The notes under the pieces: generated by a model
The model's input: only the letters and a program-made list of their open reading frames with translations
What the model was told of the DNA's origin: nothing
Databases searched by the model: none
IMG/VR virus record: IMGVR_UViG_3300030380_002211
Length of the DNA: 64,000 nucleotides
Strand: one strand, 5' to 3'
Origin: an uncultured virus (IMG/VR IMGVR_UViG_3300030380_002211)
Lineage: Duplodnaviria > Heunggongvirae > Uroviricota > Caudoviricetes
In this document: positions 1 through 64,000 of the stretch, piece after piece
How the letters are laid out: each line of letters opens with the position of its first letter
How positions within the stretch are numbered: position 1 is the first letter of the stretch
Made by a program: the position numbers and the translations under genes

Positions 1-416
1 ACGGCCAGCTGTTATAAACGAGCATTTACAAGGACCTCTATTAGCAGGTCTCTTCTATACTCTTCTCTTGTTCTACTCATTCGAATCCCCTTGCCTACTG
101 CGCTTTTCGAACCTACGCTTTTTTGTAGGATTATGTTGATATTCTCTTGGTACTTCACCATACCCTACTGTTCTATCCCAATCTCTTTGTGTATATTTGT
201 TATTAATCACACGAAATATTTTAGATATCCTCATATATGCGACCTAGTGAATCCATATGAAATAGATTAATATAAGCAGGTAGATTGTTACTTCTGTATA
301 CATTGTAGCATTGTATGTGTCTATCTCTTTCAGCCTACTTGTGATATACTTTTTTAGGGATATTGTACCATACTTTTTCAATATGATGCGATGGTTTATA
401 TATTCTCTTATACTCA

Positions 417-584
417 TCATTGGTCAAATAGCATCCTTTCTATTATACGTCTTTGTTTTTCTATTTCTTCTCTTTGTTTCTCTATCTGCTCTCTTTGTTC
501 TTCTACTGTAATTGGTGCGAAGCCACCTTGTAACCTGTTGTTTCGTTTCTTTCGATATTCTTCGAGTATTATGATGTTGCTCAT
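417..584 (-). CDS. small hypothetical protein (55 aa, coiled-coil like)
   Basis: Manually translated MSNIIILEEYRKKRNN...ERMLFDQ*; TATAAATA late promoter 5 nt upstream; not in ORF track. Confidence 0.6.
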   Translation of the reverse strand: MSNIIILEEYRKKRNNRLQGGFAPITVEEQREQIEKQREEIEKQRRIIERMLFDQ

Positions 585-637
585 ACTGCTATTTATACGG
601 TGAGGAAAAATCTTCTAAAAACTGAGGGACTGCGAGG

Positions 638-1051
638 TTAATATGAGTAATATGGGGCGACTTCTGAGTTTTCGTCATCTACGCCTTCTACTCGTATGAC
701 TTCGGGTATATAATGCTTTAACATACCTTCGATACCATTCTTTAATGTAAGAGTAGATGATGCACAACCACTACATGAACCAGACATAAACATAGTTACA
801 ATACCCTCTTCGTATGAATGTAATGTGACGACACCACCATGCATTGCGACAGCAGGTTGTATCTGACTTTTGATAAGGAACTCTATCTCTTCTATGATTG
901 TTTCTTTCGTTCGTCCTTTATTAACTCTTGACTCGCTTCCATCTTGTTGAGTATCGGATTGAATCTCTGTGACGGCACCCACTTCGTTGGTCCTGTCATT
1001 ATCAATGGACTTCTCTTGTCCTGAACTATTCGATTTCTTTTCTCTTTCCAT
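638..1051 (-). CDS. nfuA: NifU C-terminal/NfuA-type Fe-S carrier
   Basis: IQPAVAMHGG...SGSCSGCASSTLTLKNGIE motif (CxxC) of the Nfu domain; low-complexity N-terminal extension, start uncertain. Confidence 0.85.
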   Translation of the reverse strand: MEREKKSNSSGQEKSIDNDRTNEVGAVTEIQSDTQQDGSESRVNKGRTKETIIEEIEFLIKSQIQPAVAMHGGVVTLHSYEEGIVTMFMSGSCSGCASSTLTLKNGIEGMLKHYIPEVIRVEGVDDENSEVAPYYSY

Positions 1052-1060
1052 GTGTTACTC

Positions 1061-1354
1061 CTAAACTGCAAAACTCTCACCACAACCACATGAAGCGGTT
1101 GCATTTGGATTCACTATCTTGAGGTATGAACCACCAAGTTCTTTTACATAATCTACAGTACAACCAATTATATACATCTCTGCGACCGGGTCAATGTGTA
1201 GATTGCCTACATGTGGTTCTTTGTCTGTAGTCTCCCATACATATGAAAACCCACTACAACCCCCAGCATTGATTGATAAGTAGACATTTGGATTGCCTAC
1301 TGTTGCTAGATATTCTCTTGCTGAGTCTGTTAGATTTACTATTTCCCTAGGCAT
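1061..1354 (-). CDS. iscA: A-type Fe-S carrier (IscA/HesB/ErpA family)
   Basis: GGCSGFSY and CGCGESF motifs. Confidence 0.92.
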   Translation of the reverse strand: MPREIVNLTDSAREYLATVGNPNVYLSINAGGCSGFSYVWETTDKEPHVGNLHIDPVAEMYIIGCTVDYVKELGGSYLKIVNPNATASCGCGESFAV

Positions 1355-1430
1355 TTAGTCACCAATAGACAATAGAAACACCATGCCCATAATAGTGCTA
1401 CTAATATTATATACTCCATATTCGCCTCCG

Positions 1431-3137
1431 TTAAAAAAATCTGTTCTTAAATTTGCGTAATCTATTTACTTTTGCCTTGATTTCATTTGCTTTATTTCTA
1501 ATTGAACCTGCTTTATTTCTATACGACTCGCCAGTTCGTATGATACTATTCGCTTTTCCTTTGACAGTTGCCAGGTGACTAGAAATTACAGCACCGTATT
1601 TGTTGACGTGATTGTTAAAATCGTTCAATATTTTAGGTACTGGCATCTTATCATGTATCAATGTTGAGAACTTTCCTACAGTAGAACCAACTGGCATTTT
1701 GTAACCACCTTGACCTGGTAGTCTTTCTCGTAAACTGTCTTTCTTACACTCAAAGACCATCTTATAGTCTTGTTTTGTAACTCTGTGTCTTATTTTTGTA
1801 ATCATATATCGACCACTATATTGTGGGTCATACTGTTTACCATCAGGTGTAAGACCTTCTTGGTCTACTGGTCGTAACTCAAAATGTATTACTTCACCAG
1901 GTTGTATGAATGATTGTCCAGGTACAGTCATTTCAAGTGTTGTACCTGCGTTTATCTCTTGACGTGCACCATTTCGTATACCATCAAATATCCCGTCAAG
2001 TTGTGCTTCTACACCATAACTACCTGTTGGTTCATCATGTAGATATTGTGTTGTAGGTGATAGTGAGACCATACTATCTGGATAATCACTTACACCTTTA
2101 CCTGACCCATTTCTGTTGCTGTCAAAATCTACTGGATTACTACTTATTTGTGGGTTTTGAGCACCAAAACCATCACCATCTGCATAGTCAACGTGTATTC
2201 TTTTACCAAAGTGGTCATGATAATGATAGTCTGATTCTATATATGTTTTATCGTATATATTATAACTAATCACTTTAGAACCATATGTGCCTAATGCTTG
2301 AGCAGCGGCTACATCATGAAAGTTATTAATAAATCTGTATGATTCTACTGATTTAAGGTCTTGTAATAATTTATCCTCTTCTGAATCATTATCAGTAATA
2401 TTTCTTGGTTGATAGTAATATGTTTCAACTGCTGCTTTTTCTTTATAGCTTGTAGCGCACATATTCTCCCATGATTGAAAATAGAAACCTTTTGTTGTTT
2501 CATAGAAATAATAACCTACGCCTTGACCATACTTTGGTAATGCTTTCTTTGCTATCATTTCTATTGCTTTAAAAGGAGATACATTTGGCATAACAAACTT
2601 ATCTTGATTTCTTGTTTCTTCAATGTATAATTGTTTACGAGTATCAAGACCTTCTTTGTCTCCACAAATTTGTGCAACCATATCTGACAATTTACCAGAG
2701 TATGCTTGACTTACTTTTGTTCTTATGTTACGCATGAACTCACGACTTGCAAAATGTAATGTATATACTAGTGTTCCTTGTTTTGCTTGTTGTTTATTTG
2801 ATACTTTGTACACATGAAAAGGGTGACCTGTTTGTTCACTTGCGTCAATAACATGTGCTATGTTTGATGAACCTGGTGTAGATAGTTTAAAAAATAGTCT
2901 TTCTGTGCCTTGTATTGGTAGATTACCAATTATATTTGTTGAGTCAACCATTACTAGCGTACCGTATACTGCTGTTTGCGTAATACCCTCATAGACATTT
3001 AACTCTTGCACTTGTTCCATTATATCAACACCACCTTCACCAAATATACCACCTGTGCCATCGTGTGCTTGTAGTATGATGCCGTTTAAATTATAATCGC
3101 CTGCAAAATCGTAACTATCGTTATGCTTACTGCCCAT
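1431..3137 (-). CDS. T4-like baseplate hub/tail protein (gp27/late control D-like)
   Basis: Follows gp53; GYYFYETTKGFYF and YSGRYMITKIRH motifs typical of T4-like hub proteins. Confidence 0.6.
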   Translation of the reverse strand: MGSKHNDSYDFAGDYNLNGIILQAHDGTGGIFGEGGVDIMEQVQELNVYEGITQTAVYGTLVMVDSTNIIGNLPIQGTERLFFKLSTPGSSNIAHVIDASEQTGHPFHVYKVSNKQQAKQGTLVYTLHFASREFMRNIRTKVSQAYSGKLSDMVAQICGDKEGLDTRKQLYIEETRNQDKFVMPNVSPFKAIEMIAKKALPKYGQGVGYYFYETTKGFYFQSWENMCATSYKEKAAVETYYYQPRNITDNDSEEDKLLQDLKSVESYRFINNFHDVAAAQALGTYGSKVISYNIYDKTYIESDYHYHDHFGKRIHVDYADGDGFGAQNPQISSNPVDFDSNRNGSGKGVSDYPDSMVSLSPTTQYLHDEPTGSYGVEAQLDGIFDGIRNGARQEINAGTTLEMTVPGQSFIQPGEVIHFELRPVDQEGLTPDGKQYDPQYSGRYMITKIRHRVTKQDYKMVFECKKDSLRERLPGQGGYKMPVGSTVGKFSTLIHDKMPVPKILNDFNNHVNKYGAVISSHLATVKGKANSIIRTGESYRNKAGSIRNKANEIKAKVNRLRKFKNRFF

Positions 3138-3147
3138 AATTTATATC

Positions 3148-3687
3148 CTAAAATCTGTTCTTCTTTATCAATGCAAAAAATTCTTCTGTAAATGCGTTAA
3201 GGTATCTTTCATCTAACAGTCTTATTTGTCTTAAATCGTCTTGTTTTCTTTCTTCAAATTGTCTATTTGTGATTGGTGTCGCATTGTCTGTATCAGAATT
3301 GACCTCTAACATATGTGAGTTGTCAGGCGATGATGTTGCACCACTCGTCTGCGCCAGTTCATAATGATGAATTGCATCTTCACTACCTGCCCCGTATTTG
3401 TCTGTAAGAAAATCTGCAAAGTCTGGTTCTGTCATTGGCCATTCATAATATCTATCAGTAATATCATTTACCATTAATACAACCCAATGAAATTGTGCGT
3501 CACCATAATATTTAAATGCGACATCTTCTGGATTCTCACCTTCTTTTACGTTGTACTTGTCAAATACAAATCGACTAGCAGAAAGACCAGAACGCATCTT
3601 TACTCTTTTCAGTATGTCTGGTAGTAGTTTAAAGTTGTCGTTACCTTTGATATCGTAAACCATCAATGGAAATTTATTAAAATACAT
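3148..3687 (-). CDS. gp53: baseplate wedge protein gp53
   Basis: MYFNKFP start, LysM-like GENPEDVAFKYYGD..HWVVLMVN, EWPM, IHHYE. Confidence 0.88.
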   Translation of the reverse strand: MYFNKFPLMVYDIKGNDNFKLLPDILKRVKMRSGLSASRFVFDKYNVKEGENPEDVAFKYYGDAQFHWVVLMVNDITDRYYEWPMTEPDFADFLTDKYGAGSEDAIHHYELAQTSGATSSPDNSHMLEVNSDTDNATPITNRQFEERKQDDLRQIRLLDERYLNAFTEEFFALIKKNRF

Positions 3688-3977
3688 TACTTAATTACCT
3701 TTTTTAACCATAGATACAGAGCGTAACAAGTAAACAAATATATCGTTGCGACTCCTACATCTAAAATGTGTTCTCTCATATGGTATATAAACTCTATACC
3801 TGCCTGTAAGTCACCTTGAGCTGCTCCTGCGTTCTCTGTTATTGTAATTGACTGCCCTTCAAACCCGTTAAATGCGCCTTCTTCAAATACTATTTCACCA
3901 TCTTCCATATGGTCTTCGTATGGGTCATGTGGATTATCCACACTATTTACACTTTTGTTTATGTTTATATCATCCAT
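3687..3977 (-). CDS. hypothetical protein with C-terminal TM helix
   Basis: Tightly packed between gp48 and gp53; hydrophobic C-terminus. Confidence 0.6.
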   Translation of the reverse strand: MDDININKSVNSVDNPHDPYEDHMEDGEIVFEEGAFNGFEGQSITITENAGAAQGDLQAGIEFIYHMREHILDVGVATIYLFTCYALYLWLKKVIK

Positions 3978-3978
3978 A

Positions 3979-5211
3979 TTAGAATCCTTCTGTTATTCTC
4001 TCTTTTGTTAATAGTTCTGTTTCTTGGAATGATAATGACATTGTAATTTTTGTTGGTGCACCACCTTCAAATGACTTAACACCATCAGGTGTATAGTTTA
4101 CCTCAACATTAGTACATACACATGTCGCAATTTTATTATAATAATCATTCTCACTTGCCTGACCTGATTGGTCTTGATACATGTAATGTATATCAAACTC
4201 TGATGGTAGTGTTAAAAATCTATTGTTTTTACTTTTTAACTCAGGTGCCATATGAAATCTAAACAGTTGTATAATCTTTTGTACGTCTTCTGTTTCTTCT
4301 CTATTCTTCGGTGCAAATGTAAAGTTGTATGTAAATGTTCTTAAATTCATAGCATCAAACAATACTTCCATATAAGGATTATCTGCCTGACCAAATGCTT
4401 TATTGATAAGGCCTCTTGTACCCTCTGTACCAGTTATTGCTTCTGTTATTTCTGCTGTTGCTCTTGCAGCCGCTTCACCGACTATATTTTTAGCTGCATT
4501 AACTATTCCTTTTGCAGCCGCTTCGTAATCTTGTTTACCCATATTCTTAACAACGTCAAATGCTCCCGCAGCCGCTGCCCCTACTACACCTGTAGCCGCA
4601 CCAGTATATGCTGCTGATGTACTGTCTGTTACGTTAGGTGGTAAATATATTGCGACCGAGTCTGTAATTCTTGTTGTTGTCTTATGATAACTAGATAACC
4701 CACTACCTCTTGGTCTCTGAGGTGCTAATTCTTTAACATCTGAGTTTACTTTTGAACCTAATGTATTATCAAAATAACTTGATGTTCCAGAGATAATTGA
4801 AGCACCTTTCTCAGCAACTGTGTGAAATACTGCTGGTGTTTTTAAGTGTCTTCCTCCAGGCCCGTCTCCTTCAACTAAAGGTATATCTTCATATACTGCT
4901 GGGGTCTTTAATTTTTTAACAAATTTTGTACCACCAACTTTTACGCCTTCAGCATTATTATAAACATATTTTGTATTATCTTGAACATTGACATAGAATA
5001 ACATATAGTGACCAATACCACCAGTACTTGTCAAGTCTCTAGGATATTGTATAGACGAGTAAGCAAATGGGTCATGGTCTAATTTAGACGTAGGACTTTC
5101 TTCGTTAATACCGATAGCACTTTTTCGTAATATAGGTGTAGTCTTACCTGTATTACCGCCACCAAAGATATTGGTCTTTAAACCGTTTAATGCGTTAAAT
5201 AGATTTCCCAT
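3979..5211 (-). CDS. gp48: baseplate tail-tube cap gp48
   Basis: NPYMEVLF..LRTFTYNFTFAPKN..E, VNYTPDG, LSFQETELLT motifs; divergent from gp4. Confidence 0.85.
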   Translation of the reverse strand: MGNLFNALNGLKTNIFGGGNTGKTTPILRKSAIGINEESPTSKLDHDPFAYSSIQYPRDLTSTGGIGHYMLFYVNVQDNTKYVYNNAEGVKVGGTKFVKKLKTPAVYEDIPLVEGDGPGGRHLKTPAVFHTVAEKGASIISGTSSYFDNTLGSKVNSDVKELAPQRPRGSGLSSYHKTTTRITDSVAIYLPPNVTDSTSAAYTGAATGVVGAAAAGAFDVVKNMGKQDYEAAAKGIVNAAKNIVGEAAARATAEITEAITGTEGTRGLINKAFGQADNPYMEVLFDAMNLRTFTYNFTFAPKNREETEDVQKIIQLFRFHMAPELKSKNNRFLTLPSEFDIHYMYQDQSGQASENDYYNKIATCVCTNVEVNYTPDGVKSFEGGAPTKITMSLSFQETELLTKERITEGF

Positions 5212-5723
5212 TGTGTCCTTTGATAAATAGTTCTTTTAATTGTAATATAACTATTTATATGGATATGTCAGAAAGAAGACAGAAATACAAGGGTAAATTT
5301 ACACCAGATAACCCTCAAAAATATGCAGGTGATTGTAATAATATCATCTATCGTTCTATGTGGGAAAGAAGATGTATGAAATACTTTGATAATAATCCAA
5401 ACATATTACAATGGGCAAGTGAAGAAGTTGTCATACCATACTATGATACTGCTACTAGAAAAGTACGAAGATACTTTCCTGATTTTCTCATCAAGATAAA
5501 AGATAAGAATGGTAATGAAAGAACTCATCTTATAGAAGTTAAACCATCAAAAGATATGAGACCGCCTGTCGGTGGCAAAGGTAAAAAGAAATCTACTGTA
5601 CTATATGAAATGAAAACTTATCAAATGAATCGAGATAAATTTGCTTCTGCTCGTAAATGGTGCGATGCTAGAAATATTATCTTTGATATCTGGACTGAAA
5701 AACATTTACAACAAAAAGGTTAA
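5211..5723 (+). CDS. gp4: head completion nuclease gp4 (TnsA-like); true start probably ~5259-5265
   Basis: YKGKFTP.NP.KY.GD..IIYRSMWE, WASEE, RRYFPDF, IEVKP. Confidence 0.92.
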   Translation: MCPLINSSFNCNITIYMDMSERRQKYKGKFTPDNPQKYAGDCNNIIYRSMWERRCMKYFDNNPNILQWASEEVVIPYYDTATRKVRRYFPDFLIKIKDKNGNERTHLIEVKPSKDMRPPVGGKGKKKSTVLYEMKTYQMNRDKFASARKWCDARNIIFDIWTEKHLQQKG

Positions 5724-5727
5724 AATC

Positions 5728-5806
5728 GTCTAAAATTAGGGGGTACAATCATACACGAACAGCTTGGAAAGCCGCCTAGCGGGCGGCTATGAGACGGCAA
5801 TTCCAT
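5728..5806 (+). repeat. dispersed ~75 bp GC-rich intergenic element, copy 1
   Basis: GTCTAAAATTAGGGGGTACAATCATACACGAACAGCT...GCCGCCTAGCGGGCGGCTATGAGACGGCAATTCCAT; near-identical copies at 27845-27916 (-) and 58995-59073 (+). Confidence 0.92.
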
Positions 5807-5810
5807 CGGT

Positions 5811-5903
5811 TTACTTGCAACAGCACGTATCCTTGCAACATTCACAAGTTTTCTCTTCACAACATGTATATGGTGGTTTACACTTACATTTTACTTCTGT
5901 CAT
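5811..5903 (-). CDS. Cys-rich metallothionein-like microprotein (30 aa, 10 Cys)
   Basis: Manual translation MTEVKCKCKPPYTCCEEKTCECCKDTCCCK*; AAGGAG RBS 6 nt upstream; directly after iscU. Confidence 0.7.
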   Translation of the reverse strand: MTEVKCKCKPPYTCCEEKTCECCKDTCCCK

Positions 5904-5919
5904 AACATTCTCCTTATTA

Positions 5920-6306
5920 TTATTCTTTACAACATTTGTTTTCATAATCTTTGACTGCGGCCCTAATTGCATCTTCAGCTAAAACTGAACAATGTATCTT
6001 AACTGGTGGTAAAGCAAGGTCTTCTGCAATATCACTATTTTTAATTTCTTTTACTTCGTCTAAGTTTTTACCTTTTACTAATTCAGTTACTAGACTTGAA
6101 CTGGCAATAGCACTACCACACCCATAAGTCTTAAATTTAGCATCTTGTATGATACCATCATCGCCTACCTTAATTTGTAGTTTCATGACATCACCACATG
6201 CAGGTGCACCAACCATGCCAGTGCCTACATTTTTGTCATTTTTGTCTAGTGAACCAACATTACGAGGGTTTTCGTAGTGGTCTAATACTTTATCGCTGTA
6301 TGCCAT
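5920..6306 (-). CDS. iscU: Fe-S scaffold protein IscU
   Basis: MAYSDKVLDHYENPRNVG, GAPACGDVM, GCGSAIAS, LPPVKIHCS. Confidence 0.97.
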   Translation of the reverse strand: MAYSDKVLDHYENPRNVGSLDKNDKNVGTGMVGAPACGDVMKLQIKVGDDGIIQDAKFKTYGCGSAIASSSLVTELVKGKNLDEVKEIKNSDIAEDLALPPVKIHCSVLAEDAIRAAVKDYENKCCKE

Positions 6307-6315
6307 ATATGTGTT

Positions 6316-8076
6316 TTAAAGGGGTCCGTATCCCAATTGTGCTAATGATTTTGCTGTTTCATCTGTTCCTGAGACAGCAAGGCCTATTGAACTTGTTACA
6401 TTATTAGATGTATTACTTGTATTTGAAGCATCTGTATTATTAATTGTTGTAACAACAGTTCCAGCACCTTGTTTTTCTTGTAATTCAAATGCCTTTCTAG
6501 CAATGTCAGATTGTATCATTGCTTCTTCATACAATAACGATAATAAATCTGCATTTCTTGACTCTAATGCAACGATTTTATCGTCTGCTGTACTACCATC
6601 AGCTAATAATGCACTTTCATCCATTTTCTGTAACTGTTCTATTTTTGCTTCGTTATCTTTTATTTCTTCTCTTCTTTCTTGTTCGATAAGTCTGACTTCT
6701 GCATTGGCTTCAGGATCCGCTTCATCAGGTAGTTTTGGTCTATCGTTATTTTTATTTGATACTTCATCATACACTCGTTTAAATGCTTCCATAGGTGACT
6801 CGCCACCAGGGAACGCAGCCTTAACAGCGGCAATTGAACCTAATGCGATAGCCTTTAAAACTCTACCTATTGATTTACCTATGTCAACAAACTTACCAAG
6901 AACTGCTTTAAAATCTATGTCAAATAAACCTAGTACAAAGTCTTTTGCTTTTAATACTAAATTCTTGACACCATCTTTAATAAAATCTACTATACTAAAC
7001 TCTTTTAATTTTTTTGCAATACCTTCAAATCCTAGTTTCTCTGCTACCCAAGCAACAAAGTTTTTAATTAGTGTAATTGGTAATGTTACTAGAGTTAATA
7101 GTGCTGTTGATACACCTTCAATGATTGCGACCAACATACTATCACCTTCAGCAAGTGAGTCTTTGAATTCTTGTATACCTGCTTTGATTGATACAAAAAT
7201 TGCTACTGCGGCCGCAACTGCGGCTACAATTAAAGCAATAGGAACTGCGAACGGTGCCATAAATCCTGCTATTGTTGGTATCAATGTGGCCATCATAAAT
7301 GTTCTCATAGCAGTAAATGCTGTACCTAGACTAGTTATTGCTTTCATAAGAAACCCTTTTGCTCCACCGTATGATGATGCAAGTGCAGGTATCATTTTTG
7401 TCATCATAAATGTTCTCATTGCTTGAAAACCAGTTTTTAATTTATCAAACGCCCCCATAACTAAATTTTTACCACCTGTGTAGGCAGTTTTTATTAGACC
7501 AGGCATCTTATTAACAGCAGTTACCATACCTTTAAATCCAAGTTTTAATCCATCAAAGGCAAGACCTAAAGTTGTTGTTACAATTTTCGTTAATGTTTTA
7601 GGAAACATTATAGCTGCTAAACCAGCCATACCGACACCTATTCTACCGTTTGGACTTAGACTGTCATAAAATTCTTTACCAAACTTTAAAACAGGTTCTA
7701 ACGCAGCCGCTATCTCATCACCATATCTAAATAATGCTGAAAGACCTACTAACATAAGTGCTAAACCTACTTTAGGTCCTATCTCAGGTCTCTCAAATTC
7801 AGGCAAAGCAAATCCATCATTACCTTGACTATCTGTCTCATCTATAGCAGGTATGTCTGCGTCTGAAATACCTTGGTCTCTCATATCAGCACCACTTGGT
7901 TTTGCTAACTCTACTAACATATTAAGACTATCTCTCATTTCTTCAAAGATTGCTCTTAATGATTCTACAGCATTCATTCTTTCAGGTTCTATAGTTGCCA
8001 TTGAAGACGAACCGCTATAGTCAGGTAATACCATAACTTCTGTATTCATAGTTCCTGTTGTTAGAGCTTTTTCCAT
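6316..8076 (-). CDS. tail length tape measure protein (gp29-like)
   Basis: Long amphipathic Ala/Gly-rich helical repeats, S/T/N-rich C-terminus, position downstream of gp26. Confidence 0.7.
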   Translation of the reverse strand: MEKALTTGTMNTEVMVLPDYSGSSSMATIEPERMNAVESLRAIFEEMRDSLNMLVELAKPSGADMRDQGISDADIPAIDETDSQGNDGFALPEFERPEIGPKVGLALMLVGLSALFRYGDEIAAALEPVLKFGKEFYDSLSPNGRIGVGMAGLAAIMFPKTLTKIVTTTLGLAFDGLKLGFKGMVTAVNKMPGLIKTAYTGGKNLVMGAFDKLKTGFQAMRTFMMTKMIPALASSYGGAKGFLMKAITSLGTAFTAMRTFMMATLIPTIAGFMAPFAVPIALIVAAVAAAVAIFVSIKAGIQEFKDSLAEGDSMLVAIIEGVSTALLTLVTLPITLIKNFVAWVAEKLGFEGIAKKLKEFSIVDFIKDGVKNLVLKAKDFVLGLFDIDFKAVLGKFVDIGKSIGRVLKAIALGSIAAVKAAFPGGESPMEAFKRVYDEVSNKNNDRPKLPDEADPEANAEVRLIEQERREEIKDNEAKIEQLQKMDESALLADGSTADDKIVALESRNADLLSLLYEEAMIQSDIARKAFELQEKQGAGTVVTTINNTDASNTSNTSNNVTSSIGLAVSGTDETAKSLAQLGYGPL

Positions 8077-8406
8077 CTACTTCTTCCCTTTACTTGTTCC
8101 TGTATATAACCCAAACCATGCAGCCCCAGCACCAACTACAATTGATACTAAACCAGACTGTTCAAGAGTAGGTGTTGGTATATCCATAAACCATATTGTT
8201 ACTTTATATAATAGAACAATATAGACTGTTAAGAATACTCTTGGGAATATTCGCCAAGCGTCAACTGCTCTTGCTAAATGAATTAGTTTTGCATATGGAT
8301 TTACACCTAAATCTTTAACAGAAGTATCGACTTCTAAGTCTACACTAATTTTTTGTTTAGGTTCTACTACTTTAGCTTCGTATTCTGATTTTAGTTCTTC
8401 AGCCAT
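8077..8406 (-). CDS. two-TM membrane protein
   Basis: DAWRIFPR followed by two hydrophobic helices. Confidence 0.7.
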   Translation of the reverse strand: MAEELKSEYEAKVVEPKQKISVDLEVDTSVKDLGVNPYAKLIHLARAVDAWRIFPRVFLTVYIVLLYKVTIWFMDIPTPTLEQSGLVSIVVGAGAAWFGLYTGTSKGKK

Positions 8407-8539
8407 TTCTACTTGCTTCCCTTTGTTTTTGTTTTTCGTTTTCTTCTTTAATATAAGTTATTAGCATATCAACGTATACGTCCCTTTCCCACGGCATCAA
8501 ATTTTCTATCTCAGTCAAAGAATATTTATGATGTTGCAT
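8399..8539 (-). CDS. short baseplate/tail assembly protein (gp51-like); possibly C-terminal part of a gp26 frameshift product
   Basis: Manual translation MQHHKYSLTEIENLMPWERDVYVDML...; frame stays open back to the gp26 slippery site. Confidence 0.75.
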   Translation of the reverse strand: MQHHKYSLTEIENLMPWERDVYVDMLITYIKEENEKQKQREASRNG

Positions 8540-8589
8540 AAGAGAAAAATTAATTTCAAAATAATTCTCTAGGTTATTGTGTGAAAGGG

Positions 8590-9303
8590 CTATGCGAAAA
8601 AATCGTTTAGTCCAGTCAACTTAACATCACTAGTCTTCTTTGTTTTAGGATTCTTTACCTTAATTGTGTGTGTCAATTTAGGCATAGTATCGAAAAACGA
8701 CTGTAATTTTTTGAATTGACTACTATTCATTGATTCAATAAACTCAGTCAACTCTTTCTTAGTTTGGTCTTTGGCTTGATAAACCTTCTCACCTTTATCT
8801 TCGTATATCTGTAATACACAACTACCGATAACATCTAACATGTTGTTAGCATTTACCGCTTCAATACCACTTTCTAAAAATGAATCAATAGTAGGATATG
8901 TCATAATCATTCCCATGTCATCTGTTAATTCAATTTTGTTTGTGTGGTCATCGCCAACTTGTACTTCTACTTTTGTTAAATCTAATTCAACACTAGCATA
9001 AGTTTTCTTATCATCAGGACAAAGTATCTTTAATTTAGAAACTTCACCTACTGACTTTGCTCTTATATTTAAAAAGATATATTCCATGTCAAACATAGGC
9101 ATGGTAGCAACATTTAGTTTTTCAAATGTGCATGATGAAACAATGTCTTTTACTGCATTGATAATTTGAGCATTATCTTTACTTTCCATTGCCATCAATA
9201 ATATCTTTTCTTCTTTAACCAAGAACGGACGATATTTTATCTTTTCGTCTGTGCTTGGCACCTCCAACTCGTAAGTTGGGGTATTCAGTTTAGGTAGTGC
9301 CAT
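8590..9303 (-). CDS. gp26: baseplate hub assembly protein gp26
   Basis: MALPKL..PTYEL, YRPFLVKEEKILL, IRAKSVGE, FFDTMPKL, GL.DFF. Confidence 0.9.
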   Translation of the reverse strand: MALPKLNTPTYELEVPSTDEKIKYRPFLVKEEKILLMAMESKDNAQIINAVKDIVSSCTFEKLNVATMPMFDMEYIFLNIRAKSVGEVSKLKILCPDDKKTYASVELDLTKVEVQVGDDHTNKIELTDDMGMIMTYPTIDSFLESGIEAVNANNMLDVIGSCVLQIYEDKGEKVYQAKDQTKKELTEFIESMNSSQFKKLQSFFDTMPKLTHTIKVKNPKTKKTSDVKLTGLNDFFA

Positions 9304-9329
9304 TATTTAATCTCCTTTATAATATAATA

Positions 9330-10307
9330 TTATGTAAATGGTGGGAATATTTTCCCTTTGAACAGTCTTCCTATCGGAGTCTGTCGTTTAGCAGAATTGA
9401 ATACTTCTCTTCCTGCTCTTTGTAATTCTATAGGTAATTTACCAAATAATCCTTTATCTGCACCTTTAACGTCATGTATAGTTTGTAAAGCAGAACCGAA
9501 ACTAACTCCTGCAACATGGTCTGTTGTAAGATTATACCATTGTTTATATGCAAATCCTACATTTATCTTTACTAACTGATTTGATGCACCATAGTTATAT
9601 TCTACAGCACTTAAAGTCTGTGGAAAAACTTCTATTGCTTCTATACCGTATGTTGGTACGTCTCTATCGCCTTCGCCGTCAAATGAACCTAATTGATATA
9701 TTTGCATTTTGCCTGTATAATCATCATAATATTTTGCTTCGTTTGTTATGTTGTTGTGTGCCATCTTCATCCATAATTCCATAAACTGTCTTTCTCTTAA
9801 ATACTTATCAGCATAGAAAGAAGCATTTATCATACCTGCATATTGATGACCTGTAACCATATCAACTTCTGGTTCATTACCAAATTGTTTCTTTTGTGTA
9901 ACTAAATCTTTACCTGGCATAGATATACTATCACAATGAATATTCATTTGTGTTCCCATTTGTGCAGCTAAATCTAACATAGTATCACCTTTAGGGTTTT
10001 TTACTGTAGATAGTCCTACAGGTGTATTTTTACCTATTGACGAACCTTCGGCAAATACTGCATTTTGTCGTTGTTCAACTAATGAACGTAAATTTGTTGG
10101 TAAATCTATTCTAATAGCAAATCTTGCTGGTCTAGCATAACCCTCTGCTTTTGCCATAGCAGAACGAAAACGACCAATTGTGTTTTCTGTATTTCCTCTT
10201 TGTTTTAATCTAGGGTCTCTATCAACATTATCAAGACTTTTGTCTCTAGGAAAACCTACTCTTATGTCGAAAGGACCTACTCGTTTGCCTGCTCTAAAAA
10301 TAGCCAT
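9330..10307 (-). CDS. tail tube initiator/tube-like protein (gp54/gp19 fold)
   Basis: GYARPARF, SISMPGK, EVFPQTLSAVEYNY, VGFAYKQW; context between gp2 and gp26. Confidence 0.7.
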   Translation of the reverse strand: MAIFRAGKRVGPFDIRVGFPRDKSLDNVDRDPRLKQRGNTENTIGRFRSAMAKAEGYARPARFAIRIDLPTNLRSLVEQRQNAVFAEGSSIGKNTPVGLSTVKNPKGDTMLDLAAQMGTQMNIHCDSISMPGKDLVTQKKQFGNEPEVDMVTGHQYAGMINASFYADKYLRERQFMELWMKMAHNNITNEAKYYDDYTGKMQIYQLGSFDGEGDRDVPTYGIEAIEVFPQTLSAVEYNYGASNQLVKINVGFAYKQWYNLTTDHVAGVSFGSALQTIHDVKGADKGLFGKLPIELQRAGREVFNSAKRQTPIGRLFKGKIFPPFT

Positions 10308-10819
10308 TAGTAAGGTCTTCCTTTCTTAAATCTTGCGACTGGTAAAAAGATTGCAATTGCCATCTCCTCAGCTGTTATGTTTAAAAATGATGTTCTCACT
10401 TGACTGTACAAATAATGTTTAATTGTTTTCTTATAATATCTTCCTGATAATTCACCAATATTATACCTCGTTTTACTATCAAAATTCTTATCACTTGCAA
10501 ATCTTGATAACTGTCTTAAAAAGTTTACTCTTGCACCTGGTGGCAAGTAGTGAAAATTAATCCCATAGAAACCACCTTTAGCGAAATCTATAGGAAATAT
10601 CAAGGGAAATCTATCATAGTATGGTAACGTCTCTTTGAATTTAGGGTCATAACCAAAAAGGTTCATTATACCATATTTAGGTGCAACTGTTGCTTTCCCT
10701 TGATTAATCAAACTTCGAGCACCAGGCTGTCTTGTCATCGCTGATACCTTTTTCTTGTACCAATCATATGATTTAGGTCCAGTTGTAGAGTCTAATATTT
10801 TATCGAATACAGTTGCCAT
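10307..10819 (-). CDS. gp2: DNA end protector gp2
   Basis: YDPKFKETLPYYDRFPL, GINFHYL, IKHYL, FLPVARF. Confidence 0.92.
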   Translation of the reverse strand: MATVFDKILDSTTGPKSYDWYKKKVSAMTRQPGARSLINQGKATVAPKYGIMNLFGYDPKFKETLPYYDRFPLIFPIDFAKGGFYGINFHYLPPGARVNFLRQLSRFASDKNFDSKTRYNIGELSGRYYKKTIKHYLYSQVRTSFLNITAEEMAIAIFLPVARFKKGRPY

Positions 10820-10827
10820 ACTACTAT

Positions 10828-12705
10828 TTATATAGGTTTATAGATGGTAATTAACTCTTCCTTACCTTTAACTTTGATTTTGTCTACTTCTACTGACTTG
10901 ATATTCTTTAGTTTTTCTTTTGTATAAGATGAATATATTAGTGGTTCTATGCCAGTAGCAGTTTTATAGTTTCTTGTAGATGCCTCTAATCTTGCAGCTA
11001 AATTTACTGAGTCACCAATTACTGAATAATCTAATCTCATTTCACTACCCATGTTACCTACTATGCATATACCTGTATTGACGCCTGAACCAATATTGAT
11101 ATCAGGTAGACCTCTTCGTTTAAATTCTGCCTTTATCTTACTTGTTTCTTCTGCACACTCGATAGCAGTTTTTACTGCCATTTCTGCATGGTCTTCACAA
11201 TCAAGTGGTGCATTCCAAAATGCCATAATACAGTCGCCCATATACTTATCTATTGTACCACCATTCTTTAATACTATATTACTCATACGATTTAGATAGT
11301 CATTAATAACTTTAACTAAACCTTCGGGGTCGTTTCTATTCTTATAATGTTCTGAGATAGGTGTAAACCCTACAATGTCCATAAATAAGAAACTCATCTC
11401 TTTTCTTTCGCCACCTAATTTTAATTTACTAGGGTCTTTTACAAGTATCGCAACTTGTCTAGGGTCTAGATATTTCTCAAATTGTTTTCTAATTTGTTGT
11501 TTAAGTCTAAACTCTAATATAAATCTTAAAAATGTAGAATGAAATGCTACTACAAATGCTGTTAGTAATATCCATGTGACATCAAATAATACTAAACTTT
11601 GGTATGAATGTTGAGTATAGTAAAGACTGCCAATTGCACCTACACCGAGAAATGTTATGATACCCCAATATGGTAGATATCTGCAAATAACTATTATAAC
11701 ACAACCTACAAAAAATGCAAGCAATAATTCAATTAAATTATCAAATCTTTTGATAGTCTCGCCATCTAATATTGTTTGAAGTGAATTGGCACTTATTATA
11801 TAGTCGTACTTTTCGCCAGTAGGTGTTGCTACTACACTTGATAATCCCTCTGCTGTCAGAGCAAGAATTACAGTAGTTCCTGCAGCCGAAGAAAAGTCTT
11901 GACTTGCCGCTGATATTGTGTTAAACTGTTTATTCCATCTCAACCATATTCTTGCGTTTGCATCTGTGTTGATTGTTGCATAGGCAGGTACTCTCATAGC
12001 AGTTACACCAAAGTCATCTGCTTTTATTTGATAACTAGGGTCACCTACTGCAACTCTAATAACTTCTATTGCCATTGCAGGATATGTTTCTTCTTCTACA
12101 GTTCTAGATATTTCACCTTCACTATATCCTAATACTCTTTCTATTTTCATTATCAATGGTAGTCTTCTTACAACACCATCAATCTCTGGTGCAGTATTAA
12201 TTACTCCAACACCGTCAGCACTTTTACCTAATTCTTCAATCGGGCCTAACATACCTTGCCACTCAAAAAGATATGGCATTGGATTACCTATCTTTGCAAC
12301 TCCTCTTGGCACAGCATTTTTATCTGTCTGCGAAGTACCAACTTGTGCAATTACAACACCATTATTTTTAAATGCTTTTGCAAGTTCTTCATCGCCACCT
12401 AATCTATCTTTTTCTGAAAATAATATAGGTATCGTAATAATACCAACACCTGCTTGTCTTAAATCATATATGACTTTTGCAAGTACATCTCTTTTCCAAG
12501 GCCATTGACCATACTTCTCAATTGCTTGTTCGTCTATTGTTATGATTGTTATATCTTGAGATTGTGTTACTTCTTCATTTGCCAAGAGATGGTCAAATGC
12601 TTTAAGTCTTAATATTTCTTTAGCTGAATAGTCTTGTAAACCAATATATGTTAATACAAATAAAGTTACAAAGGCAGTAGTCCAATGTGTGAATATTTTT
12701 TTCAC
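10828..12705 (-). CDS. CHASE2-domain class III adenylate/guanylate cyclase
   Basis: IDEQAIEKYGQWPWKR (CHASE2), 3 TM helices, FMDIVGFT, DKYMGDCIMAFW, GDSVNLAARLE. Confidence 0.95.
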   Translation of the reverse strand: MKKIFTHWTTAFVTLFVLTYIGLQDYSAKEILRLKAFDHLLANEEVTQSQDITIITIDEQAIEKYGQWPWKRDVLAKVIYDLRQAGVGIITIPILFSEKDRLGGDEELAKAFKNNGVVIAQVGTSQTDKNAVPRGVAKIGNPMPYLFEWQGMLGPIEELGKSADGVGVINTAPEIDGVVRRLPLIMKIERVLGYSEGEISRTVEEETYPAMAIEVIRVAVGDPSYQIKADDFGVTAMRVPAYATINTDANARIWLRWNKQFNTISAASQDFSSAAGTTVILALTAEGLSSVVATPTGEKYDYIISANSLQTILDGETIKRFDNLIELLLAFFVGCVIIVICRYLPYWGIITFLGVGAIGSLYYTQHSYQSLVLFDVTWILLTAFVVAFHSTFLRFILEFRLKQQIRKQFEKYLDPRQVAILVKDPSKLKLGGERKEMSFLFMDIVGFTPISEHYKNRNDPEGLVKVINDYLNRMSNIVLKNGGTIDKYMGDCIMAFWNAPLDCEDHAEMAVKTAIECAEETSKIKAEFKRRGLPDINIGSGVNTGICIVGNMGSEMRLDYSVIGDSVNLAARLEASTRNYKTATGIEPLIYSSYTKEKLKNIKSVEVDKIKVKGKEELITIYKPI

Positions 12706-12971
12706 GATAATTCTTTTATTTCATATATGTTAGGTCTAGGTATGATTGTAGAATTACCACATTCGTCAATCGTGCCATCTTCTTTAAAATTAAAATCACT
12801 TACTAATCTAACAAAATCTTCTTCATCGCTTATAAGAAATCCTGTACTAAGACTTCTAGGACATTTACTTTCTTTAACTTCTTCTATACTTCTCCAAGAA
12901 CTGTCTGATACAATATCAATCCAATAAACATGAACAAACTTGTATGGTATATCTTTTACTTTTTTACTCAT
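12702..12971 (-). CDS. hypothetical protein
   Basis: Overlaps the cyclase start by 4 nt; VYWIDI..DSSW..STGFL..IP motif common in phage small proteins. Confidence 0.7.
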   Translation of the reverse strand: MSKKVKDIPYKFVHVYWIDIVSDSSWRSIEEVKESKCPRSLSTGFLISDEEDFVRLVSDFNFKEDGTIDECGNSTIIPRPNIYEIKELS

Positions 12972-12974
12972 AAT

Positions 12975-14465
12975 TTAATTACCCTGCGTTGTTGATAGAG
13001 TGCAACCTGCTATTACTCCACAAGTCATCTCTATATTATAATCTTGGTCAGTAGAACCCTGCTGTAATAAATCAAAGTCAACAGAATAACCATCTAAATC
13101 TACACGAGCCGCATGGTCACCTGAACCTGTCTGTGATATATCTATGTCATGGGCATAACTACCAGTATCTAAATTTAAATCTAAAAAATGCTCGCCTGTT
13201 CCTGACTGGTTTATATCTACTGTGTTATTGCTATTATTTATGTCTACAAACAATGTTTTATCTCCATCGTTCAATTGTTGTAAGTTTATGATATTCGAAC
13301 TACTGTCTAAATCTAAACTCATAAAATGTTCAGTCGTTGCTGTACCATCATTTCTTTGTGTTAGATTTATTGTATTTGTAGAACTATCAATATCTAACCA
13401 TATTCTATGGTCACCTGTATCAGACGCATAATCACCTTGGTCAATATTAACTGTATTTGTATTACCTGTTATGTCTAATGCGATACCATTGTTACCACTA
13501 TTACCACTTGTTGATACATTGCCTTGGTCAATATTAAGTGTATTATTATTTCCTGTAATTGTAGCGTCACTAGACCAATCTGTACCTATGAGAAAATTGT
13601 TTTCACCTGACTGTTCAATATTAACTGTATTACTATCGCCATCAATATTTAATTTGATGCCATTACCTGTTACTGCTTTAGCATTATTTACAGTTGTTGT
13701 TTGAGTGCTTGTTGGTGTAACATTAATTACTGTAGTTGCTGTCAAAAAGTTTTCATATGTATCTGAAATTAAATCAGCCATTTTTGCTTTATCAAAAGAA
13801 CTTTCAAATTGATTTATGTCAAAAGTTATATAAGCCGCACCTGTATAACCAGTTGGCAATTGGTCACCTGACCATCTCATCCATACAACTTGACCATTTC
13901 CGTTTTTTGCAACCCATGTACCATCACCTGTAAAATATGTACCATAAGGATATACTGCAACATTACTACCATAATCACTATCTGTTACAGCTGTATTTGT
14001 AGTTGTGATTGTATTTGAATTATTATTATTTGTACAGTTATAGGCACAACCACTTGTATTGCCAACTCGTGTTACTGTACCACCTAATTTGTTTTCTATG
14101 AAGGCTTCAATAGTTTGGTTATTATTACTATAGTTTTGATTGTTTTCACCAACTAATACTAAAACACCACCTGCATTTACAAAGTTTTGATATCTAGTTT
14201 TACCATTACTGCCTATACTATTATTATATTTCATATCCCAAACTACATCATAACTATCAATTAAATTTTCTGCAATTGTTCCTGTTGTTGATAAGGTAAC
14301 AGTATAACCATCTGCTTCTAATTGTGATTTAACATTCGTATGTGCGTCTGCATAATTAGAGTGATATATCAATGCTGTCTTCGTTGCAAATGCTGGTGTG
14401 GCAATAACTACTAGATGAAATAATATTATAATTATGAGTATTCTTTTATAGTTTATTTTTTCCAT
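12975..14465 (-). CDS. secreted protein with C-terminal curlin-like repeats
   Basis: Signal peptide; repeated (N/D)xNxVxIxQxG units in C-terminal half; N-terminal globular domain. Confidence 0.8.
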   Translation of the reverse strand: MEKINYKRILIIIILFHLVVIATPAFATKTALIYHSNYADAHTNVKSQLEADGYTVTLSTTGTIAENLIDSYDVVWDMKYNNSIGSNGKTRYQNFVNAGGVLVLVGENNQNYSNNNQTIEAFIENKLGGTVTRVGNTSGCAYNCTNNNNSNTITTTNTAVTDSDYGSNVAVYPYGTYFTGDGTWVAKNGNGQVVWMRWSGDQLPTGYTGAAYITFDINQFESSFDKAKMADLISDTYENFLTATTVINVTPTSTQTTTVNNAKAVTGNGIKLNIDGDSNTVNIEQSGENNFLIGTDWSSDATITGNNNTLNIDQGNVSTSGNSGNNGIALDITGNTNTVNIDQGDYASDTGDHRIWLDIDSSTNTINLTQRNDGTATTEHFMSLDLDSSSNIINLQQLNDGDKTLFVDINNSNNTVDINQSGTGEHFLDLNLDTGSYAHDIDISQTGSGDHAARVDLDGYSVDFDLLQQGSTDQDYNIEMTCGVIAGCTLSTTQGN

Positions 14466-15196
14466 ATATTACCTTTTGTATCTTCAGCGATTACAAGAAC
14501 GTCACCATTGTATTTAAATTTTATATATGGGTCTTGTGAAATTGAAATGAAAGTATCTGCCTGCATAACGATATAATCGTCTTTGTCAACCCAAGTAATA
14601 GTCTTAACAGTCCATAATGGTATATAACCACCTGACTCTAAATCTTTTTGTAAACCAGTAAACATAGGGTGTTTAATTCTAGTTGTTTTATATCCTTCTT
14701 TTTCTTTAAATAAAATCTTACCTAGGTCTTTTGTTAATTCTGGGTCATGTACGTCCATATAACCTGAACAACCGCCACTGGCTCTAATTCCTGTCTTATG
14801 TGTAAATAAATCCCCATTGGCTGTTTCTCCAACAACACGAACAAAACTATCTGTTTCCATCCTAATACGAGTAGTTATCTCTGTATTCTGAGTATTGTTG
14901 GTTAATTTAAATGTAGCCGCATGTTGTGTAGGATTGGCATCAATGACTAAGTAAATTTTAACAAAACGTTTTGTATTAACAGTAATAGATACAGGTACTT
15001 GAGCACCACTTGCGGCTCTTTTAGGACCTGATATTACTAATTCGTTATTGTCAATTGGTAATTCTACTGCTGTTCTAACACCAAACATTCTTTCTTGTAT
15101 GTATGGCCAAAAGTCTGGATTAAAGTTTGCAAATGATGGTGTGCAAAAAAGTAATACTAATAATAAACTAATTATTTTGTTGTATCGTAATAGCAT
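14453..15196 (-). CDS. soxYZ: SoxY-SoxZ fusion-like sulfur carrier
   Basis: P.RA.SGAQVPV, IDANP, TRIRMETDSFVRVV, ASGGCSG (SoxY) followed by RIKHPMFTG and SISQDPYIKF (SoxZ); signal peptide. Confidence 0.85.
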   Translation of the reverse strand: MLLRYNKIISLLLVLLFCTPSFANFNPDFWPYIQERMFGVRTAVELPIDNNELVISGPKRAASGAQVPVSITVNTKRFVKIYLVIDANPTQHAATFKLTNNTQNTEITTRIRMETDSFVRVVGETANGDLFTHKTGIRASGGCSGYMDVHDPELTKDLGKILFKEKEGYKTTRIKHPMFTGLQKDLESGGYIPLWTVKTITWVDKDDYIVMQADTFISISQDPYIKFKYNGDVLVIAEDTKGNIWKK

Positions 15197-16289
15197 TGTC
15201 TTGCCCTCCTAATTGAAAATCATATTGTATGAATTCACCTTGCTGTATGTTTAATATATATCCGTATTCTTTATCTAATCTTAATTCTATATATGAACCA
15301 CTTGCGTCTTCTCTTATCCAAACCCATTCAGGATCCTCATCTAATATTATTACACCAGTTTCAGGATTTCTACCTATCAATATACCATCTACTGATTTTT
15401 GTTTGTCAAACTCTGACCTCATTGCTCTTGCTAATTCTTTATTTATTTGTGCAAGAATATCTGCCAAAAAGTTTTGTTCTAAGAAGTCTATGTCAAGTCC
15501 TGTTTTAAATTGACTTTCATCTTCTTCTAGATAATCTATTTCTAAATCTTCAAATTGTAAAAAGTCAATATCTAAAGCGTCTGCAACTTCATTTAATCTT
15601 TCTTCTTTCTGCATCTCTTCTATTTCAGCAGGTTTAGAAATAATCAATAAATTATTAATCATCTCTTCATCTAAATCTAACAATACAGGTGTCAATGGTT
15701 TACTTGCAAGTGTATCAACAACTGTAGCTTGAAATGCTTGATTAAGTATTACTTGACCTGCATCTGACTCTACACTAATCTCACCTACAAAACAATTACC
15801 ATTTGTATCACAACTTGGCAATAAAATAATTGTAGATGAACCTATCTCATCAATAGTCATTGTAAAATCTGTACCACGAACACCAATCGTTGCTGTTGGT
15901 GTTTCTATCTTAACATTTGTTGCTGAGTTTTTTGCAATTTGACCTGAGGCATATCTTACTGTACCTAGTTTTGCTTTTAATGAAAGTTTACCTGTTTTGG
16001 TATTAGGGTCATAGACAAATTCATCTATGACCAATTTACTATGTTGAGTAACATCAACTCTAGTAGTATCTATAAACTCTATACCAACTTTACCATTACC
16101 TGTCTTTACAGTATCATATGAAAATATATCTAACTCTTTCTCAATGACAATATCATTTTCACCATCTTGTCTATCAATTACTCCATTACCTTCTAATCGA
16201 GTAACCTCGCCAATAGCGGCGAGACTACTTTTTGGTAATATCGTAAGGGTTAAGACTATGCACCCAATTATAAAAACTATAAGTCGCAT
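15168..16289 (-). CDS. FecR-domain secreted protein
   Basis: Signal peptide; D.VKTGNG, LVIDEFVYDP, TPTATIGVRGTDF. Confidence 0.88.
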   Translation of the reverse strand: MRLIVFIIGCIVLTLTILPKSSLAAIGEVTRLEGNGVIDRQDGENDIVIEKELDIFSYDTVKTGNGKVGIEFIDTTRVDVTQHSKLVIDEFVYDPNTKTGKLSLKAKLGTVRYASGQIAKNSATNVKIETPTATIGVRGTDFTMTIDEIGSSTIILLPSCDTNGNCFVGEISVESDAGQVILNQAFQATVVDTLASKPLTPVLLDLDEEMINNLLIISKPAEIEEMQKEERLNEVADALDIDFLQFEDLEIDYLEEDESQFKTGLDIDFLEQNFLADILAQINKELARAMRSEFDKQKSVDGILIGRNPETGVIILDEDPEWVWIREDASGSYIELRLDKEYGYILNIQQGEFIQYDFQLGGQDNAITIQQNN

Positions 16290-16334
16290 ATAAAATTATT
16301 CCTGTATATAATAAAAATAAAATCCAATCCATTG

Positions 16335-17021
16335 TTAGTCCCTCTGTATTATATCAATATTGTGGTTGTCACCACTTGTTGTTAAAGTTATCATGTTATC
16401 GTAAATACCTGATTGTGTAATATCTACGTCAGCAATAGAACCTGTATGTGTGTGTATGTAGGTATGACCTGCACTATCACCATCTCCGTCTATATCAACT
16501 AAGAAATTATTTGTATCACCATTTACTGATAAAGTAAAGATAACACTTGTGCCATCTATTGTAGTAGCAATTACGTTACTATCACTACCAGACGCACCTG
16601 TTATTGAAACATTAGCACCTGTAGCATCTGCTGTTTCACCTATGTCAATGTCTAGGTCGTTTGAAGAACCTACCCAAATAACTGAGGCAGTTACAGTAGC
16701 ACATGAACTTACTGTTCCTGCACTATCACATTTAATATCTATGTCGTTACTATTACCAGTTGTACTAAATGTACCTGTGTAGTTAGCACCATTGATATCA
16801 AAAGTTAGTACGTTTGTATTACCAACTTGGTCAATGTTGAAGTTAGATGTAGCACCTGTTACAGTCGAAGCTGTAGTACTATTACCTATTGTATTATTTT
16901 GACCATCTTGTAAAACATCTAGAGTTAAGGTAGCACCAGATTGTGTTACATAGATATCATTTGCCATTACTGGCGATATAAAAATCATCAAAAACATAAC
17001 TAATTTAGTTACACTTTTCAT
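16335..17021 (-). CDS. curlin-like secreted protein
   Basis: Signal peptide ending VMA|NDIYVTQSG; repeated IxQxGxxN beta-arch units; adjacent to csgG. Confidence 0.8.
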   Translation of the reverse strand: MKSVTKLVMFLMIFISPVMANDIYVTQSGATLTLDVLQDGQNNTIGNSTTASTVTGATSNFNIDQVGNTNVLTFDINGANYTGTFSTTGNSNDIDIKCDSAGTVSSCATVTASVIWVGSSNDLDIDIGETADATGANVSITGASGSDSNVIATTIDGTSVIFTLSVNGDTNNFLVDIDGDGDSAGHTYIHTHTGSIADVDITQSGIYDNMITLTTSGDNHNIDIIQRD

Positions 17022-17044
17022 TGCACTTTTTTTCCTCTTCTTTG

Positions 17045-17905
17045 TTAATTAACTGGTTTATCTGGCACAGGATAATACTTTGAAGTATTTCCTATCTTTG
17101 AAACACCTTTCATTTTCCATAAACCTTTATTCACGCCTTCATATACCATTTGTAGTACTGCGTGTTCTATCGTTGCTCGTATAGCATAATTGACTGGTTC
17201 ATTTGTAGAATTTCCTGATTCAAATTCTAGTGCCTTTGTTCCCATATCTAGGAATCTAAACACGTCACCACCCAAACTATAACTTGCAATTGTTTTTGAA
17301 GCTGAAACAGATAATAATATCTCACCTGTTTGTACAGCAACAACTCGCAAAGAAACTGTTACTTGGTCAGTTCGATATTGTTCTTTAACACCAATACCAA
17401 AATATCTTGCACCAATACCACCACTTGCAATATTGCTATCATATCCTACAATACCACCCTCTACGATTAGTCCTGCAAAGATTAGTGGTTTTAATTGATT
17501 CTTTGCTTGTGCTTCACCATCATATAATTCTCTTGTTGACCTAATTAATTGTCTTTCTTTAATTAGATTGCCTAAACCTTTTCTTTCGACAACTTTAAAC
17601 CAATCACCATTACCTACTTCTTTTAAAGCTGCAATAACCCATACATCAGGACCTTGAGTTACAGCTGTTGATAACTGTGAAAAGTTAGGATTAGGTTTCC
17701 TTTGTCCTGTTTGGTCTGTAAAATTGTAAACTGCAATTGTTATTTGAGGTTGATTATCTAAATCAGGTATCTCTTTTAATCTCTCAATTGTAGTTGTTCC
17801 TTGTATAAAAGGCTCATCGCCATTTTTAGCCATTTGACCAGTTACAGAACAACCTGTAACCAGACATATCAATCCTATCATTTTAATAATTTCGAATAAT
17901 CCCAT
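17045..17905 (-). CDS. csgG: curli secretion channel CsgG
   Basis: Lipobox VTGC; AVYNFTDQTGQRK, STAVTQG, WFKVVER, LIKERQLIR, EGGIVGYD, YRTDQVTVSLR. Confidence 0.95.
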   Translation of the reverse strand: MGLFEIIKMIGLICLVTGCSVTGQMAKNGDEPFIQGTTTIERLKEIPDLDNQPQITIAVYNFTDQTGQRKPNPNFSQLSTAVTQGPDVWVIAALKEVGNGDWFKVVERKGLGNLIKERQLIRSTRELYDGEAQAKNQLKPLIFAGLIVEGGIVGYDSNIASGGIGARYFGIGVKEQYRTDQVTVSLRVVAVQTGEILLSVSASKTIASYSLGGDVFRFLDMGTKALEFESGNSTNEPVNYAIRATIEHAVLQMVYEGVNKGLWKMKGVSKIGNTSKYYPVPDKPVN

Positions 17906-17913
17906 TTTAAATC

Positions 17914-18399
17914 CTAAAACTGAAAGTCGCCTAATGGTACTGACATTGTAGTTAGATTACCAGTAGGGTCTGTAATTGTTAATGTAATAATTTCTGTTGA
18001 GGCATCTTTTATCCAATAGATTGTAGAACCTTCTACTTCAGCAGTACCACTTGTCGGACAAGTTCCTGTGCATGAAGTACCAAACATATTGTCAACCAAT
18101 TGTTTAGATAAGTTAGCATAAATTCTACTTTCTACGTTCTTAATGAACTTGTTGATTGTAGTATTATTTGCTTCACGTTTAGCCGCAGCCTCTGCCGACT
18201 TTGCATCATCTTTGTTTTGTTTCTTTCTGTTGTGTTGTAGTTGTTCGATTGATAGAACGTGACTAGAATAACCATTCCCGCTAAATGACGGGTTGCTAAA
18301 CTCGTGTACTAGTTCGCTCGCATTGAGAGTGTTAGGACCCACCAATAACACATAAAGAAATGCCACTAACACTACGTTCTCCATTTGTAGTGTTTTCAT
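17914..18399 (-). CDS. csgF: curli assembly protein CsgF
   Basis: Signal peptide then SELVHEFSNPSFSGNG; start reassigned to ATG 18399 after the late promoter. Confidence 0.85.
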   Translation of the reverse strand: MKTLQMENVVLVAFLYVLLVGPNTLNASELVHEFSNPSFSGNGYSSHVLSIEQLQHNRKKQNKDDAKSAEAAAKREANNTTINKFIKNVESRIYANLSKQLVDNMFGTSCTGTCPTSGTAEVEGSTIYWIKDASTEIITLTITDPTGNLTTMSVPLGDFQF

Positions 18400-18468
18400 G
18401 CTTATATTTATAATATCGACTAAAAATTTTCGATATTCTATTGAATGATTATTTGACAATCAAAATAG

Positions 18469-18750
18469 TCAAACTTTTGTCTTTGTTATTTTTTTACTTT
18501 TTTTGTTTTTGTCTAACTCTTGTAACTCTAATACTGTATTTAATTTTGTTCTTAATCTAATGAGGTCATTATCAAGCATTCTTATTCTATCAAGTAGACC
18601 AATTAATGCTGTATTTGCCTCACTTAATTTTTTCTTTAGATTTTCTGTTGTAAATTTATATATAAAAAATATAAACCAACCCATAGCAATTGCAGCTAAA
18701 GTGGCAAATCCATATTGATTTAAAACGTCTATAATAGCACTGGTCGTCAT
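18469..18750 (-). CDS. membrane-anchored coiled-coil protein (paralog of 19557-19838)
   Basis: N-terminal TM, LLDRIRMLDNDLIRL. Confidence 0.75.
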   Translation of the reverse strand: MTTSAIIDVLNQYGFATLAAIAMGWFIFFIYKFTTENLKKKLSEANTALIGLLDRIRMLDNDLIRLRTKLNTVLELQELDKNKKSKKITKTKV

Positions 18751-18752
18751 AA

Positions 18753-19514
18753 CTATTTTACCTTACATTGTATATTTCTAGGACATTGATATCTTGGTCC
18801 TGTTGTCATTACCAAGTCTGGTTGGTCTTGTGGGTGTTCGTATGTACATTTATATGACATATCTTTACCACCTTTATCATCTACAAACCATTCTTGTTTT
18901 TTCAATCTGCACATAGTAAACATATCACTTCTTGGTAAGTTTCCTTTGTACTCTCTTCCGTATCGTGCATAAGTTGCTTCTGCACCTTCATTCATACAGA
19001 TAAAAACATCTGTCTTAAAATCCTGGCATTCGTCTGCAGCTCTAGCTGGTTTCATTAATATTATCATAACATAAACTACAAGTGCAACAAATGCTATAAC
19101 TGTTAATCCTATTCCACAATACTTTATTATCTCGCCTATCTCTTCTTGCTGTTTCTGTCTTCTTGCTCTTTCTTCTCGTATTGCTTGTTTTCTTTTGTCT
19201 ATTCTTCTTTTTCTTTCAGCAAGAATTTCTTGCCATGTATTTGGGCCGAACCTTAAATTAATTAGGTTCTTCATTTCATTTAGATGCTCTCTGGCAAGTT
19301 TTGCATCTATAATTTCCTGTGCAACATTTTCAGTTGCGAATTGGTCTTTACCTTCTCTTGCTTTGATACAATGTTTTTCACCTTTAAATGCATCATCAAT
19401 CGCACCAACAAATTGTCCTATATCTTGTGCTGTTTGTATATTTTTTTTTATAAACTCTACTGACTTTGTAACTAAAGCTATTCCTGTCAGCACAGTTGTG
19501 ACTGGTTCTACCAT
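18753..19514 (-). CDS. hypothetical membrane protein with Cys-containing C-terminal domain
   Basis: Coiled coil, central TM, six Cys in the distal domain. Confidence 0.7.
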   Translation of the reverse strand: MVEPVTTVLTGIALVTKSVEFIKKNIQTAQDIGQFVGAIDDAFKGEKHCIKAREGKDQFATENVAQEIIDAKLAREHLNEMKNLINLRFGPNTWQEILAERKRRIDKRKQAIREERARRQKQQEEIGEIIKYCGIGLTVIAFVALVVYVMIILMKPARAADECQDFKTDVFICMNEGAEATYARYGREYKGNLPRSDMFTMCRLKKQEWFVDDKGGKDMSYKCTYEHPQDQPDLVMTTGPRYQCPRNIQCKVK

Positions 19515-19556
19515 ATGTTCCCACCTATTTCTATAATTAATTAAATTATATAATAC

Positions 19557-19838
19557 TTAATCTTTTCTTGCATCTTCTTTGCCTTCGGCTCTAGATATTC
19601 TCTCCTCGTCTGGTTTCAATTTTAAGGCATGAGATATAAGTAAATCTATTTTTATCATCTCATTATTCATAGTCTTAATTCTGTTATCTAGTGACATAAT
19701 AATACCATGAATACCTTTAACTTGACCCACGACAGATTCTAGTATATACTTCAAAATCATGTATATGAAGATGCCCATAACGCCAGATGCCGCTACTGGT
19801 AGACCGAATTTTACTAATAGTTCAAAGAATAAGTTCAT
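19557..19838 (-). CDS. membrane-anchored coiled-coil protein
   Basis: N-terminal TM, LDNRIKTMNNEMIKID; GATAAATA promoter 5 nt upstream. Confidence 0.75.
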   Translation of the reverse strand: MNLFFELLVKFGLPVAASGVMGIFIYMILKYILESVVGQVKGIHGIIMSLDNRIKTMNNEMIKIDLLISHALKLKPDEERISRAEGKEDARKD

Positions 19839-19891
19839 GCTACTATTTATCTATTTGAGAAGTCAAAATTCTGACTATTATCAGCATTTTA

Positions 19892-19935
19892 AGAGTGGAA
19901 TAATGCTTGACATTACTACTCAATTCCGTTATTAT
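19892..19935 (+). promoter_or_regulatory. sigma70-type early promoter with 22-bp repeated upstream element
   Basis: AGAGTGGAATAATGCTTGACAT; TTGACA-N17-TATTAT. Confidence 0.75.
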
Positions 19936-19979
19936 AATAGTATGAGTGATTCAATAACATATAATGAAAGTGAGTAAAA

Positions 19980-20204
19980 ATGAGTGACACTATGTACAAT
20001 AATGACGACTTAAAATCAGAGATTGATGATGTATACGTCAAAGTAGACGATATCGCCGTCTCAGCGTCTAAAATAGACGTTCAAATGAACATTCTAGTAG
20101 ATACTTTAAAGAAGATGCAAGTTCAACTGAACGTTCTTCAGAGTGATAATAAGACGTTAAATGCGAAATTAGACTCTATTGAACAAGATATTTTGTTGAC
20201 ATAG
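19980..20204 (+). CDS. hypothetical coiled-coil protein
   Basis: ORF downstream of early promoter; heptad pattern. Confidence 0.65.
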   Translation: MSDTMYNNDDLKSEIDDVYVKVDDIAVSASKIDVQMNILVDTLKKMQVQLNVLQSDNKTLNAKLDSIEQDILLT

Positions 20205-20246
20205 AGTGGAATAATGCTTGACATGTATGCCAATATGTCATATAAT
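20203..20246 (+). promoter_or_regulatory. sigma70-type early promoter
   Basis: Identical 22-bp AGAGTGGAATAATGCTTGACAT; perfect TTGACA-N17-TATAAT. Confidence 0.85.
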
Positions 20247-20278
20247 ATACTTATATTAACAAAAACAAAGGTTACATT

Positions 20279-20653
20279 ATGATACAAAACAATGAAAAAT
20301 TTAACAATCTAGATGATGCAATTGCTAATCTAATCAAGAAGGCCAACGAAGACTACTGTGATAGGTCTTATAAGTCAGAAGATGCAGTTCCAGAACATGT
20401 GTTGAAAATGCAAGACGAGTTCACTAATGGTTGGACTGTCGAAAAAGGTAGGGCATATATCTCGATATACAAAACCCTAGGTGTTCAAAAATCTATATGG
20501 GGTGGTATTGTCGCTACTGATAATCATAAGAAGTTCAAAAAAGGTGATGTTCTTATGGCAAACGGATTCAAATCTTTCGCCCAAAATGCGGCCAGAGGAA
20601 ACGTACTTGAAGGTGGTTTCGGAGTACAATGGACTGGTGCTAATTATCTGTAA
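20279..20653 (+). CDS. conserved phage early hypothetical protein
   Basis: KKGDVLMA.G....A.N.ARGN..WTG.NYL motif seen in many phage early proteins. Confidence 0.75.
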   Translation: MIQNNEKFNNLDDAIANLIKKANEDYCDRSYKSEDAVPEHVLKMQDEFTNGWTVEKGRAYISIYKTLGVQKSIWGGIVATDNHKKFKKGDVLMANGFKSFAQNAARGNVLEGGFGVQWTGANYL

Positions 20654-21014
20654 ATCAAACGACAGACCGGTTTGTTTAAACCTTAATTGTGAGTCATTTT
20701 GTACCCATAGTGGTACAAGATGGCGACCTTTTTGTGCAAGATGTCATAAAGCAGGTTATGGTAATGGCACTCTTAAAGAAGGAGTTGTTGCATTTAAAAC
20801 TGGTAAATGTAGTAACTCTGATGGTCATTTAGGATTTAATTGTCCTATGGATTATGACAAAGCACCTTGGGCAATAGGACTAACACAAATAGACCACAAA
20901 GATGGCAACTACTACAATAATACTGTAGACAATTGTGACGAATTATGCGAAACTTGTCACAAGAATAAAGGCCGTATCAACGGCGACTTCAAATTTCAAA
21001 ACAAATATACCTAA
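20637..21014 (+). CDS. HNH endonuclease with Zn-finger (start uncertain)
   Basis: CxxC pairs, QIDHKDGN..NN..DN...LCETCH. Confidence 0.8.
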   Translation: MLIICKSNDRPVCLNLNCESFCTHSGTRWRPFCARCHKAGYGNGTLKEGVVAFKTGKCSNSDGHLGFNCPMDYDKAPWAIGLTQIDHKDGNYYNNTVDNCDELCETCHKNKGRINGDFKFQNKYT

Positions 21015-21039
21015 AAAAAAAGGGGCGCCGAAACGCCCC
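21013..21039 (-). terminator. rho-independent terminator after gp32
   Basis: GGGGCG-N6-CGCCCC hairpin followed by a U9 tract on the minus strand, between convergent genes. Confidence 0.85.
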
Positions 21040-21068
21040 AATCAATTTCAATGAAACAGGTGGAGAGA

Positions 21069-21989
21069 TTAATCTTCTTCTGCTAATTTTGAAAAGTAAT
21101 CAAGTGTTTCATCACCATCATCCTCTTCAGTAACATCTGTAACCGAAGTAGAAGCATCTACTGTTTCATTTACAACTGGTTTAGAAGCTGTTGGTGTCGT
21201 AGGTGGGTCCATAACATCTTCAGCAGTACCAGTATTTCTAACGCCACTTAAAACTTTATCAAGTTTTGCTTTTAGCTCATCATATGACTTAAAGTTTTCA
21301 GGTGCCAGAAATGGTTTTAGTGGATATTGTTTATTCCACAATTCTTCTATAGCCTCATCATTCTCTTTAATAGTAGATGGACTATCAAACTCTGATTTAT
21401 CATAATTCCAGTAACCATCAACTTTTCTGATTTTCAGTTTAAAGTTTGCACCTTCCCAGAAATCAAATGGGTTGATAGGTTTTTCATCTTCAAATTCAGG
21501 TTTCATCGCTTCAGTAATCTTATCAAAAATCTTCTTACCGAATTTAAATAGTTTTACTTGACCTTCATTTTCAGGATGCTTAGAATCACTAACAATTAAA
21601 ACATTCGCAATATAAGATAACTTACGTTTTCTTTTTCTTGCAATTTCCTTGTCTGCCTCAACACCAGAATTCCATAGTAAACTATTTGATTCACTAACTG
21701 GATCCTTTTTGTTAAGTGTTGTTAAACTGTTTTCAATAAACCAGCCACCAGGACCTTGAAACGCATGAGACCATAATCTTGCCCATGGTAAATCTTCGTC
21801 TTTAACTGCTGGTAAAAATCTTAATACAGCATAACCATTACCAGATTTATCTAGTTCTGGTTTCCAGAATCTATCATCTTGATATGAGTTTGATTGTTGT
21901 TTTTGAGGTTCAGCAACTTTGTTAAGTTCGCCTATGAGGGTGTCTAGATTAGACTTTGACCTTTTTAGGGCCGCAATACTTGTATTCAT
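21069..21989 (-). CDS. gp32: single-stranded DNA-binding protein gp32
   Basis: DDRFWKP..DKSGNGYAVLRFLP, HAFQGPGGWFIENSLTT, FDFWEGANFKLKI, acidic tail; AGGAG RBS before ATG 21989. Confidence 0.97.
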   Translation of the reverse strand: MNTSIAALKRSKSNLDTLIGELNKVAEPQKQQSNSYQDDRFWKPELDKSGNGYAVLRFLPAVKDEDLPWARLWSHAFQGPGGWFIENSLTTLNKKDPVSESNSLLWNSGVEADKEIARKRKRKLSYIANVLIVSDSKHPENEGQVKLFKFGKKIFDKITEAMKPEFEDEKPINPFDFWEGANFKLKIRKVDGYWNYDKSEFDSPSTIKENDEAIEELWNKQYPLKPFLAPENFKSYDELKAKLDKVLSGVRNTGTAEDVMDPPTTPTASKPVVNETVDASTSVTDVTEEDDGDETLDYFSKLAEED

Positions 21990-22079
21990 ATTATCTCCTA
22001 TGTATGTATGATTGTATTTGTATGTGTCTGTATAAGTCGACATTATTATTTATATGAAATTTTACTTGCATATGACACT

Positions 22080-22110
22080 ATTATAACAGAAAATCTGACT
22101 CTTGTCAAGC
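22080..22110 (-). promoter_or_regulatory. sigma70-type promoter GCTTGACA-N17-TATAAT
   Basis: Perfect consensus upstream of gp32. Confidence 0.8.
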
Positions 22111-22356
22111 ATCTTTAGCCAACTTTATTTGTTCCATTATTTCTTCTTCGGTACATAGATATGCACCACTATATGGAAAAGCTACACCTTGAGATGTGCA
22201 ATATCTTCCTTGTGAGGACTTATATGCAAAATCAACATCTGGCATTTTTACCCAAGTTTCACCTGTGATATGATTATCATTCTGTCTTTGTTTCTCTTTT
22301 AGACTTATATGTTTACCATTCCATTTGTAACCACCTGCATCACCACCACCTGCCAT
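22105..22356 (-). CDS. hypothetical protein
   Basis: Coupled to upstream ORF (TAATG). Confidence 0.6.
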   Translation of the reverse strand: MAGGGDAGGYKWNGKHISLKEKQRQNDNHITGETWVKMPDVDFAYKSSQGRYCTSQGVAFPYSGAYLCTEEEIMEQIKLAKDA

Positions 22357-22868
22357 TACGCCTCCTCATCTAATTTATCTAATTCTTCTTGTGTAATTAC
22401 TGGATATCTTTTGCCTTCTGGTGTAATATGAAAGCGTTTAGCTTCTATAAATCGTCTATCGTCTATCTCAACTGTTTCTTTGTATACATTATCTAACTCT
22501 TGTTCGCCTTGCCACATTAGTTTATAACCAAGTTCTTTTGTATCTTCACAAAACTCTAACAGTTTACAAAACTCATTTTTAAAATCTGTATCTGCGTGAC
22601 TTCTTTCATGTTCTTCAAAAGATGTCCAGTATGTAATAATTGCAATGTGATTACCTTCGGCCCCATAATCACCAACTGAACCTTCTGCACTCACAAAACC
22701 AGCATACTCAAAAACTTGACCAGCAAGAAACCCTTTGTATTTGTTTTTTACTATGTTACACATTGTACCTAGATGTTCTTCAACGTCTGTTAGTGTAACA
22801 CCTTCTTTTAACTTTGCTACGTTGTATAACATAACACTATTAAAAGGTACTTTTATATCTCCGAACAC
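22356..22868 (-). CDS. dimeric alpha+beta barrel protein resembling the sulfur oxygenase reductase iron-site segment
   Basis: TYWTSFEEHERSH (HxxxH) followed by two Cys and a Glu; GGAGG RBS. Confidence 0.5.
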   Translation of the reverse strand: MFGDIKVPFNSVMLYNVAKLKEGVTLTDVEEHLGTMCNIVKNKYKGFLAGQVFEYAGFVSAEGSVGDYGAEGNHIAIITYWTSFEEHERSHADTDFKNEFCKLLEFCEDTKELGYKLMWQGEQELDNVYKETVEIDDRRFIEAKRFHITPEGKRYPVITQEELDKLDEEA

Positions 22869-22876
22869 ATAACCTC

Positions 22877-23515
22877 CTATTTTACTTTTACCATTGCCTT
22901 AGGTAATAAATCACAATTATATGATAACGTTCTTCTCACTTGGTCTGTACCACTAAATGGATAAACAAGATGCACTAGTGTATATGGAAATATAAAGAAA
23001 TCACCAACTTTAGGATTTACTCTAAGTTGTGATATCGCCAGTGAATGTTGAGCACCACCTATAAAATCTAAATGTCCATTTGATGGAGTTCCAGGATTAA
23101 CTATTTCTTCACCATATGTATCAGGTGTTTTTAAAAATAATACAGACGAAAGACCTACATCTGAATTTTGACCAGTATGAAAATGAGCAGGATTATATTC
23201 ACCTGCATACATATCATTTATCCAAACATTGTCTAAAATTGTTTGATGTGTTTTTCTTATTACTAAACCTGACCTGTTTAGATATTCTTGAAAGCACATT
23301 TGAAAAGTGCCTTTTAATTTATCAGTCATTAAATGATTAACTAAGTTTTCTTCTTTAATTTTACCTGCAAGTTTTTCAGTCCAGTCTAGTGTATTCTTTT
23401 TATTCTCGTCATAGATATTATTAATCTCGTCAATAAATGCCATAGGCATTGCCATCTTGACAACTATTTCTCCTAATGTATTTACTTGTACTCTTACTTG
23501 TTTATCATCTATCAT
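22877..23515 (-). CDS. 2OG-Fe(II) oxygenase
   Basis: WIN..GEYNPAHFH, LSSVLFL, FFIFPYTLVHLVYPF, RRTLSYN. Confidence 0.85.
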   Translation of the reverse strand: MIDDKQVRVQVNTLGEIVVKMAMPMAFIDEINNIYDENKKNTLDWTEKLAGKIKEENLVNHLMTDKLKGTFQMCFQEYLNRSGLVIRKTHQTILDNVWINDMYAGEYNPAHFHTGQNSDVGLSSVLFLKTPDTYGEEIVNPGTPSNGHLDFIGGAQHSLAISQLRVNPKVGDFFIFPYTLVHLVYPFSGTDQVRRTLSYNCDLLPKAMVKVK

Positions 23516-24114
23516 TTGTTTATCCTTCTTAATTTATCTACTATGGTTGCTTTAGTTTCTGCAACACCAAGATGATGAAACCAACCTGTAATAATATATT
23601 TTTCATGTTGAGAAATAATACCTCTATGAGTATGTGTGAAATCTGTAGGCCATAATAAAGTTAAGCCTTTTTGTGCTTTTATTTTCAAGTCTGGATAATA
23701 TGCAAATTCTGTTCCTCCGCCATCAGGTACATCATTTAAATATGTCATGAAAACTAAAGCTCTTTGATTTAATTGATACTCAGGTCTTTCATTATGCCAA
23801 CTTCTATATCCCTGTCCAGGGCCGTAGTGTTGTATATTGAAACCTTCTTGAATACATAACTCAGGATTAAAGTGTTCATACTTTTCATGATATGCCTTTA
23901 ACCCACTTACAAGATAACCTGTGTAATCTTTAATATATTTATTGTTAGATACAAACTGAACATTGACATCGGTTGACGTTTTAGTTGTTGCATCATGAGT
24001 GACCTGTTCACTTTTATATTTGTATTCGCTATTGTTTTTATGATAGTCAATAAGACCATCTAGTAACTCTTCATTTTTTATTTCAAATGCTAATATAAAG
24101 TTTTCTTTACTCAT
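23512..24114 (-). CDS. 2OG-Fe(II) oxygenase (prolyl-4-hydroxylase-like)
   Basis: FNIQHYGPGQGY..WH.E, MTYLNDV..GG.TEF, FTHTHRG, KYIITGW. Confidence 0.9.
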   Translation of the reverse strand: MSKENFILAFEIKNEELLDGLIDYHKNNSEYKYKSEQVTHDATTKTSTDVNVQFVSNNKYIKDYTGYLVSGLKAYHEKYEHFNPELCIQEGFNIQHYGPGQGYRSWHNERPEYQLNQRALVFMTYLNDVPDGGGTEFAYYPDLKIKAQKGLTLLWPTDFTHTHRGIISQHEKYIITGWFHHLGVAETKATIVDKLRRINK

Positions 24115-24724
24115 GTTCTTTAATTTTATTTCTCAATGATATTTTATACTTTGTAATATTGTATGATAAAAAAGGTTTGTATCTTTTCATTCTATCGAAT
24201 AGTTTAGGCCACAATACTTGTTCTGTAATATCTTTGTTTAGTCTTTTTGTAAATCTTAATATATCATCAAGTATTATTAATGTTTCAAAGTTTATCTTTT
24301 TTGATAAAAACATTTTTACAATAATTGGGTGTTGACCATCTGGTGATAAAAACAAATCATTAAACTTTATATCTTTTGTTGTCATTCTCTCTATAATATA
24401 ATCAATGTCTTGTTCATAATAATAATGTAGTGCTTCTATTTTTTTCGACCATTGTTTGTATACTTCATCACCAGATTTGCCAATGATGTCACCAACCCAT
24501 ATGTTAGTATTAGAGACAAAATTACTAAGGAAGTAATCAACAATAGACTTATCATTATAAGATTTAGAAAGCTTATGAAAGAAATATCTATCCCTTCTTT
24601 TAGTAAATGTTTCCAATCTTGCAGTCGTTCTGCCGTTGTGTTTATGAAAGTCGTAAGATTGTTTTTTACTCGTGAAGTGGAGTTTGATTGCCAGATAGAC
24701 TTTATAAACTTCGAAACCATTCAC
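24107..24724 (-). CDS. gp59: helicase loader gp59
   Basis: VYKVYLAIKLHF..YDF.K..G, F.KRRDRYFFHKL, HPII, ETL.ILD, KYKPFL-like end. Confidence 0.9.
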   Translation of the reverse strand: MNGFEVYKVYLAIKLHFTSKKQSYDFHKHNGRTTARLETFTKRRDRYFFHKLSKSYNDKSIVDYFLSNFVSNTNIWVGDIIGKSGDEVYKQWSKKIEALHYYYEQDIDYIIERMTTKDIKFNDLFLSPDGQHPIIVKMFLSKKINFETLIILDDILRFTKRLNKDITEQVLWPKLFDRMKRYKPFLSYNITKYKISLRNKIKEHE

Positions 24725-24867
24725 TATCTCCTCGCTCTATATAATTTGTATTTTAGTTTTGCTTTTTGTACCATGTGTTCTATAACGCCAAAATGCCAAG
24801 CAAACATTATGTCTATGATAAGCATACCTAATATTATTCCTATAAAAAACTCAAGCATATGGTCTCC

Positions 24868-25089
24868 TTATATTGGTAATTGTGCTTCTTTTTCTTTAAG
24901 CATATTCATTTGTTGTGCCTCAAACTTTATCTTTTCTTTGAGACTCTTGTTAATCATTGACTTTATTCCTGAAGGGTCTATATGATGTTCTGCACAATAC
25001 ATAACGACAGCATCCATATAACTAACTCTTTTCTTTTTTACCATATCTTCAATAAGTAAAGCAAATTTATTTGGTGTGATTGTACTCAT
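24868..25089 (-). CDS. gp33: late transcription coactivator gp33
   Basis: F...IE.MV...SYMDAVV.YC....ID....LKEKIKFEA..LPI. Confidence 0.88.
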   Translation of the reverse strand: MSTITPNKFALLIEDMVKKKRVSYMDAVVMYCAEHHIDPSGIKSMINKSLKEKIKFEAQQMNMLKEKEAQLPI

Positions 25090-25145
25090 TTGTAATCCTA
25101 TCATGTAGATTCATCATTATAACAAGTTGTTGACTTGATGTCAAG

Positions 25146-25685
25146 CTAATCTTGTGTAATATCAGATTGTATGAAATCAGATTTGAAATTAATTTCGAAA
25201 CCATTCTTATCAAAAAACTTCCAGTTCATACCATAACCTAATACACAAGTTATACTTTCGTAATTCATTCCGCCATCTGGTATTGTCATAAAAAAGGTAC
25301 CAGTATTATTATTTGGGTTGTGACCAAAAGATAAGAAGCCTCGAACTTCACTTTCTGGCGAACCATTTGTTCTTACTTCGCCTACTAATATTTGTTTTTC
25401 TCCTAGCATTGTAGAAGTATCAAATGCATAACCAGTATCACCACAAAAAACAGGTATCATTTCTCTTACCATTTGAGTGTTATATCTTGGTGTAGGTTCT
25501 GATTCACCTATTTCAGGATTGTTTGTAAGTTGACCGACAGGACCAAAAGAATGATGAGCCTGCCCATTTGTAATCATAAACAAAGATAATAATATTACAG
25601 ATATAAAACCCATTAATATCCAAAAGTATATATTAGTAAAGTAGATACTTAATATAAACATCCATCTTTTAAGTATTTGCTTCAT
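25146..25685 (-). CDS. hypothetical secreted/membrane protein
   Basis: Hydrophobic N-terminus, PVFCG...CVLGYG. Confidence 0.65.
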   Translation of the reverse strand: MKQILKRWMFILSIYFTNIYFWILMGFISVILLSLFMITNGQAHHSFGPVGQLTNNPEIGESEPTPRYNTQMVREMIPVFCGDTGYAFDTSTMLGEKQILVGEVRTNGSPESEVRGFLSFGHNPNNNTGTFFMTIPDGGMNYESITCVLGYGMNWKFFDKNGFEINFKSDFIQSDITQD

Positions 25686-26370
25686 TAAACTCCTTTATTG
25701 CTGTTTTTAATAAAGGTAAGTAATCTTGTTTTGATTTTGTAAATGTTTGTATACCGCCATTTTCAGTAACTACAAGAATTACAACTTTATCTATTGGTTG
25801 ATTAAATCTTTCTTCGTACATTTCACAATAAGCAGAACCTTGAATAAAATAGTTTTCTATCCATTCTTCTTTCTTTTCTTTAGTAGAAGTTTTAAAATCT
25901 ATTACAGATAGTTCACCTTTGTAATCAGCAATACAATCAACACGACCTGCAACGCCGTAGGAGTCGCTGTATAGACCGCCCTCTTGTAATCTGATATTAC
26001 TTATGTTATCTAACTCAGGTTTGAGTATAGTGAATAGTGCTGTTGGTAAAACATCTTGATTAGATAGTTCGTCATTATTTAAATAGTCTTCGACTAATTG
26101 GTGTACAGCAGTACCTCTTTTAGCAGCTGTTCTCATTATCTGATTTGCAACATCATTACCAACTGACTCACGCCATCTGACTAGACCTTCATTGTTTCTA
26201 CCCGATAGAACAGTTGTAATCGAAGGATACTTTTTACCCTCTGGAGTAACATAGTATCTTTTTCTATTGATTGTCTCAGTATGTATTTCTGGTAATTGAG
26301 TTTCGAGCGGGATATGAGTAAACGTTTTCATATCATATTTTTCGTTTAGAAAGGCGTTCATTTTATTCAT
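25669..26370 (-). CDS. PD-(D/E)XK exonuclease (Cas4/RecB-like)
   Basis: YPSITTVL, RGTAVH, AGRVDCI, IDFKTS, YFIQ.SAY. Confidence 0.9.
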   Translation of the reverse strand: MNKMNAFLNEKYDMKTFTHIPLETQLPEIHTETINRKRYYVTPEGKKYPSITTVLSGRNNEGLVRWRESVGNDVANQIMRTAAKRGTAVHQLVEDYLNNDELSNQDVLPTALFTILKPELDNISNIRLQEGGLYSDSYGVAGRVDCIADYKGELSVIDFKTSTKEKKEEWIENYFIQGSAYCEMYEERFNQPIDKVVILVVTENGGIQTFTKSKQDYLPLLKTAIKEFNEANT

Positions 26371-26419
26371 TATAATTCCTGTTTATTTAACTTACTGTTG
26401 ATATATTATAACAGGTTTA

Positions 26420-26929
26420 TTAGATAATGTCAAGCGCTAATTTTGTAGTTTCATCAACTCGTCTAGTCCAACCTCTACCGAAAGTATCAAAGGTTTTCAA
26501 TTCAGTATAATATCTTTGTCTCATTTCTTGATACTTGTTTACGGCTTCGTGTTCGCCATTTTCTCTGATATATTCTTCTACTTTTGCCAAAGTATTAGGA
26601 CCAATACCACCATCAACTTTAGTGCCAATCATTGATTGTAAAAACTTAGCTGCACGAGCAGGTCCTGCATTTACACCAAAATCAAAAACACAAAGGTCTA
26701 GACCGCCAGGTAAATCGTCACCTTTTATTCTATCCCAATAACCTTTCTTGTATATTGGTGCAACATCTTCGACTACTAAATCTTTCATGTCTTTAGTACC
26801 ACCATGTTCTTGATACACTCTTTTTGTAACACCTAGGTTTGTTTCGCCACCTGGGTCTTTAGGGTGATTTACATAACCACCTTCATGGTGTAAGATTGTT
26901 TCTAAACACTTATCATAATTACTCTTCAT
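26420..26929 (-). CDS. endolysin, glycoside hydrolase family 108
   Basis: HEGGYVNHPKDPGGETNLGVT, FDFGVNAG, DG.IGPNT, FGRGWTRR. Confidence 0.92.
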   Translation of the reverse strand: MKSNYDKCLETILHHEGGYVNHPKDPGGETNLGVTKRVYQEHGGTKDMKDLVVEDVAPIYKKGYWDRIKGDDLPGGLDLCVFDFGVNAGPARAAKFLQSMIGTKVDGGIGPNTLAKVEEYIRENGEHEAVNKYQEMRQRYYTELKTFDTFGRGWTRRVDETTKLALDII

Positions 26930-27390
26930 TATTTTCCCCTTGTTATTGCTATAATCTTTTTAACTTGAGCTTCAATTACTTGACCTCTGTTAGGCCAATG
27001 TATATATGCTTCTGGTGATTTTGCCAATTTAACTAGTAGAGGTATGATAAGTTTTTCTAATTGAGCGAACTTTTCTTTTTGTTCTTTGCCTAAACTATCC
27101 TTTCTCAAATCATATTCATCATCCATTTGTTTTTTAGCAATCTCTAATTCAGTTTGATTCTTTTCATTTACTGCTGATTTAGTAGAACTAATTAAAGATA
27201 TAACTCTATCTAGTTTAGTATCTAATTTACCTACTATATCGCTAGAGACCGCCTTAGCAGTACTATCTGCTGTTTGTTTTACTACTGTTTCTGTTTGTTT
27301 AGATTGTTCTTCTGATGGTTTTTCTTTGACTGAAGTAAAACCCCAATCGCCGTCACCTTCAAATCCGTCTAAAAAGTCAAAGTTTGCCAT
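26929..27390 (-). CDS. conserved T4-like hypothetical protein
   Basis: DWGFT..., LE.LI.PLL..L.K.PE.YIHWPNR; AAGGA RBS before ATG 27390. Confidence 0.75.
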   Translation of the reverse strand: MANFDFLDGFEGDGDWGFTSVKEKPSEEQSKQTETVVKQTADSTAKAVSSDIVGKLDTKLDRVISLISSTKSAVNEKNQTELEIAKKQMDDEYDLRKDSLGKEQKEKFAQLEKLIIPLLVKLAKSPEAYIHWPNRGQVIEAQVKKIIAITRGK

Positions 27391-27518
27391 ATGTATTTCC
27401 TTTAATTGTAATGCGTAGCTACACACACGTCCGATACATTATCGGAGTGACCACTAAACTTCGTATCCATTGCTGGGGTGTTGTAGTTTCTCGATAGTAT
27501 CATTTATATTTATCGTAC

Positions 27519-27827
27519 CTAATCTTTAGACTTTCGGTTTCTATGTTTTTCTAACACATTTTTAGTCTGAGTTTCTTTTACACTTCTTTTACCATATCGT
27601 TCAGCAAGTGGACTACTAGGGTGTGCTTCTGAAACTTTAGACATTACTTCTTTCCAACCGTTATCAGTTTTACCGTCAATACTGCCAACACTCGATACAA
27701 TGTTCATCTGAGTCGGTGTCATTAGTTTTATATTCTTATCATCTTTGAGTTTTTCCATATCTGAGATAGACATAAAGTCCTCGTAGATTTTACCTGTTTT
27801 TAAGTTTTTTAGTCTATATGTTGGCAT
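27519..27827 (-). CDS. FmdB-like regulatory protein (T4-like)
   Basis: MPTY.L....TG...E.FMS, GWKEV.SKV...HP; lacks Zn-ribbon Cys. Confidence 0.7.
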   Translation of the reverse strand: MPTYRLKNLKTGKIYEDFMSISDMEKLKDDKNIKLMTPTQMNIVSSVGSIDGKTDNGWKEVMSKVSEAHPSSPLAERYGKRSVKETQTKNVLEKHRNRKSKD

Positions 27828-27844
27828 TTGTATGTATTTCTCCT

Positions 27845-27916
27845 AATTTGCCGTCTCATAGCCGCCCGCTAGGCGGCGTTAAGAGGTGTTCGTGTATCAT
27901 TGTACCCCCTTAATTT
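27845..27916 (-). repeat. dispersed GC-rich element, copy 2 (inverted)
   Basis: Reverse complement AAATTAAGGGGGTACAATGATACACGAACACCTCTTAACGCCGCCTAGCGGGCGGCTATGAGACGGCAAATT. Confidence 0.92.
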
Positions 27917-28030
27917 GATACTTTTTCGTTAGCATTTCGACTGCAAACTTTAGTTCATCATTCCAAGGGTTGTTTGGTATTTGCATCTCACTTAGAAGCC
28001 AAACTAGATAATCTTTTTCCATATCTGACA

Positions 28031-28339
28031 TTAAACGCAACCTGTAGGTTTTGGTAGACCACCATACTTTGCAATCTTCTTCATAGGTCCTGATTGAAAG
28101 ACTTCATATAATTTACTTGCCTTTCTATCCATACCAAACTCTTTTGCAAAATTACGAACAGCAGGAACTGTTCCTGTTTCGTTATACATTGCTCTTGCTT
28201 TATCTATGTAAGATTTAATTTCATTTGTAATAACAAAATTATCTTCATCTGCCATTTCCATCATAACGGATTCTGACCAATCATCTATATTGATAAGAAA
28301 ACCATCGCCATCTCTATTTAAATCCATAATATACCTCAT
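28031..28339 (-). CDS. tusE: TusE/DsrC family sulfur relay protein (single C-terminal Cys)
   Basis: D.DGFL....DWS, P.VR, LY..F..GP, GLPKPTGCV C-terminus. Confidence 0.92.
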   Translation of the reverse strand: MRYIMDLNRDGDGFLINIDDWSESVMMEMADEDNFVITNEIKSYIDKARAMYNETGTVPAVRNFAKEFGMDRKASKLYEVFQSGPMKKIAKYGGLPKPTGCV

Positions 28340-28345
28340 GTTGTT

Positions 28346-28903
28346 TTACTTTACTGCCTCACTAAACCAAACTGGTGTTGGTCTAAGAGTCCACTTTGCA
28401 AAATAAGCCTTTGCTTCTATATAGTAGTTTTTATATGATTGAATACTATCACCAGGTACTATGCATTGTGGATAATGTGACATAGCAGGTGGCGGTTCTA
28501 CCCAACCATTATCTTTTAAATTAACTGGTGGGTGTTTTAAAACTTCTTCGAGCAGTTGAATTGTGCTGTGCTGTTTTTTGTAGCGCCAGGTATATTCACT
28601 TCCAAGCTCGATGAACAATGAGTACAACCAGTTATAGTGCTGAGAAGAAGAACGAGCCCAAACAGCACTAGGGTGGTGATAATGTACTGCTTTGTAAATC
28701 GTTGCTTCTTCGTTAGGATTTTCGAGTCTATATCTTTGTACTCGTCTACCTGTTTTTGATTTTGCTTCATATTTAATGCCATCTGTCATTCTTTTTGCTG
28801 TTGATAGTAACTGAGCATATTCAACAATCATTTTCACCACGTGCTTATCAACATGAAGTTCGGCACAAGTTTTTGTATCATTATGTAAATAAAATATATT
28901 CAT
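28346..28903 (-). CDS. pyrimidine-dimer DNA glycosylase-like protein
   Basis: MNIFYL..CA..H.DKHVVKM..E.AQLLST, HP..VW.R, AMP-like, Y..YY..K..WT.R..P.W. Confidence 0.8.
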   Translation of the reverse strand: MNIFYLHNDTKTCAELHVDKHVVKMIVEYAQLLSTAKRMTDGIKYEAKSKTGRRVQRYRLENPNEEATIYKAVHYHHPSAVWARSSSQHYNWLYSLFIELGSEYTWRYKKQHSTIQLLEEVLKHPPVNLKDNGWVEPPPAMSHYPQCIVPGDSIQSYKNYYIEAKAYFAKWTLRPTPVWFSEAVK

Positions 28904-28915
28904 AGTAGTATTATA

Positions 28916-29104
28916 TCAGTTTAATTCTTTTTTGTCAACCTCTGAAAGTTTTCTCATTAACTCCATCATCTTTTGTTTCCAAACATTCTTCATATCTTTA
29001 TTCTTGGCCTTTTCATATGCCTTATGTAAACTAGCAATTCTTCGCCAAAATATTTCTAAAGACCCATTGTATTCCATTTTAATACTTTTTGATTTCTTTT
29101 TCAT
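28916..29104 (-). CDS. small basic hypothetical protein
   Basis: FWRRI..L.KAY..A....K.VW..K; overlaps upstream stop. Confidence 0.6.
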   Translation of the reverse strand: MKKKSKSIKMEYNGSLEIFWRRIASLHKAYEKAKNKDMKNVWKQKMMELMRKLSEVDKKELN

Positions 29105-29631
29105 TTGTTCTCCCATCTGTAAAATATATGGTCACCGATTTCTACTGTCTTCGTTTTAGTACTTGCCCATGAAGGCGTCACATAATCTGCATGATAATGA
29201 GTTGCACCATCTGTTATATCTAACATATAATGTTGCTTAATTAGAGATAGATACGATAGATTATATATGTGTTTAAATAACTCTATATCTTTTTCTCTTA
29301 TCTTATCTGCCTTACCGTCACAATACCATGAAAATTGGCATTTGTGTTTGATAGGGTAATAAGTTCCATTTTGTTTCCATGACTCTCTTGTCGGCCCTTG
29401 TTTAACTACTCCACAAATTGTATCTGGAAATCTCTCGTCTTTTACTCTATTCAATGTTACTGCAATAACACCATGCCAACCTGCCATTCCTTGATTTCTA
29501 GATTCAAAGTAAACATTCTCTGCAAGACATGTTGCCTGAATCGGGTCTACACCATCATTGTTTGGTGTATAAACAAATGGGTCACTTATAATGACTCCCA
29601 GCATAATTATCATTTCACTTAAACTAATCAT
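29101..29631 (-). CDS. cell wall hydrolase (SleB/Hydrolase_2)
   Basis: CLA.NVYFESR.Q, NRV...FP.TIC.VV.Q, CQFSWYCDG, GATHYHA, IGDHIFY. Confidence 0.92.
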   Translation of the reverse strand: MISLSEMIIMLGVIISDPFVYTPNNDGVDPIQATCLAENVYFESRNQGMAGWHGVIAVTLNRVKDERFPDTICGVVKQGPTRESWKQNGTYYPIKHKCQFSWYCDGKADKIREKDIELFKHIYNLSYLSLIKQHYMLDITDGATHYHADYVTPSWASTKTKTVEIGDHIFYRWENK

Positions 29632-29695
29632 TATTCCTCATAATTTAATTAATATATACTATTATAATACACTAAATCAGGATAGATGTCAAGCA

Positions 29696-30238
29696 CTAAA
29701 ATTCGTACTTGAGACCAACCCCTATAGCGTTATAATTACTGTCACCACGTTTCATTCTATAACGAGTACTTACTGTGAAATCTTGCCAATGTTTATCTAG
29801 TTTAATACCGTAAGTTCTATCGCTCTGTTCAAGACTAGTATCGACACTATCACGAAATCTTATACTAGTTCCCAAACTCCAATCTTCGTTGATTTTCTTT
29901 TTGATTCTTGGAGTCATTACCCAATAACTATTGTTATCATATGTAGTAAACTTTTGTCCTATTGCCACATATAAACTACTTGACCAATCTTTATTGAATT
30001 TGTGTTTGAATTTTGGGCCTATCTCAAAACGAGAGGTATCTTTTTTGTCGGTATGATTAGTTGATACTTTTATATCTAAACAATCATGTATGTGTTTACC
30101 ATACTCTACACCAAGGGTATTGGAATCAGTTTTACTATCTTTATGGTCAAACTTAATCCCATAGAAATACCCTTTTTTATCTGCCAGTGATAGAGTTGGT
30201 GTTAATGTTAATAATAATAATGTTATTAGTTTATTCAT
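29696..30238 (-). CDS. small outer-membrane beta-barrel protein
   Basis: Signal peptide, alternating beta strands, C-terminal GVGLKYEF BamA-type signal. Confidence 0.8.
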   Translation of the reverse strand: MNKLITLLLLTLTPTLSLADKKGYFYGIKFDHKDSKTDSNTLGVEYGKHIHDCLDIKVSTNHTDKKDTSRFEIGPKFKHKFNKDWSSSLYVAIGQKFTTYDNNSYWVMTPRIKKKINEDWSLGTSIRFRDSVDTSLEQSDRTYGIKLDKHWQDFTVSTRYRMKRGDSNYNAIGVGLKYEF

Positions 30239-30803
30239 TTCTCATAAAATCATCATTCCAATTAAAAGCTTCTTTTACTAAATTGCCTGTAAAACCTTTG
30301 TACTTGTTGTTGACTTTTTTATTTACAACTGTTACTAAAAACTCTGCCTCATCAGCTGAAAGTCCTTCTAACATCTGAATGAAAAGTGTTTCTCTTTTAT
30401 TATTAGATAACGTATTGTCGCCACCTTTTGTAAACAGATACAATCTTTTTGCTTCTTGTCTCAACTGAGTATGTTCTGTTCCTACTGGTGCGTCATTTGG
30501 TGTAAATGGTACATCACCTTTCGGTAGTAACCATTCTATCTTTGGGTCAAAAGCACCTTTTAAAACTTGTCTTAATGCTGTACTATCGTTGTCTCTTAGT
30601 ACTTTTAGTTTTCTAGGTTTATCTTTTGCGTTGTTTATTTTTGTAGCAATCTCACTCATTAAAGGTGGTACAGCTCTGCCTGCTTCTGCCATTGCAGCCA
30701 TACCTCTTCTATTTGCTAATGCTGGGTGGGATTGTGTTGGTTGATTGTCAAAACCTTCTTGACTTGCTATACTTCCATCTGGATTTCTTCTAATTATTGC
30801 CAT
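30231..30803 (-). CDS. conserved T4-like hypothetical protein
   Basis: W.LPKG.VP, L..E.KRLY.F.KGG, RE.LFIQMLEGL...EA. Confidence 0.8.
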   Translation of the reverse strand: MAIIRRNPDGSIASQEGFDNQPTQSHPALANRRGMAAMAEAGRAVPPLMSEIATKINNAKDKPRKLKVLRDNDSTALRQVLKGAFDPKIEWLLPKGDVPFTPNDAPVGTEHTQLRQEAKRLYLFTKGGDNTLSNNKRETLFIQMLEGLSADEAEFLVTVVNKKVNNKYKGFTGNLVKEAFNWNDDFMRNE

Positions 30804-30834
30804 GCTTTAATTCTCCTTAACAGTTCTTTCGAGT

Positions 30835-31680
30835 CTAAAATTCATCTATTGACTCGATTAAAGTTTTAAGTTTTTTATTAATAAAGTAACCTAGAATTTT
30901 ATCTCTAGTTGCTACTTTCACATTCAAAAACTCATTATTAATTTTATCCTCAAGTGAATGAGGTATACAACTTAAATCAATTAATTTTCGATTTCGGTCG
31001 TAATTCTTTTGTTCTTCTTCAGTAAAGGTCATAGAAATTTCCTCTACCCAACTATTTATACGTTTTTTACTTAGAGGTCTTTGTCTTCTGCCTTCAACAA
31101 ACACATTATCATCTGATAATACATTTGGTATACCATCGCTTCTATCACCTTTTAGTATATGTTCTTTGAGATATAAAGTTGGATTCTCGTCTTTGCCTAC
31201 AAATTTATTTAGTACAGGATTATATTGTTTTACGTTATCACTATGTAATTGTATAAAGTCTTTGTCACCTGATAATATAAGTACCTTTTCAGCCCATTGT
31301 TTGTTACTAGTTAAGACAGCAATTATATCATCTGCCTCTGAAGTTTCTACTTCTATAACCTTGTAAGGTAAAAATGCTTTGATTTCATTTTTAACTTTAG
31401 ATATGATATCAAATATCAAAGTCCAATCATGTTCAGATTTTGCTCTATTTGATTTTCTACCTGCCTTGTAATTAGGAAACACTTCTCGTCTCCATACATT
31501 ACCACTATCACAAGCAATAACCATTTCGCCATATTCTTTTCTGAATTTTTTATTGTGAGCACGAAGTGAATTTAAAACCATGTGTCTAACAAGGTCTTCA
31601 TTTAATTCAGGTGCATCTCTGCCATTGATTTGAACCATGAGGTTCGATATCATTATCTGATTGATGTCAACTATAATCAT
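30835..31680 (-). CDS. rnh: RNase H / 5'-3' exonuclease
   Basis: IIVD.NQ, WRR..FP.YKA.R, EADDII, SGDKDFIQL, GD.SDGIPN. Confidence 0.95.
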   Translation of the reverse strand: MIIVDINQIMISNLMVQINGRDAPELNEDLVRHMVLNSLRAHNKKFRKEYGEMVIACDSGNVWRREVFPNYKAGRKSNRAKSEHDWTLIFDIISKVKNEIKAFLPYKVIEVETSEADDIIAVLTSNKQWAEKVLILSGDKDFIQLHSDNVKQYNPVLNKFVGKDENPTLYLKEHILKGDRSDGIPNVLSDDNVFVEGRRQRPLSKKRINSWVEEISMTFTEEEQKNYDRNRKLIDLSCIPHSLEDKINNEFLNVKVATRDKILGYFINKKLKTLIESIDEF

Positions 31681-31979
31681 TATATAACCGCCTTTAAAAT
31701 TCCTACTAATAAAAGTGTAGATAAGGCACCGTTCAACATTATAATTGCTCTGTCATGCCATAATATTCCTACCCAAAGCCAACCTACTACACCTAAAAAA
31801 CTAAAACATAAGTCAACTGTATTAAACTCACCAATTGCTCTGAAACAGGCTGCAACAAGTAAAAATATACATGAAACCCATTTAACATACCAAGATATAT
31901 CGCCTTTTGGTGTTATCTTTTTAAACACTCTGGTAGAATTAAGTGCTTTGATTTTATCGTCTAACTTCTCTCTTGTCAT
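31680..31979 (-). CDS. small multi-TM membrane protein
   Basis: WYVKW..., W.WVG.LW.DRA...LN. Confidence 0.75.
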   Translation of the reverse strand: MTREKLDDKIKALNSTRVFKKITPKGDISWYVKWVSCIFLLVAACFRAIGEFNTVDLCFSFLGVVGWLWVGILWHDRAIIMLNGALSTLLLVGILKAVI

Positions 31980-32017
31980 AATATTATTATATCAATACAT
32001 TGACATGATGTCAAGCA

Positions 32018-32509
32018 TTAATCCAGTTTTATATCGGGATCCAATACGAATTCTACTTCTAATTCTTCTTTTTCTTCTTCGTCTTTTAGAATTTCTTTGT
32101 TTCTTGACTCGTGTAGACTATCATTTTTCTTTGGTTTTTGTCTTTTAAGAACAACATTACCATAATTAATTTCAGTAATTTTTCTGCCGTCTTTAAGTGT
32201 TTTGATTTTTACGATATTATCAGAGATATTCTGCATTGCATGTTTGCCGTCAAAGTCTCTTTTTAATAAACTCTTAATAGATTCAACTACTATTGCTAGG
32301 TCTTTTAGAAATAAATCTTTCTTAGTATCGACAGCGTTCTCTTGTAACACATGAATAAAATCTAAAGCAAATTCTTCTGTTAATTGGTCAATGAATAAAT
32401 TTTCTTTAATTTGTAGATGTTCTTCTTCTGATAATTCTGGTCTTACTGGTTTACTATTCTTACTAACTCTGTTTGTCGGAAACTGTATTACGTTTGACTT
32501 CTTTGGCAT
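32018..32509 (-). CDS. conserved hypothetical protein
   Basis: NVIQFP start, KD.A...ES.KS....H..Q. Confidence 0.7.
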   Translation of the reverse strand: MPKKSNVIQFPTNRVSKNSKPVRPELSEEEHLQIKENLFIDQLTEEFALDFIHVLQENAVDTKKDLFLKDLAIVVESIKSLLKRDFDGKHAMQNISDNIVKIKTLKDGRKITEINYGNVVLKRQKPKKNDSLHESRNKEILKDEEEKEELEVEFVLDPDIKLD

Positions 32510-33190
32510 TTAACCTCTCTTTTTCTTTTGTAGTTCTCTCTTTATCCATGATATCGCTTGATATGATGTAGGTTTCTTATTAATCATTCTTCGTATTGCT
32601 TTATACACTTTAGGGTTTACATCTTCAGCAACTTTATTATTATCTACAATAATAAAATTAGCATGACCAAATAGGTTTTGTAACTTACCTATATTTTGTT
32701 GCACTTGTTTGTGGTTTTGTATCACAATAGCATCTGGTACTTTTCTTGTTCTCATTTGATTTCTTTTAAGAGCAACATCTAAACTTGTATTTACAAACAC
32801 CATATGTACATCATAACCGATATGTTTCATTGTGTTTGCTTCTGATTCTATTCTTGAAATGTCTCTTGCTGTGCTGTCTAATATAAGACCTAAACGACCT
32901 TCTAATGCAATTCTTAACTGTACACCAGTTCTTGCTTTTGCCTTTGCTCTTATTTCGTCACGTCTTGCGATTTCTTTTGCATCTGTTGTTGCCATATTTA
33001 ATGACATTTTTTCTTTATTTAAGGCAAACGTAAACATGTTATCACTATTGATAACTTTTAACCCTATACCCATCAATGTCCTTTCAGAAACCCATGATTT
33101 ACCTGAACCAGGACCTCCTGCAAGAAAGAACGCTTTGAATATATTTGGGTCGTAAACGCCTTCAGATATGTATTGTTGAAAGTCTATCAT
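32510..33190 (-). CDS. P-loop kinase (zeta-toxin/AAA_33-like) with CTS-like N-terminus
   Basis: FLAGGPGSGKS, D.T, A..RN..R.R; MIDFQQYISE; late promoter 5 nt upstream. Confidence 0.85.
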   Translation of the reverse strand: MIDFQQYISEGVYDPNIFKAFFLAGGPGSGKSWVSERTLMGIGLKVINSDNMFTFALNKEKMSLNMATTDAKEIARRDEIRAKAKARTGVQLRIALEGRLGLILDSTARDISRIESEANTMKHIGYDVHMVFVNTSLDVALKRNQMRTRKVPDAIVIQNHKQVQQNIGKLQNLFGHANFIIVDNNKVAEDVNPKVYKAIRRMINKKPTSYQAISWIKRELQKKKRG

Positions 33191-33211
33191 GCTACTATTT
33201 ATATTCCTTTA

Positions 33212-33469
33212 CTATATTTTTTCACCTTTAAAGTTTATCTTTCCTTCATTAAGAAAATGTTCTTTTAATTCATTATAACCACCCACATGAACGTCATTCA
33301 TGACTATTTGTGGTATAGTTCTAACTTGTTTTCCTAACACTTTATACAATTCATCAATAGATAAATCTTTGGTTACAACCTTCTCTTCATACTGTAGGCC
33401 AAGAGTTTCTAATAAATACTTGGCCTTCTCACAATATGGACAGTTTGGTTTGCTGTAAACTGTAATCAT
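33212..33469 (-). CDS. nrdC: glutaredoxin
   Basis: CPYC, TIPQI, GGY. Confidence 0.93.
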   Translation of the reverse strand: MITVYSKPNCPYCEKAKYLLETLGLQYEEKVVTKDLSIDELYKVLGKQVRTIPQIVMNDVHVGGYNELKEHFLNEGKINFKGEKI

Positions 33470-34048
33470 CTACAATACCTCCTCTATCGCCTCTTCTGCT
33501 AATACATCAATATCAATATCTTGATTTGCATTTTCAGCAATATAATCGGCAAGTTTATTTGCGTCACCGATACCCATTTTCAGACCGAGATAAACTCTGT
33601 ACTGACCATAAGGTGTTTCATATACTGCTTTCTCCCATTGTTCATAACCTTGAACCATAGTCTTTGCAACTACATTAACAATTGTGTCTTCGATTTTCGA
33701 AGCAACTTTTTTGTTTTTATTTGAACCAATCTCAGTAGTATATAGTTCACTTCTTTGATTCATTTCGCCTTGCATCTGGTCAGCAAGACTTGCTTTTGCA
33801 ACTAACAATGCCTTTTGAATTGCTAATTGTAAATCGGGACTCGACCCTTGACCTACTGAATAGATATAATTACTTTCAGTACCTCTATCAAAAAAACCTT
33901 CACTAACTGAAGCATCAATATACCATTGTGGTACTTCATCTAATAAACGGCCATTCTTTAAATCTGCTTCTTGTTCAACTTTGTAAGTGTTACTACTACA
34001 ACTTGCCAAAGTAATTGTTGCCAAAGCAACTAATAATGTCTTTATCAT
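33470..34048 (-). CDS. lipoprotein (LPP20-like)
   Basis: Lipobox LASC; VPQW, G.G.S.DLQLA..KA...AK..LA. Confidence 0.75.
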   Translation of the reverse strand: MIKTLLVALATITLASCSSNTYKVEQEADLKNGRLLDEVPQWYIDASVSEGFFDRGTESNYIYSVGQGSSPDLQLAIQKALLVAKASLADQMQGEMNQRSELYTTEIGSNKNKKVASKIEDTIVNVVAKTMVQGYEQWEKAVYETPYGQYRVYLGLKMGIGDANKLADYIAENANQDIDIDVLAEEAIEEVL

Positions 34049-34184
34049 ATATTTTACTCCTTCACTTCATTTATAACATTATCTGTTATTCTTAAAAATT
34101 TTGCTAAGTTTACTTTCTCAGAAAATTCACCCCAATGTAACGTCAACATAACTATACAAGTTATAGTAACTAATAGTTTATACA

Positions 34185-34553
34185 TTACTTCGTCTCCCAA
34201 ACACCATGTTCATTTAAACAAACCATCCCAGGTGTTTTAAAAGGATGGTCTGGTCTTGCCACTTCTCTGCAATAAGCAGGAACTGTCAAATCTGCATAAT
34301 AAAATTGAGCGAATAATTCCCAGTAATTAGGTCCGTCATATCCGTCTTTACATTTTACGATTTCTTCTTTTGTTGTTTCTGTTATTAGACATTGTCTATC
34401 TAAACACTTCTCTTTAATTATAACTTTTATCATACAAGGGTTGTCATTTAACCATTGTGATTTATCACCTGCATAGGCACATGACTTAAACATTAATAAC
34501 AATATTATTAATAGTAACATTGAATATAACATTGATGTTCTAGGGTCTTGCAT
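34185..34553 (-). CDS. secreted hypothetical protein
   Basis: Signal peptide; six Cys in the mature region. Confidence 0.6.
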   Translation of the reverse strand: MQDPRTSMLYSMLLLIILLLMFKSCAYAGDKSQWLNDNPCMIKVIIKEKCLDRQCLITETTKEEIVKCKDGYDGPNYWELFAQFYYADLTVPAYCREVARPDHPFKTPGMVCLNEHGVWETK

Positions 34554-34912
34554 TATGAATCCGACCAGTTTGAGAAATCATATTTTTCAGCAGTAAAAAA
34601 ATCATCTTTCTCTTTAACAAAAACACCATCAACCATTTTACCTTTTCTATCTTTGATATCATCATATGCTACCTGTAAACATTCCTCCCATGTAACATCA
34701 TTTCTTTTCATAATGTTTAACATAATAACCATCATGTCACCTAGGTCATCTCTTACATCTTTTTGTTTGCAAACACTATCACTCAACTCGCCAAGTTCTT
34801 GTTGCAACTTTAACACTTGGTCTTTATCAGTAGAGCCTTCAATTAAGTTTCTATCTTCGTGCCACCTTAATACTTTATCTACTAAACTTTCTGGTTTTTC
34901 ATCTATGTTCAT
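34553..34912 (-). CDS. MazG-like nucleotide pyrophosphohydrolase
   Basis: W..DRNL, QVLKLQQELGEL, DDLGD..V, CL..AY..IKDRKG. Confidence 0.88.
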   Translation of the reverse strand: MNIDEKPESLVDKVLRWHEDRNLIEGSTDKDQVLKLQQELGELSDSVCKQKDVRDDLGDMMVIMLNIMKRNDVTWEECLQVAYDDIKDRKGKMVDGVFVKEKDDFFTAEKYDFSNWSDS

Positions 34913-35388
34913 GAGTTTGTACTCTCCTTTATTGTCCAACGTCCGTCTGGTAATTGACAGGCTGTTCCTGTCTCACTCTCTCTTGATATGCCATTCATAG
35001 GCCAAGAATGTTCGATACTAATGACTGAAGTATATTCTCTACATCTAGCACTATTTTTTACATAAGTTCTATTGATTGTTATAGAACCCCAATTACCATT
35101 AGCAGAGTTACCCCAACTTGTATGAGACCTTTTGCCTGGTGCTGTGTTTAATGTATCTACAAATATTGCTGTATGTGTATTCATATCATTTTTATAATAA
35201 AACTTTGCACCCCATACGGCACCGACTACACTACAAGCAGCCGATATAGGCATATTTGCTTGAAGTAATCCTGCACAAGTAGTATNNNNNNNNNNCCCCC
35301 AGCCGTACCTAGATGCGATTTAACTGTATTCATACTACAACCACTTATGTAGTAAGCAAGTATTATTAATATAGTTAATCTAATCATC
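34909..35388 (-). CDS. glycine-zipper/17-kDa surface antigen-like lipoprotein (spans N gap)
   Basis: Lipobox SGC upstream of gap; W.N..GN.G, CREY, GTAC..PDGRW; frame across gap unknown. Confidence 0.7.
35286..35295. other. assembly gap (10 N)
   Basis: nnnnnnnnnn in sequence. Confidence 1.
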
Positions 35389-35510
35389 TTTCTCTTCTTG
35401 TTCTTTTTTTCTTAACCACATTTCATCACCAATAGCATCTATATCAGGTTCAACTTCTTCTTTTGGTTCAGGTGGATTAATCCAATCTTGGTCTCGTCTT
35501 TCACACATAT

Positions 35511-35831
35511 TTACTCTCCTGCAATCCAAACTTCTCGATTATAAAAATATATTTCTTTATCTTTAGGGCCGACAAGATGTGTTTCTCCGTTCTCGTCAAC
35601 CTCTAAAGTTTCAGCTTCAATTACACCTGAAGTATTTATTCCTGAAGAAACATTATATTCTTCTTCCCATTCTGTTTCTTCTTCATCATCTACAAAGTCT
35701 ATAAAATTAAATAAGTTTCTAATTGTATTTAACTCACTAATCGGTGTTGGTAGTATTTGTTTATTACCACAACTAGTTAGTAGTAATGATATAATTAATA
35801 TTCTAAACAATGTAATTCTCTTCGATATCAT
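35511..35831 (-). CDS. putative lipoprotein
   Basis: Lipobox LTSC, acidic mature region. Confidence 0.6.
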   Translation of the reverse strand: MISKRITLFRILIISLLLTSCGNKQILPTPISELNTIRNLFNFIDFVDDEEETEWEEEYNVSSGINTSGVIEAETLEVDENGETHLVGPKDKEIYFYNREVWIAGE

Positions 35832-36043
35832 AACTCATATTTTTCTGTCCATCTATATCACCTTCTGTCCATTGAAAGTAAACTGCTGTTGCTTCTTCGA
35901 AAGTAGAACAACTATAGATAACTTCTTTATCACCGTTCTCGTCATAGTAGACAATATCATAAGTTTTCTTTTGTATACTCATGTCATTATACTATAGAAA
36001 ACTGCAAATGTCAAGAGCATAAGCCAGAATAATAATAGGTCGC

Positions 36044-36496
36044 TCATCTGCCTATATCTTTCACGTCTTTACGACTAATGACTTGATATGCACCTTTATT
36101 ATAAGCAGGTGCAACTGTAAAGTTTTTAGATTCTTCTAGACGCCAATTGTGACTTGGTTTAGTACCACCAGTACCATGAAATTTAGATTTGTCAATGGTG
36201 GAGCCAGAGGGAATCGAACCCACGACCTCCTCGTTGCAAACGAGGCGCTCTCCCGCCTGAGCTATAGCCCCATGTTTCTGAACTATTGGACGATTTTGAT
36301 TTTCTTTTCTGATATCAGATAGTTTTTTGTCAGGATTGATACCGTGACTAATTAGAAATTTTCTGTGTTGTGCTCTCGCCTTTAATAATTTTTGCATCTT
36401 TGGCGACTTACTCATTTTCTTCATACCTAAACTGTTTGGCAGTTTCTTCTTCTTCTTACCATAACTCTTAGGTATATGTACATAAAATAAACCCAT
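36044..36496 (-). CDS. conserved T4-like hypothetical protein containing a nested tRNA
   Basis: H.KFL...G.....; C-terminal FTVAPAYNKGAYQVI...IG motif; consensus promoter and GAGG RBS upstream. Confidence 0.75.
   Translation of the reverse strand: MGLFYVHIPKSYGKKKKKLPNSLGMKKMSKSPKMQKLLKARAQHRKFLISHGINPDKKLSDIRKENQNRPIVQKHGAIAQAGERLVCNEEVVGSIPSGSTIDKSKFHGTGGTKPSHNWRLEESKNFTVAPAYNKGAYQVISRKDVKDIGR
36196..36271 (-). tRNA. tRNA-Ala (UGC)
   Basis: GGGGCTATAGCTCAGGCGGGAGAGCGCCTCGTTTGCAACGAGGAGGTCGTGGGTTCGATTCCCTCTGGCTCCACCA: 76 nt cloverleaf, G3:U70, encoded CCA; one U-U mismatch in T-stem. Confidence 0.9.
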
Positions 36497-36519
36497 AATA
36501 TATCCTCGTTAGTAATATA

Positions 36520-36550
36520 ATTATATACTATATTAGTATACTTGTCAAGC
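36520..36550 (-). promoter_or_regulatory. sigma70-type promoter GCTTGACA-N17-TATAAT
   Basis: Perfect consensus upstream of the tRNA-containing ORF. Confidence 0.8.
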
Positions 36551-36997
36551 TTCTCTTTTCTTATACTCCTCTGCAATCTGTTCTTGTGTCCAATCTTTTG
36601 CATACCATGTATATTCTTCATCAAAATCTTTCAATAACATGAAATCAGATTTTTGACCATAATTATAATAGTAATCTTCTTTTGCTGGTATCAGACCAAC
36701 AGGTCCATTGTAAACATCAGGATATACTTCCTTATATGTTTTAAAATAATCTCTATCATCTACGATATAAACTTCGGACTTTTCAAACTGTTCAGGATCC
36801 TCTTGATGTCTTTGTTTCTTTTCTGCCTTTGCATATGCTTTATCAGCCTTTGCTTTCATGATAAGTATTTTACCTTGCATCTCGTGTATTTGAGAATACG
36901 ATACATTTCTGTATAGAGTCCAAGTATTTGAAAACGTACTACCACCATCTTGATGGCCAACATCCCAATAGTGTCTAGAATAAACTACATGAAACAT
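36545..36997 (-). CDS. hypothetical protein
   Basis: Coupled ORF in early cluster. Confidence 0.65.
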   Translation of the reverse strand: MFHVVYSRHYWDVGHQDGGSTFSNTWTLYRNVSYSQIHEMQGKILIMKAKADKAYAKAEKKQRHQEDPEQFEKSEVYIVDDRDYFKTYKEVYPDVYNGPVGLIPAKEDYYYNYGQKSDFMLLKDFDEEYTWYAKDWTQEQIAEEYKKREA

Positions 36998-37332
36998 TAT
37001 CTACAGTCCTTATTTTTGTATTCATCTGATTGTAAATTACACTTATATTCTTTATCTGCCTTTGCTCTCAACTCTGCTGAGATACTATCTAACATAGATG
37101 GCAAATATTTTTGTAAAATTGATATTGTGTCAAGAGCATAATTATGAGCAAGTCTTGCCATTTCAGCTTCGAATACAGAAGAGTCAACTGAATTGCCTTG
37201 TAATTTTTGTTGAATTACATGACCAGCAATTGCTTCGTTCATGTCACTAGCAAAAGCAGAAGACAGGGTTAGAAAGAAATTTGCCCACACTAATATAAAA
37301 ATCATAATTAAAAACTTTATCAATTTAAACAT
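36997..37332 (-). CDS. secreted hypothetical protein
   Basis: Signal peptide SAFA|S; GGAG RBS. Confidence 0.65.
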   Translation of the reverse strand: MFKLIKFLIMIFILVWANFFLTLSSAFASDMNEAIAGHVIQQKLQGNSVDSSVFEAEMARLAHNYALDTISILQKYLPSMLDSISAELRAKADKEYKCNLQSDEYKNKDCR

Positions 37333-37446
37333 TTATTACTCCTATTGTATTTAACACAGCCATAAGTATTACATATAGCATCCATAATCCTACAAGTATA
37401 GCCATACCATTAACTATCCATGTTCCTACTAAATCTAAAAAATACT

Positions 37447-37632
37447 TCATACTGCCCACTTCTCTTCCTTCTTTACAGAATTATCTTTCATAAAATAACC
37501 ATCTTCGTCCATGACTACAAATTTGTGACCTTGTTTAGGGTCATTAAGAACTCTCTTACCATAAGCAAATGCGGCTGGCAGAAATTCAAAACTTACAACC
37601 CATTCTACTTCGTAAAAGTTTACATAGTACAT
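37447..37632 (-). CDS. hypothetical protein
   Basis: Coupled to upstream ORF with GGAGG RBS. Confidence 0.5.
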   Translation of the reverse strand: MYYVNFYEVEWVVSFEFLPAAFAYGKRVLNDPKQGHKFVVMDEDGYFMKDNSVKKEEKWAV

Positions 37633-38015
37633 TACGCAACCTCCTTGAAACCCATAGTTGCAACAACAAATTTTCTTTTTGTTTCTTTGTCTTCAACTAT
37701 ATCACCAACACTTACAGAATACATATCAGTATTTGCAAATCTTTCTATTTGTGATTCTGGTCCCACGTTACCAACTTGAAAGACATCTTCAAGACTTCTA
37801 GCAGTTATATTACTAACATGAGAATAATAATCTTTGTCAAGTGCTTCTCTTGCAAGTTTATCAACATCATCATTAAAAGTCATATTGATATGCATAAAGT
37901 GTTTTTCAACTGCATCATGACCTTTCGCATTGATAAGGTCGTCTTCTTCTTTGGTCGTATGTATCTGATATAATTTGAATTTTCGCATAGTGTAGTCCTT
38001 TGTGTGTTTTTTCAT
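37632..38015 (-). CDS. YodL-like hypothetical protein
   Basis: LYQI, LEDVF..GN, SVSVGDIV, GF. Confidence 0.65.
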   Translation of the reverse strand: MKKHTKDYTMRKFKLYQIHTTKEEDDLINAKGHDAVEKHFMHINMTFNDDVDKLAREALDKDYYSHVSNITARSLEDVFQVGNVGPESQIERFANTDMYSVSVGDIVEDKETKRKFVVATMGFKEVA

Positions 38016-38026
38016 AATATAAGTAT

Positions 38027-38066
38027 ATTATACTAAGAATACTAGGACTTGTCAAGCACTATTCCA
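38027..38066 (-). promoter_or_regulatory. sigma70-type early promoter
   Basis: TGGAATAGTGCTTGACA-N17-TATAAT, matching the upstream element of the 19.9/20.2 kb promoters. Confidence 0.85.
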
Positions 38067-38110
38067 TCAAAAAAACGTTGTAAAATCAATGGTTTATAAA
38101 TTAATTGGAA

Positions 38111-38554
38111 TTATTCCAATTTATTTTTGAGGGATTCTCTCAAAATACTCGAACCACCGATACGAACATTGATAATACCGTTATAATATTCATCTGTTAA
38201 GAGAACTTGTCTATCAAACTGTTCTTTTGCCTCAAGATAACTAAGTGTTCCTTTACTATTACAATAGTGTAATATCTCTCTAGTGAACTGTTCTTCACCT
38301 ATTTCTTTAACATCTGCATTGAGGTGTTCAGAAGAACCCCAATAGGTTCTCCAGTCACTCTCTTTAGTAGAACGTCTTTTATTCTTCTTACCTTTGAGTG
38401 GTGGTTTGGTAACTTTAAATCTTGCAAGTTTCTTACCAACGTATTTTTTGTTATTTGTTAGATTTGTAATAAGATAAACGAAGCCCTCACAATCAAGTGG
38501 AAGTTCTTCAACTACTTTACCTTTATATATCCATTTAGTCCCAGTCGTCATCAA
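38111..38554 (-). CDS. GIY-YIG family nuclease
   Basis: GFVYLITN....KKYVGKK, YWGS, REIL, YLE, YYN. Confidence 0.85.
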   Translation of the reverse strand: MMTTGTKWIYKGKVVEELPLDCEGFVYLITNLTNNKKYVGKKLARFKVTKPPLKGKKNKRRSTKESDWRTYWGSSEHLNADVKEIGEEQFTREILHYCNSKGTLSYLEAKEQFDRQVLLTDEYYNGIINVRIGGSSILRESLKNKLE

Positions 38555-38699
38555 TGTCTGTCACCGTTTCTTCAACTTCTTCGTGTTCAGAGCCACAGAA
38601 TGGACAATATTGTTCTATATAATCTTCTGGTAAATCGTGTCTTACTATGTATGTTGCTGAGCAATTTTCACATACAGTTTTTAAATTAGGGTTCTTCAT
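38535..38699 (-). CDS. small zinc-ribbon protein
   Basis: Manual translation ...CENC...YCPFCG... acidic tail; overlaps nrdB stop. Confidence 0.7.
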   Translation of the reverse strand: MKNPNLKTVCENCSATYIVRHDLPEDYIEQYCPFCGSEHEEVEETVTDIDDDWD

Positions 38700-39796
38700 A
38701 GTTTAAATCCTTTAAATGTTTCTTTTTCAACATCTTGTTTTATGCCACCAACAATATAACTTTCTATCTCAGTTTCTTGTGGTGCGTTTTGAAGTCCTCT
38801 ACTATTTAACCAATGTTGTGTCCATGGTAATGGATTTTGATTAGTGGGTTGGTCATAAACAGCGTTAAGACCAATTGCTTTCATTCTTTTATTTGCCATA
38901 TATTCTACATACTGATTAAGTAATGTGTCATTTAGGCCAATCATAGAACCTTGATTGAACAAATATTTTGCCCAATCTTTTTCTTGTTGTACGGCCGTAT
39001 CGTACATATCGTAAACTTGTTGTTCACATTCTTTCATAATCTTAAGCATTTCTTTATCATTTTCTTTTTTACGATAATTATTTATGATGTTTTGTGATAC
39101 TGCAAGATGTAAATTTTCGTCTCTAGCAATTAGAGATATAACCTTAGCAGAACCTTCCATAAGTTTTAATTCACCAAATGCAAACGAGCAAGCAAATGAT
39201 ACATAAAATCTAATACCTTCTAGTATGTTTACATTAACTAGTGTTAGATATAAAAGTTTCTTTAATTCATACTGGTCGCCTTTACCAAATAAACGATATT
39301 GATGTGCATAAGTTATAAACTTATCATATGCTTCAGTTACAGTTTTTGCTCTATCCATAATCTCTGGTGTATCAATGATAGTATCTAATACTGCTGTTGG
39401 GTCTGAATAAACATTTTTCATTATGTGAGTATACGAACGACTATGTATTGTCTCACTAAAATCCCATGCAACTAACATAGATTCTAATTCAGGTAAAGAA
39501 CAAAATGGTAAGAATGCCAGACATGGGCCGCGGCCTTGTACACTATCTAATAGTGTTTGATACTTTAGATTAGATGTAAAAATATGTTTCTGTTCTTCTG
39601 ACAACTGTTGAAAATCGTTTCTATCTTTTTGTAAAGATACTTCTTCTGGTCGCCAAAAGAAACCCAACTGTTGTTGATTTAACTTTTCAAAGATAGGATA
39701 TTTCTGTTGGTCATATCTTTGCGTGTTAGGCTCTTCTCCGAAAAACATAGGTTGTTTTAGAAAATCTACTTTGTTTGTGTTAAACGTTTTAGACAT
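38696..39796 (-). CDS. nrdB: ribonucleotide reductase class Ia beta subunit
   Basis: FFWRPEEV, LLDSVQGR, ETIHSRSY, LEGIRFYVSFAC, IARDE.LH. Confidence 0.98.
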   Translation of the reverse strand: MSKTFNTNKVDFLKQPMFFGEEPNTQRYDQQKYPIFEKLNQQQLGFFWRPEEVSLQKDRNDFQQLSEEQKHIFTSNLKYQTLLDSVQGRGPCLAFLPFCSLPELESMLVAWDFSETIHSRSYTHIMKNVYSDPTAVLDTIIDTPEIMDRAKTVTEAYDKFITYAHQYRLFGKGDQYELKKLLYLTLVNVNILEGIRFYVSFACSFAFGELKLMEGSAKVISLIARDENLHLAVSQNIINNYRKKENDKEMLKIMKECEQQVYDMYDTAVQQEKDWAKYLFNQGSMIGLNDTLLNQYVEYMANKRMKAIGLNAVYDQPTNQNPLPWTQHWLNSRGLQNAPQETEIESYIVGGIKQDVEKETFKGFKL

Positions 39797-42120
39797 TATA
39801 TCGCACACGCCTCACAGGACTCTTCGTCTTCTTCATTGATAATTACCTCTTTAGTTTCTTTTACATCATCATGCCACCCAACTGAATGAGTAGGTTCTTC
39901 TACATCTGCCTTAGCATCATATGTGTTTTGATAGTATGAAGTTTTCCAACCTAGTTTATATGTGGTTAACAAGTCATTTGCCATTATTGAAACAGGCACT
40001 TCTCCGTCTTTGTAGTTTTCTGGATTATAACTCCAGTTACCACTTATTGCCTGGTCAAAATATTTTTGCATAATAGAAATACTATTAATATATCCTTCGT
40101 TACTTTTCATATCCCATAACAATGTATAAAAATTCTTTAATCTATGATAATCAGGAACTATTTGTTTAAGTGTTCCTTTTTTACTTTTCTTAATCGAAAG
40201 AAAATCACGAGGTGGTTCAACACCGTTAGTAGCATTTGAAACAACTGAACTACTTTCTGAAGGCATTTGAGCCGATAGTGTCGAGTGTCTTAATCCACTT
40301 TTCTTGATATCTTTTCTTAGAGCATTCCAATCATAACTTAACTTTCTATTGACTAAATCGTCAACATCTTTCTTATATGAGTCTATCGGCAGAATACCAT
40401 CACTATATTTAGTCTTATCAAAATATTCACAAGCACCTCTTTCTTGTGCAAGTTTATTAGATGCCTTCAATAGATAGTATTGAAATGCCTCTGTAATTTC
40501 ATCAACTAGTTTCCATGCCTCTTTGTCATCATACTTAACTTTATTCTTTGCAAGAAAATGAGCAAGACCTATATAACCAATACCTAAACTTCTTCTCGAT
40601 AGTGTAGATTGTTTTGCAGCTTCTACTGGATATTCTTGATAGTCAATTACTTCTTCTAATGCTCTTACAGATAAGTCACATAAGTCTTCTAACTCTTCCT
40701 TGTCTTTAATAAGACCTAAATTGATAGCAGATAGTATACATAACGCAATCTCACCGTCAGGGTCATCTATGTGTTTTATAGGCGTTGTTGGTAATGTAAT
40801 CTCTTGACATAGATTAGACATATAAACTTTATCTTTAAAAGATGAATGACTGTTACAATGGTCAATATTCATAATGTAAATACGACCTGTCTCTGCTCGT
40901 TCTTTTAATAGGTCCATGAATAAAACTTGTGCTCTAACTTTCTTTTTACTGATAGATGTTTTTCTTTCATACTTCTCATACATCTCGTCAAACTCAGGCA
41001 TACCAAATGCTTCGTATAAGTCAGGACATTCATGTGGTGAAAATAAAGTTATATCTTCATCTTTAATAAATCTTTCATAGAATAATTTAGATACTTGTAT
41101 AGAGTAGTCTAGTTTTCTTACTCTATTATCTTCTGTACCTTTATTGTTTTTTAAAACAAGTATATCTTCTATTTCTTGATGCCAGATTGGGAAGTGAACT
41201 GTTGCTGAACCTCCTCTGACTCCGTTTTGTGTGCAACACCTAACCGTTGCTTCAAATTTTTTAAGGAAAGGAATGACGCCAGTATGTTGTATCTCACCAC
41301 CACGTATTTTAGAATTGATTCCTCGAATTCTGCCTGCGTTGATACCGATACCTGCTCTTTGGGCGACATAGCGACCAATAGCCATATCGGAGCTAAAGAT
41401 AGAAGGAAGAGTGTCATCGCTGTCAACCAGTACACAACTCGCAAACTGCCTAAGAGGAGTACGAACACCAGCCATAACAGGCGTAGGAATATTAATCCTA
41501 AATCTACTAATAGCATCATAGTATTTCTTGACATATTGCAACCTACTTTCTTTTGGGTATTTAGCAAATAATGTAGCAGATATCATCATATACATAAATT
41601 GTGGGGTTTCGTAGACTTCGCCGGTACTTCTGTCTTGTACTAGGTATTTATCAATGACTTGTCGTAATCCTGCATAAGTAAAACTATAATCTCTTTCATG
41701 GTCAATCCACATACCCATTCTATCAACTTCTGCTTCAGTATAGTTTTCTAGTATACCTTTATCATATAACCCTAAGTCAATGAGTTTATTTATATGGTCT
41801 ATAAACTTTGGGTGTTCCCATAGTCTATGAAACAAATTCTTACGAAGTGAGAATAAGAGTAACCTAGCCGCAACAAATTGATAATTAGGACTATCTAAAC
41901 TGATTAAATCGTTTGCTGACTTAATTAAGATTTGTTGTATATCATCTGTTGATATACCATCAAAAAACTGTAAACCACTATTCATTTCAACGTGAGACGC
42001 ACTAACACCTGTAATACCCTCTGTTGCAAACCCAACCATTGAGTGTATCTTGTCAATATTCAAGGACTCTTTGCCCCTACCATTTCTTTTTGTTACATTT
42101 ATATTATCGTTAGAGACCAT
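39796..42120 (-). CDS. nrdA: ribonucleotide reductase class Ia alpha subunit
   Basis: ATP cone, PTPVMAG, FASCVL, SNLCQEI, MPSESSS, C-terminal CEAC. Confidence 0.98.
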   Translation of the reverse strand: MVSNDNINVTKRNGRGKESLNIDKIHSMVGFATEGITGVSASHVEMNSGLQFFDGISTDDIQQILIKSANDLISLDSPNYQFVAARLLLFSLRKNLFHRLWEHPKFIDHINKLIDLGLYDKGILENYTEAEVDRMGMWIDHERDYSFTYAGLRQVIDKYLVQDRSTGEVYETPQFMYMMISATLFAKYPKESRLQYVKKYYDAISRFRINIPTPVMAGVRTPLRQFASCVLVDSDDTLPSIFSSDMAIGRYVAQRAGIGINAGRIRGINSKIRGGEIQHTGVIPFLKKFEATVRCCTQNGVRGGSATVHFPIWHQEIEDILVLKNNKGTEDNRVRKLDYSIQVSKLFYERFIKDEDITLFSPHECPDLYEAFGMPEFDEMYEKYERKTSISKKKVRAQVLFMDLLKERAETGRIYIMNIDHCNSHSSFKDKVYMSNLCQEITLPTTPIKHIDDPDGEIALCILSAINLGLIKDKEELEDLCDLSVRALEEVIDYQEYPVEAAKQSTLSRRSLGIGYIGLAHFLAKNKVKYDDKEAWKLVDEITEAFQYYLLKASNKLAQERGACEYFDKTKYSDGILPIDSYKKDVDDLVNRKLSYDWNALRKDIKKSGLRHSTLSAQMPSESSSVVSNATNGVEPPRDFLSIKKSKKGTLKQIVPDYHRLKNFYTLLWDMKSNEGYINSISIMQKYFDQAISGNWSYNPENYKDGEVPVSIMANDLLTTYKLGWKTSYYQNTYDAKADVEEPTHSVGWHDDVKETKEVIINEEDEESCEACAI

Positions 42121-43134
42121 TTAAATTCCTTTCCAATTGTTTATATGTTGTAGTGCTGTGAGTCCGCTGTGTGTGTTATTACTTATAAGAGTTTGTATCT
42201 CTGTTGACGTTTTTCCTGAAATAATTATATCATTAATATCTTTATATTTTAGTGTCTTTGGCCACACAACTAAATTAAAGTTTTTATCAACAGCTTGTAT
42301 CATACGATTGACTATTTCTTGATTGCGTGGTTCATTATCAAATATCATTGTACATTGTTCATGATTGATTTTTATATCTGCGTCAGCACCTGCAAGTGCA
42401 ACAGCATTATCTAAAAATAGACTATCAATAGGTCCTTCAGTTATCATTACAGGTCTATTTAAATCTAATCTATCAAGACCATATATCTTTTGTTTTGTTT
42501 CATCAAACTTAATTGTAATGTACTTTGGTTGTTCTTTACCAAACGCACGACCTTGAAATGCAAAGAAGTTACCTGCTCTATCATAAAAAGGTATTACAAC
42601 TCTAGGGTGGTCATCTCGTAAACTAGGAAATTTATTAGGTACAATACTATTAGTCCACTCATAAAATTTAGGACAAAAATAAAACTTATCCCATTGTTCT
42701 TTAGGGATTAATCTTTTGTATACAAATTGTTTTGCTGGGTGTGTTTGTACTAATTTATCAAAGCGTACTAATTCATCTAGTGTTCTCTCATAAGCTGTTT
42801 TCTTTTTTAATACTTTAGATGGTGTAAAATCAAACTCTGGTTTTTCTTCTTGTACTTTACCATCTTTAAATCTTTCAAATATATATTCTTTGTGCATAGT
42901 AGGGTCTAAAAACTTAATTAGATTACCTAGTGTTTGACCCATGCCACAATTATGACATTTAAAAAACATATCAGATTTTTTACGATAAACGAAACCTCTG
43001 GCCTTTGATGATGATTTTTTGGAATCACCACAATGAGGACATCTAAAGTTAAATAGATAGTCTGATTTTCTTTTAAATTTTTCTAATCTTGTTGAGAGAA
43101 GATTAAGAAACTTGATATCAATATAAGAAGACAT
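42121..43134 (-). CDS. gp61: DNA primase gp61
   Basis: FRCPHCGDS, FKCHNCG, FQGR, EGPIDSLF, DNEPRN, KDIND. Confidence 0.96.
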   Translation of the reverse strand: MSSYIDIKFLNLLSTRLEKFKRKSDYLFNFRCPHCGDSKKSSSKARGFVYRKKSDMFFKCHNCGMGQTLGNLIKFLDPTMHKEYIFERFKDGKVQEEKPEFDFTPSKVLKKKTAYERTLDELVRFDKLVQTHPAKQFVYKRLIPKEQWDKFYFCPKFYEWTNSIVPNKFPSLRDDHPRVVIPFYDRAGNFFAFQGRAFGKEQPKYITIKFDETKQKIYGLDRLDLNRPVMITEGPIDSLFLDNAVALAGADADIKINHEQCTMIFDNEPRNQEIVNRMIQAVDKNFNLVVWPKTLKYKDINDIIISGKTSTEIQTLISNNTHSGLTALQHINNWKGI

Positions 43135-43172
43135 GATGTTATTATAACAGAACTCTCACATAAGTCAAGCAC

Positions 43173-43625
43173 TTAGAACATTTTAAATACTGGATTATTA
43201 GGATTAGACATCATGAGTCCAATAATAATAGAACCTCCAATAATTAACCAACGCCACTTCTCTAATACCCCAACTCTTTCAGATAGTTGAGTTCTAACAG
43301 CACGTATCTCTTCTAACATTTTAGCCTCAGATTGTATTTGAAACTCTCTTAATTCTCTACTATTGGTAGTTATTCTGGAGTGTAATTCTTTGAGGTCATT
43401 ATCCCATTCTTTTCTTCGAGACTCTAAAGTAACGAAAATATCATCATCTGTTTGTTCTGCTCTTGTGATTTTTTCTTCTTGTTGAGCAATCATACCTTTT
43501 AATGATATGGTAATTTCAGTAAGTTTATCTACTGCAACTTCTAAACGTGAGTGAATAAGTTCACTAGTTTTAGCGTCTTTCTTGAGTAATGCAATATCTG
43601 TTTTGAGTTTTTCTAAGTCTGACAT
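43173..43625 (-). CDS. coiled-coil protein with C-terminal TM
   Basis: LHSRIT, RV..LEKWRW..IGG. Confidence 0.75.
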   Translation of the reverse strand: MSDLEKLKTDIALLKKDAKTSELIHSRLEVAVDKLTEITISLKGMIAQQEEKITRAEQTDDDIFVTLESRRKEWDNDLKELHSRITTNSRELREFQIQSEAKMLEEIRAVRTQLSERVGVLEKWRWLIIGGSIIIGLMMSNPNNPVFKMF

Positions 43626-43633
43626 GCTTATAT

Positions 43634-44005
43634 TTATTCTTGGTCTGATTCGTAATATTCTTTATACTTGTCTAATATGGCATTTATTTCTACCATCTTA
43701 TTTCTGATTTGTGCAAAGTTCTTTGCTAATAGTTCAAAGTCTTTATCTGATAATCCCCATAACACAGGGTCTATACCATCGGCCTCTAACTTCTTAAACA
43801 TTTCCTCAGCATTTTCACTTGTGATTATATGCCATTTAATTTTCTCCATTTGTAATGGAGCTGGTTTATCTAAGTTTAGTTTAGCTCTTGGTACTTCTTC
43901 TTTAAATATACTTAATTCTTTTACACTACTACAACTAGTAAGGAATGTAATTAGGATTAGCGATAGAAGGACATTCTGTATTAATTTCAGACTTCTTTGT
44001 TGCAT
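43634..44005 (-). CDS. putative o-spanin lipoprotein
   Basis: Lipobox LTSC; overlaps the 3' end of the i-spanin candidate. Confidence 0.7.
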   Translation of the reverse strand: MQQRSLKLIQNVLLSLILITFLTSCSSVKELSIFKEEVPRAKLNLDKPAPLQMEKIKWHIITSENAEEMFKKLEADGIDPVLWGLSDKDFELLAKNFAQIRNKMVEINAILDKYKEYYESDQE

Positions 44006-44402
44006 TAATCTCTTTCTCCGTCAATGGTGAACCACTTGCGATTTCTATACATCTACCTGCTTTGTTACTGGCAGAGTTAGTAATTCTTTCGATTGATTTA
44101 GTTCTTTCAATTGCAAGTCGACCAACATCTCTATTTTTTTTATTAAATCGTTTATCTAAATCAGCATAATCTGTTTTGAGTTTACCAATCAAATCATTCA
44201 TTTCTTTGTTCGCTGACATTATAGCTTCAAAGTCTTTCTTTTGATTTTCTATTAGTGTCTTTTGTTCTGATACAGCACTTTCTAATTTTATTTGGTTAGT
44301 TTTTAGAATAGCGTTGTCTTTTTGTAGTTTAGTAATATATAAGTATCCACCACCTGCAGCTGCAAGTAGTATGAATGCCAACGCTATTCTAAATTGAATC
44401 AT
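43935..44402 (-). CDS. putative i-spanin
   Basis: N-terminal TM, long coiled coil, C-terminal Cys pair. Confidence 0.7.
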   Translation of the reverse strand: MIQFRIALAFILLAAAGGGYLYITKLQKDNAILKTNQIKLESAVSEQKTLIENQKKDFEAIMSANKEMNDLIGKLKTDYADLDKRFNKKNRDVGRLAIERTKSIERITNSASNKAGRCIEIASGSPLTEKEINATKKSEINTECPSIANPNYIPY

Positions 44403-45007
44403 TATTTCACCTTCATCTTTGCGTCTACTTTACGGTGTTTGTTCCATGCTAAGAAACCACCTATTCTTAAAGCGTAATACGCCAAATAATTCATAGAATA
44501 AAAACCATTTACTTCTATATTAATATCTCTAAAAATTTGGTCTGAGGTTTTTTGGTCTAACAAATAACCCCTAAGAACTTTTGCCTTTTCTTTCTTAATG
44601 TCTTTCGGTTGTAAAGCTGCATACTTGTAAGCATAGTCATGAACAAGACCGCCTAATAGTAACACACCTACAGGTGATAAAAATGTATGCAAAAACTTAG
44701 GTATACTTGCACCATCAAATTTAAAACCAGCAGGTATTACAAACTTCTTTCCGTTTAATTCATATTCAAAATTCTTTGCGATTTCCCAATGTCTAGTACC
44801 AGTCAACCACATGAATATCATTTTGAAAAAGCCTTTACCTTTTGTAGCAATTTTAATAGGTTTCATTACAGGATAATCTTTGTATTTGAAATTGACTCTA
44901 TTATCAACTTTCTTATCGAATAAGTTAATAATAAATCCTACGATAATTATTGCAATAAGTATAGTCCATTGCCAAAATTTCATAGCTAGAGTTATTAATA
45001 TTTCCAT
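44402..45007 (-). CDS. DUF1353-like protein
   Basis: IPAGF.FDGASIP, VHDYAY, D..F, Y.A.R.GG. Confidence 0.85.
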   Translation of the reverse strand: MEILITLAMKFWQWTILIAIIIVGFIINLFDKKVDNRVNFKYKDYPVMKPIKIATKGKGFFKMIFMWLTGTRHWEIAKNFEYELNGKKFVIPAGFKFDGASIPKFLHTFLSPVGVLLLGGLVHDYAYKYAALQPKDIKKEKAKVLRGYLLDQKTSDQIFRDINIEVNGFYSMNYLAYYALRIGGFLAWNKHRKVDAKMKVK

Positions 45008-45012
45008 AAAAC

Positions 45013-45174
45013 TTAACCTTGTTTTTTAACCATTGACCAGACGCCCCAAGCGATAGCGGCGTATGCGGCCCATTTTACTAAAGGTCCACCTAGTACAACT
45101 AAAAGACCAAGCCCAACTAATGAAGCGCCTGACCATGTTGATATTTCTTTTACTCTTTCTTTTAACCAATTCAT
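45013..45174 (-). CDS. small two-TM protein (holin-like)
   Basis: MNWLKERVKE.STW.G.. two hydrophobic segments; GGAG RBS; next to spanins. Confidence 0.55.
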   Translation of the reverse strand: MNWLKERVKEISTWSGASLVGLGLLVVLGGPLVKWAAYAAIAWGVWSMVKKQG

Positions 45175-45257
45175 TAAATTATTCTCCTTTATTGAATTAT
45201 CTCCCCATACTGCCATTTCAGCAGGTAGGTATAGATTTCTTAATAAGAAATCATTGC

Positions 45258-45422
45258 TTATTTCCTCTTTTTTAGTTCCTTTATCCATTTTTCTCTCACC
45301 TTCTTTACATTCTCTTTTTTTCTTAACGGATTAAGCGATGCTACAGGTTTAAGGTAACTAGTCGAGGGAACTTGTAACCCCATAGCATATTCTTTGACAA
45401 ACTCTTTGTACGACTTTGCCAT
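45258..45422 (-). CDS. small basic protein with CTS-like N-terminus
   Basis: Manual translation MAKSYKEFVKEYAMGLQVP...KKRK*. Confidence 0.6.
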   Translation of the reverse strand: MAKSYKEFVKEYAMGLQVPSTSYLKPVASLNPLRKKENVKKVREKWIKELKKRK

Positions 45423-45425
45423 TAT

Positions 45426-46373
45426 CTATTTAGAACCACGAACCTTTTTTGCTAAATCTTTATCAGCACCACCCCATGTACCAGATGATTTAGTTACAAA
45501 AGAATTCACTCGTGCAAATGCCCATTGTTGTTGCGTTGCACCAGGTCTATGTCCACCTTTCCATGCAGCCATACCTCTGTCATAAACTTTCTTTAGTATA
45601 GAATATGGCATACCTGTTTTCTTTGCCTTGTTTTGTAGACCTTTGATTGCCTCGTCTAAATCTGCTTCTTGCATGGCCATAGCCTTTAGATGTTTTACTT
45701 TTTCCTTAATCTCATCTTCAGGTACTTCTATATCAGGAATCGTTCTATCAATTGTTTCTTTAATTTTAAATCTTTTTAATAGTCTATCTTTCATAGTTTC
45801 TTTATCCTTCTTTTTTACGACTACAGTAGATGAATCATCTCCTGTCCCTACTACTGCTGTGCCTGTAGCATTTGCAGGTGCATCTTCACCATACATTTGT
45901 TTATACTTTTTAGTATGTGTAGATGTTTTTGTTTTTGCCTTTGCATCACCAGGTGCTGGCTTATAGTCTTTATTGCCATCTGATTTTTTATAAGTGCCTG
46001 CCTTTTTCTTAAAGAAAGCTGCTCTTTTCTTTTTTGTATCTTTATCTAATGTTTTGTAATATTTTTTAGGTTGTGTGCCTTTTACTTTTTTAACATCTTT
46101 ATCTTGTGGTTGTCTATCTAAGTCATCATCTATTTGTTTCTCTAATGACTTTGCTTGTTTTGCATGTAAACCACTTGCCTTTTTAAGACCTTTGATAACT
46201 GTTTTGACTTGTGCTGTATCGCCTTTATCTAACTCTTCGTATTTGTCAGACTTTCTTTTTGTGCCATCTGCTCTAGGTATTAGACCCTTTGCTTTCAAAT
46301 GTGCCTTATCTGTAAAACCTGCTTTGCCAGCTTTATATCTTCGCATAGCATCTGCTGTATTAGGCGTTGGCAT
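45426..46373 (-). CDS. Lys-rich putative internal head protein
   Basis: Modular, xxE|A-like sites; KS/T.HT..Y..MYGE, VY.RG.AAW..GHRPGAT.QQW..ARVNSF. Confidence 0.7.
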   Translation of the reverse strand: MPTPNTADAMRRYKAGKAGFTDKAHLKAKGLIPRADGTKRKSDKYEELDKGDTAQVKTVIKGLKKASGLHAKQAKSLEKQIDDDLDRQPQDKDVKKVKGTQPKKYYKTLDKDTKKKRAAFFKKKAGTYKKSDGNKDYKPAPGDAKAKTKTSTHTKKYKQMYGEDAPANATGTAVVGTGDDSSTVVVKKKDKETMKDRLLKRFKIKETIDRTIPDIEVPEDEIKEKVKHLKAMAMQEADLDEAIKGLQNKAKKTGMPYSILKKVYDRGMAAWKGGHRPGATQQQWAFARVNSFVTKSSGTWGGADKDLAKKVRGSK

Positions 46374-46905
46374 ATAAGTCCTCCGTTGTTAAATATACGT
46401 CTCTATATTTGAATACATCATATCCCATGATAGTATCTGTATTACCTTCAAATATAATCTCTTCATTTATATTTATGACTACTTCACCTTCTAAATCTGT
46501 GATATCTCTTTTTACTCGATAAGTACCAGGAATGAGAGGTTCTCCATAGTTCTCATCTAATTGAAACTCGAAACCATTTTCTTTTAAATGTTTGTAAACT
46601 GTTTTTTCTACTTCTAAATTTTGACCATTCTCTTCTTTGAAGAATGCTAGAGCTGCGGCTGCAGAAGTTGTAAGTGGTCCTCTAATGCCCACTTTACTTA
46701 ATATTCTTTTTAGATTGAATACGAAACGAATGAGTAGTGTGTATGCTTCTCTTTTCGGTCCAGAATTTGGTAAGTCTTTTGATTTGATTAGAACTTTACC
46801 TTTGTCGTCAATAATACCAAGTTTAAATGCGTTAGTTTTATTGAAAGGTGTTACTAGTAGTTTTAGTACTCTATACGCTATTAAGGCGTCTATTACTCTT
46901 CCCAT
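46360..46905 (-). CDS. conserved T4-like hypothetical protein
   Basis: YR.LKLL.TPF..T.AFKLGIID..G, VFNLKRI. Confidence 0.75.
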   Translation of the reverse strand: MGRVIDALIAYRVLKLLVTPFNKTNAFKLGIIDDKGKVLIKSKDLPNSGPKREAYTLLIRFVFNLKRILSKVGIRGPLTTSAAAALAFFKEENGQNLEVEKTVYKHLKENGFEFQLDENYGEPLIPGTYRVKRDITDLEGEVVININEEIIFEGNTDTIMGYDVFKYRDVYLTTEDLYANA

Positions 46906-47273
46906 TAAATTGTCCCTAATTCTGACATAACAGTTTGGTTTATTTTAATATCAGTCATATCCTTCTCTGGCATAAAATGTAAGTAAACAAGAATAGTTTT
47001 AAGTATTGACCAATGTTGTCTATCTATCTTAAAAAATAATAAAGTAGTAGCAGCATCAACACCAAATACATTTGTCAAAACAATTATATGATTAATAATT
47101 AGTCTTGACTTTAATTCTTTAGATGTATCATACTTTCTAAATAATCTTTTCAGATATTTAAATCTTTTCATGTCATCTAAAAATTCTTGTTCATCTACAC
47201 ACGATGGATTATCATAATGTTTTATAGCAAACATATTGATGTTCTCAGGTGTGAGATTTTTAAAATCGCTCAT
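46905..47273 (-). CDS. conserved T4-like hypothetical protein
   Basis: FAIKHY.NP.C....EF..D..RFKY.KRL, RLI.NH.I...NVFG. Confidence 0.8.
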   Translation of the reverse strand: MSDFKNLTPENINMFAIKHYDNPSCVDEQEFLDDMKRFKYLKRLFRKYDTSKELKSRLIINHIIVLTNVFGVDAATTLLFFKIDRQHWSILKTILVYLHFMPEKDMTDIKINQTVMSELGTI

Positions 47274-47313
47274 AATAAAACCAATCTGTACATATCAATA
47301 TATATGTACTTAA

Positions 47314-47748
47314 TTAAACTAAATTTGCAAATACTTTATAAGTGTTGTTAGACTGTTTTTCCCAATTGAATTCTAGTTTTAAACCATTTTCTTTTCTATG
47401 AGAAATACCATCACCATTTTCAATGTCACCTTCACCAGATGTTGCATTGTCAGATGTTTTACCATATCTACCACCAAACTGTAAAACTTCTACTACTGAT
47501 TTACCTTTGTTACCTTCAATTTTAGGTAAAGTGTAACTTAGACCAATAGTTCCTAGTTTCATAGCTAATTGATGCATAGCAGCATCTGGTTGTAAATATT
47601 CTTGTTCAGCAAGTGCACCTACATAAGCATTAAGTTTTTGTAAAGATTCAGGATTTGCCACATCAAATATTGCAGTACTATCATCTTCTACTGATTGATG
47701 AGCGAACCTATCTGTATATGCTTCGTTGTATTGTTTAAAGCTTTTCAT
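47314..47748 (-). CDS. hypothetical protein with CTS-like N-terminus
   Basis: MKSFKQYNE|A; QFGGR.GK. Confidence 0.7.
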   Translation of the reverse strand: MKSFKQYNEAYTDRFAHQSVEDDSTAIFDVANPESLQKLNAYVGALAEQEYLQPDAAMHQLAMKLGTIGLSYTLPKIEGNKGKSVVEVLQFGGRYGKTSDNATSGEGDIENGDGISHRKENGLKLEFNWEKQSNNTYKVFANLV

Positions 47749-47918
47749 TTTTTATATTCCTTCTTCTTTTTAGGTTTGTCTTCTATTACAACATCTTTGT
47801 TAGGATTTTCAGTTGTAATTTCAGAAAGAACCGTATTAGAATCTTCGTATGCTTTTCTCGCTCTTGGCGATAAACCATTTAATTCTTCTTGTGTTAATCT
47901 TTCACTCATTTATCTCTC

Positions 47919-48152
47919 CTACGAGGTTGCAATATCAAGTGCCTGTTGTTTCTCAGGCGGCATTGGTGGTTTTGTTTCTGCGATATCTTTTAAAAATTGG
48001 TCGCATTGTTGTATCGCACCAGCTAAAGCATTCAAATTATTTTTCATGCTTGTAATCTTGATTTCACCTTCCTCAATTTGTTGTTTCACAGTTTGAAAAT
48101 CATGTTCTAAATTGTGTTTTCTCGATTCAATTTGTTCTTTAGTTATACTCAT
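47919..48152 (-). CDS. small coiled-coil protein
   Basis: L.A..GAIQQCD.FL; GAGG RBS. Confidence 0.7.
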   Translation of the reverse strand: MSITKEQIESRKHNLEHDFQTVKQQIEEGEIKITSMKNNLNALAGAIQQCDQFLKDIAETKPPMPPEKQQALDIATS

Positions 48153-48176
48153 TATATCCTCATTCTTTAGTAAAAG

Positions 48177-48197
48177 AGAGGGGGCGAACCCCCTCCC
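48177..48197 (-). terminator. putative terminator hairpin
   Basis: GAGGGG-GCGAA-CCCCTC stem then CTCTTTT on the minus strand after 48229-48780. Confidence 0.65.
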
Positions 48198-48228
48198 AAA
48201 GTTTTAAGTAACCAACTTACTCTAACTA

Positions 48229-48780
48229 TTAAGCGTCAGAGAATGCTGGTGCAGAATCGTCAGCAACGAATCCTGACACATGATAGACAGTAGCAGAAGC
48301 GCCAACTAAGTCAATCGAGTAAGCAGAAGGTGTCGCTAATGTTAAAATACTGTTTGAGTTACCATCAGAGAATACTGTTGCAGATGTTTGACCAGTCTGG
48401 TTAGTATCGTGGTGTACTAGAGCCCCTTTAAAGAAGATAGTATTACCAGCAGTTTTGATGATATGGTCAGTAGCGTCTGCAGCCGCACCACCGTAAATAA
48501 ATCTGAAAGATAAACCAGCACTTGGTGTTGGTAATGTTACAGTTGTATTTTGTGATGTGTCTGGGAAAACGTTAGTTCTTCCAGCGTTAGTAGCAGCAGT
48601 TGCTGTGATTGAGGCAGTATCTGCCAAAGCAACAGGAGCTGCTAATGCGTTCATCATTTCAGCAATTGTTACTTTTTTATTTATTGGTGTACCTGAAGGG
48701 TCGTCAACAACGTGAAGTAAATCTTCTCTCGCAGTTGCAGTTCCTAAAGATGTTAAGGCGGTGATTTTCTTATCAGCCAT
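48229..48780 (-). CDS. virion structural protein (fiber/decoration-like)
   Basis: MADKKITAL..., DLL.VVD, NKK.T, TLP....G..F.F; own late promoter and terminator. Confidence 0.65.
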
Positions 48781-48906
48781 TTTAGTTCTCCATTTAATAA
48801 ACCCCTTATGTATTCGGGGAATGTTAGCCCAGACATTGAAGTTATCTCGTCAGGGATCAAGTGTATAGGACATTATTGCCCTATACGAATATTTATAATC
48901 TTTTTA

Positions 48907-49590
48907 CTACGCAGCTACAGTAATTGTACCAGCAGCAGTTCCTAAAGCAGTTGCACTAGTAATTGTAGATGCAGTATTTGCTTCTTGTGTTAAACGACCA
49001 GCAGTAGCACCTTCTAGTTCTATGAACTCATCAGCACTTCCATCATTTGTTCCTTCTTCTAAGACAAAAGTCTCAGTAGATTTCTCGTTGATAGTACCAC
49101 TATTCAATGCAAGGCAGTTAGCCGCAATTGAAAGTACATCGGAAGCATTTGTAGCGGCGTTAGCAGCTGCAATTGCAAGTTCAAATGTAAGTCTGTTTGT
49201 TCCTGAACCACTAGCATATGCTAATGCGTGTGGACCACGACCTGAACCTGAACCTTCGTTACCATTTGTGACAGCCAAAGTAGGTGTACCACCGTCTGTA
49301 GCAACTTCAACTTCTTCGTTGAAAGTAACTGTTACACTTAGTGTTCCGCCATCTGACTTATCGAAACTATCAATATTCCAATCAATAGCTGTGATATCTG
49401 CAAGGTTTAGGGAGGTACTTAAATTACCAATCGCAACAAGAACTTCTTCTTGTAATCGACCAGCACGCCCACCTGTTCCTGTAATTTTCTTAACCCACCC
49501 TTTTTCGGTAGCATAAGTATTTAATTTTTCAGCGTCTGACAAGTGCTTTGGTTTAGCTTCGACAGCGTCTGAATTTCCCCATAAAGGCAT
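48907..49590 (-). CDS. virion structural protein
   Basis: MPLWG..D, GWV....G..GR..EVLVA, TF.E.V, YASGSGT..LTF. Confidence 0.7.
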   Translation of the reverse strand: MPLWGNSDAVEAKPKHLSDAEKLNTYATEKGWVKKITGTGGRAGRLQEEVLVAIGNLSTSLNLADITAIDWNIDSFDKSDGGTLSVTVTFNEEVEVATDGGTPTLAVTNGNEGSGSGRGPHALAYASGSGTNRLTFELAIAAANAATNASDVLSIAANCLALNSGTINEKSTETFVLEEGTNDGSADEFIELEGATAGRLTQEANTASTITSATALGTAAGTITVAA

Positions 49591-49656
49591 ATTATCTCTC
49601 CTTATTAATAAGTTTGTTTCTTGTATACATTAACGTTAATTAACTATTACTATTTA

Positions 49657-50202
49657 TCAAAAACCAAATCTCTTCAGCTGAGAAATCGTGTTTGATGCAC
49701 TCGTATGTAGTATTCCTATCCCACCATTAGCCTTAAATTGTTGAACATTCTTTGGAAAATCATCAATTAGTATTGCAGGTTGTTTCTTATTCAGAGGGTG
49801 GGGCCTCTCTTTACTTCCCTTCATAGCAAACTCTTTCTTTTCTCTACGTCTCACTATGTTTATCATAAATTTTTGTGTGTATCCTACTTCTTTTCGTAAC
49901 CATTTCATCTTACCTGGTATACAGTTAGGATCCTCTATACTATATGCTGATAAAATATGAGGTTTATGTCTACTTAGAAATGACCAAAGTTGTTTACCGT
50001 CTCTAGTCCAAGGCATATTTGCCCAATAGTTCTTAGTTTTTCTAATAGAATCCCAATCTTGTCCAGTTCTTAAACCTGTCCAATCTTGTCCTGTTGCTCT
50101 TTTGGCTGCAAGAATGAAGTCACACAACACTCCGTCCATATCAACATAGATACGAGGAAGGTCGCCATTTGCTTCTCTGTATAATTCTTTATAATCTCTC
50201 AA
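49657..50202 (-). CDS. HAD-family 5'(3')-nucleotidase-like phosphatase
   Basis: IYVDMDGVL.DF, ILSA, GK..W, LIDD; TTG start with AAGGAG RBS. Confidence 0.88.
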   Translation of the reverse strand: MRDYKELYREANGDLPRIYVDMDGVLCDFILAAKRATGQDWTGLRTGQDWDSIRKTKNYWANMPWTRDGKQLWSFLSRHKPHILSAYSIEDPNCIPGKMKWLRKEVGYTQKFMINIVRRREKKEFAMKGSKERPHPLNKKQPAILIDDFPKNVQQFKANGGIGILHTSASNTISQLKRFGF

Positions 50203-50213
50203 GAGATATCTCC

Positions 50214-50783
50214 TTAATGAAGATTGCCGTTAGGTGCCTTCTGACCTCCAGAATATACCCCAATCTCTACCTCAGGATTTACCTCTATTTTAGATTTACC
50301 CAAACTCATCTTTAATTTTTTCTTGTCAACACTCTTTGAATCTGGTTTGTCTTTGGCATTCTTATCTAAGATAGCGTTTGCAAGACCAGTTCTTAAAGGT
50401 ATTTCTCCTGTATCAGGATTAGGTTCAGGTTTTACAGTTTTATCTTTTTCTATTTTTAATTCTAGTTCTAATTTTTGAATCTTATCTTTAAGAGACTGTA
50501 TCTCACCTGCTGATTTATCTACTACAGGTACTTCTTTTGCTTCGTTTGTAGAAGGTACTAAAAGATAGTCTCTTAATTTATTCATATTATTAGCAGCGAT
50601 AGCAATTTTATTCATCCACCAACTAGGTAAGTTATCTTCTGGATTCATACCTTGTAGTTTAGATAACATTTGAGAAGCGTCTTCAATTGAAGTCTTGCAT
50701 TGTCTAACAGCAGATGCCACATCGGTATGACCATCTTCTCTCACTTGTTGTAATGCCTCTTTGAATGTTTGTGTATATTTCAT
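50214..50783 (-). CDS. putative internal head protein
   Basis: CTS-like start; EDGH.DV.SA, LPSWW.NK motif. Confidence 0.65.
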   Translation of the reverse strand: MKYTQTFKEALQQVREDGHTDVASAVRQCKTSIEDASQMLSKLQGMNPEDNLPSWWMNKIAIAANNMNKLRDYLLVPSTNEAKEVPVVDKSAGEIQSLKDKIQKLELELKIEKDKTVKPEPNPDTGEIPLRTGLANAILDKNAKDKPDSKSVDKKKLKMSLGKSKIEVNPEVEIGVYSGGQKAPNGNLH

Positions 50784-50785
50784 TT

Positions 50786-53700
50786 TTATTCCTTAGTAGA
50801 AAGTGCCACTTTTACTGCCTCTTCTAATGAACCAGGTTTAGTTTTTAAATATTTCTTATCTTCGCCATACATAGCATTAATCTTTTTCATAGCAGTTTGC
50901 ATTTTAGGTGCGTCTTTAACTTTTGACATATCAGCACCACCATTGTTTTTAACATCTGCTCTTACATCTGATTTCATGTACATGGCATTCATGTCTTTCA
51001 TAGGTTTATCTTCTTTAGATTTATGTGGGTCTTTAATCATTGCGTTAAGTTTTACAGCATCTGGTTTCATATCATCATCACCAGTTTTCATTTCTTTTTT
51101 GTAAGATGATTTCATGTATGAAGATTTGACAGGCATTTTCATAGCATTCATTTTCATCATTTCTTTAACTGCTTCACTTTTATTTTCTACTTGCACAGCA
51201 CCTTGTCTTTGCATCATAGGTAATTTATCTTTATCAATAACAAAAACTCTACCTTTGTGATTGCCTTTTGTCATCATTACCATAGCATCTTTATTCTTAT
51301 CTTTAAATTGTCTTTCAAAGTTAAAAATTGAACCAGGTATTGACTCTTCTAATTCTTCTTTTTCTTCTTTTTTCTTTTTGCCTTTTTCTTTGTAACCACT
51401 AGCAAATGCAGCCTTTCTTTGGGCATCTGAAGCAAATCCTTCTTTCATTGCCATCTCCATTTTCTTCATCATTTCTTTCTTCATCATCTCAGGCATTTTA
51501 TCCATTTCTTTCATCATTTCTTTTTTCATCATTTCCATTTTTTCTGGGTCTTTTTCTGCCTTCATCATTTCCATTTTCTTCATCATTTCTTTTCTCATCA
51601 TTTCGGCATTTAACATACCTCCATCATTACCTTGACTATCTGTTCCGTATTCTTTGATTAGTTCTTCATTCTTTGCAGTATGCATTCCGTCTACATGTTT
51701 AAAGAATTTCTTTTTATCAGCGTCCGATTTAAGGTCATCAAGGGAGTTAATCCCGAAGTCCTTCATGGCCGCTTTGAACTTGTCTTTATAAGTTGCTTCG
51801 TTCATGTTGTCTCCCTTTTGTTTTGATTCAGGTACAAATTCTTCTTCTTCTATACCTAGTTTCTTTTTAACCATGTTAGTTGCAGTTGCAAATCTAACAC
51901 TATCACCGTCTTTACCATATCGTTTAATAAAATCTTTCTTAGGCATATCATCTGCCTTTTTGTGTACCATTTTAATTTGTGATTTAGATAAGTCTGCCTC
52001 TAGTATATAATCACCATCTCTGTGTTGTCTTACACCAGGCATATTTTTTAGTGTATCTTTTGATATATCAATACCAAATTCTCTTTTGACTTGTTGTTTT
52101 AAATCATCAAACCCAGCTGCACCACCTTCTTTTTCAAGTTTATCGTGAACACTTTGTAGAATCTTTTTAAACATACCTTCATTTAAACTCATCTTCATTA
52201 ATGTTTTACTATCAAAGTCTTTATCTTTTGCAAACTCTGATTCTAAAGTTTCCATGATATTTAAATTAATACTTTTTTCTAGAAGTTTATTTATTTCTTT
52301 TTCTTCCATTAAATGTGAATCAACACCTGCTGTACTTTTAAGACCTTTCATTTGTGCATATTTTTTAGCCGCCTCATAACTACTGTTTGCTTTTACAACT
52401 TCTTTACCATGTTTTACATGAACAACTGTGTATGTTCTTTCTTCTGACATATTCATTGTTCTATAAGCATTATGACCACCTGACCAGTTTAATTTCTTTT
52501 GTGGGTCTGAATGAGGATTATCTATATATTTTATTCCCTTTTTAGCTGCTTGTTGTCCTTGTTTATATTCAGGTGATAGTTTGTTCATTGACATCATAGG
52601 TGTTTCAAATAGTTTTGATATATCTCCACCAGCAACATAGTCTGGTAATAGTATTTCTAAATCTTTTGCAGTAACATTTGCCATTTTGGCAATTACAGGT
52701 GCAAAATCTTTCATAGTTTTACTTTTCATCATTTTATTTGCAATGTCTTGACCTTTTGCTTCACTAACAGATGCTGCTAACGGTTGTTTAATACCCAATC
52801 TTTTCATTTCTTTTTCAATCTCTATGTCAGTTAGTCTTTCACCTTGTTTGTCTTTTGCCATTTGCATACGACCTTTTTGAATAAATAAATTATCTAATTT
52901 TCTACTACTCATTGCCTCTTGAACTTGTTCGTCAGCGATTACTCTTATATCATCTCCGAACTTCTGAACAACTTTGTTATGAATATTCTCTACGTCTTTT
53001 GCACTATCAACAGTAACTTGTGAACCAGAAACATTTATTTCACCACCGCCCACTTTACCATCAAACATTCTAGCAACTGTTCTTGCTTGACCAGGATTCT
53101 TACACATATACTCTAAGTAATCTTTATATTCTTTTAAATCTTCAACTTCTTCTACTACAGGTCTACCATTATTATCTTTTGCAATCATGAAACTTGACAA
53201 CGCACTACCCATTTTAGCACCACTTTGTGGTTTCAATGCGGCTATTTTTAATCTAATATTTTTAAATCGTGAGTCACCTTTAGTAAGTTTTTCATATTCT
53301 TTTTTGTAATCTCTTGCATTTTGCATTGACTTTTGAATACTTAAAATTTTACTGTTAAAACTCATATCGTAAACAGCATATTGTGTCATTGCATCTATCT
53401 GTTCTTTCATTTCTCTAGCTACACTTTCTGGTACACAATTAGGTACCCTTTTGCCTGTTCTACTAGATTTTTTAAAACCGACTTGTTTATATCCTGTCCA
53501 ACATGCCTCTTGTTGTAACTCATCTGCCTCTTCTAAATTAATTGTTTCTTTAATATCTGCAGGTTTCATTCCATGTTTGATAACTAATTTAGAAGATGCA
53601 CCAGTTGATATGAAAGGTATATCAGCATTTGCTAATTTCTTAAGCATATCTTTTGTCATCTTATCTAACATGTTACTCATTTTCTTAGCATTATCTATGG

Positions 53701-53794
53701 ATATAGTTTTACCTCTCATAGGTTCATACTCTTTTTTAAGAGTTGCTAATTGTTGAACTGTAAATTCTTTTAATTCTTTAAATGTTAATGGCAT
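50786..53794 (-). CDS. large modular Lys/Glu/Met-rich protein (putative internal head polyprotein)
   Basis: 1002 aa; many L/V-x-E boundaries; EACW.GY..VG....VPNCVPE module; Met-rich tract. Confidence 0.7.
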   Translation of the reverse strand: MPLTFKELKEFTVQQLATLKKEYEPMRGKTISIDNAKKMSNMLDKMTKDMLKKLANADIPFISTGASSKLVIKHGMKPADIKETINLEEADELQQEACWTGYKQVGFKKSSRTGKRVPNCVPESVAREMKEQIDAMTQYAVYDMSFNSKILSIQKSMQNARDYKKEYEKLTKGDSRFKNIRLKIAALKPQSGAKMGSALSSFMIAKDNNGRPVVEEVEDLKEYKDYLEYMCKNPGQARTVARMFDGKVGGGEINVSGSQVTVDSAKDVENIHNKVVQKFGDDIRVIADEQVQEAMSSRKLDNLFIQKGRMQMAKDKQGERLTDIEIEKEMKRLGIKQPLAASVSEAKGQDIANKMMKSKTMKDFAPVIAKMANVTAKDLEILLPDYVAGGDISKLFETPMMSMNKLSPEYKQGQQAAKKGIKYIDNPHSDPQKKLNWSGGHNAYRTMNMSEERTYTVVHVKHGKEVVKANSSYEAAKKYAQMKGLKSTAGVDSHLMEEKEINKLLEKSINLNIMETLESEFAKDKDFDSKTLMKMSLNEGMFKKILQSVHDKLEKEGGAAGFDDLKQQVKREFGIDISKDTLKNMPGVRQHRDGDYILEADLSKSQIKMVHKKADDMPKKDFIKRYGKDGDSVRFATATNMVKKKLGIEEEEFVPESKQKGDNMNEATYKDKFKAAMKDFGINSLDDLKSDADKKKFFKHVDGMHTAKNEELIKEYGTDSQGNDGGMLNAEMMRKEMMKKMEMMKAEKDPEKMEMMKKEMMKEMDKMPEMMKKEMMKKMEMAMKEGFASDAQRKAAFASGYKEKGKKKKEEKEELEESIPGSIFNFERQFKDKNKDAMVMMTKGNHKGRVFVIDKDKLPMMQRQGAVQVENKSEAVKEMMKMNAMKMPVKSSYMKSSYKKEMKTGDDDMKPDAVKLNAMIKDPHKSKEDKPMKDMNAMYMKSDVRADVKNNGGADMSKVKDAPKMQTAMKKINAMYGEDKKYLKTKPGSLEEAVKVALSTKE

Positions 53795-54585
53795 TATTTT
53801 AACCTCGAATAATATTTTTTGACTAAAGCATTTCTTTTTGTATAATCAGGTTCAGTTATGTGACCTCTTTGTTTATGTCTTTTATCAATGTCTATCATGT
53901 CTTTGAATTCTTGAGAAGAACCAAATGCTCTTGCCAACATAATAGCATTTAAAGAATGGTCATTATCGTTTTCATTTGCCTTAAAATCTGCTTTAGTGAA
54001 ACCTGTTTTGTTTACTAATTTTAGTAGGTCTCTTTCTGTTAGATGATATACTTCTTCTTCTATTTCTAAACTTTCTACAACCTTTGCACTTTTGAAACCT
54101 ATAAAGTTTCTGATATCTGCAACTTGTCTGTCAACGTGAACACCTCTACCATCAAGTGTGACAGAGTCGTCACTCATATTCTGTATGACATCTATTTTTG
54201 TTCCTCTACCTTTATTTTCAATGTCTATGTGCTTTTGAATTTTTTGTATTGTTTTATCAATGTTTTGTGGGTGAAGTTTAATCTCTACTTTTTTCATTTC
54301 ATGAAAAGTTTCTTCCCCGATGCCTATAACTGTATCACCTTTTACTTTAGAGTGAGGTCTAACTGGCACAATTTTAAGAGGTTTCTTAACACCTACTTGT
54401 GTCTCTGCACCTTTCATATTGATTTGTGCATGTTTCTTTCCGTCTTGACCTTTATACAATCCTATGATTTTATTATCACCGTCTATGATTGCATAGTCAA
54501 AATTTTCATTGATTTCGTCTTTTGGGTCCCTATATGCTCTTGCTTCAGAGAGAGCTTGGCCCATTGATTTTATTGTTTTATACAT
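53794..54585 (-). CDS. putative internal head protein
   Basis: Coupled to flanking genes; F..NE..N.H motif; xxE|A N-terminus. Confidence 0.6.
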   Translation of the reverse strand: MYKTIKSMGQALSEARAYRDPKDEINENFDYAIIDGDNKIIGLYKGQDGKKHAQINMKGAETQVGVKKPLKIVPVRPHSKVKGDTVIGIGEETFHEMKKVEIKLHPQNIDKTIQKIQKHIDIENKGRGTKIDVIQNMSDDSVTLDGRGVHVDRQVADIRNFIGFKSAKVVESLEIEEEVYHLTERDLLKLVNKTGFTKADFKANENDNDHSLNAIMLARAFGSSQEFKDMIDIDKRHKQRGHITEPDYTKRNALVKKYYSRLK

Positions 54586-54590
54586 TACAG

Positions 54591-57086
54591 TTATTCCTTG
54601 TTAAACCTTTTCTTATATTTATCTATTGTTCCACCTTCATTCTTGAATTTTTTCAAGTCCTTATAAGTTATTTTGTCATTTGTCTTTCTAAAATTCTGAA
54701 TTGGTTGGCCTGGAGTCATTTTCATTGTGTGTTGTGTATAGTCATCTGTGCCAATTTCATAACTTTCGTACTTAAATACTTTACTTGTTGTACTAAAATT
54801 AGGTTTTCTCATGATAGTTTTATTTGTTACTTCAAACTCATTACCTTTCTTTCTGATAATAACAGGTAAATTTAAATTTGTTGACATATCTTTTAACACA
54901 GCTTCTATATCAGGATTATTTCTAATATTCGTTGCTTTATTTCTTTGTATTTTCTTAAAAAACTTTTGTAGTTCAGATACTTTAATTGCTGGACTATTTC
55001 TAGTGTCGTTCATTCTATCTACAAAGTGTCTTGTAAACTCTATATCGACACCATACTTTTTGAGTATTCTATCTGCAAATCTTTCTAAATCATTTATTTC
55101 TCTTTGTGATACACTTTCTTTCTGCATCTCTTTAGTTTTCTTTTTCATCTGTTCAATGTAAGCACGATAGATTGCAGCTTCTGCTTTCTTGCCCATTTCT
55201 TTTGCACGTTGTTCCATTGCAACAGCAGCTTGTATTTTGTGTGCATGAGTTTTGCCAGAGTTTTTAATCTTGGTTATACTTGCCTTTGCAGTTGCAACAT
55301 CTTTAAATCCAAGACCATGAATTGTACCTTTTGGGTTTTCATCTGTATATAAATCAGAATGTTTATCTGAACCTGCAGGTTGACCTTTCTTTCTAGGTAT
55401 TCTTGGTGCTTCTTCTAATGATTTTAAATCATACAACCATGCCTTCTTAATAAGACCTTCTGTTTCATATGAAACATAATTTGAACCTCGTCTTACAATT
55501 ACACCCATTGAACCATCTACATGTTCAACTATATCACCAACATTAAATATATTTTCTTGATGATACTCTTCTCTTAAAAAGTTTGTAAAACTTTCTACAT
55601 AACCTTCTCTTATACCCATGCCTTTTTTAACAGCATTAAATAATTCTTTTGTATCTCTGTCTGAAAGTCCAGTAACTCCTAATTTGAAGTTTCTGTAATC
55701 GTTGTTCTTTGCCATCTCTCTCATTTTAGAAGCTGACATTCCTGAAACACCTTCGGCATCTGGATCCCTTTCGCCTGAAGAAACTACTGTAACTTTTTTA
55801 TAATTATAATCTCTACCATTGTATCTATCAGCAAGTGTTTGAAAATCTCGTATTCTATCACTACCTGCCACCATGATTACTTCACCATACATTTTATCAA
55901 AAAATTTCAGTATCTCCATAAATGTTCTTTGTGTTCCACCAGCTGCTTTGATGTTATTTTGTGGGAACATCTTTTTTAGAAATTTAACTTTTGTATTTAC
56001 ATCTAATGGATTTTTTCGTTTGTCGGTTGAGGCACTAGCGTAAACAATGTGATTAGCGTTGTTCTTTCTAGCTTGTGCAATCACCTCTTTCATCAGTTTA
56101 GCATGACCCGTAGTAGGAGGGTTAAACCTACCAAAAGCAAAAATTAATTTGGCGCTTTTATCCAATGCCTCTCCGACTGCCCTCGCTTCGCTTTGGGCAT
56201 CATCAACACTTTTTAGTGAGTCTATCTCACTATCTGTTACTTTACCATCATCTAAAATCTTTTTACATTTTTTCAAGAATGTAAGATAATGATATTTTTC
56301 TAACATTTTATAAACTACGTTTGCAGGTAATCTATTTTTAATACTATAAGTTTTAATTTCATCTGGTGTCATATCTGTATCAAAAGCTGCTCTTCTTTCA
56401 AGGTCAACTTTGTTACCAATATCTGTTAAGTCTTGTATATCTTTTTCTATTTCACCTAGTTTATTACTAATTCTTTTTTCTAAGTCTTTAATCTCACCAG
56501 GTTTTAATTCTGTTAATTCATCATAGTCTATAATATCTCTTTTTAATTCACCCTTTAGCATATCTATTTTGTCAACTTGTTTTTGAAAGTCTTTTAGATA
56601 TAAGTTAGGATTAAAATCAAATTCTTCTGGTCGTTTTACAAATGATTGACCTTTAATATCAAATACAGCATCTGCTTTTTCATTTTGTTCATCATAGGTT
56701 TTTTCGTCTGTAATAAAATAATAGTTTATAGGATGTTGAGTGCCAGGTATTAACTTACCTTGTATATTATCTGGATTACTAGAAGCCAAATACTTTTTGG
56801 ATAGTCTTAATCTTTCTTCTTCTTGTTTTTCTTCTGGCACATCAAACAAAACATTGATATCTAAATCAGCATCATTACGATATCTTTTCGTAAGTATAGA
56901 ACCTATCAAACTATACTTTAATATAGGATACTCTGATTCAAACTCTTTGAATTGTTCTGTAATTAATCTTATTACACTATCTTTAATTTTAGGATTGCTT
57001 GTATCTTCGTCATCAAATACAGCAGGTGCATATGTACGTCTAGGTATATCAATGATTGATTCTTTAAATAGTCTAAAGCTTTTCAT
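54591..57086 (-). CDS. multidomain nucleotidyltransferase: Pol-beta-type NTase + HxGH (cytidylyltransferase-like) + C-terminal modules
   Basis: LIGS...DADLD; FGRFNPPTTGH, VAGSDR, RDPDAEGV.GMSASKMR; C-terminal EFTRHF.DR.ND.RN...KT.MRK. Confidence 0.85.
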   Translation of the reverse strand: MKSFRLFKESIIDIPRRTYAPAVFDDEDTSNPKIKDSVIRLITEQFKEFESEYPILKYSLIGSILTKRYRNDADLDINVLFDVPEEKQEEERLRLSKKYLASSNPDNIQGKLIPGTQHPINYYFITDEKTYDEQNEKADAVFDIKGQSFVKRPEEFDFNPNLYLKDFQKQVDKIDMLKGELKRDIIDYDELTELKPGEIKDLEKRISNKLGEIEKDIQDLTDIGNKVDLERRAAFDTDMTPDEIKTYSIKNRLPANVVYKMLEKYHYLTFLKKCKKILDDGKVTDSEIDSLKSVDDAQSEARAVGEALDKSAKLIFAFGRFNPPTTGHAKLMKEVIAQARKNNANHIVYASASTDKRKNPLDVNTKVKFLKKMFPQNNIKAAGGTQRTFMEILKFFDKMYGEVIMVAGSDRIRDFQTLADRYNGRDYNYKKVTVVSSGERDPDAEGVSGMSASKMREMAKNNDYRNFKLGVTGLSDRDTKELFNAVKKGMGIREGYVESFTNFLREEYHQENIFNVGDIVEHVDGSMGVIVRRGSNYVSYETEGLIKKAWLYDLKSLEEAPRIPRKKGQPAGSDKHSDLYTDENPKGTIHGLGFKDVATAKASITKIKNSGKTHAHKIQAAVAMEQRAKEMGKKAEAAIYRAYIEQMKKKTKEMQKESVSQREINDLERFADRILKKYGVDIEFTRHFVDRMNDTRNSPAIKVSELQKFFKKIQRNKATNIRNNPDIEAVLKDMSTNLNLPVIIRKKGNEFEVTNKTIMRKPNFSTTSKVFKYESYEIGTDDYTQHTMKMTPGQPIQNFRKTNDKITYKDLKKFKNEGGTIDKYKKRFNKE

Positions 57087-57681
57087 TTTCTATATCCTTA
57101 ATAATTTTGTTTGCAATATCTTTTGGTTCAGGACCTTCTGCCTTTATCTTTAAAAATGTTTTATTAACATCATTTGAACTATCTTTTTCTAATTGTCTTA
57201 GAACTGGACCAGTTTCTTTTTCGTACACACCTATTCTATTTTTAATAATCTCTGGTTTATCATCTTTTCTACCACGAGCAGATAATCTTCTAATAACTTC
57301 TTTTTCTGATACATCTAAAAAGACAACATAATCATAGTTGACGTTCTCTTCTTTCATCTTGTTTAACTGTTCCATGTTTCTAGGAAAACCATCAAGTATA
57401 TAACCTTTTTTTGTATCAGGTTTTTCTAGTCTATCTTTTAATGCTTTTATTACATATCTTAAAGGAACTAAATTACCAGCGTCCATTATCTTTGCAACTT
57501 CTGGATTTGTCTTTTGTAATTCTCTCATCATATCACCCATGTAGATATGAGGTATTTTAAAATGTTTATTTAAGAACTCTGAATAAGTTGATTTACCAGA
57601 ACCAGGTCCACCAATCATTATGATACGAGTCATAGGCATATCAATCTCAATTGCTTCTAAAAATTGTTTTAGTGATTTCAT
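57073..57681 (-). CDS. adk: adenylate kinase family NMP kinase (short LID)
   Basis: GGPGSGKST, HI.MGDM.R, G.LVP, GYILDGFPR, R.DD....I..R...Y. Confidence 0.92.
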   Translation of the reverse strand: MKSLKQFLEAIEIDMPMTRIIMIGGPGSGKSTYSEFLNKHFKIPHIYMGDMMRELQKTNPEVAKIMDAGNLVPLRYVIKALKDRLEKPDTKKGYILDGFPRNMEQLNKMKEENVNYDYVVFLDVSEKEVIRRLSARGRKDDKPEIIKNRIGVYEKETGPVLRQLEKDSSNDVNKTFLKIKAEGPEPKDIANKIIKDIENEKL

Positions 57682-58913
57682 TATCCTTTTACCCAATCTT
57701 TGGCCATGTTAAAGTTTGCCTGACTAAATTCTAATCTATCAACTAACTTAACAGCACCACCTTTTTGTATTGCCACATATCCTTCTGGATTTGTAACTTT
57801 GTATCCATTCTTTGTTCTTAGAAATGAACCAATACTTTGTATTGTATTTAATTTTTTTAGTAATACAGCCTTCGCTGTTTGAAATGTTATGTATGTTGCA
57901 ATTGCAAAATATAGACCATCTCTATTTGGTCTTAATATTTTCATTCCTGCTTCTAGTATCTCTTCATACTTTTGTTTTGCCTTATCAGTTTTTTTACTAT
58001 CAATTTCTTTTTTTAATCTGTTTCTAAAATATACTTCAAAATTATTTGCTAACTTTGATGTATTTGTAATCGCTGTACCTTGTCTTATGTAAGTATTAAA
58101 AAATGTTTTAAGTTGAACACCAAGAGATAAAGGACCAGTATCTTTTTTTAGTTTATCAATAAACGCACCTGCCTTATAAGCAGAACCCTCTGCCATTCTA
58201 ATAACAGCATCAAATGATTTCTCTTCGTTAGAATTAAAAGCTGCAGTATCAGCTCTTTTGTAAGTTGCATCATCAAAGAATACATTTTTATTCTTTTTTA
58301 AACTTCTGACGCTAGCGCCAAAAGATGCTTTTAGAGATGCCATTTTACTACCTGAGTATGATGTATGAAATATAATACCAAGTTGTGCCTTATCAATACT
58401 ACTGTATAGAGAACTACCAAGTAATCCTGTTTTAACAACAGGCACAGCATATGTAATAGTGTTAGGTGTAAATACGATTGACTTTTGACCTGCGACTGTA
58501 GCAGTCTTTTTATCACCACTTGTAAATAGTAAGTCGCCTTGTAAGATTCCTGATATACCTAGAGATGGTAAAAGTTTTAAACAAATCTTTAATTTGTTCG
58601 CAAGTTCACCACTATGATTTCTACTAATATCAGCATTTGTATAGTTTATTTTAGGAGTAACATTAAATATAGATTTAGTGCCAACAAAGAACTTTTTGTT
58701 TTCTGGATTGATACCACAGAAGACTGCCGGCGCCCCGTCCCATTTTACTGAAACTGTGGATCCACCTGACCCTCCCTGTAACATTTGTTTGATAGACTTC
58801 AGAAATTCAATGGCTGTTTTAGCACCTTTGCTACCATTGTTAATTATTTCGTCTTCTAAATGCTCAAGATGTGTATTCTTATCTTCTACAAGATAATCTT
58901 GAAATTTCTGCAT
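57681..58913 (-). CDS. conserved T4-like protein with ligase/nucleotidyltransferase-like motifs
   Basis: KNTHLEHLED; VKWDG (motif I KxDG), QGD (III-like), EGYV (IV), VKLVDR (V). Confidence 0.7.
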   Translation of the reverse strand: MQKFQDYLVEDKNTHLEHLEDEIINNGSKGAKTAIEFLKSIKQMLQGGSGGSTVSVKWDGAPAVFCGINPENKKFFVGTKSIFNVTPKINYTNADISRNHSGELANKLKICLKLLPSLGISGILQGDLLFTSGDKKTATVAGQKSIVFTPNTITYAVPVVKTGLLGSSLYSSIDKAQLGIIFHTSYSGSKMASLKASFGASVRSLKKNKNVFFDDATYKRADTAAFNSNEEKSFDAVIRMAEGSAYKAGAFIDKLKKDTGPLSLGVQLKTFFNTYIRQGTAITNTSKLANNFEVYFRNRLKKEIDSKKTDKAKQKYEEILEAGMKILRPNRDGLYFAIATYITFQTAKAVLLKKLNTIQSIGSFLRTKNGYKVTNPEGYVAIQKGGAVKLVDRLEFSQANFNMAKDWVKG

Positions 58914-58994
58914 TATGCACTTTCTCCATTAATCTAATATGTATATATTATAACACAACTATTTATAAAAGTAAAGTGTGTAACACTATAAAAT

Positions 58995-59073
58995 GTCTAA
59001 AATTAGGGGGTACTATCATACACGAACAGCTCTTAACACCGCCTAGCGGGCGGCTATGAGACGGCGATTCCAT
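58995..59073 (+). repeat. dispersed GC-rich element, copy 3
   Basis: GTCTAAAATTAGGGGGTACTATCATACACGAACAGCTCTTAACACCGCCTAGCGGGCGGCTATGAGACGGCGATTCCAT. Confidence 0.92.
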
Positions 59074-59078
59074 GGATA

Positions 59079-60224
59079 TTAGAATATTTTTATAAAAGGA
59101 CCGTTTAAGTTACTAAATTCTTTTTTAGCCCCATAGTATAAAGTTTCTAACCACTTATCAAATTCACCCTTTTGAGATATCGTTTGATACAAAGCAATCG
59201 TTCTTAGAGCATGTAATTTTGAGAATATTCTTCCTAATGTATTTCTGTCTCGTTCAAAGTTATTTAAACCTGTTATTAAGTTATTCTTAAAACTAGACTT
59301 TCTATCTCCGTATACTAATGGTGCATCCCAATTAACTTTTTGTCCTTCGATTTTAACATCTTTTATTTTATCGTAAAAATTAGTCCAAAAATCTATTTGT
59401 TGTGAAGTAAATTTACCAGATGTGTTTATCATAGGGTCTTTTACTACTGAAGGAGGTAAATCTAAATTTAGTTTTTTTAGAAAAGGTCTTGTAGCTTCTA
59501 CAGATGCTTTACCTAATTTTGCACCACCACTCTTTGGTGTTATATCAGTTTGAGGTCCAGTTGTTGGTTTAGAATATCTAAAACTTCTAACTTGTAAAGC
59601 ATACTCTGATTCGCCTGCAAAAAATCTTAATGAAAATTCTCCTGTATCGAATAGTGGAGGTTTCTCCATATCTAAATCACAATTCAAACTATTTGGTTTT
59701 AATTTAAATTCAATTTGTTTTTTCTTACCTAAATTAGCTTCTTCTATTTTTGCTTCTTTACTAGTTTTTGTTAAACCTTTTAGTGAGATAGGAATTAAAA
59801 TTTTCTTAACTAATAATTCTTGCATAAGTAGATTTAACTTTTCTAACTTTGCCTGTTTTTCATCACTAGCATCTTTTATTTTTTTAACTTGTTCTATGAT
59901 TTTGTTTTCTTCTCGCTTTTTAACCATAACAATATCCATAGGATTCCAATTATCTTTTGTAGTAACACCCATCATTTTAGCTGCATCTTCTAAAATAGGC
60001 ATGATACCATCATCTCTACTATAAGCATAATCTTTTTCATTGCCTAGATATTGTTTTAATGCTTTACCTTGTAATTGATAATAGAAATACCATATCGCTG
60101 GCATATCTGGATATGCCTTCTGCTCTACAAATGCTATTGTAGGTTCTTTACCTTTTTCTATGAGTTCTTGAAAGAAAACGAGTGAACCGTTTTCTTGTTT
60201 TTTTGTGTCTCTTGCATCAGCCAT
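59079..60224 (-). CDS. hypothetical protein, possible PD-(D/E)XK-like nuclease
   Basis: T..QE, DNWNPMDI, ISLK motifs. Confidence 0.55.
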   Translation of the reverse strand: MADARDTKKQENGSLVFFQELIEKGKEPTIAFVEQKAYPDMPAIWYFYYQLQGKALKQYLGNEKDYAYSRDDGIMPILEDAAKMMGVTTKDNWNPMDIVMVKKREENKIIEQVKKIKDASDEKQAKLEKLNLLMQELLVKKILIPISLKGLTKTSKEAKIEEANLGKKKQIEFKLKPNSLNCDLDMEKPPLFDTGEFSLRFFAGESEYALQVRSFRYSKPTTGPQTDITPKSGGAKLGKASVEATRPFLKKLNLDLPPSVVKDPMINTSGKFTSQQIDFWTNFYDKIKDVKIEGQKVNWDAPLVYGDRKSSFKNNLITGLNNFERDRNTLGRIFSKLHALRTIALYQTISQKGEFDKWLETLYYGAKKEFSNLNGPFIKIF

Positions 60225-60263
60225 ACTACTATTTATATACTAGCATAACTAATTTGTCAAGCA

Positions 60264-60992
60264 TTAATTAGGGAATGCTTTGCCTTTAAATACTACTGAT
60301 ACATTTTCTTTATCACTTTCAACAGAACGTTGAGTGTAAGGTATTCTTGAGTCAAAGACTGTGACACGACCTTGTCTTGGCCAACATGACTTTATAATGT
60401 TTATGATTGGGTCACCATTGATGCCATAAGGTGTATTGATTGCTACTGCTTTCATTTCATCTGTAAAGTTAGGTGTCCATAAATCTAGTGTGCCACCATC
60501 TTCTGGTTTAAAGTTTGGTGATAAGTTTACAATGACAGTATAACAATTACCTACTTTAGCAGTTTCATTAATTTCATCATACTTTTTCTTATATATGTGA
60601 ACATAAGAATCAATAAGGTCAATACCAGGATTTACTTGTTCCCAAAGGTCCTTAACCCAATCTTCGTCTAAGTAAATATCTTGATAGTAGAGGTTCTCTG
60701 GTGTACTTACGTTAAATTTTTCTAAAGCACTATGATAATATCTTTTGATATCACTTTGAGGTATTGTATCGTCTGTATATCGTATGACTTCACTAAAGTC
60801 ACCACCTATTAAAGCATCAGCACTTACTGTATAAACTTTACCAGATTTAGTATCTGTAATTTCAAACTTACTAGGTTGTTCTGGATTACCTACTGATTCA
60901 ATTGCAAACTTTTTTTCTTTTACTGCAACACCAGCATCTTCAGCTGAAGCTGTATCACCATCAGATACTCGGCCCATATCAACTACTTTCGT
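60264..60992 (-). CDS. 2OG-Fe(II) oxygenase-like protein with degenerate metal site (start uncertain)
   Basis: T.IV.L..N...EDGGTL, P..GRVTVFDSRIPY...V, SVVFK. Confidence 0.6.
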   Translation of the reverse strand, partial: TKVVDMGRVSDGDTASAEDAGVAVKEKKFAIESVGNPEQPSKFEITDTKSGKVYTVSADALIGGDFSEVIRYTDDTIPQSDIKRYYHSALEKFNVSTPENLYYQDIYLDEDWVKDLWEQVNPGIDLIDSYVHIYKKKYDEINETAKVGNCYTVIVNLSPNFKPEDGGTLDLWTPNFTDEMKAVAINTPYGINGDPIINIIKSCWPRQGRVTVFDSRIPYTQRSVESDKENVSVVFKGKAFPN

Positions 60993-61311
60993 CATTACCG
61001 GTCTCCTCTTCCTCTTCAAATAGTATCATAGTAATTAAACTGTAAATTGCCATGTCCATTAAGGTATCTTTAATACCTTCTTCTTTAAATTTAAATTCAC
61101 CTTTCTTGATAAAGTTACTTATACGAGCATACTTATCACCCATACGAATAACAGAACCTTTCCAAGCAGAAATACCAGATAATTCTGACAGTCGAAAGTT
61201 AGCAAAGATATCTTCGTTTGCACCATAATCATGTCTCTTCTTATCGTGCAACTCTCTTATGACATCTAAAATTTCATAAAACCTTTTACTTTGTTTATTC
61301 AAATTATCCAT
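60979..61311 (-). CDS. nucleotide-modification-associated domain protein (DUF1599-like)
   Basis: KK.HDYG, FANF, IRM.DK..R, DTL.D.A.Y. Confidence 0.8.
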   Translation of the reverse strand: MDNLNKQSKRFYEILDVIRELHDKKRHDYGANEDIFANFRLSELSGISAWKGSVIRMGDKYARISNFIKKGEFKFKEEGIKDTLMDMAIYSLITMILFEEEEETGNDESS

Positions 61312-61538
61312 TATATTACTCCTAGTGTCAAGAAGAAAGGAATGCCACCTTGGGCAGCCCATTCTTTGTGTTCATTTTGATGGTCACAAACTCGTTGTGC
61401 TGGACCTTTAAATTCAGATTCAACAAGAATACTGCCAGTTGGATTCTCAATGCAAAGCCAACGAGTTTTATTTGCATTAATACTAACTCTTCTTACCTCA
61501 TAAGAAAAGTTTGGTTTCTTTGCGACCTTTTTTCTCAT
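61311..61538 (-). CDS. hypothetical protein
   Basis: Coupled ORF, GGIP.FL. Confidence 0.6.
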   Translation of the reverse strand: MRKKVAKKPNFSYEVRRVSINANKTRWLCIENPTGSILVESEFKGPAQRVCDHQNEHKEWAAQGGIPFFLTLGVI

Positions 61539-61540
61539 AC

Positions 61541-61792
61541 TTACTCTTCTGTTTCAGTTGATACAGGTTCTTCAGCAACTTCTTCAGCCTTAGGTTCGTC
61601 AACTTCAGCAGAAGATGGTACATTCTCTTGAATATATTTTGCATGATGAGCAATAATAATCTTAGCATTCTGTACATCTTGCATTAGATTATTAACTTGT
61701 TTTTGGTAACTAGTTACCTGTAGTATTGCCTGTTTGACTTCAGGTGTGAATTGAGTTTCATCATACCATTTGTCGTTTAGTTTAATAGCCAT
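61541..61792 (-). CDS. hypothetical protein
   Basis: AAGGAG RBS; coiled coil with acidic tail. Confidence 0.7.
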   Translation of the reverse strand: MAIKLNDKWYDETQFTPEVKQAILQVTSYQKQVNNLMQDVQNAKIIIAHHAKYIQENVPSSAEVDEPKAEEVAEEPVSTETEE

Positions 61793-61825
61793 ATTATTTA
61801 ATCTCCTTAAGGTTATGGTTTATGG

Positions 61826-63202
61826 TTATACTTTAAAATCTGAGAACTGTCCCAGTTTTTTAAACTTATCATTAGACGATAGTGTGTCTTGCCCACTATC
61901 AACTAAATCGGTTTGTGCGTTTTGTTCTACATCATAGAAACGCATTTTAGACCTATCAACACCAAGTATAAATTTTCTATTTACAGTTGGGTCGTTATAT
62001 CTATTCTTCAATTGTTTGACCATTATCTGGTTCTTTTCTTCTAGTTCTTCACTACTAATCAAAGCAAACATAAAGTCAGCTGTTGCAGGAAGACCAAAAC
62101 TTTCTGAGGTATCTTCTAGACCTACATCGCTACTTACAAAACCACCTCGTGTTGTTTGAGTAGCAGAGAAGATAGGAATATCATGTTCGACAGCAAGACC
62201 TCGCAATTCTTCAGCGATTGCTTTAATCATTGTATAACTATTTACATTTGAACCAGACTTAAATCTAGCCGATGTACAAATATTTAGATAGTCAATAAAC
62301 ACGATATCAGGTTTAAAAGATTTCTTTAATGCCAATTCACTAATCAAGTTTTTAAAATGACCTGTGTGAGCAGTAGCAGTAGGATATTCTTTAATAATTA
62401 ATTTACCTGTTGTTTTCTTTTGTAACTTATTAATCTTTGTTTCATACATTGAGTATGGTAATTCTTCTAAATCACTCATGCCAACATTTAATAAGTTCGA
62501 ATCTATTCTTTCAGCGATACGTTCTTCAGCCATTTCTAAAGTTATGTATAATACATTTTTACCTTGTAATAAAACAGATGAAGCAAGGTGTGTCATAAAC
62601 ATAGTTTTACCAACACCAGTACCTGCAAGACAAATATTTAAAGTCTTACTTGGTATACCACCTCTTGTAATCTTATTAAAAAACTCTAGGTCTAATTCTA
62701 ATCTTTCTTCTTTCTTTTTGTAAAAGTCAAATCGTTCTTTTGATTCTTGCAAATAATCATGACCAACTTTCTGGTCAAAAGATACTGAGAGAGCAGTCGA
62801 CAATAACTCTGGAAGATATTCTGGTGTATGTTTCTTATCTTTACCATCTATAATTTGTATGCCATTTAAAATCGCATTGTGAATAGAACGGTCTTTACAA
62901 AACTTTTCTGTAGTCTCAACTAACCATTCTAGATTAACTGGTTCAGGATTTAGTGTAGATAATATATCAGTAACTTGTTTATATTCATCTTCATTAATAG
63001 ATTTATTACTATTGATTTCTATTGATAAGGATTCTTTTGTAGGAAGATTATTATACTTATTAACAAACTTATATATTTCTGCAAACAATACTTTTTCTAA
63101 TCTATCAGTAAAGTATTCTTCTTTAATAAAAGGTAAAACTTTTCTACAATATGCTTCATTGTGAATTAAGTTTCTAATCGCTGTTCTTTCAATTCTTTCC
63201 AT
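61826..63202 (-). CDS. gp41: replicative DNA helicase gp41
   Basis: LAGTGVGKT, YITLEMAEE.IAERID, IKEYPT, IDYLNIC, SATQTTR, TSESFGLPATAD, QLKNRY. Confidence 0.97.
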   Translation of the reverse strand: MERIERTAIRNLIHNEAYCRKVLPFIKEEYFTDRLEKVLFAEIYKFVNKYNNLPTKESLSIEINSNKSINEDEYKQVTDILSTLNPEPVNLEWLVETTEKFCKDRSIHNAILNGIQIIDGKDKKHTPEYLPELLSTALSVSFDQKVGHDYLQESKERFDFYKKKEERLELDLEFFNKITRGGIPSKTLNICLAGTGVGKTMFMTHLASSVLLQGKNVLYITLEMAEERIAERIDSNLLNVGMSDLEELPYSMYETKINKLQKKTTGKLIIKEYPTATAHTGHFKNLISELALKKSFKPDIVFIDYLNICTSARFKSGSNVNSYTMIKAIAEELRGLAVEHDIPIFSATQTTRGGFVSSDVGLEDTSESFGLPATADFMFALISSEELEEKNQIMVKQLKNRYNDPTVNRKFILGVDRSKMRFYDVEQNAQTDLVDSGQDTLSSNDKFKKLGQFSDFKV

Positions 63203-63549
63203 TACTTACCTTCTTTCAACTGTTCACTAAACCAACTACCTGATAATTGTTCATCAAGCAATACAACTAGAATATCACCAATATGATTTACAAACTCTTG
63301 ACTTTCTGTATCAGCCATAATATTATTTTCAATAACAGTATAATCAAACACCATAGGTAAAGCACCTTCTGGTGTCTTTTCTTCTTCTGGTCTAAAACCT
63401 ACGTTACCATATTTAAGAACTATACTTGCATATGGTCCACTAATTAATTTAATTGCTGTAAAGTCTTCTCCTGGCTTTTCAACAAATACATAATCTTCTC
63501 TGTGTTTAGGACTGGTCGTCTGGTGTATCGCTGGTGTCTTCGGCTTCAA
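63202..63549 (-). CDS. gp40-like protein between uvsX and gp41
   Basis: T4 synteny; Y..V...., F.Y, F...GDIL. Confidence 0.6.
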
Positions 63550-64000
63550 CTATATCTCCATATTTAAATTCTTTAGTACAAACTTCGTCTAACTGTTTAA
63601 GTATATCTGGTGTGAAATACTTTTCAGGATTATTATTAATTGTTTTACCAAATGTTTTAGTGCCATCAGGCAATTCAACTCTTGTTGATACTGATTTAAA
63701 TATACCATGTTTCAATGCTAAATCTAGCAACCCATAATATCTATCTAAACCTTTGTCGTAAGTTAATCGAACATCTACTACTTTATTTTCTTTTGTCAAT
63801 CTAGATTTATAATTTTTACAATGTATTATATTACCAATAATTTCTGTGCCATCTTTTTCTTTTCTTTTTGACAGATAGACAATTGAACTAGCCGCATACT
63901 TCAGACCAGAACCACCACCCATTTCTTTTGTTGGGAACATACTACCGACAACATCATAAGTATGATTTGTTATGATAAGAGGAACTTTTGCCTTACCTAA
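63506..64000 (-). CDS. uvsX: RecA-like recombinase UvsX (3' part; extends beyond window)
   Basis: [40 protein letters not shown]. Confidence 0.95.

What the first reader, a model, noticed from the sequence alone, without database searches (positions are those of the whole stretch)
36044..36496. Complete tRNA-Ala(UGC) nested on the same strand inside a protein-coding gene
Seen: a 76-nt cloverleaf (36196-36271) with the G3:U70 alanine determinant and encoded CCA lies within a 150-codon ORF without breaking its frame, reading GAIAQAGERLVCNEEVVGSIPSGST. The ORF has a consensus promoter and RBS, and a C-terminal TVAPAYNKGAYQVI motif that I recognise from T4-like hypothetical proteins. Inference: dual coding, where tRNA excision by RNase P would destroy the mRNA (a regulatory switch), or a tRNA being absorbed into a variable linker. 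The U-U mismatch in the T-stem and U-G pair in the acceptor stem hint at relaxed selection.
Basis: partly seen in the sequence, partly recalled or inferred. Interest (0 to 1): 0.72.

Follow-up and report, generated by a model that had tools for sequence, protein, structure and literature searches.

The report
tRNA slot inside a pelagiphage gene
A working-looking alanine tRNA gene sits in frame in the floppy middle of a small early gene of a marine SAR11-type phage, and wild relatives carry other tRNAs or none at the same spot, so one stretch of DNA seems to serve as both tRNA gene and protein code.

Summary
ARAGORN and Rfam (64.3 bits) call tRNA-Ala(UGC) at 36196-36271, inside the 150-codon ORF 36044-36496, which has a perfect sigma-70 promoter and a GAGGA ribosome-binding site.

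The ORF is a real gene of T4-like pelagimyophages (HTVC008M gp171, Mosig_00174, phrog_4593). It has a basic N-terminal helix, a variable linker and a conserved C-terminal APAYNKG domain.

- **Relatives:** in two samples of 80 loci each, 50 and 33 loci carry a tRNA in that linker, always on the sense strand. The species are Thr, Asp, Ala, Pro or Glu+Ala. In all 83 the frame runs unbroken from an upstream ATG through the tRNA(s) into the C domain.
- **Selection:** the C domain evolves under equal purifying selection with or without a tRNA (dN/dS 0.12 and 0.13). The tRNAs show compensatory stem changes.
- **This window:** the closest relatives have near-identical flanks but a plain linker, so this tRNA-Ala is a recent in-frame replacement.

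My best reading is one early transcript that is either processed into tRNA or translated through it. Neither fate has been shown directly.

The published precedent is selC nested in selB. The scan has noted in-frame phage tRNAs on other DNA before. An exchangeable multi-tRNA slot appears new.

The parts
36520..36548 (-). Sigma-70-type early promoter, TTGACA-17 nt-TATAAT, 12 of 12 matches. Its -10 hexamer ends 23 nt before the ATG.
   Evidence: Two other 12-of-12 sites lie nearby at 38055-38027 and 36014-35986. Consensus match only; not tested.
36503..36507 (-). Shine-Dalgarno-like GAGGA, 6 nt upstream of the start codon.
   Evidence: Read from the sequence.
36044..36496 (-). Host gene: a 150-codon ORF of the pelagimyophage family HTVC008M gp171 / Mosig_00174 / phrog_4593.
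   Evidence: The identical 150-aa protein (P0001) is on record from 8 contigs.
36272..36496 (-). N-terminal part, residues 1-75: a basic stretch with a confident helix at residues 35-50.
   Evidence: Alignments A1 and A4; pLDDT about 94 for residues 41-50; dN/dS 0.21 in tRNA-bearing relatives.
36196..36271 (-). tRNA-Ala(UGC), 76 nt, with G3:U70 and encoded CCA. It is read in phase 0 as residues 76-100 plus the first base of codon 101.
   Evidence: The tRNA-coded residues lie in the model's low-confidence stretch: nearly all of 72-108 is below pLDDT 50.
36236..36238 (-). Anticodon TGC, read by the ORF as Cys87.
36221..36223 (-). In-frame GTG inside the T arm, preceded by GAGGAGG. It is the only candidate internal start for the C domain in this window.
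   Evidence: Read from the sequence. It is not conserved: the Asp-77 alleles have no in-frame start in or after the tRNA.
36044..36166 (-). Conserved C-terminal domain, residues 111-150 (GGTKP..NWRLEESKNFTVAPAYNKGAYQVI..KDIGR), plus the stop codon.
   Evidence: Invariant columns in A1 and A4; dN/dS 0.12; phrog_4593 match at residues 122-150.

Best explanation
The window comes from a T4-like phage of SAR11-type bacteria (a pelagimyophage). One small early gene of this phage group encodes a basic N-terminal helix, a disordered linker and a conserved 40-residue C-terminal domain. The linker serves as the place where these phages keep tRNA genes. In this window it holds an intact tRNA-Ala(UGC).

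The gene's own strong sigma-70-type promoter makes a single transcript with two possible fates. It can be cut by RNase P and 3'-end nucleases to release the tRNA; the CCA end is encoded. Or ribosomes can translate straight through the tRNA sequence, which then contributes 25 passenger residues to the disordered linker of the full-length protein. Processing destroys the message, so the two outputs compete for each transcript.

The slot turns over. Relatives hold Thr, Asp, Ala, Pro, Glu+Ala or no tRNA. Only arrangements that keep the N and C domains in one open frame survive.

What is shown here: the anatomy, the recurrence, the conserved frame, and selection acting on both the tRNA and the protein. 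What is inferred: that the tRNA matures, that ribosomes read through it, and that the two fates compete. The function of the protein is unknown.
For: **tRNA quality.** ARAGORN calls it and Rfam scores it 64.3 bits. In 22 distinct 76-nt tRNAs from this slot, 97.6% of cloverleaf cells pair and 19 of 21 pairs show changes on both sides. All 7 distinct Ala tRNAs keep G3:U70.

**The gene is real.** 1433 homologs have E <= 0.01. They include HTVC008M gp171 and Mosig_00174, which have no tRNA.

**The layout recurs.**
- Set 1 is the best 80 of 527 confirmed viral-contig loci. Fifty carry tRNA(s) in the linker: 24 Thr, 13 Asp, 6 Ala and 7 Glu+Ala. All are on the sense strand, and 50 of 50 sit in an unbroken frame from an upstream ATG.
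- Set 2 is the best 80 of 549 metagenome loci, picked with the C domain alone. Thirty-three have a tRNA, including tRNA-Pro, and 33 of 33 are continuous. Thirty-six have no tRNA and 11 are cut by a contig end.

**The frame is selected.**
- Of 37 distinct tRNAs, 25 are open in only one of the three phases, 12 in two and none in all three. The phase actually used is never a closed one. Phases 0, 1 and 2 all occur.
- At least 11 different spacer lengths between the tRNA and the C domain occur within tRNA types, and all differ by multiples of 3.
- tRNAs of 76 nt and 77 nt, and the Glu+Ala tandem, are all kept in frame. So it is the unprocessed RNA that is read.

**Selection acts at two levels.** C-domain dN/dS is 0.12 in tRNA-bearing loci and 0.13 in tRNA-less loci. 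N-domain dN/dS is 0.21 and 0.23. The tRNA read as codons gives pN/pS of 0.67 (Thr) and 1.04 (Ala).

**No separate start in most alleles.** There is no in-frame ATG, GTG or TTG between the tRNA and the C-domain core in 37 of 50 loci, or 28 of 38 distinct sequences.

**The event is recent here.** L002 and L003 match the window almost base for base on both sides, but about 55 nt of plain linker stands where the window has 84 nt containing the tRNA, a difference of +30 nt. The window sits in a clade with 99% support whose other 6 members lack a tRNA.

**Expression context.** The promoter is a perfect consensus match. The hosted tRNAs read GAA, GAU, ACA and GCA, which rank 2, 3, 6 and 9 among codons in 30 large ORFs of the window.

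**Only tRNA present.** This is the sole tRNA in the 64-kb window and in each of five related contigs of 19.6-32 kb.
Against: - Nothing here shows directly that the tRNA matures or that a peptide spanning it is made. Contigs from RNA libraries covered both flanks but none bridged the tRNA, which gives no verdict.
- The C domain can evidently work with little or nothing in front of it. Stand-alone forms of 51-56 aa exist (L143, L149).
- 13 of 50 tRNA-bearing loci do have an in-frame ATG (5) or GTG/TTG (8) after the tRNA. Some gene callers report only a C-terminal peptide of 44-51 aa there.
- In this window an in-frame GTG preceded by GAGG lies inside the T arm.
Nine ORFs are identical between the two collections, and relatedness inflates the counts.
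- The structural model is weak (mean pLDDT 61, pTM 0.26).
- No function is known for the protein, so a functional tie between protein and tRNA is pure conjecture.
Confidence: 0.7

Rival explanations
1. There are really two products. The tRNA is cut out of an early transcript, and the conserved C domain is made on its own from an internal start. In this window that start would be the GTG in the T arm behind GAGGAGG. The long ORF is then a by-product, and the N-terminal part is a dispensable translated leader.
For: Stand-alone C-domain genes of 51-56 aa exist. 13 of 50 tRNA-bearing loci have an in-frame start after the tRNA, and gene callers report C-only peptides there. The window has GAGG, 5 nt, then GTG inside the tRNA.
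Against: 37 of 50 loci have no in-frame start between the tRNA and the C-domain core. The Asp-77 alleles have none inside the tRNA either. The N domain stays under purifying selection in tRNA-bearing loci (dN/dS 0.21). The N and C domains are in one frame in 83 of 83 loci, with at least 11 in-frame spacer-length changes; separate initiation would not require that. The GTG sits inside the T stem and is not conserved among the Ala tRNAs.
Confidence: 0.12
2. The cloverleaf is no longer a working tRNA. It acts in cis as a tRNA-like processing or stability signal in the mRNA, or is decaying, as the first reader suspected from the U-U and U-G pairs.
For: The window's tRNA has a U50-U64 mismatch and a U6-G67 pair. 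One tRNA-less relative, L019, may carry a decayed remnant of tRNA-Thr (anchored alignment z = 2.7; 8 of 1000 shuffles reach the score). That shows tRNAs in this slot can die.
Against: Rfam scores it 64.3 bits. The Ala identity pair G3:U70, the anticodon loop and the CCA end are intact. The mismatch is shared with L028, whose other differences are compensated. Stems covary across the slot's tRNAs. The event is recent, because the flanks are near-identical to tRNA-less relatives.
Confidence: 0.08
3. The open frame is an accident of descent. One ancestral in-frame insertion was inherited and passed on by recombination, with no selection for reading through the tRNA. The protein may not be made at all from tRNA-bearing alleles.
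For: Related sequences share history. The tree of the flanks shows clustered states. Twelve of 37 tRNAs are open in two phases.
Against: At least seven unrelated tRNA sequence types occupy the slot, in three different phases. At least 11 later spacer-length changes all kept the frame. The tree needs at least 14 changes of state. C-domain dN/dS is the same with and without a tRNA.
Confidence: 0.05

Closest known systems
selC (tRNA-Sec) nested inside the selB ORF of Alphaproteobacteria (Mukai 2021, PMC8124441; I read the abstract and sections 2.6 and 3)
   Same: A whole tRNA gene lies in the sense direction inside a protein ORF and is read in frame. A remnant tRNA occurs in some relatives. That paper's proposed model is the one adopted here: tRNA processing leaves a non-stop mRNA, so tRNA and full-length protein are alternative products.
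   Different: There a single dedicated tRNA sits in a C-terminal extension of the very factor that binds it, in bacteria. Here five ordinary elongator tRNA species, or a tandem pair, or none, exchange within an internal linker of a phage protein of unknown function. The frame conservation is documented over 83 loci.
tRNA-Lys inside cox1 of the Armadillidium vulgare mitochondrial genome (known to me only through Mukai's discussion)
   Same: A tRNA fully integrated in direct orientation within a coding region of a compact genome.
   Different: That case is an organelle with a truncated 60-nt tRNA. I did not read the primary paper.
The tRNA gene cluster of phage T4 and its SegB homing endonuclease (PMC2330249; search listing and start of abstract only)
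   Same: T4-like phages carry optional tRNA genes in a plastic early region, and inheritance of that region varies between relatives.
   Different: As I recall, T4's tRNAs lie between small ORFs and not inside one; no call here tested that. No nuclease gene adjoins the slot here. The nearest homing-endonuclease-like ORF in the window is 38111-38554, about 1.6 kb upstream.
Earlier notes of this scan on in-frame tRNAs inside phage ORF linkers (e1-6038251, e1-5770901, e1-5349390, e1-3376188)
   Same: A sense-strand tRNA is read as a flexible linker of a phage protein, with the frame kept open in relatives.
   Different: Those notes concern other genes, other phages and other DNA, each with a fixed tRNA. 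They are unchecked AI notes that I did not re-test. None describes a single slot holding many tRNA species.

Membership tests
tRNA (Rfam RF00005), alanine acceptor | Cloverleaf that scores above the family threshold | tested here: met
   64.3 bits against a cut-off of 29. ARAGORN calls tRNA-Ala.
tRNA (Rfam RF00005), alanine acceptor | G3:U70 identity pair and UGC anticodon | tested here: met
   Read from the sequence. All 7 distinct Ala tRNAs of the slot have G3:U70.
tRNA (Rfam RF00005), alanine acceptor | Matured and aminoacylated in the cell | not testable with these tools
   The RNA runs were held only as contigs and none was informative.
[quoted passage not shown] | The entire tRNA lies on the sense strand inside the ORF and in frame | tested here: met
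[quoted passage not shown] | Coding sequence on both sides of the tRNA is conserved as protein | tested here: met
   dN/dS is 0.21 for the N domain and 0.12 for the C domain in tRNA-bearing loci.
[quoted passage not shown] | The frame through the tRNA is kept in relatives | tested here: met
   50 of 50 and 33 of 33 loci. The used phase is always open. Spacer lengths differ only by multiples of 3.
[quoted passage not shown] | Ribosomes actually read through the tRNA | not testable with these tools
   This needs proteomics or ribosome profiling.
[quoted passage not shown] | A functional tie between the host protein and the tRNA | tested here: inconclusive
   The protein has no known family. The hosted tRNA species vary, which argues against a species-specific tie.
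Pelagimyophage small protein family (phrog_4593; HTVC008M gp171, Mosig_00174) | C-terminal APAYNKG domain | tested here: met
   phrog_4593 E = 3.1e-5 at residues 122-150. tblastn gives 4e-16 to HTVC008M and 1e-12 to Mosig. Ten columns are invariant in A4.
Pelagimyophage small protein family (phrog_4593; HTVC008M gp171, Mosig_00174) | Basic N-terminal helix region | tested here: met
   It aligns in A1 and A4. The N region of 6 of 64 members matches Pfam DUF7216 below threshold (about 17 bits against a cut-off of 27).
Homing-endonuclease-driven tRNA cassette (T4 SegB type) | A nuclease gene next to the tRNA | tested here: not met
   In the window the flanking ORFs are small and unannotated. The nearest endonuclease-like ORF is 1.6 kb away. 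I did not survey the neighbours in related loci.

The most novel reading that the evidence does not exclude
Pelagimyophages keep all of their few tRNA genes (0 to 2 per genome) in one dedicated, exchangeable slot: the disordered linker of a single strongly transcribed early gene. tRNAs of at least five species are swapped in and out there as in-frame cassettes. Each transcript is partitioned between RNase P processing and translation, which ties the phage's tRNA supply to the dose of the host protein. That protein may itself act on translation or tRNA.
Probability: 0.4. Interest if true: 0.85.

Novelty: new variant of a known kind. Interest (0 to 1): 0.74.

Why it matters
Phages of SAR11 are among the most abundant viruses in the sea. 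This result would show where they keep their tRNA genes and how they gain, lose and exchange them.

It is also a well-replicated natural case of one DNA stretch under selection both as a structured RNA and as an open reading frame. The natural variants (five tRNA species, three reading phases, tandem pairs, empty linkers and a possible remnant) already amount to a mutagenesis series. That makes the competition between ribosomes and tRNA-processing enzymes on a single transcript directly testable.

On the practical side, annotation pipelines disagree here. Some call the long ORF, while others report only a 44-51 aa stub after the tRNA, so the gene family is fragmented in the databases.

Tried and rejected
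- **Whole genome:** none is held for this window. The nearest record held, G001, is a 13-kb fragment with neither the gene nor a tRNA. Metagenome records could not be searched whole.
- **Decayed tRNAs in tRNA-less linkers:** Rfam at E <= 10 found no tRNA in 20 of the 30 tRNA-less loci of set 1. Local alignment of 27 distinct linkers against all slot tRNAs never exceeded shuffled controls. My first anchored test was badly set up. The corrected test gave one modest candidate, L019 against the tRNA-Thr of L009, and nothing for L017. The impression that the L002-type linker derives from tRNA-Thr rests on an 11-nt match and is not supported.
- **Excision plus religation of the mRNA (tRNA acting as an 'intron'):** rejected. 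tRNAs of 76 and 77 nt and the tandem pair are all in frame only when they are kept in the message.
- **Expression evidence:** the RNA runs are held only as contigs. Separate contigs from one RNA library cover the N and C parts, but none bridges the tRNA, and the deep cover at 36233-36273 comes from short fragments that match only part of the tRNA and run on into unlike sequence. This gives no verdict.
- **Function of the protein:** Pfam found nothing above threshold for the window protein or for 64 family members. The ESM Atlas gave no usable hit. The search for longer proteins found only 2 hits and no informative fusion. The AlphaFold model was too weak for a fold search, so I ran none.
- **Folding the tRNA in its mRNA context:** the minimum-energy fold did not recover the cloverleaf (z = 0.33). 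This is uninformative.
- **Literature:** searches found no paper on a tRNA nested in a phage ORF. One search was badly phrased and wasted. The pelagimyophage survey PMC7029224 (passages read) reports tRNA genes in only 18 of its genomes (0 or 2 in the table rows shown) and does not mention their position in an ORF; I did not open its supplements.
my notebook first said that no Met follows the tRNA in any locus and gave the split as 52 to 28. correct these to 5 loci with an ATG and a split of 50 to 30.

Full report
**1. What is in the window**

ARAGORN finds exactly one tRNA in the 64 kb: tRNA-Ala(tgc) at 36196-36271 on the minus strand. Rfam's tRNA model scores it 64.3 bits against a cut-off of 29, and it is the only Rfam hit in the window.

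The 76-nt sequence has G3:U70, a U6-G67 pair, a U50-U64 mismatch in the T stem, and an encoded CCA end.

The minus-strand ORF 36044-36496 has 150 codons and contains the whole tRNA. tRNA bases 1-75 are codons 76-100, read as GAIAQAGERLVCNEEVVGSIPSGST, and the anticodon is read as Cys87.

A 12-of-12 TTGACA-17-TATAAT promoter lies at 36548-36520. A GAGGA sits 6 nt before the ATG.

After the tRNA there is no in-frame ATG, GTG or TTG before the conserved C-terminal core. One in-frame GTG lies inside the T arm, behind GAGGAGG.

It only omits that everything is on the minus strand.

**2. Which phage, which gene**

The window encodes T4-type replication and tail proteins: a gp32-like SSB, primase, DnaB-type helicase, NrdAB, tail tube and baseplate proteins. 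Its GC content is 31-36%.

Among 50,697 phage records, tblastn found the ORF's protein only in Pelagibacter phages HTVC008M (two records of the same genome) and Mosig. Two further hits were to bare tRNA sequence. In those two phages the homologs are gp171 (125 aa) and Mosig_00174, both annotated as hypothetical, and neither contains a tRNA.

Pfam gives nothing. phrog_4593, of unknown function, matches residues 122-150.

The large protein database holds 1433 relatives with E <= 0.01 among proteins of 82-263 aa. The 120 listed are 124-150 aa, and most come from marine assemblies. An identical 150-aa protein is recorded on 8 contigs, which argues against an assembly chimera.

Alignments show three parts: a basic N-terminal region, a variable middle, and a strongly conserved C-terminal domain, GGTKP..NWRLEESKNFTVAPAYNKGAYQVI..KDIGR.

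An AlphaFold model built on 64 family members is poor overall (mean pLDDT 61, pTM 0.26). It does give a confident helix at residues 35-50 and a short helix plus hairpin in the C domain. Nearly all of residues 72-108, which include the tRNA-coded stretch, score below pLDDT 50. The tRNA is therefore read as part of a linker predicted to be disordered.

**3. The same place in relatives**

*Set 1.* A scan of viral contigs confirmed 527 loci, and the best 80 were kept. ARAGORN finds tRNAs inside the homologous gene, on the gene's strand, in 50 of the 80:

| tRNA in the linker | Loci |
|---|---|
| Thr(UGU) | 24 |
| Asp(GUC) | 13 |
| Ala(UGC) | 6 |
| Glu(UUC) followed by Ala(UGC) | 7 |
| none | 30 |

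. In all 50 tRNA-bearing loci, the stop-to-stop frame that holds the C-terminal motif runs back through the tRNA(s) to an ATG that opens the conserved N-terminal region.

*Set 2.* The first ranking could favour long in-frame matches, so I drew a second sample from metagenome contigs using only the 50 residues after the tRNA as the query. That scan confirmed 549 loci, and the best 80 were kept. Eleven genes are cut by a contig end, 36 have no tRNA and 33 have one. Two of the 33 carry a fifth species, tRNA-Pro(UGG). The frame is continuous in 33 of 33.

The two sets overlap in part: 9 ORFs are identical between them, and together they hold 66 distinct tRNA-bearing ORF sequences. I saw no split gene in either set. 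L103 lacks the N-terminal region, but it sits on a short contig whose name gives a coverage below 1, and I did not pursue it.

**4. Is the open frame selected?**

- **Reading phase.** The slot's 37 distinct tRNA sequences are open in one phase only (25 of them) or in two (12), and never in all three. The phase actually used is open in every case. It is phase 0 for Thr, Pro, Ala and two Asp types, phase 1 for another Asp type, and phase 2 for Glu.
- **Spacer lengths.** Within tRNA types, the distance from the tRNA's 3' end to the APAYNKG anchor takes at least 11 additional values, for example 47, 50, 53, 59, 65, 68 and 77 nt for Thr. All differ by multiples of three.
- **tRNA length.** tRNAs of 76 nt and 77 nt, and the tandem pair, are all in frame only when they stay in the message. 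That rules out an excise-and-religate scheme.
- **Protein-level selection.** C-domain dN/dS is 0.12 in tRNA-bearing loci (40 distinct sequences) and 0.13 in tRNA-less loci (26 distinct). For the N domain it is 0.21 and 0.23. The tRNA read as codons shows no protein-level constraint, with pN/pS of 0.67 for Thr and 1.04 for Ala.
- **No alternative start.** An in-frame start codon between the tRNA and the C-domain core is absent in 37 of 50 loci. It is an ATG in 5 and a GTG or TTG in 8. The Asp-77 alleles have none inside the tRNA either.

The simplest reading is that the C domain is made by ribosomes that started at the gene's ATG and read through the tRNA.

**5. Are the tRNAs real?**

On a gap-free alignment of 22 distinct 76-nt tRNAs of the slot, 97.6% of stem cells form standard pairs, against 35-50% when the partner columns are slid. 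Nineteen of 21 pairs show changes on both sides. Part of that covariation is between tRNA species. But it also occurs within Thr, where the acceptor stem varies as GCCCCTT, GCCGCCG or GCCGTGT, each with a matching 3' strand.

The window's U50-U64 mismatch is shared by the tRNA-Ala of L028, which differs elsewhere through compensated changes. So the mismatch is a lineage trait and not a sign of decay.

The hosted species read GAA, GAU, ACA and GCA, which rank 2, 3, 6 and 9 among codons in 30 large ORFs of the window. This fits a role in codon supply.

**6. Turnover of the slot**

The window's gene and those of L002 and L003 are almost identical up to about 12 nt before the tRNA and again from its CCA end onward. 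In between, the relatives have about 55 nt of ordinary linker where the window has 84 nt: 8 nt plus the tRNA, which is 10 codons longer.

On a tree built from the flanking domains only (80 rows, with L033 left out because its C domain is cut), the window falls in a clade with 99% support whose other 6 members lack a tRNA. The five states need at least 14 changes across the tree. The tree rests on few columns and many forks are unresolved.

Very similar N domains carry Thr, Asp or nothing, and the junction lies right after CCA.

tRNA-less linkers are not recognisable dead tRNAs. The one modest exception is L019.

**7. Expression context**

A promoter-like site matching at least 10 of 12 positions lies within 120 nt upstream in 34 of 49 evaluable tRNA-bearing genes and in 16 of 29 evaluable tRNA-less genes. 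It is often only 5-12 nt from the ATG, which would give a leaderless message. These are consensus matches only.

The tRNA in this gene is the only tRNA in the window and in each of five related contigs of 19.6-32 kb. The published pelagimyophage survey found tRNA genes in only 18 of the genomes it analysed (0 or 2 per genome in the table rows shown) and says nothing about where they lie (PMC7029224, passages read).

**8. Mechanism, and how sure**

*Shown:* the anatomy, the recurrence, the conserved frame, and selection at two levels.

*Inferred:* the early promoter makes one RNA. If the cloverleaf folds, RNase P and 3' nucleases release the tRNA and leave a non-stop 5' fragment and a 3' fragment with no start codon. 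If ribosomes get there first, they unfold it and make the full-length protein, with 25 passenger residues in its linker.

Why this particular gene? Most likely because it combines strong early transcription with a linker that tolerates any sequence. The conserved flanks would also let co-infecting phages exchange the insert by recombination.

I put 0.7 on this package. The main rival, separate initiation of the C domain, gets 0.12. It is kept alive by stand-alone C-domain genes of 51-56 aa, by the loci that have a start codon after the tRNA, and by the GTG in this window's T arm.

**9. Comparison with what is known**

The published precedent is selC nested in selB (Mukai 2021, PMC8124441). That paper calls itself the first report of a whole tRNA inside a bacterial ORF and proposes the same either-or model. 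It also cites a mitochondrial tRNA inside cox1.

My literature searches found no description of this layout in a phage.

This scan has noted in-frame tRNAs in other phage genes on other DNA. Those notes are unchecked and I did not re-test them, but they led me to the Mukai paper.

What differs here is a single conserved slot that hosts five tRNA species, tandem pairs or nothing, in the T4-like phages of a very abundant marine host, with population-scale evidence that the frame is kept open. I class it as a new variant of a known kind.

Noticed in passing
window 38055-38027, 36548-36520 and 36014-35986 (all minus strand): Three perfect 12-of-12 TTGACA-17-TATAAT sites lie within 2.1 kb, each in front of a small ORF. 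The overall number of promoter-like sites in the region is no higher than in shuffled sequence, but the perfect ones look like a series of early promoters.
   Followed up: partly
window 35982-36014 (minus strand): The -10 hexamer of the promoter downstream of the tRNA-hosting gene ends only 3 nt before the ATG of the next ORF (35803-35982, 59 aa). That suggests a leaderless message. Many relatives of the tRNA-hosting gene show the same geometry, with the -10 hexamer 5-12 nt from the ATG.
   Followed up: partly
window 35287-35296: A run of 10 N bases lies inside a small minus-strand ORF (35226-35387). It is an assembly gap or a masked stretch about 0.75 kb downstream of the gene.
   Followed up: no
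window 38111-38554 (minus strand): This 147-aa ORF matches homing-endonuclease PHROGs (phrog_7363, phrog_314) and phrog_447. It lies just after nrdB and 1.6 kb upstream of the tRNA slot. A possible role in moving the region was not examined.
   Followed up: no
L037, L038, L040, L061-L064 (viral contigs): In these relatives the gene's N-terminal part shrinks to 18-22 residues, and two tRNAs, Glu then Ala, follow 5 or 8 nt apart. Both are read in frame, in different phases. The arrangement looks like a tRNA operon whose leader and spacers are translated.
   Followed up: partly
L019:1486-1848 compared with L009:1501-1893: The linker of L019 aligns with the tRNA-Thr of its close relative L009 but lacks the T arm. 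It may be a decayed in-frame remnant (z = 2.7; 8 of 1000 shuffles reach the score).
   Followed up: partly
L143 and L149 (metagenome contigs): Here the family is reduced to stand-alone proteins of 51-56 aa made of the C domain alone. They sit directly after a small membrane-protein-like ORF.
   Followed up: no
RNA-library run X15, record 2, laid on window 36149-36330: A 543-nt contig matches both flanks of the slot, but 174 other letters stand in place of the window's 180. This is another in-frame allele of the linker.
   Followed up: no
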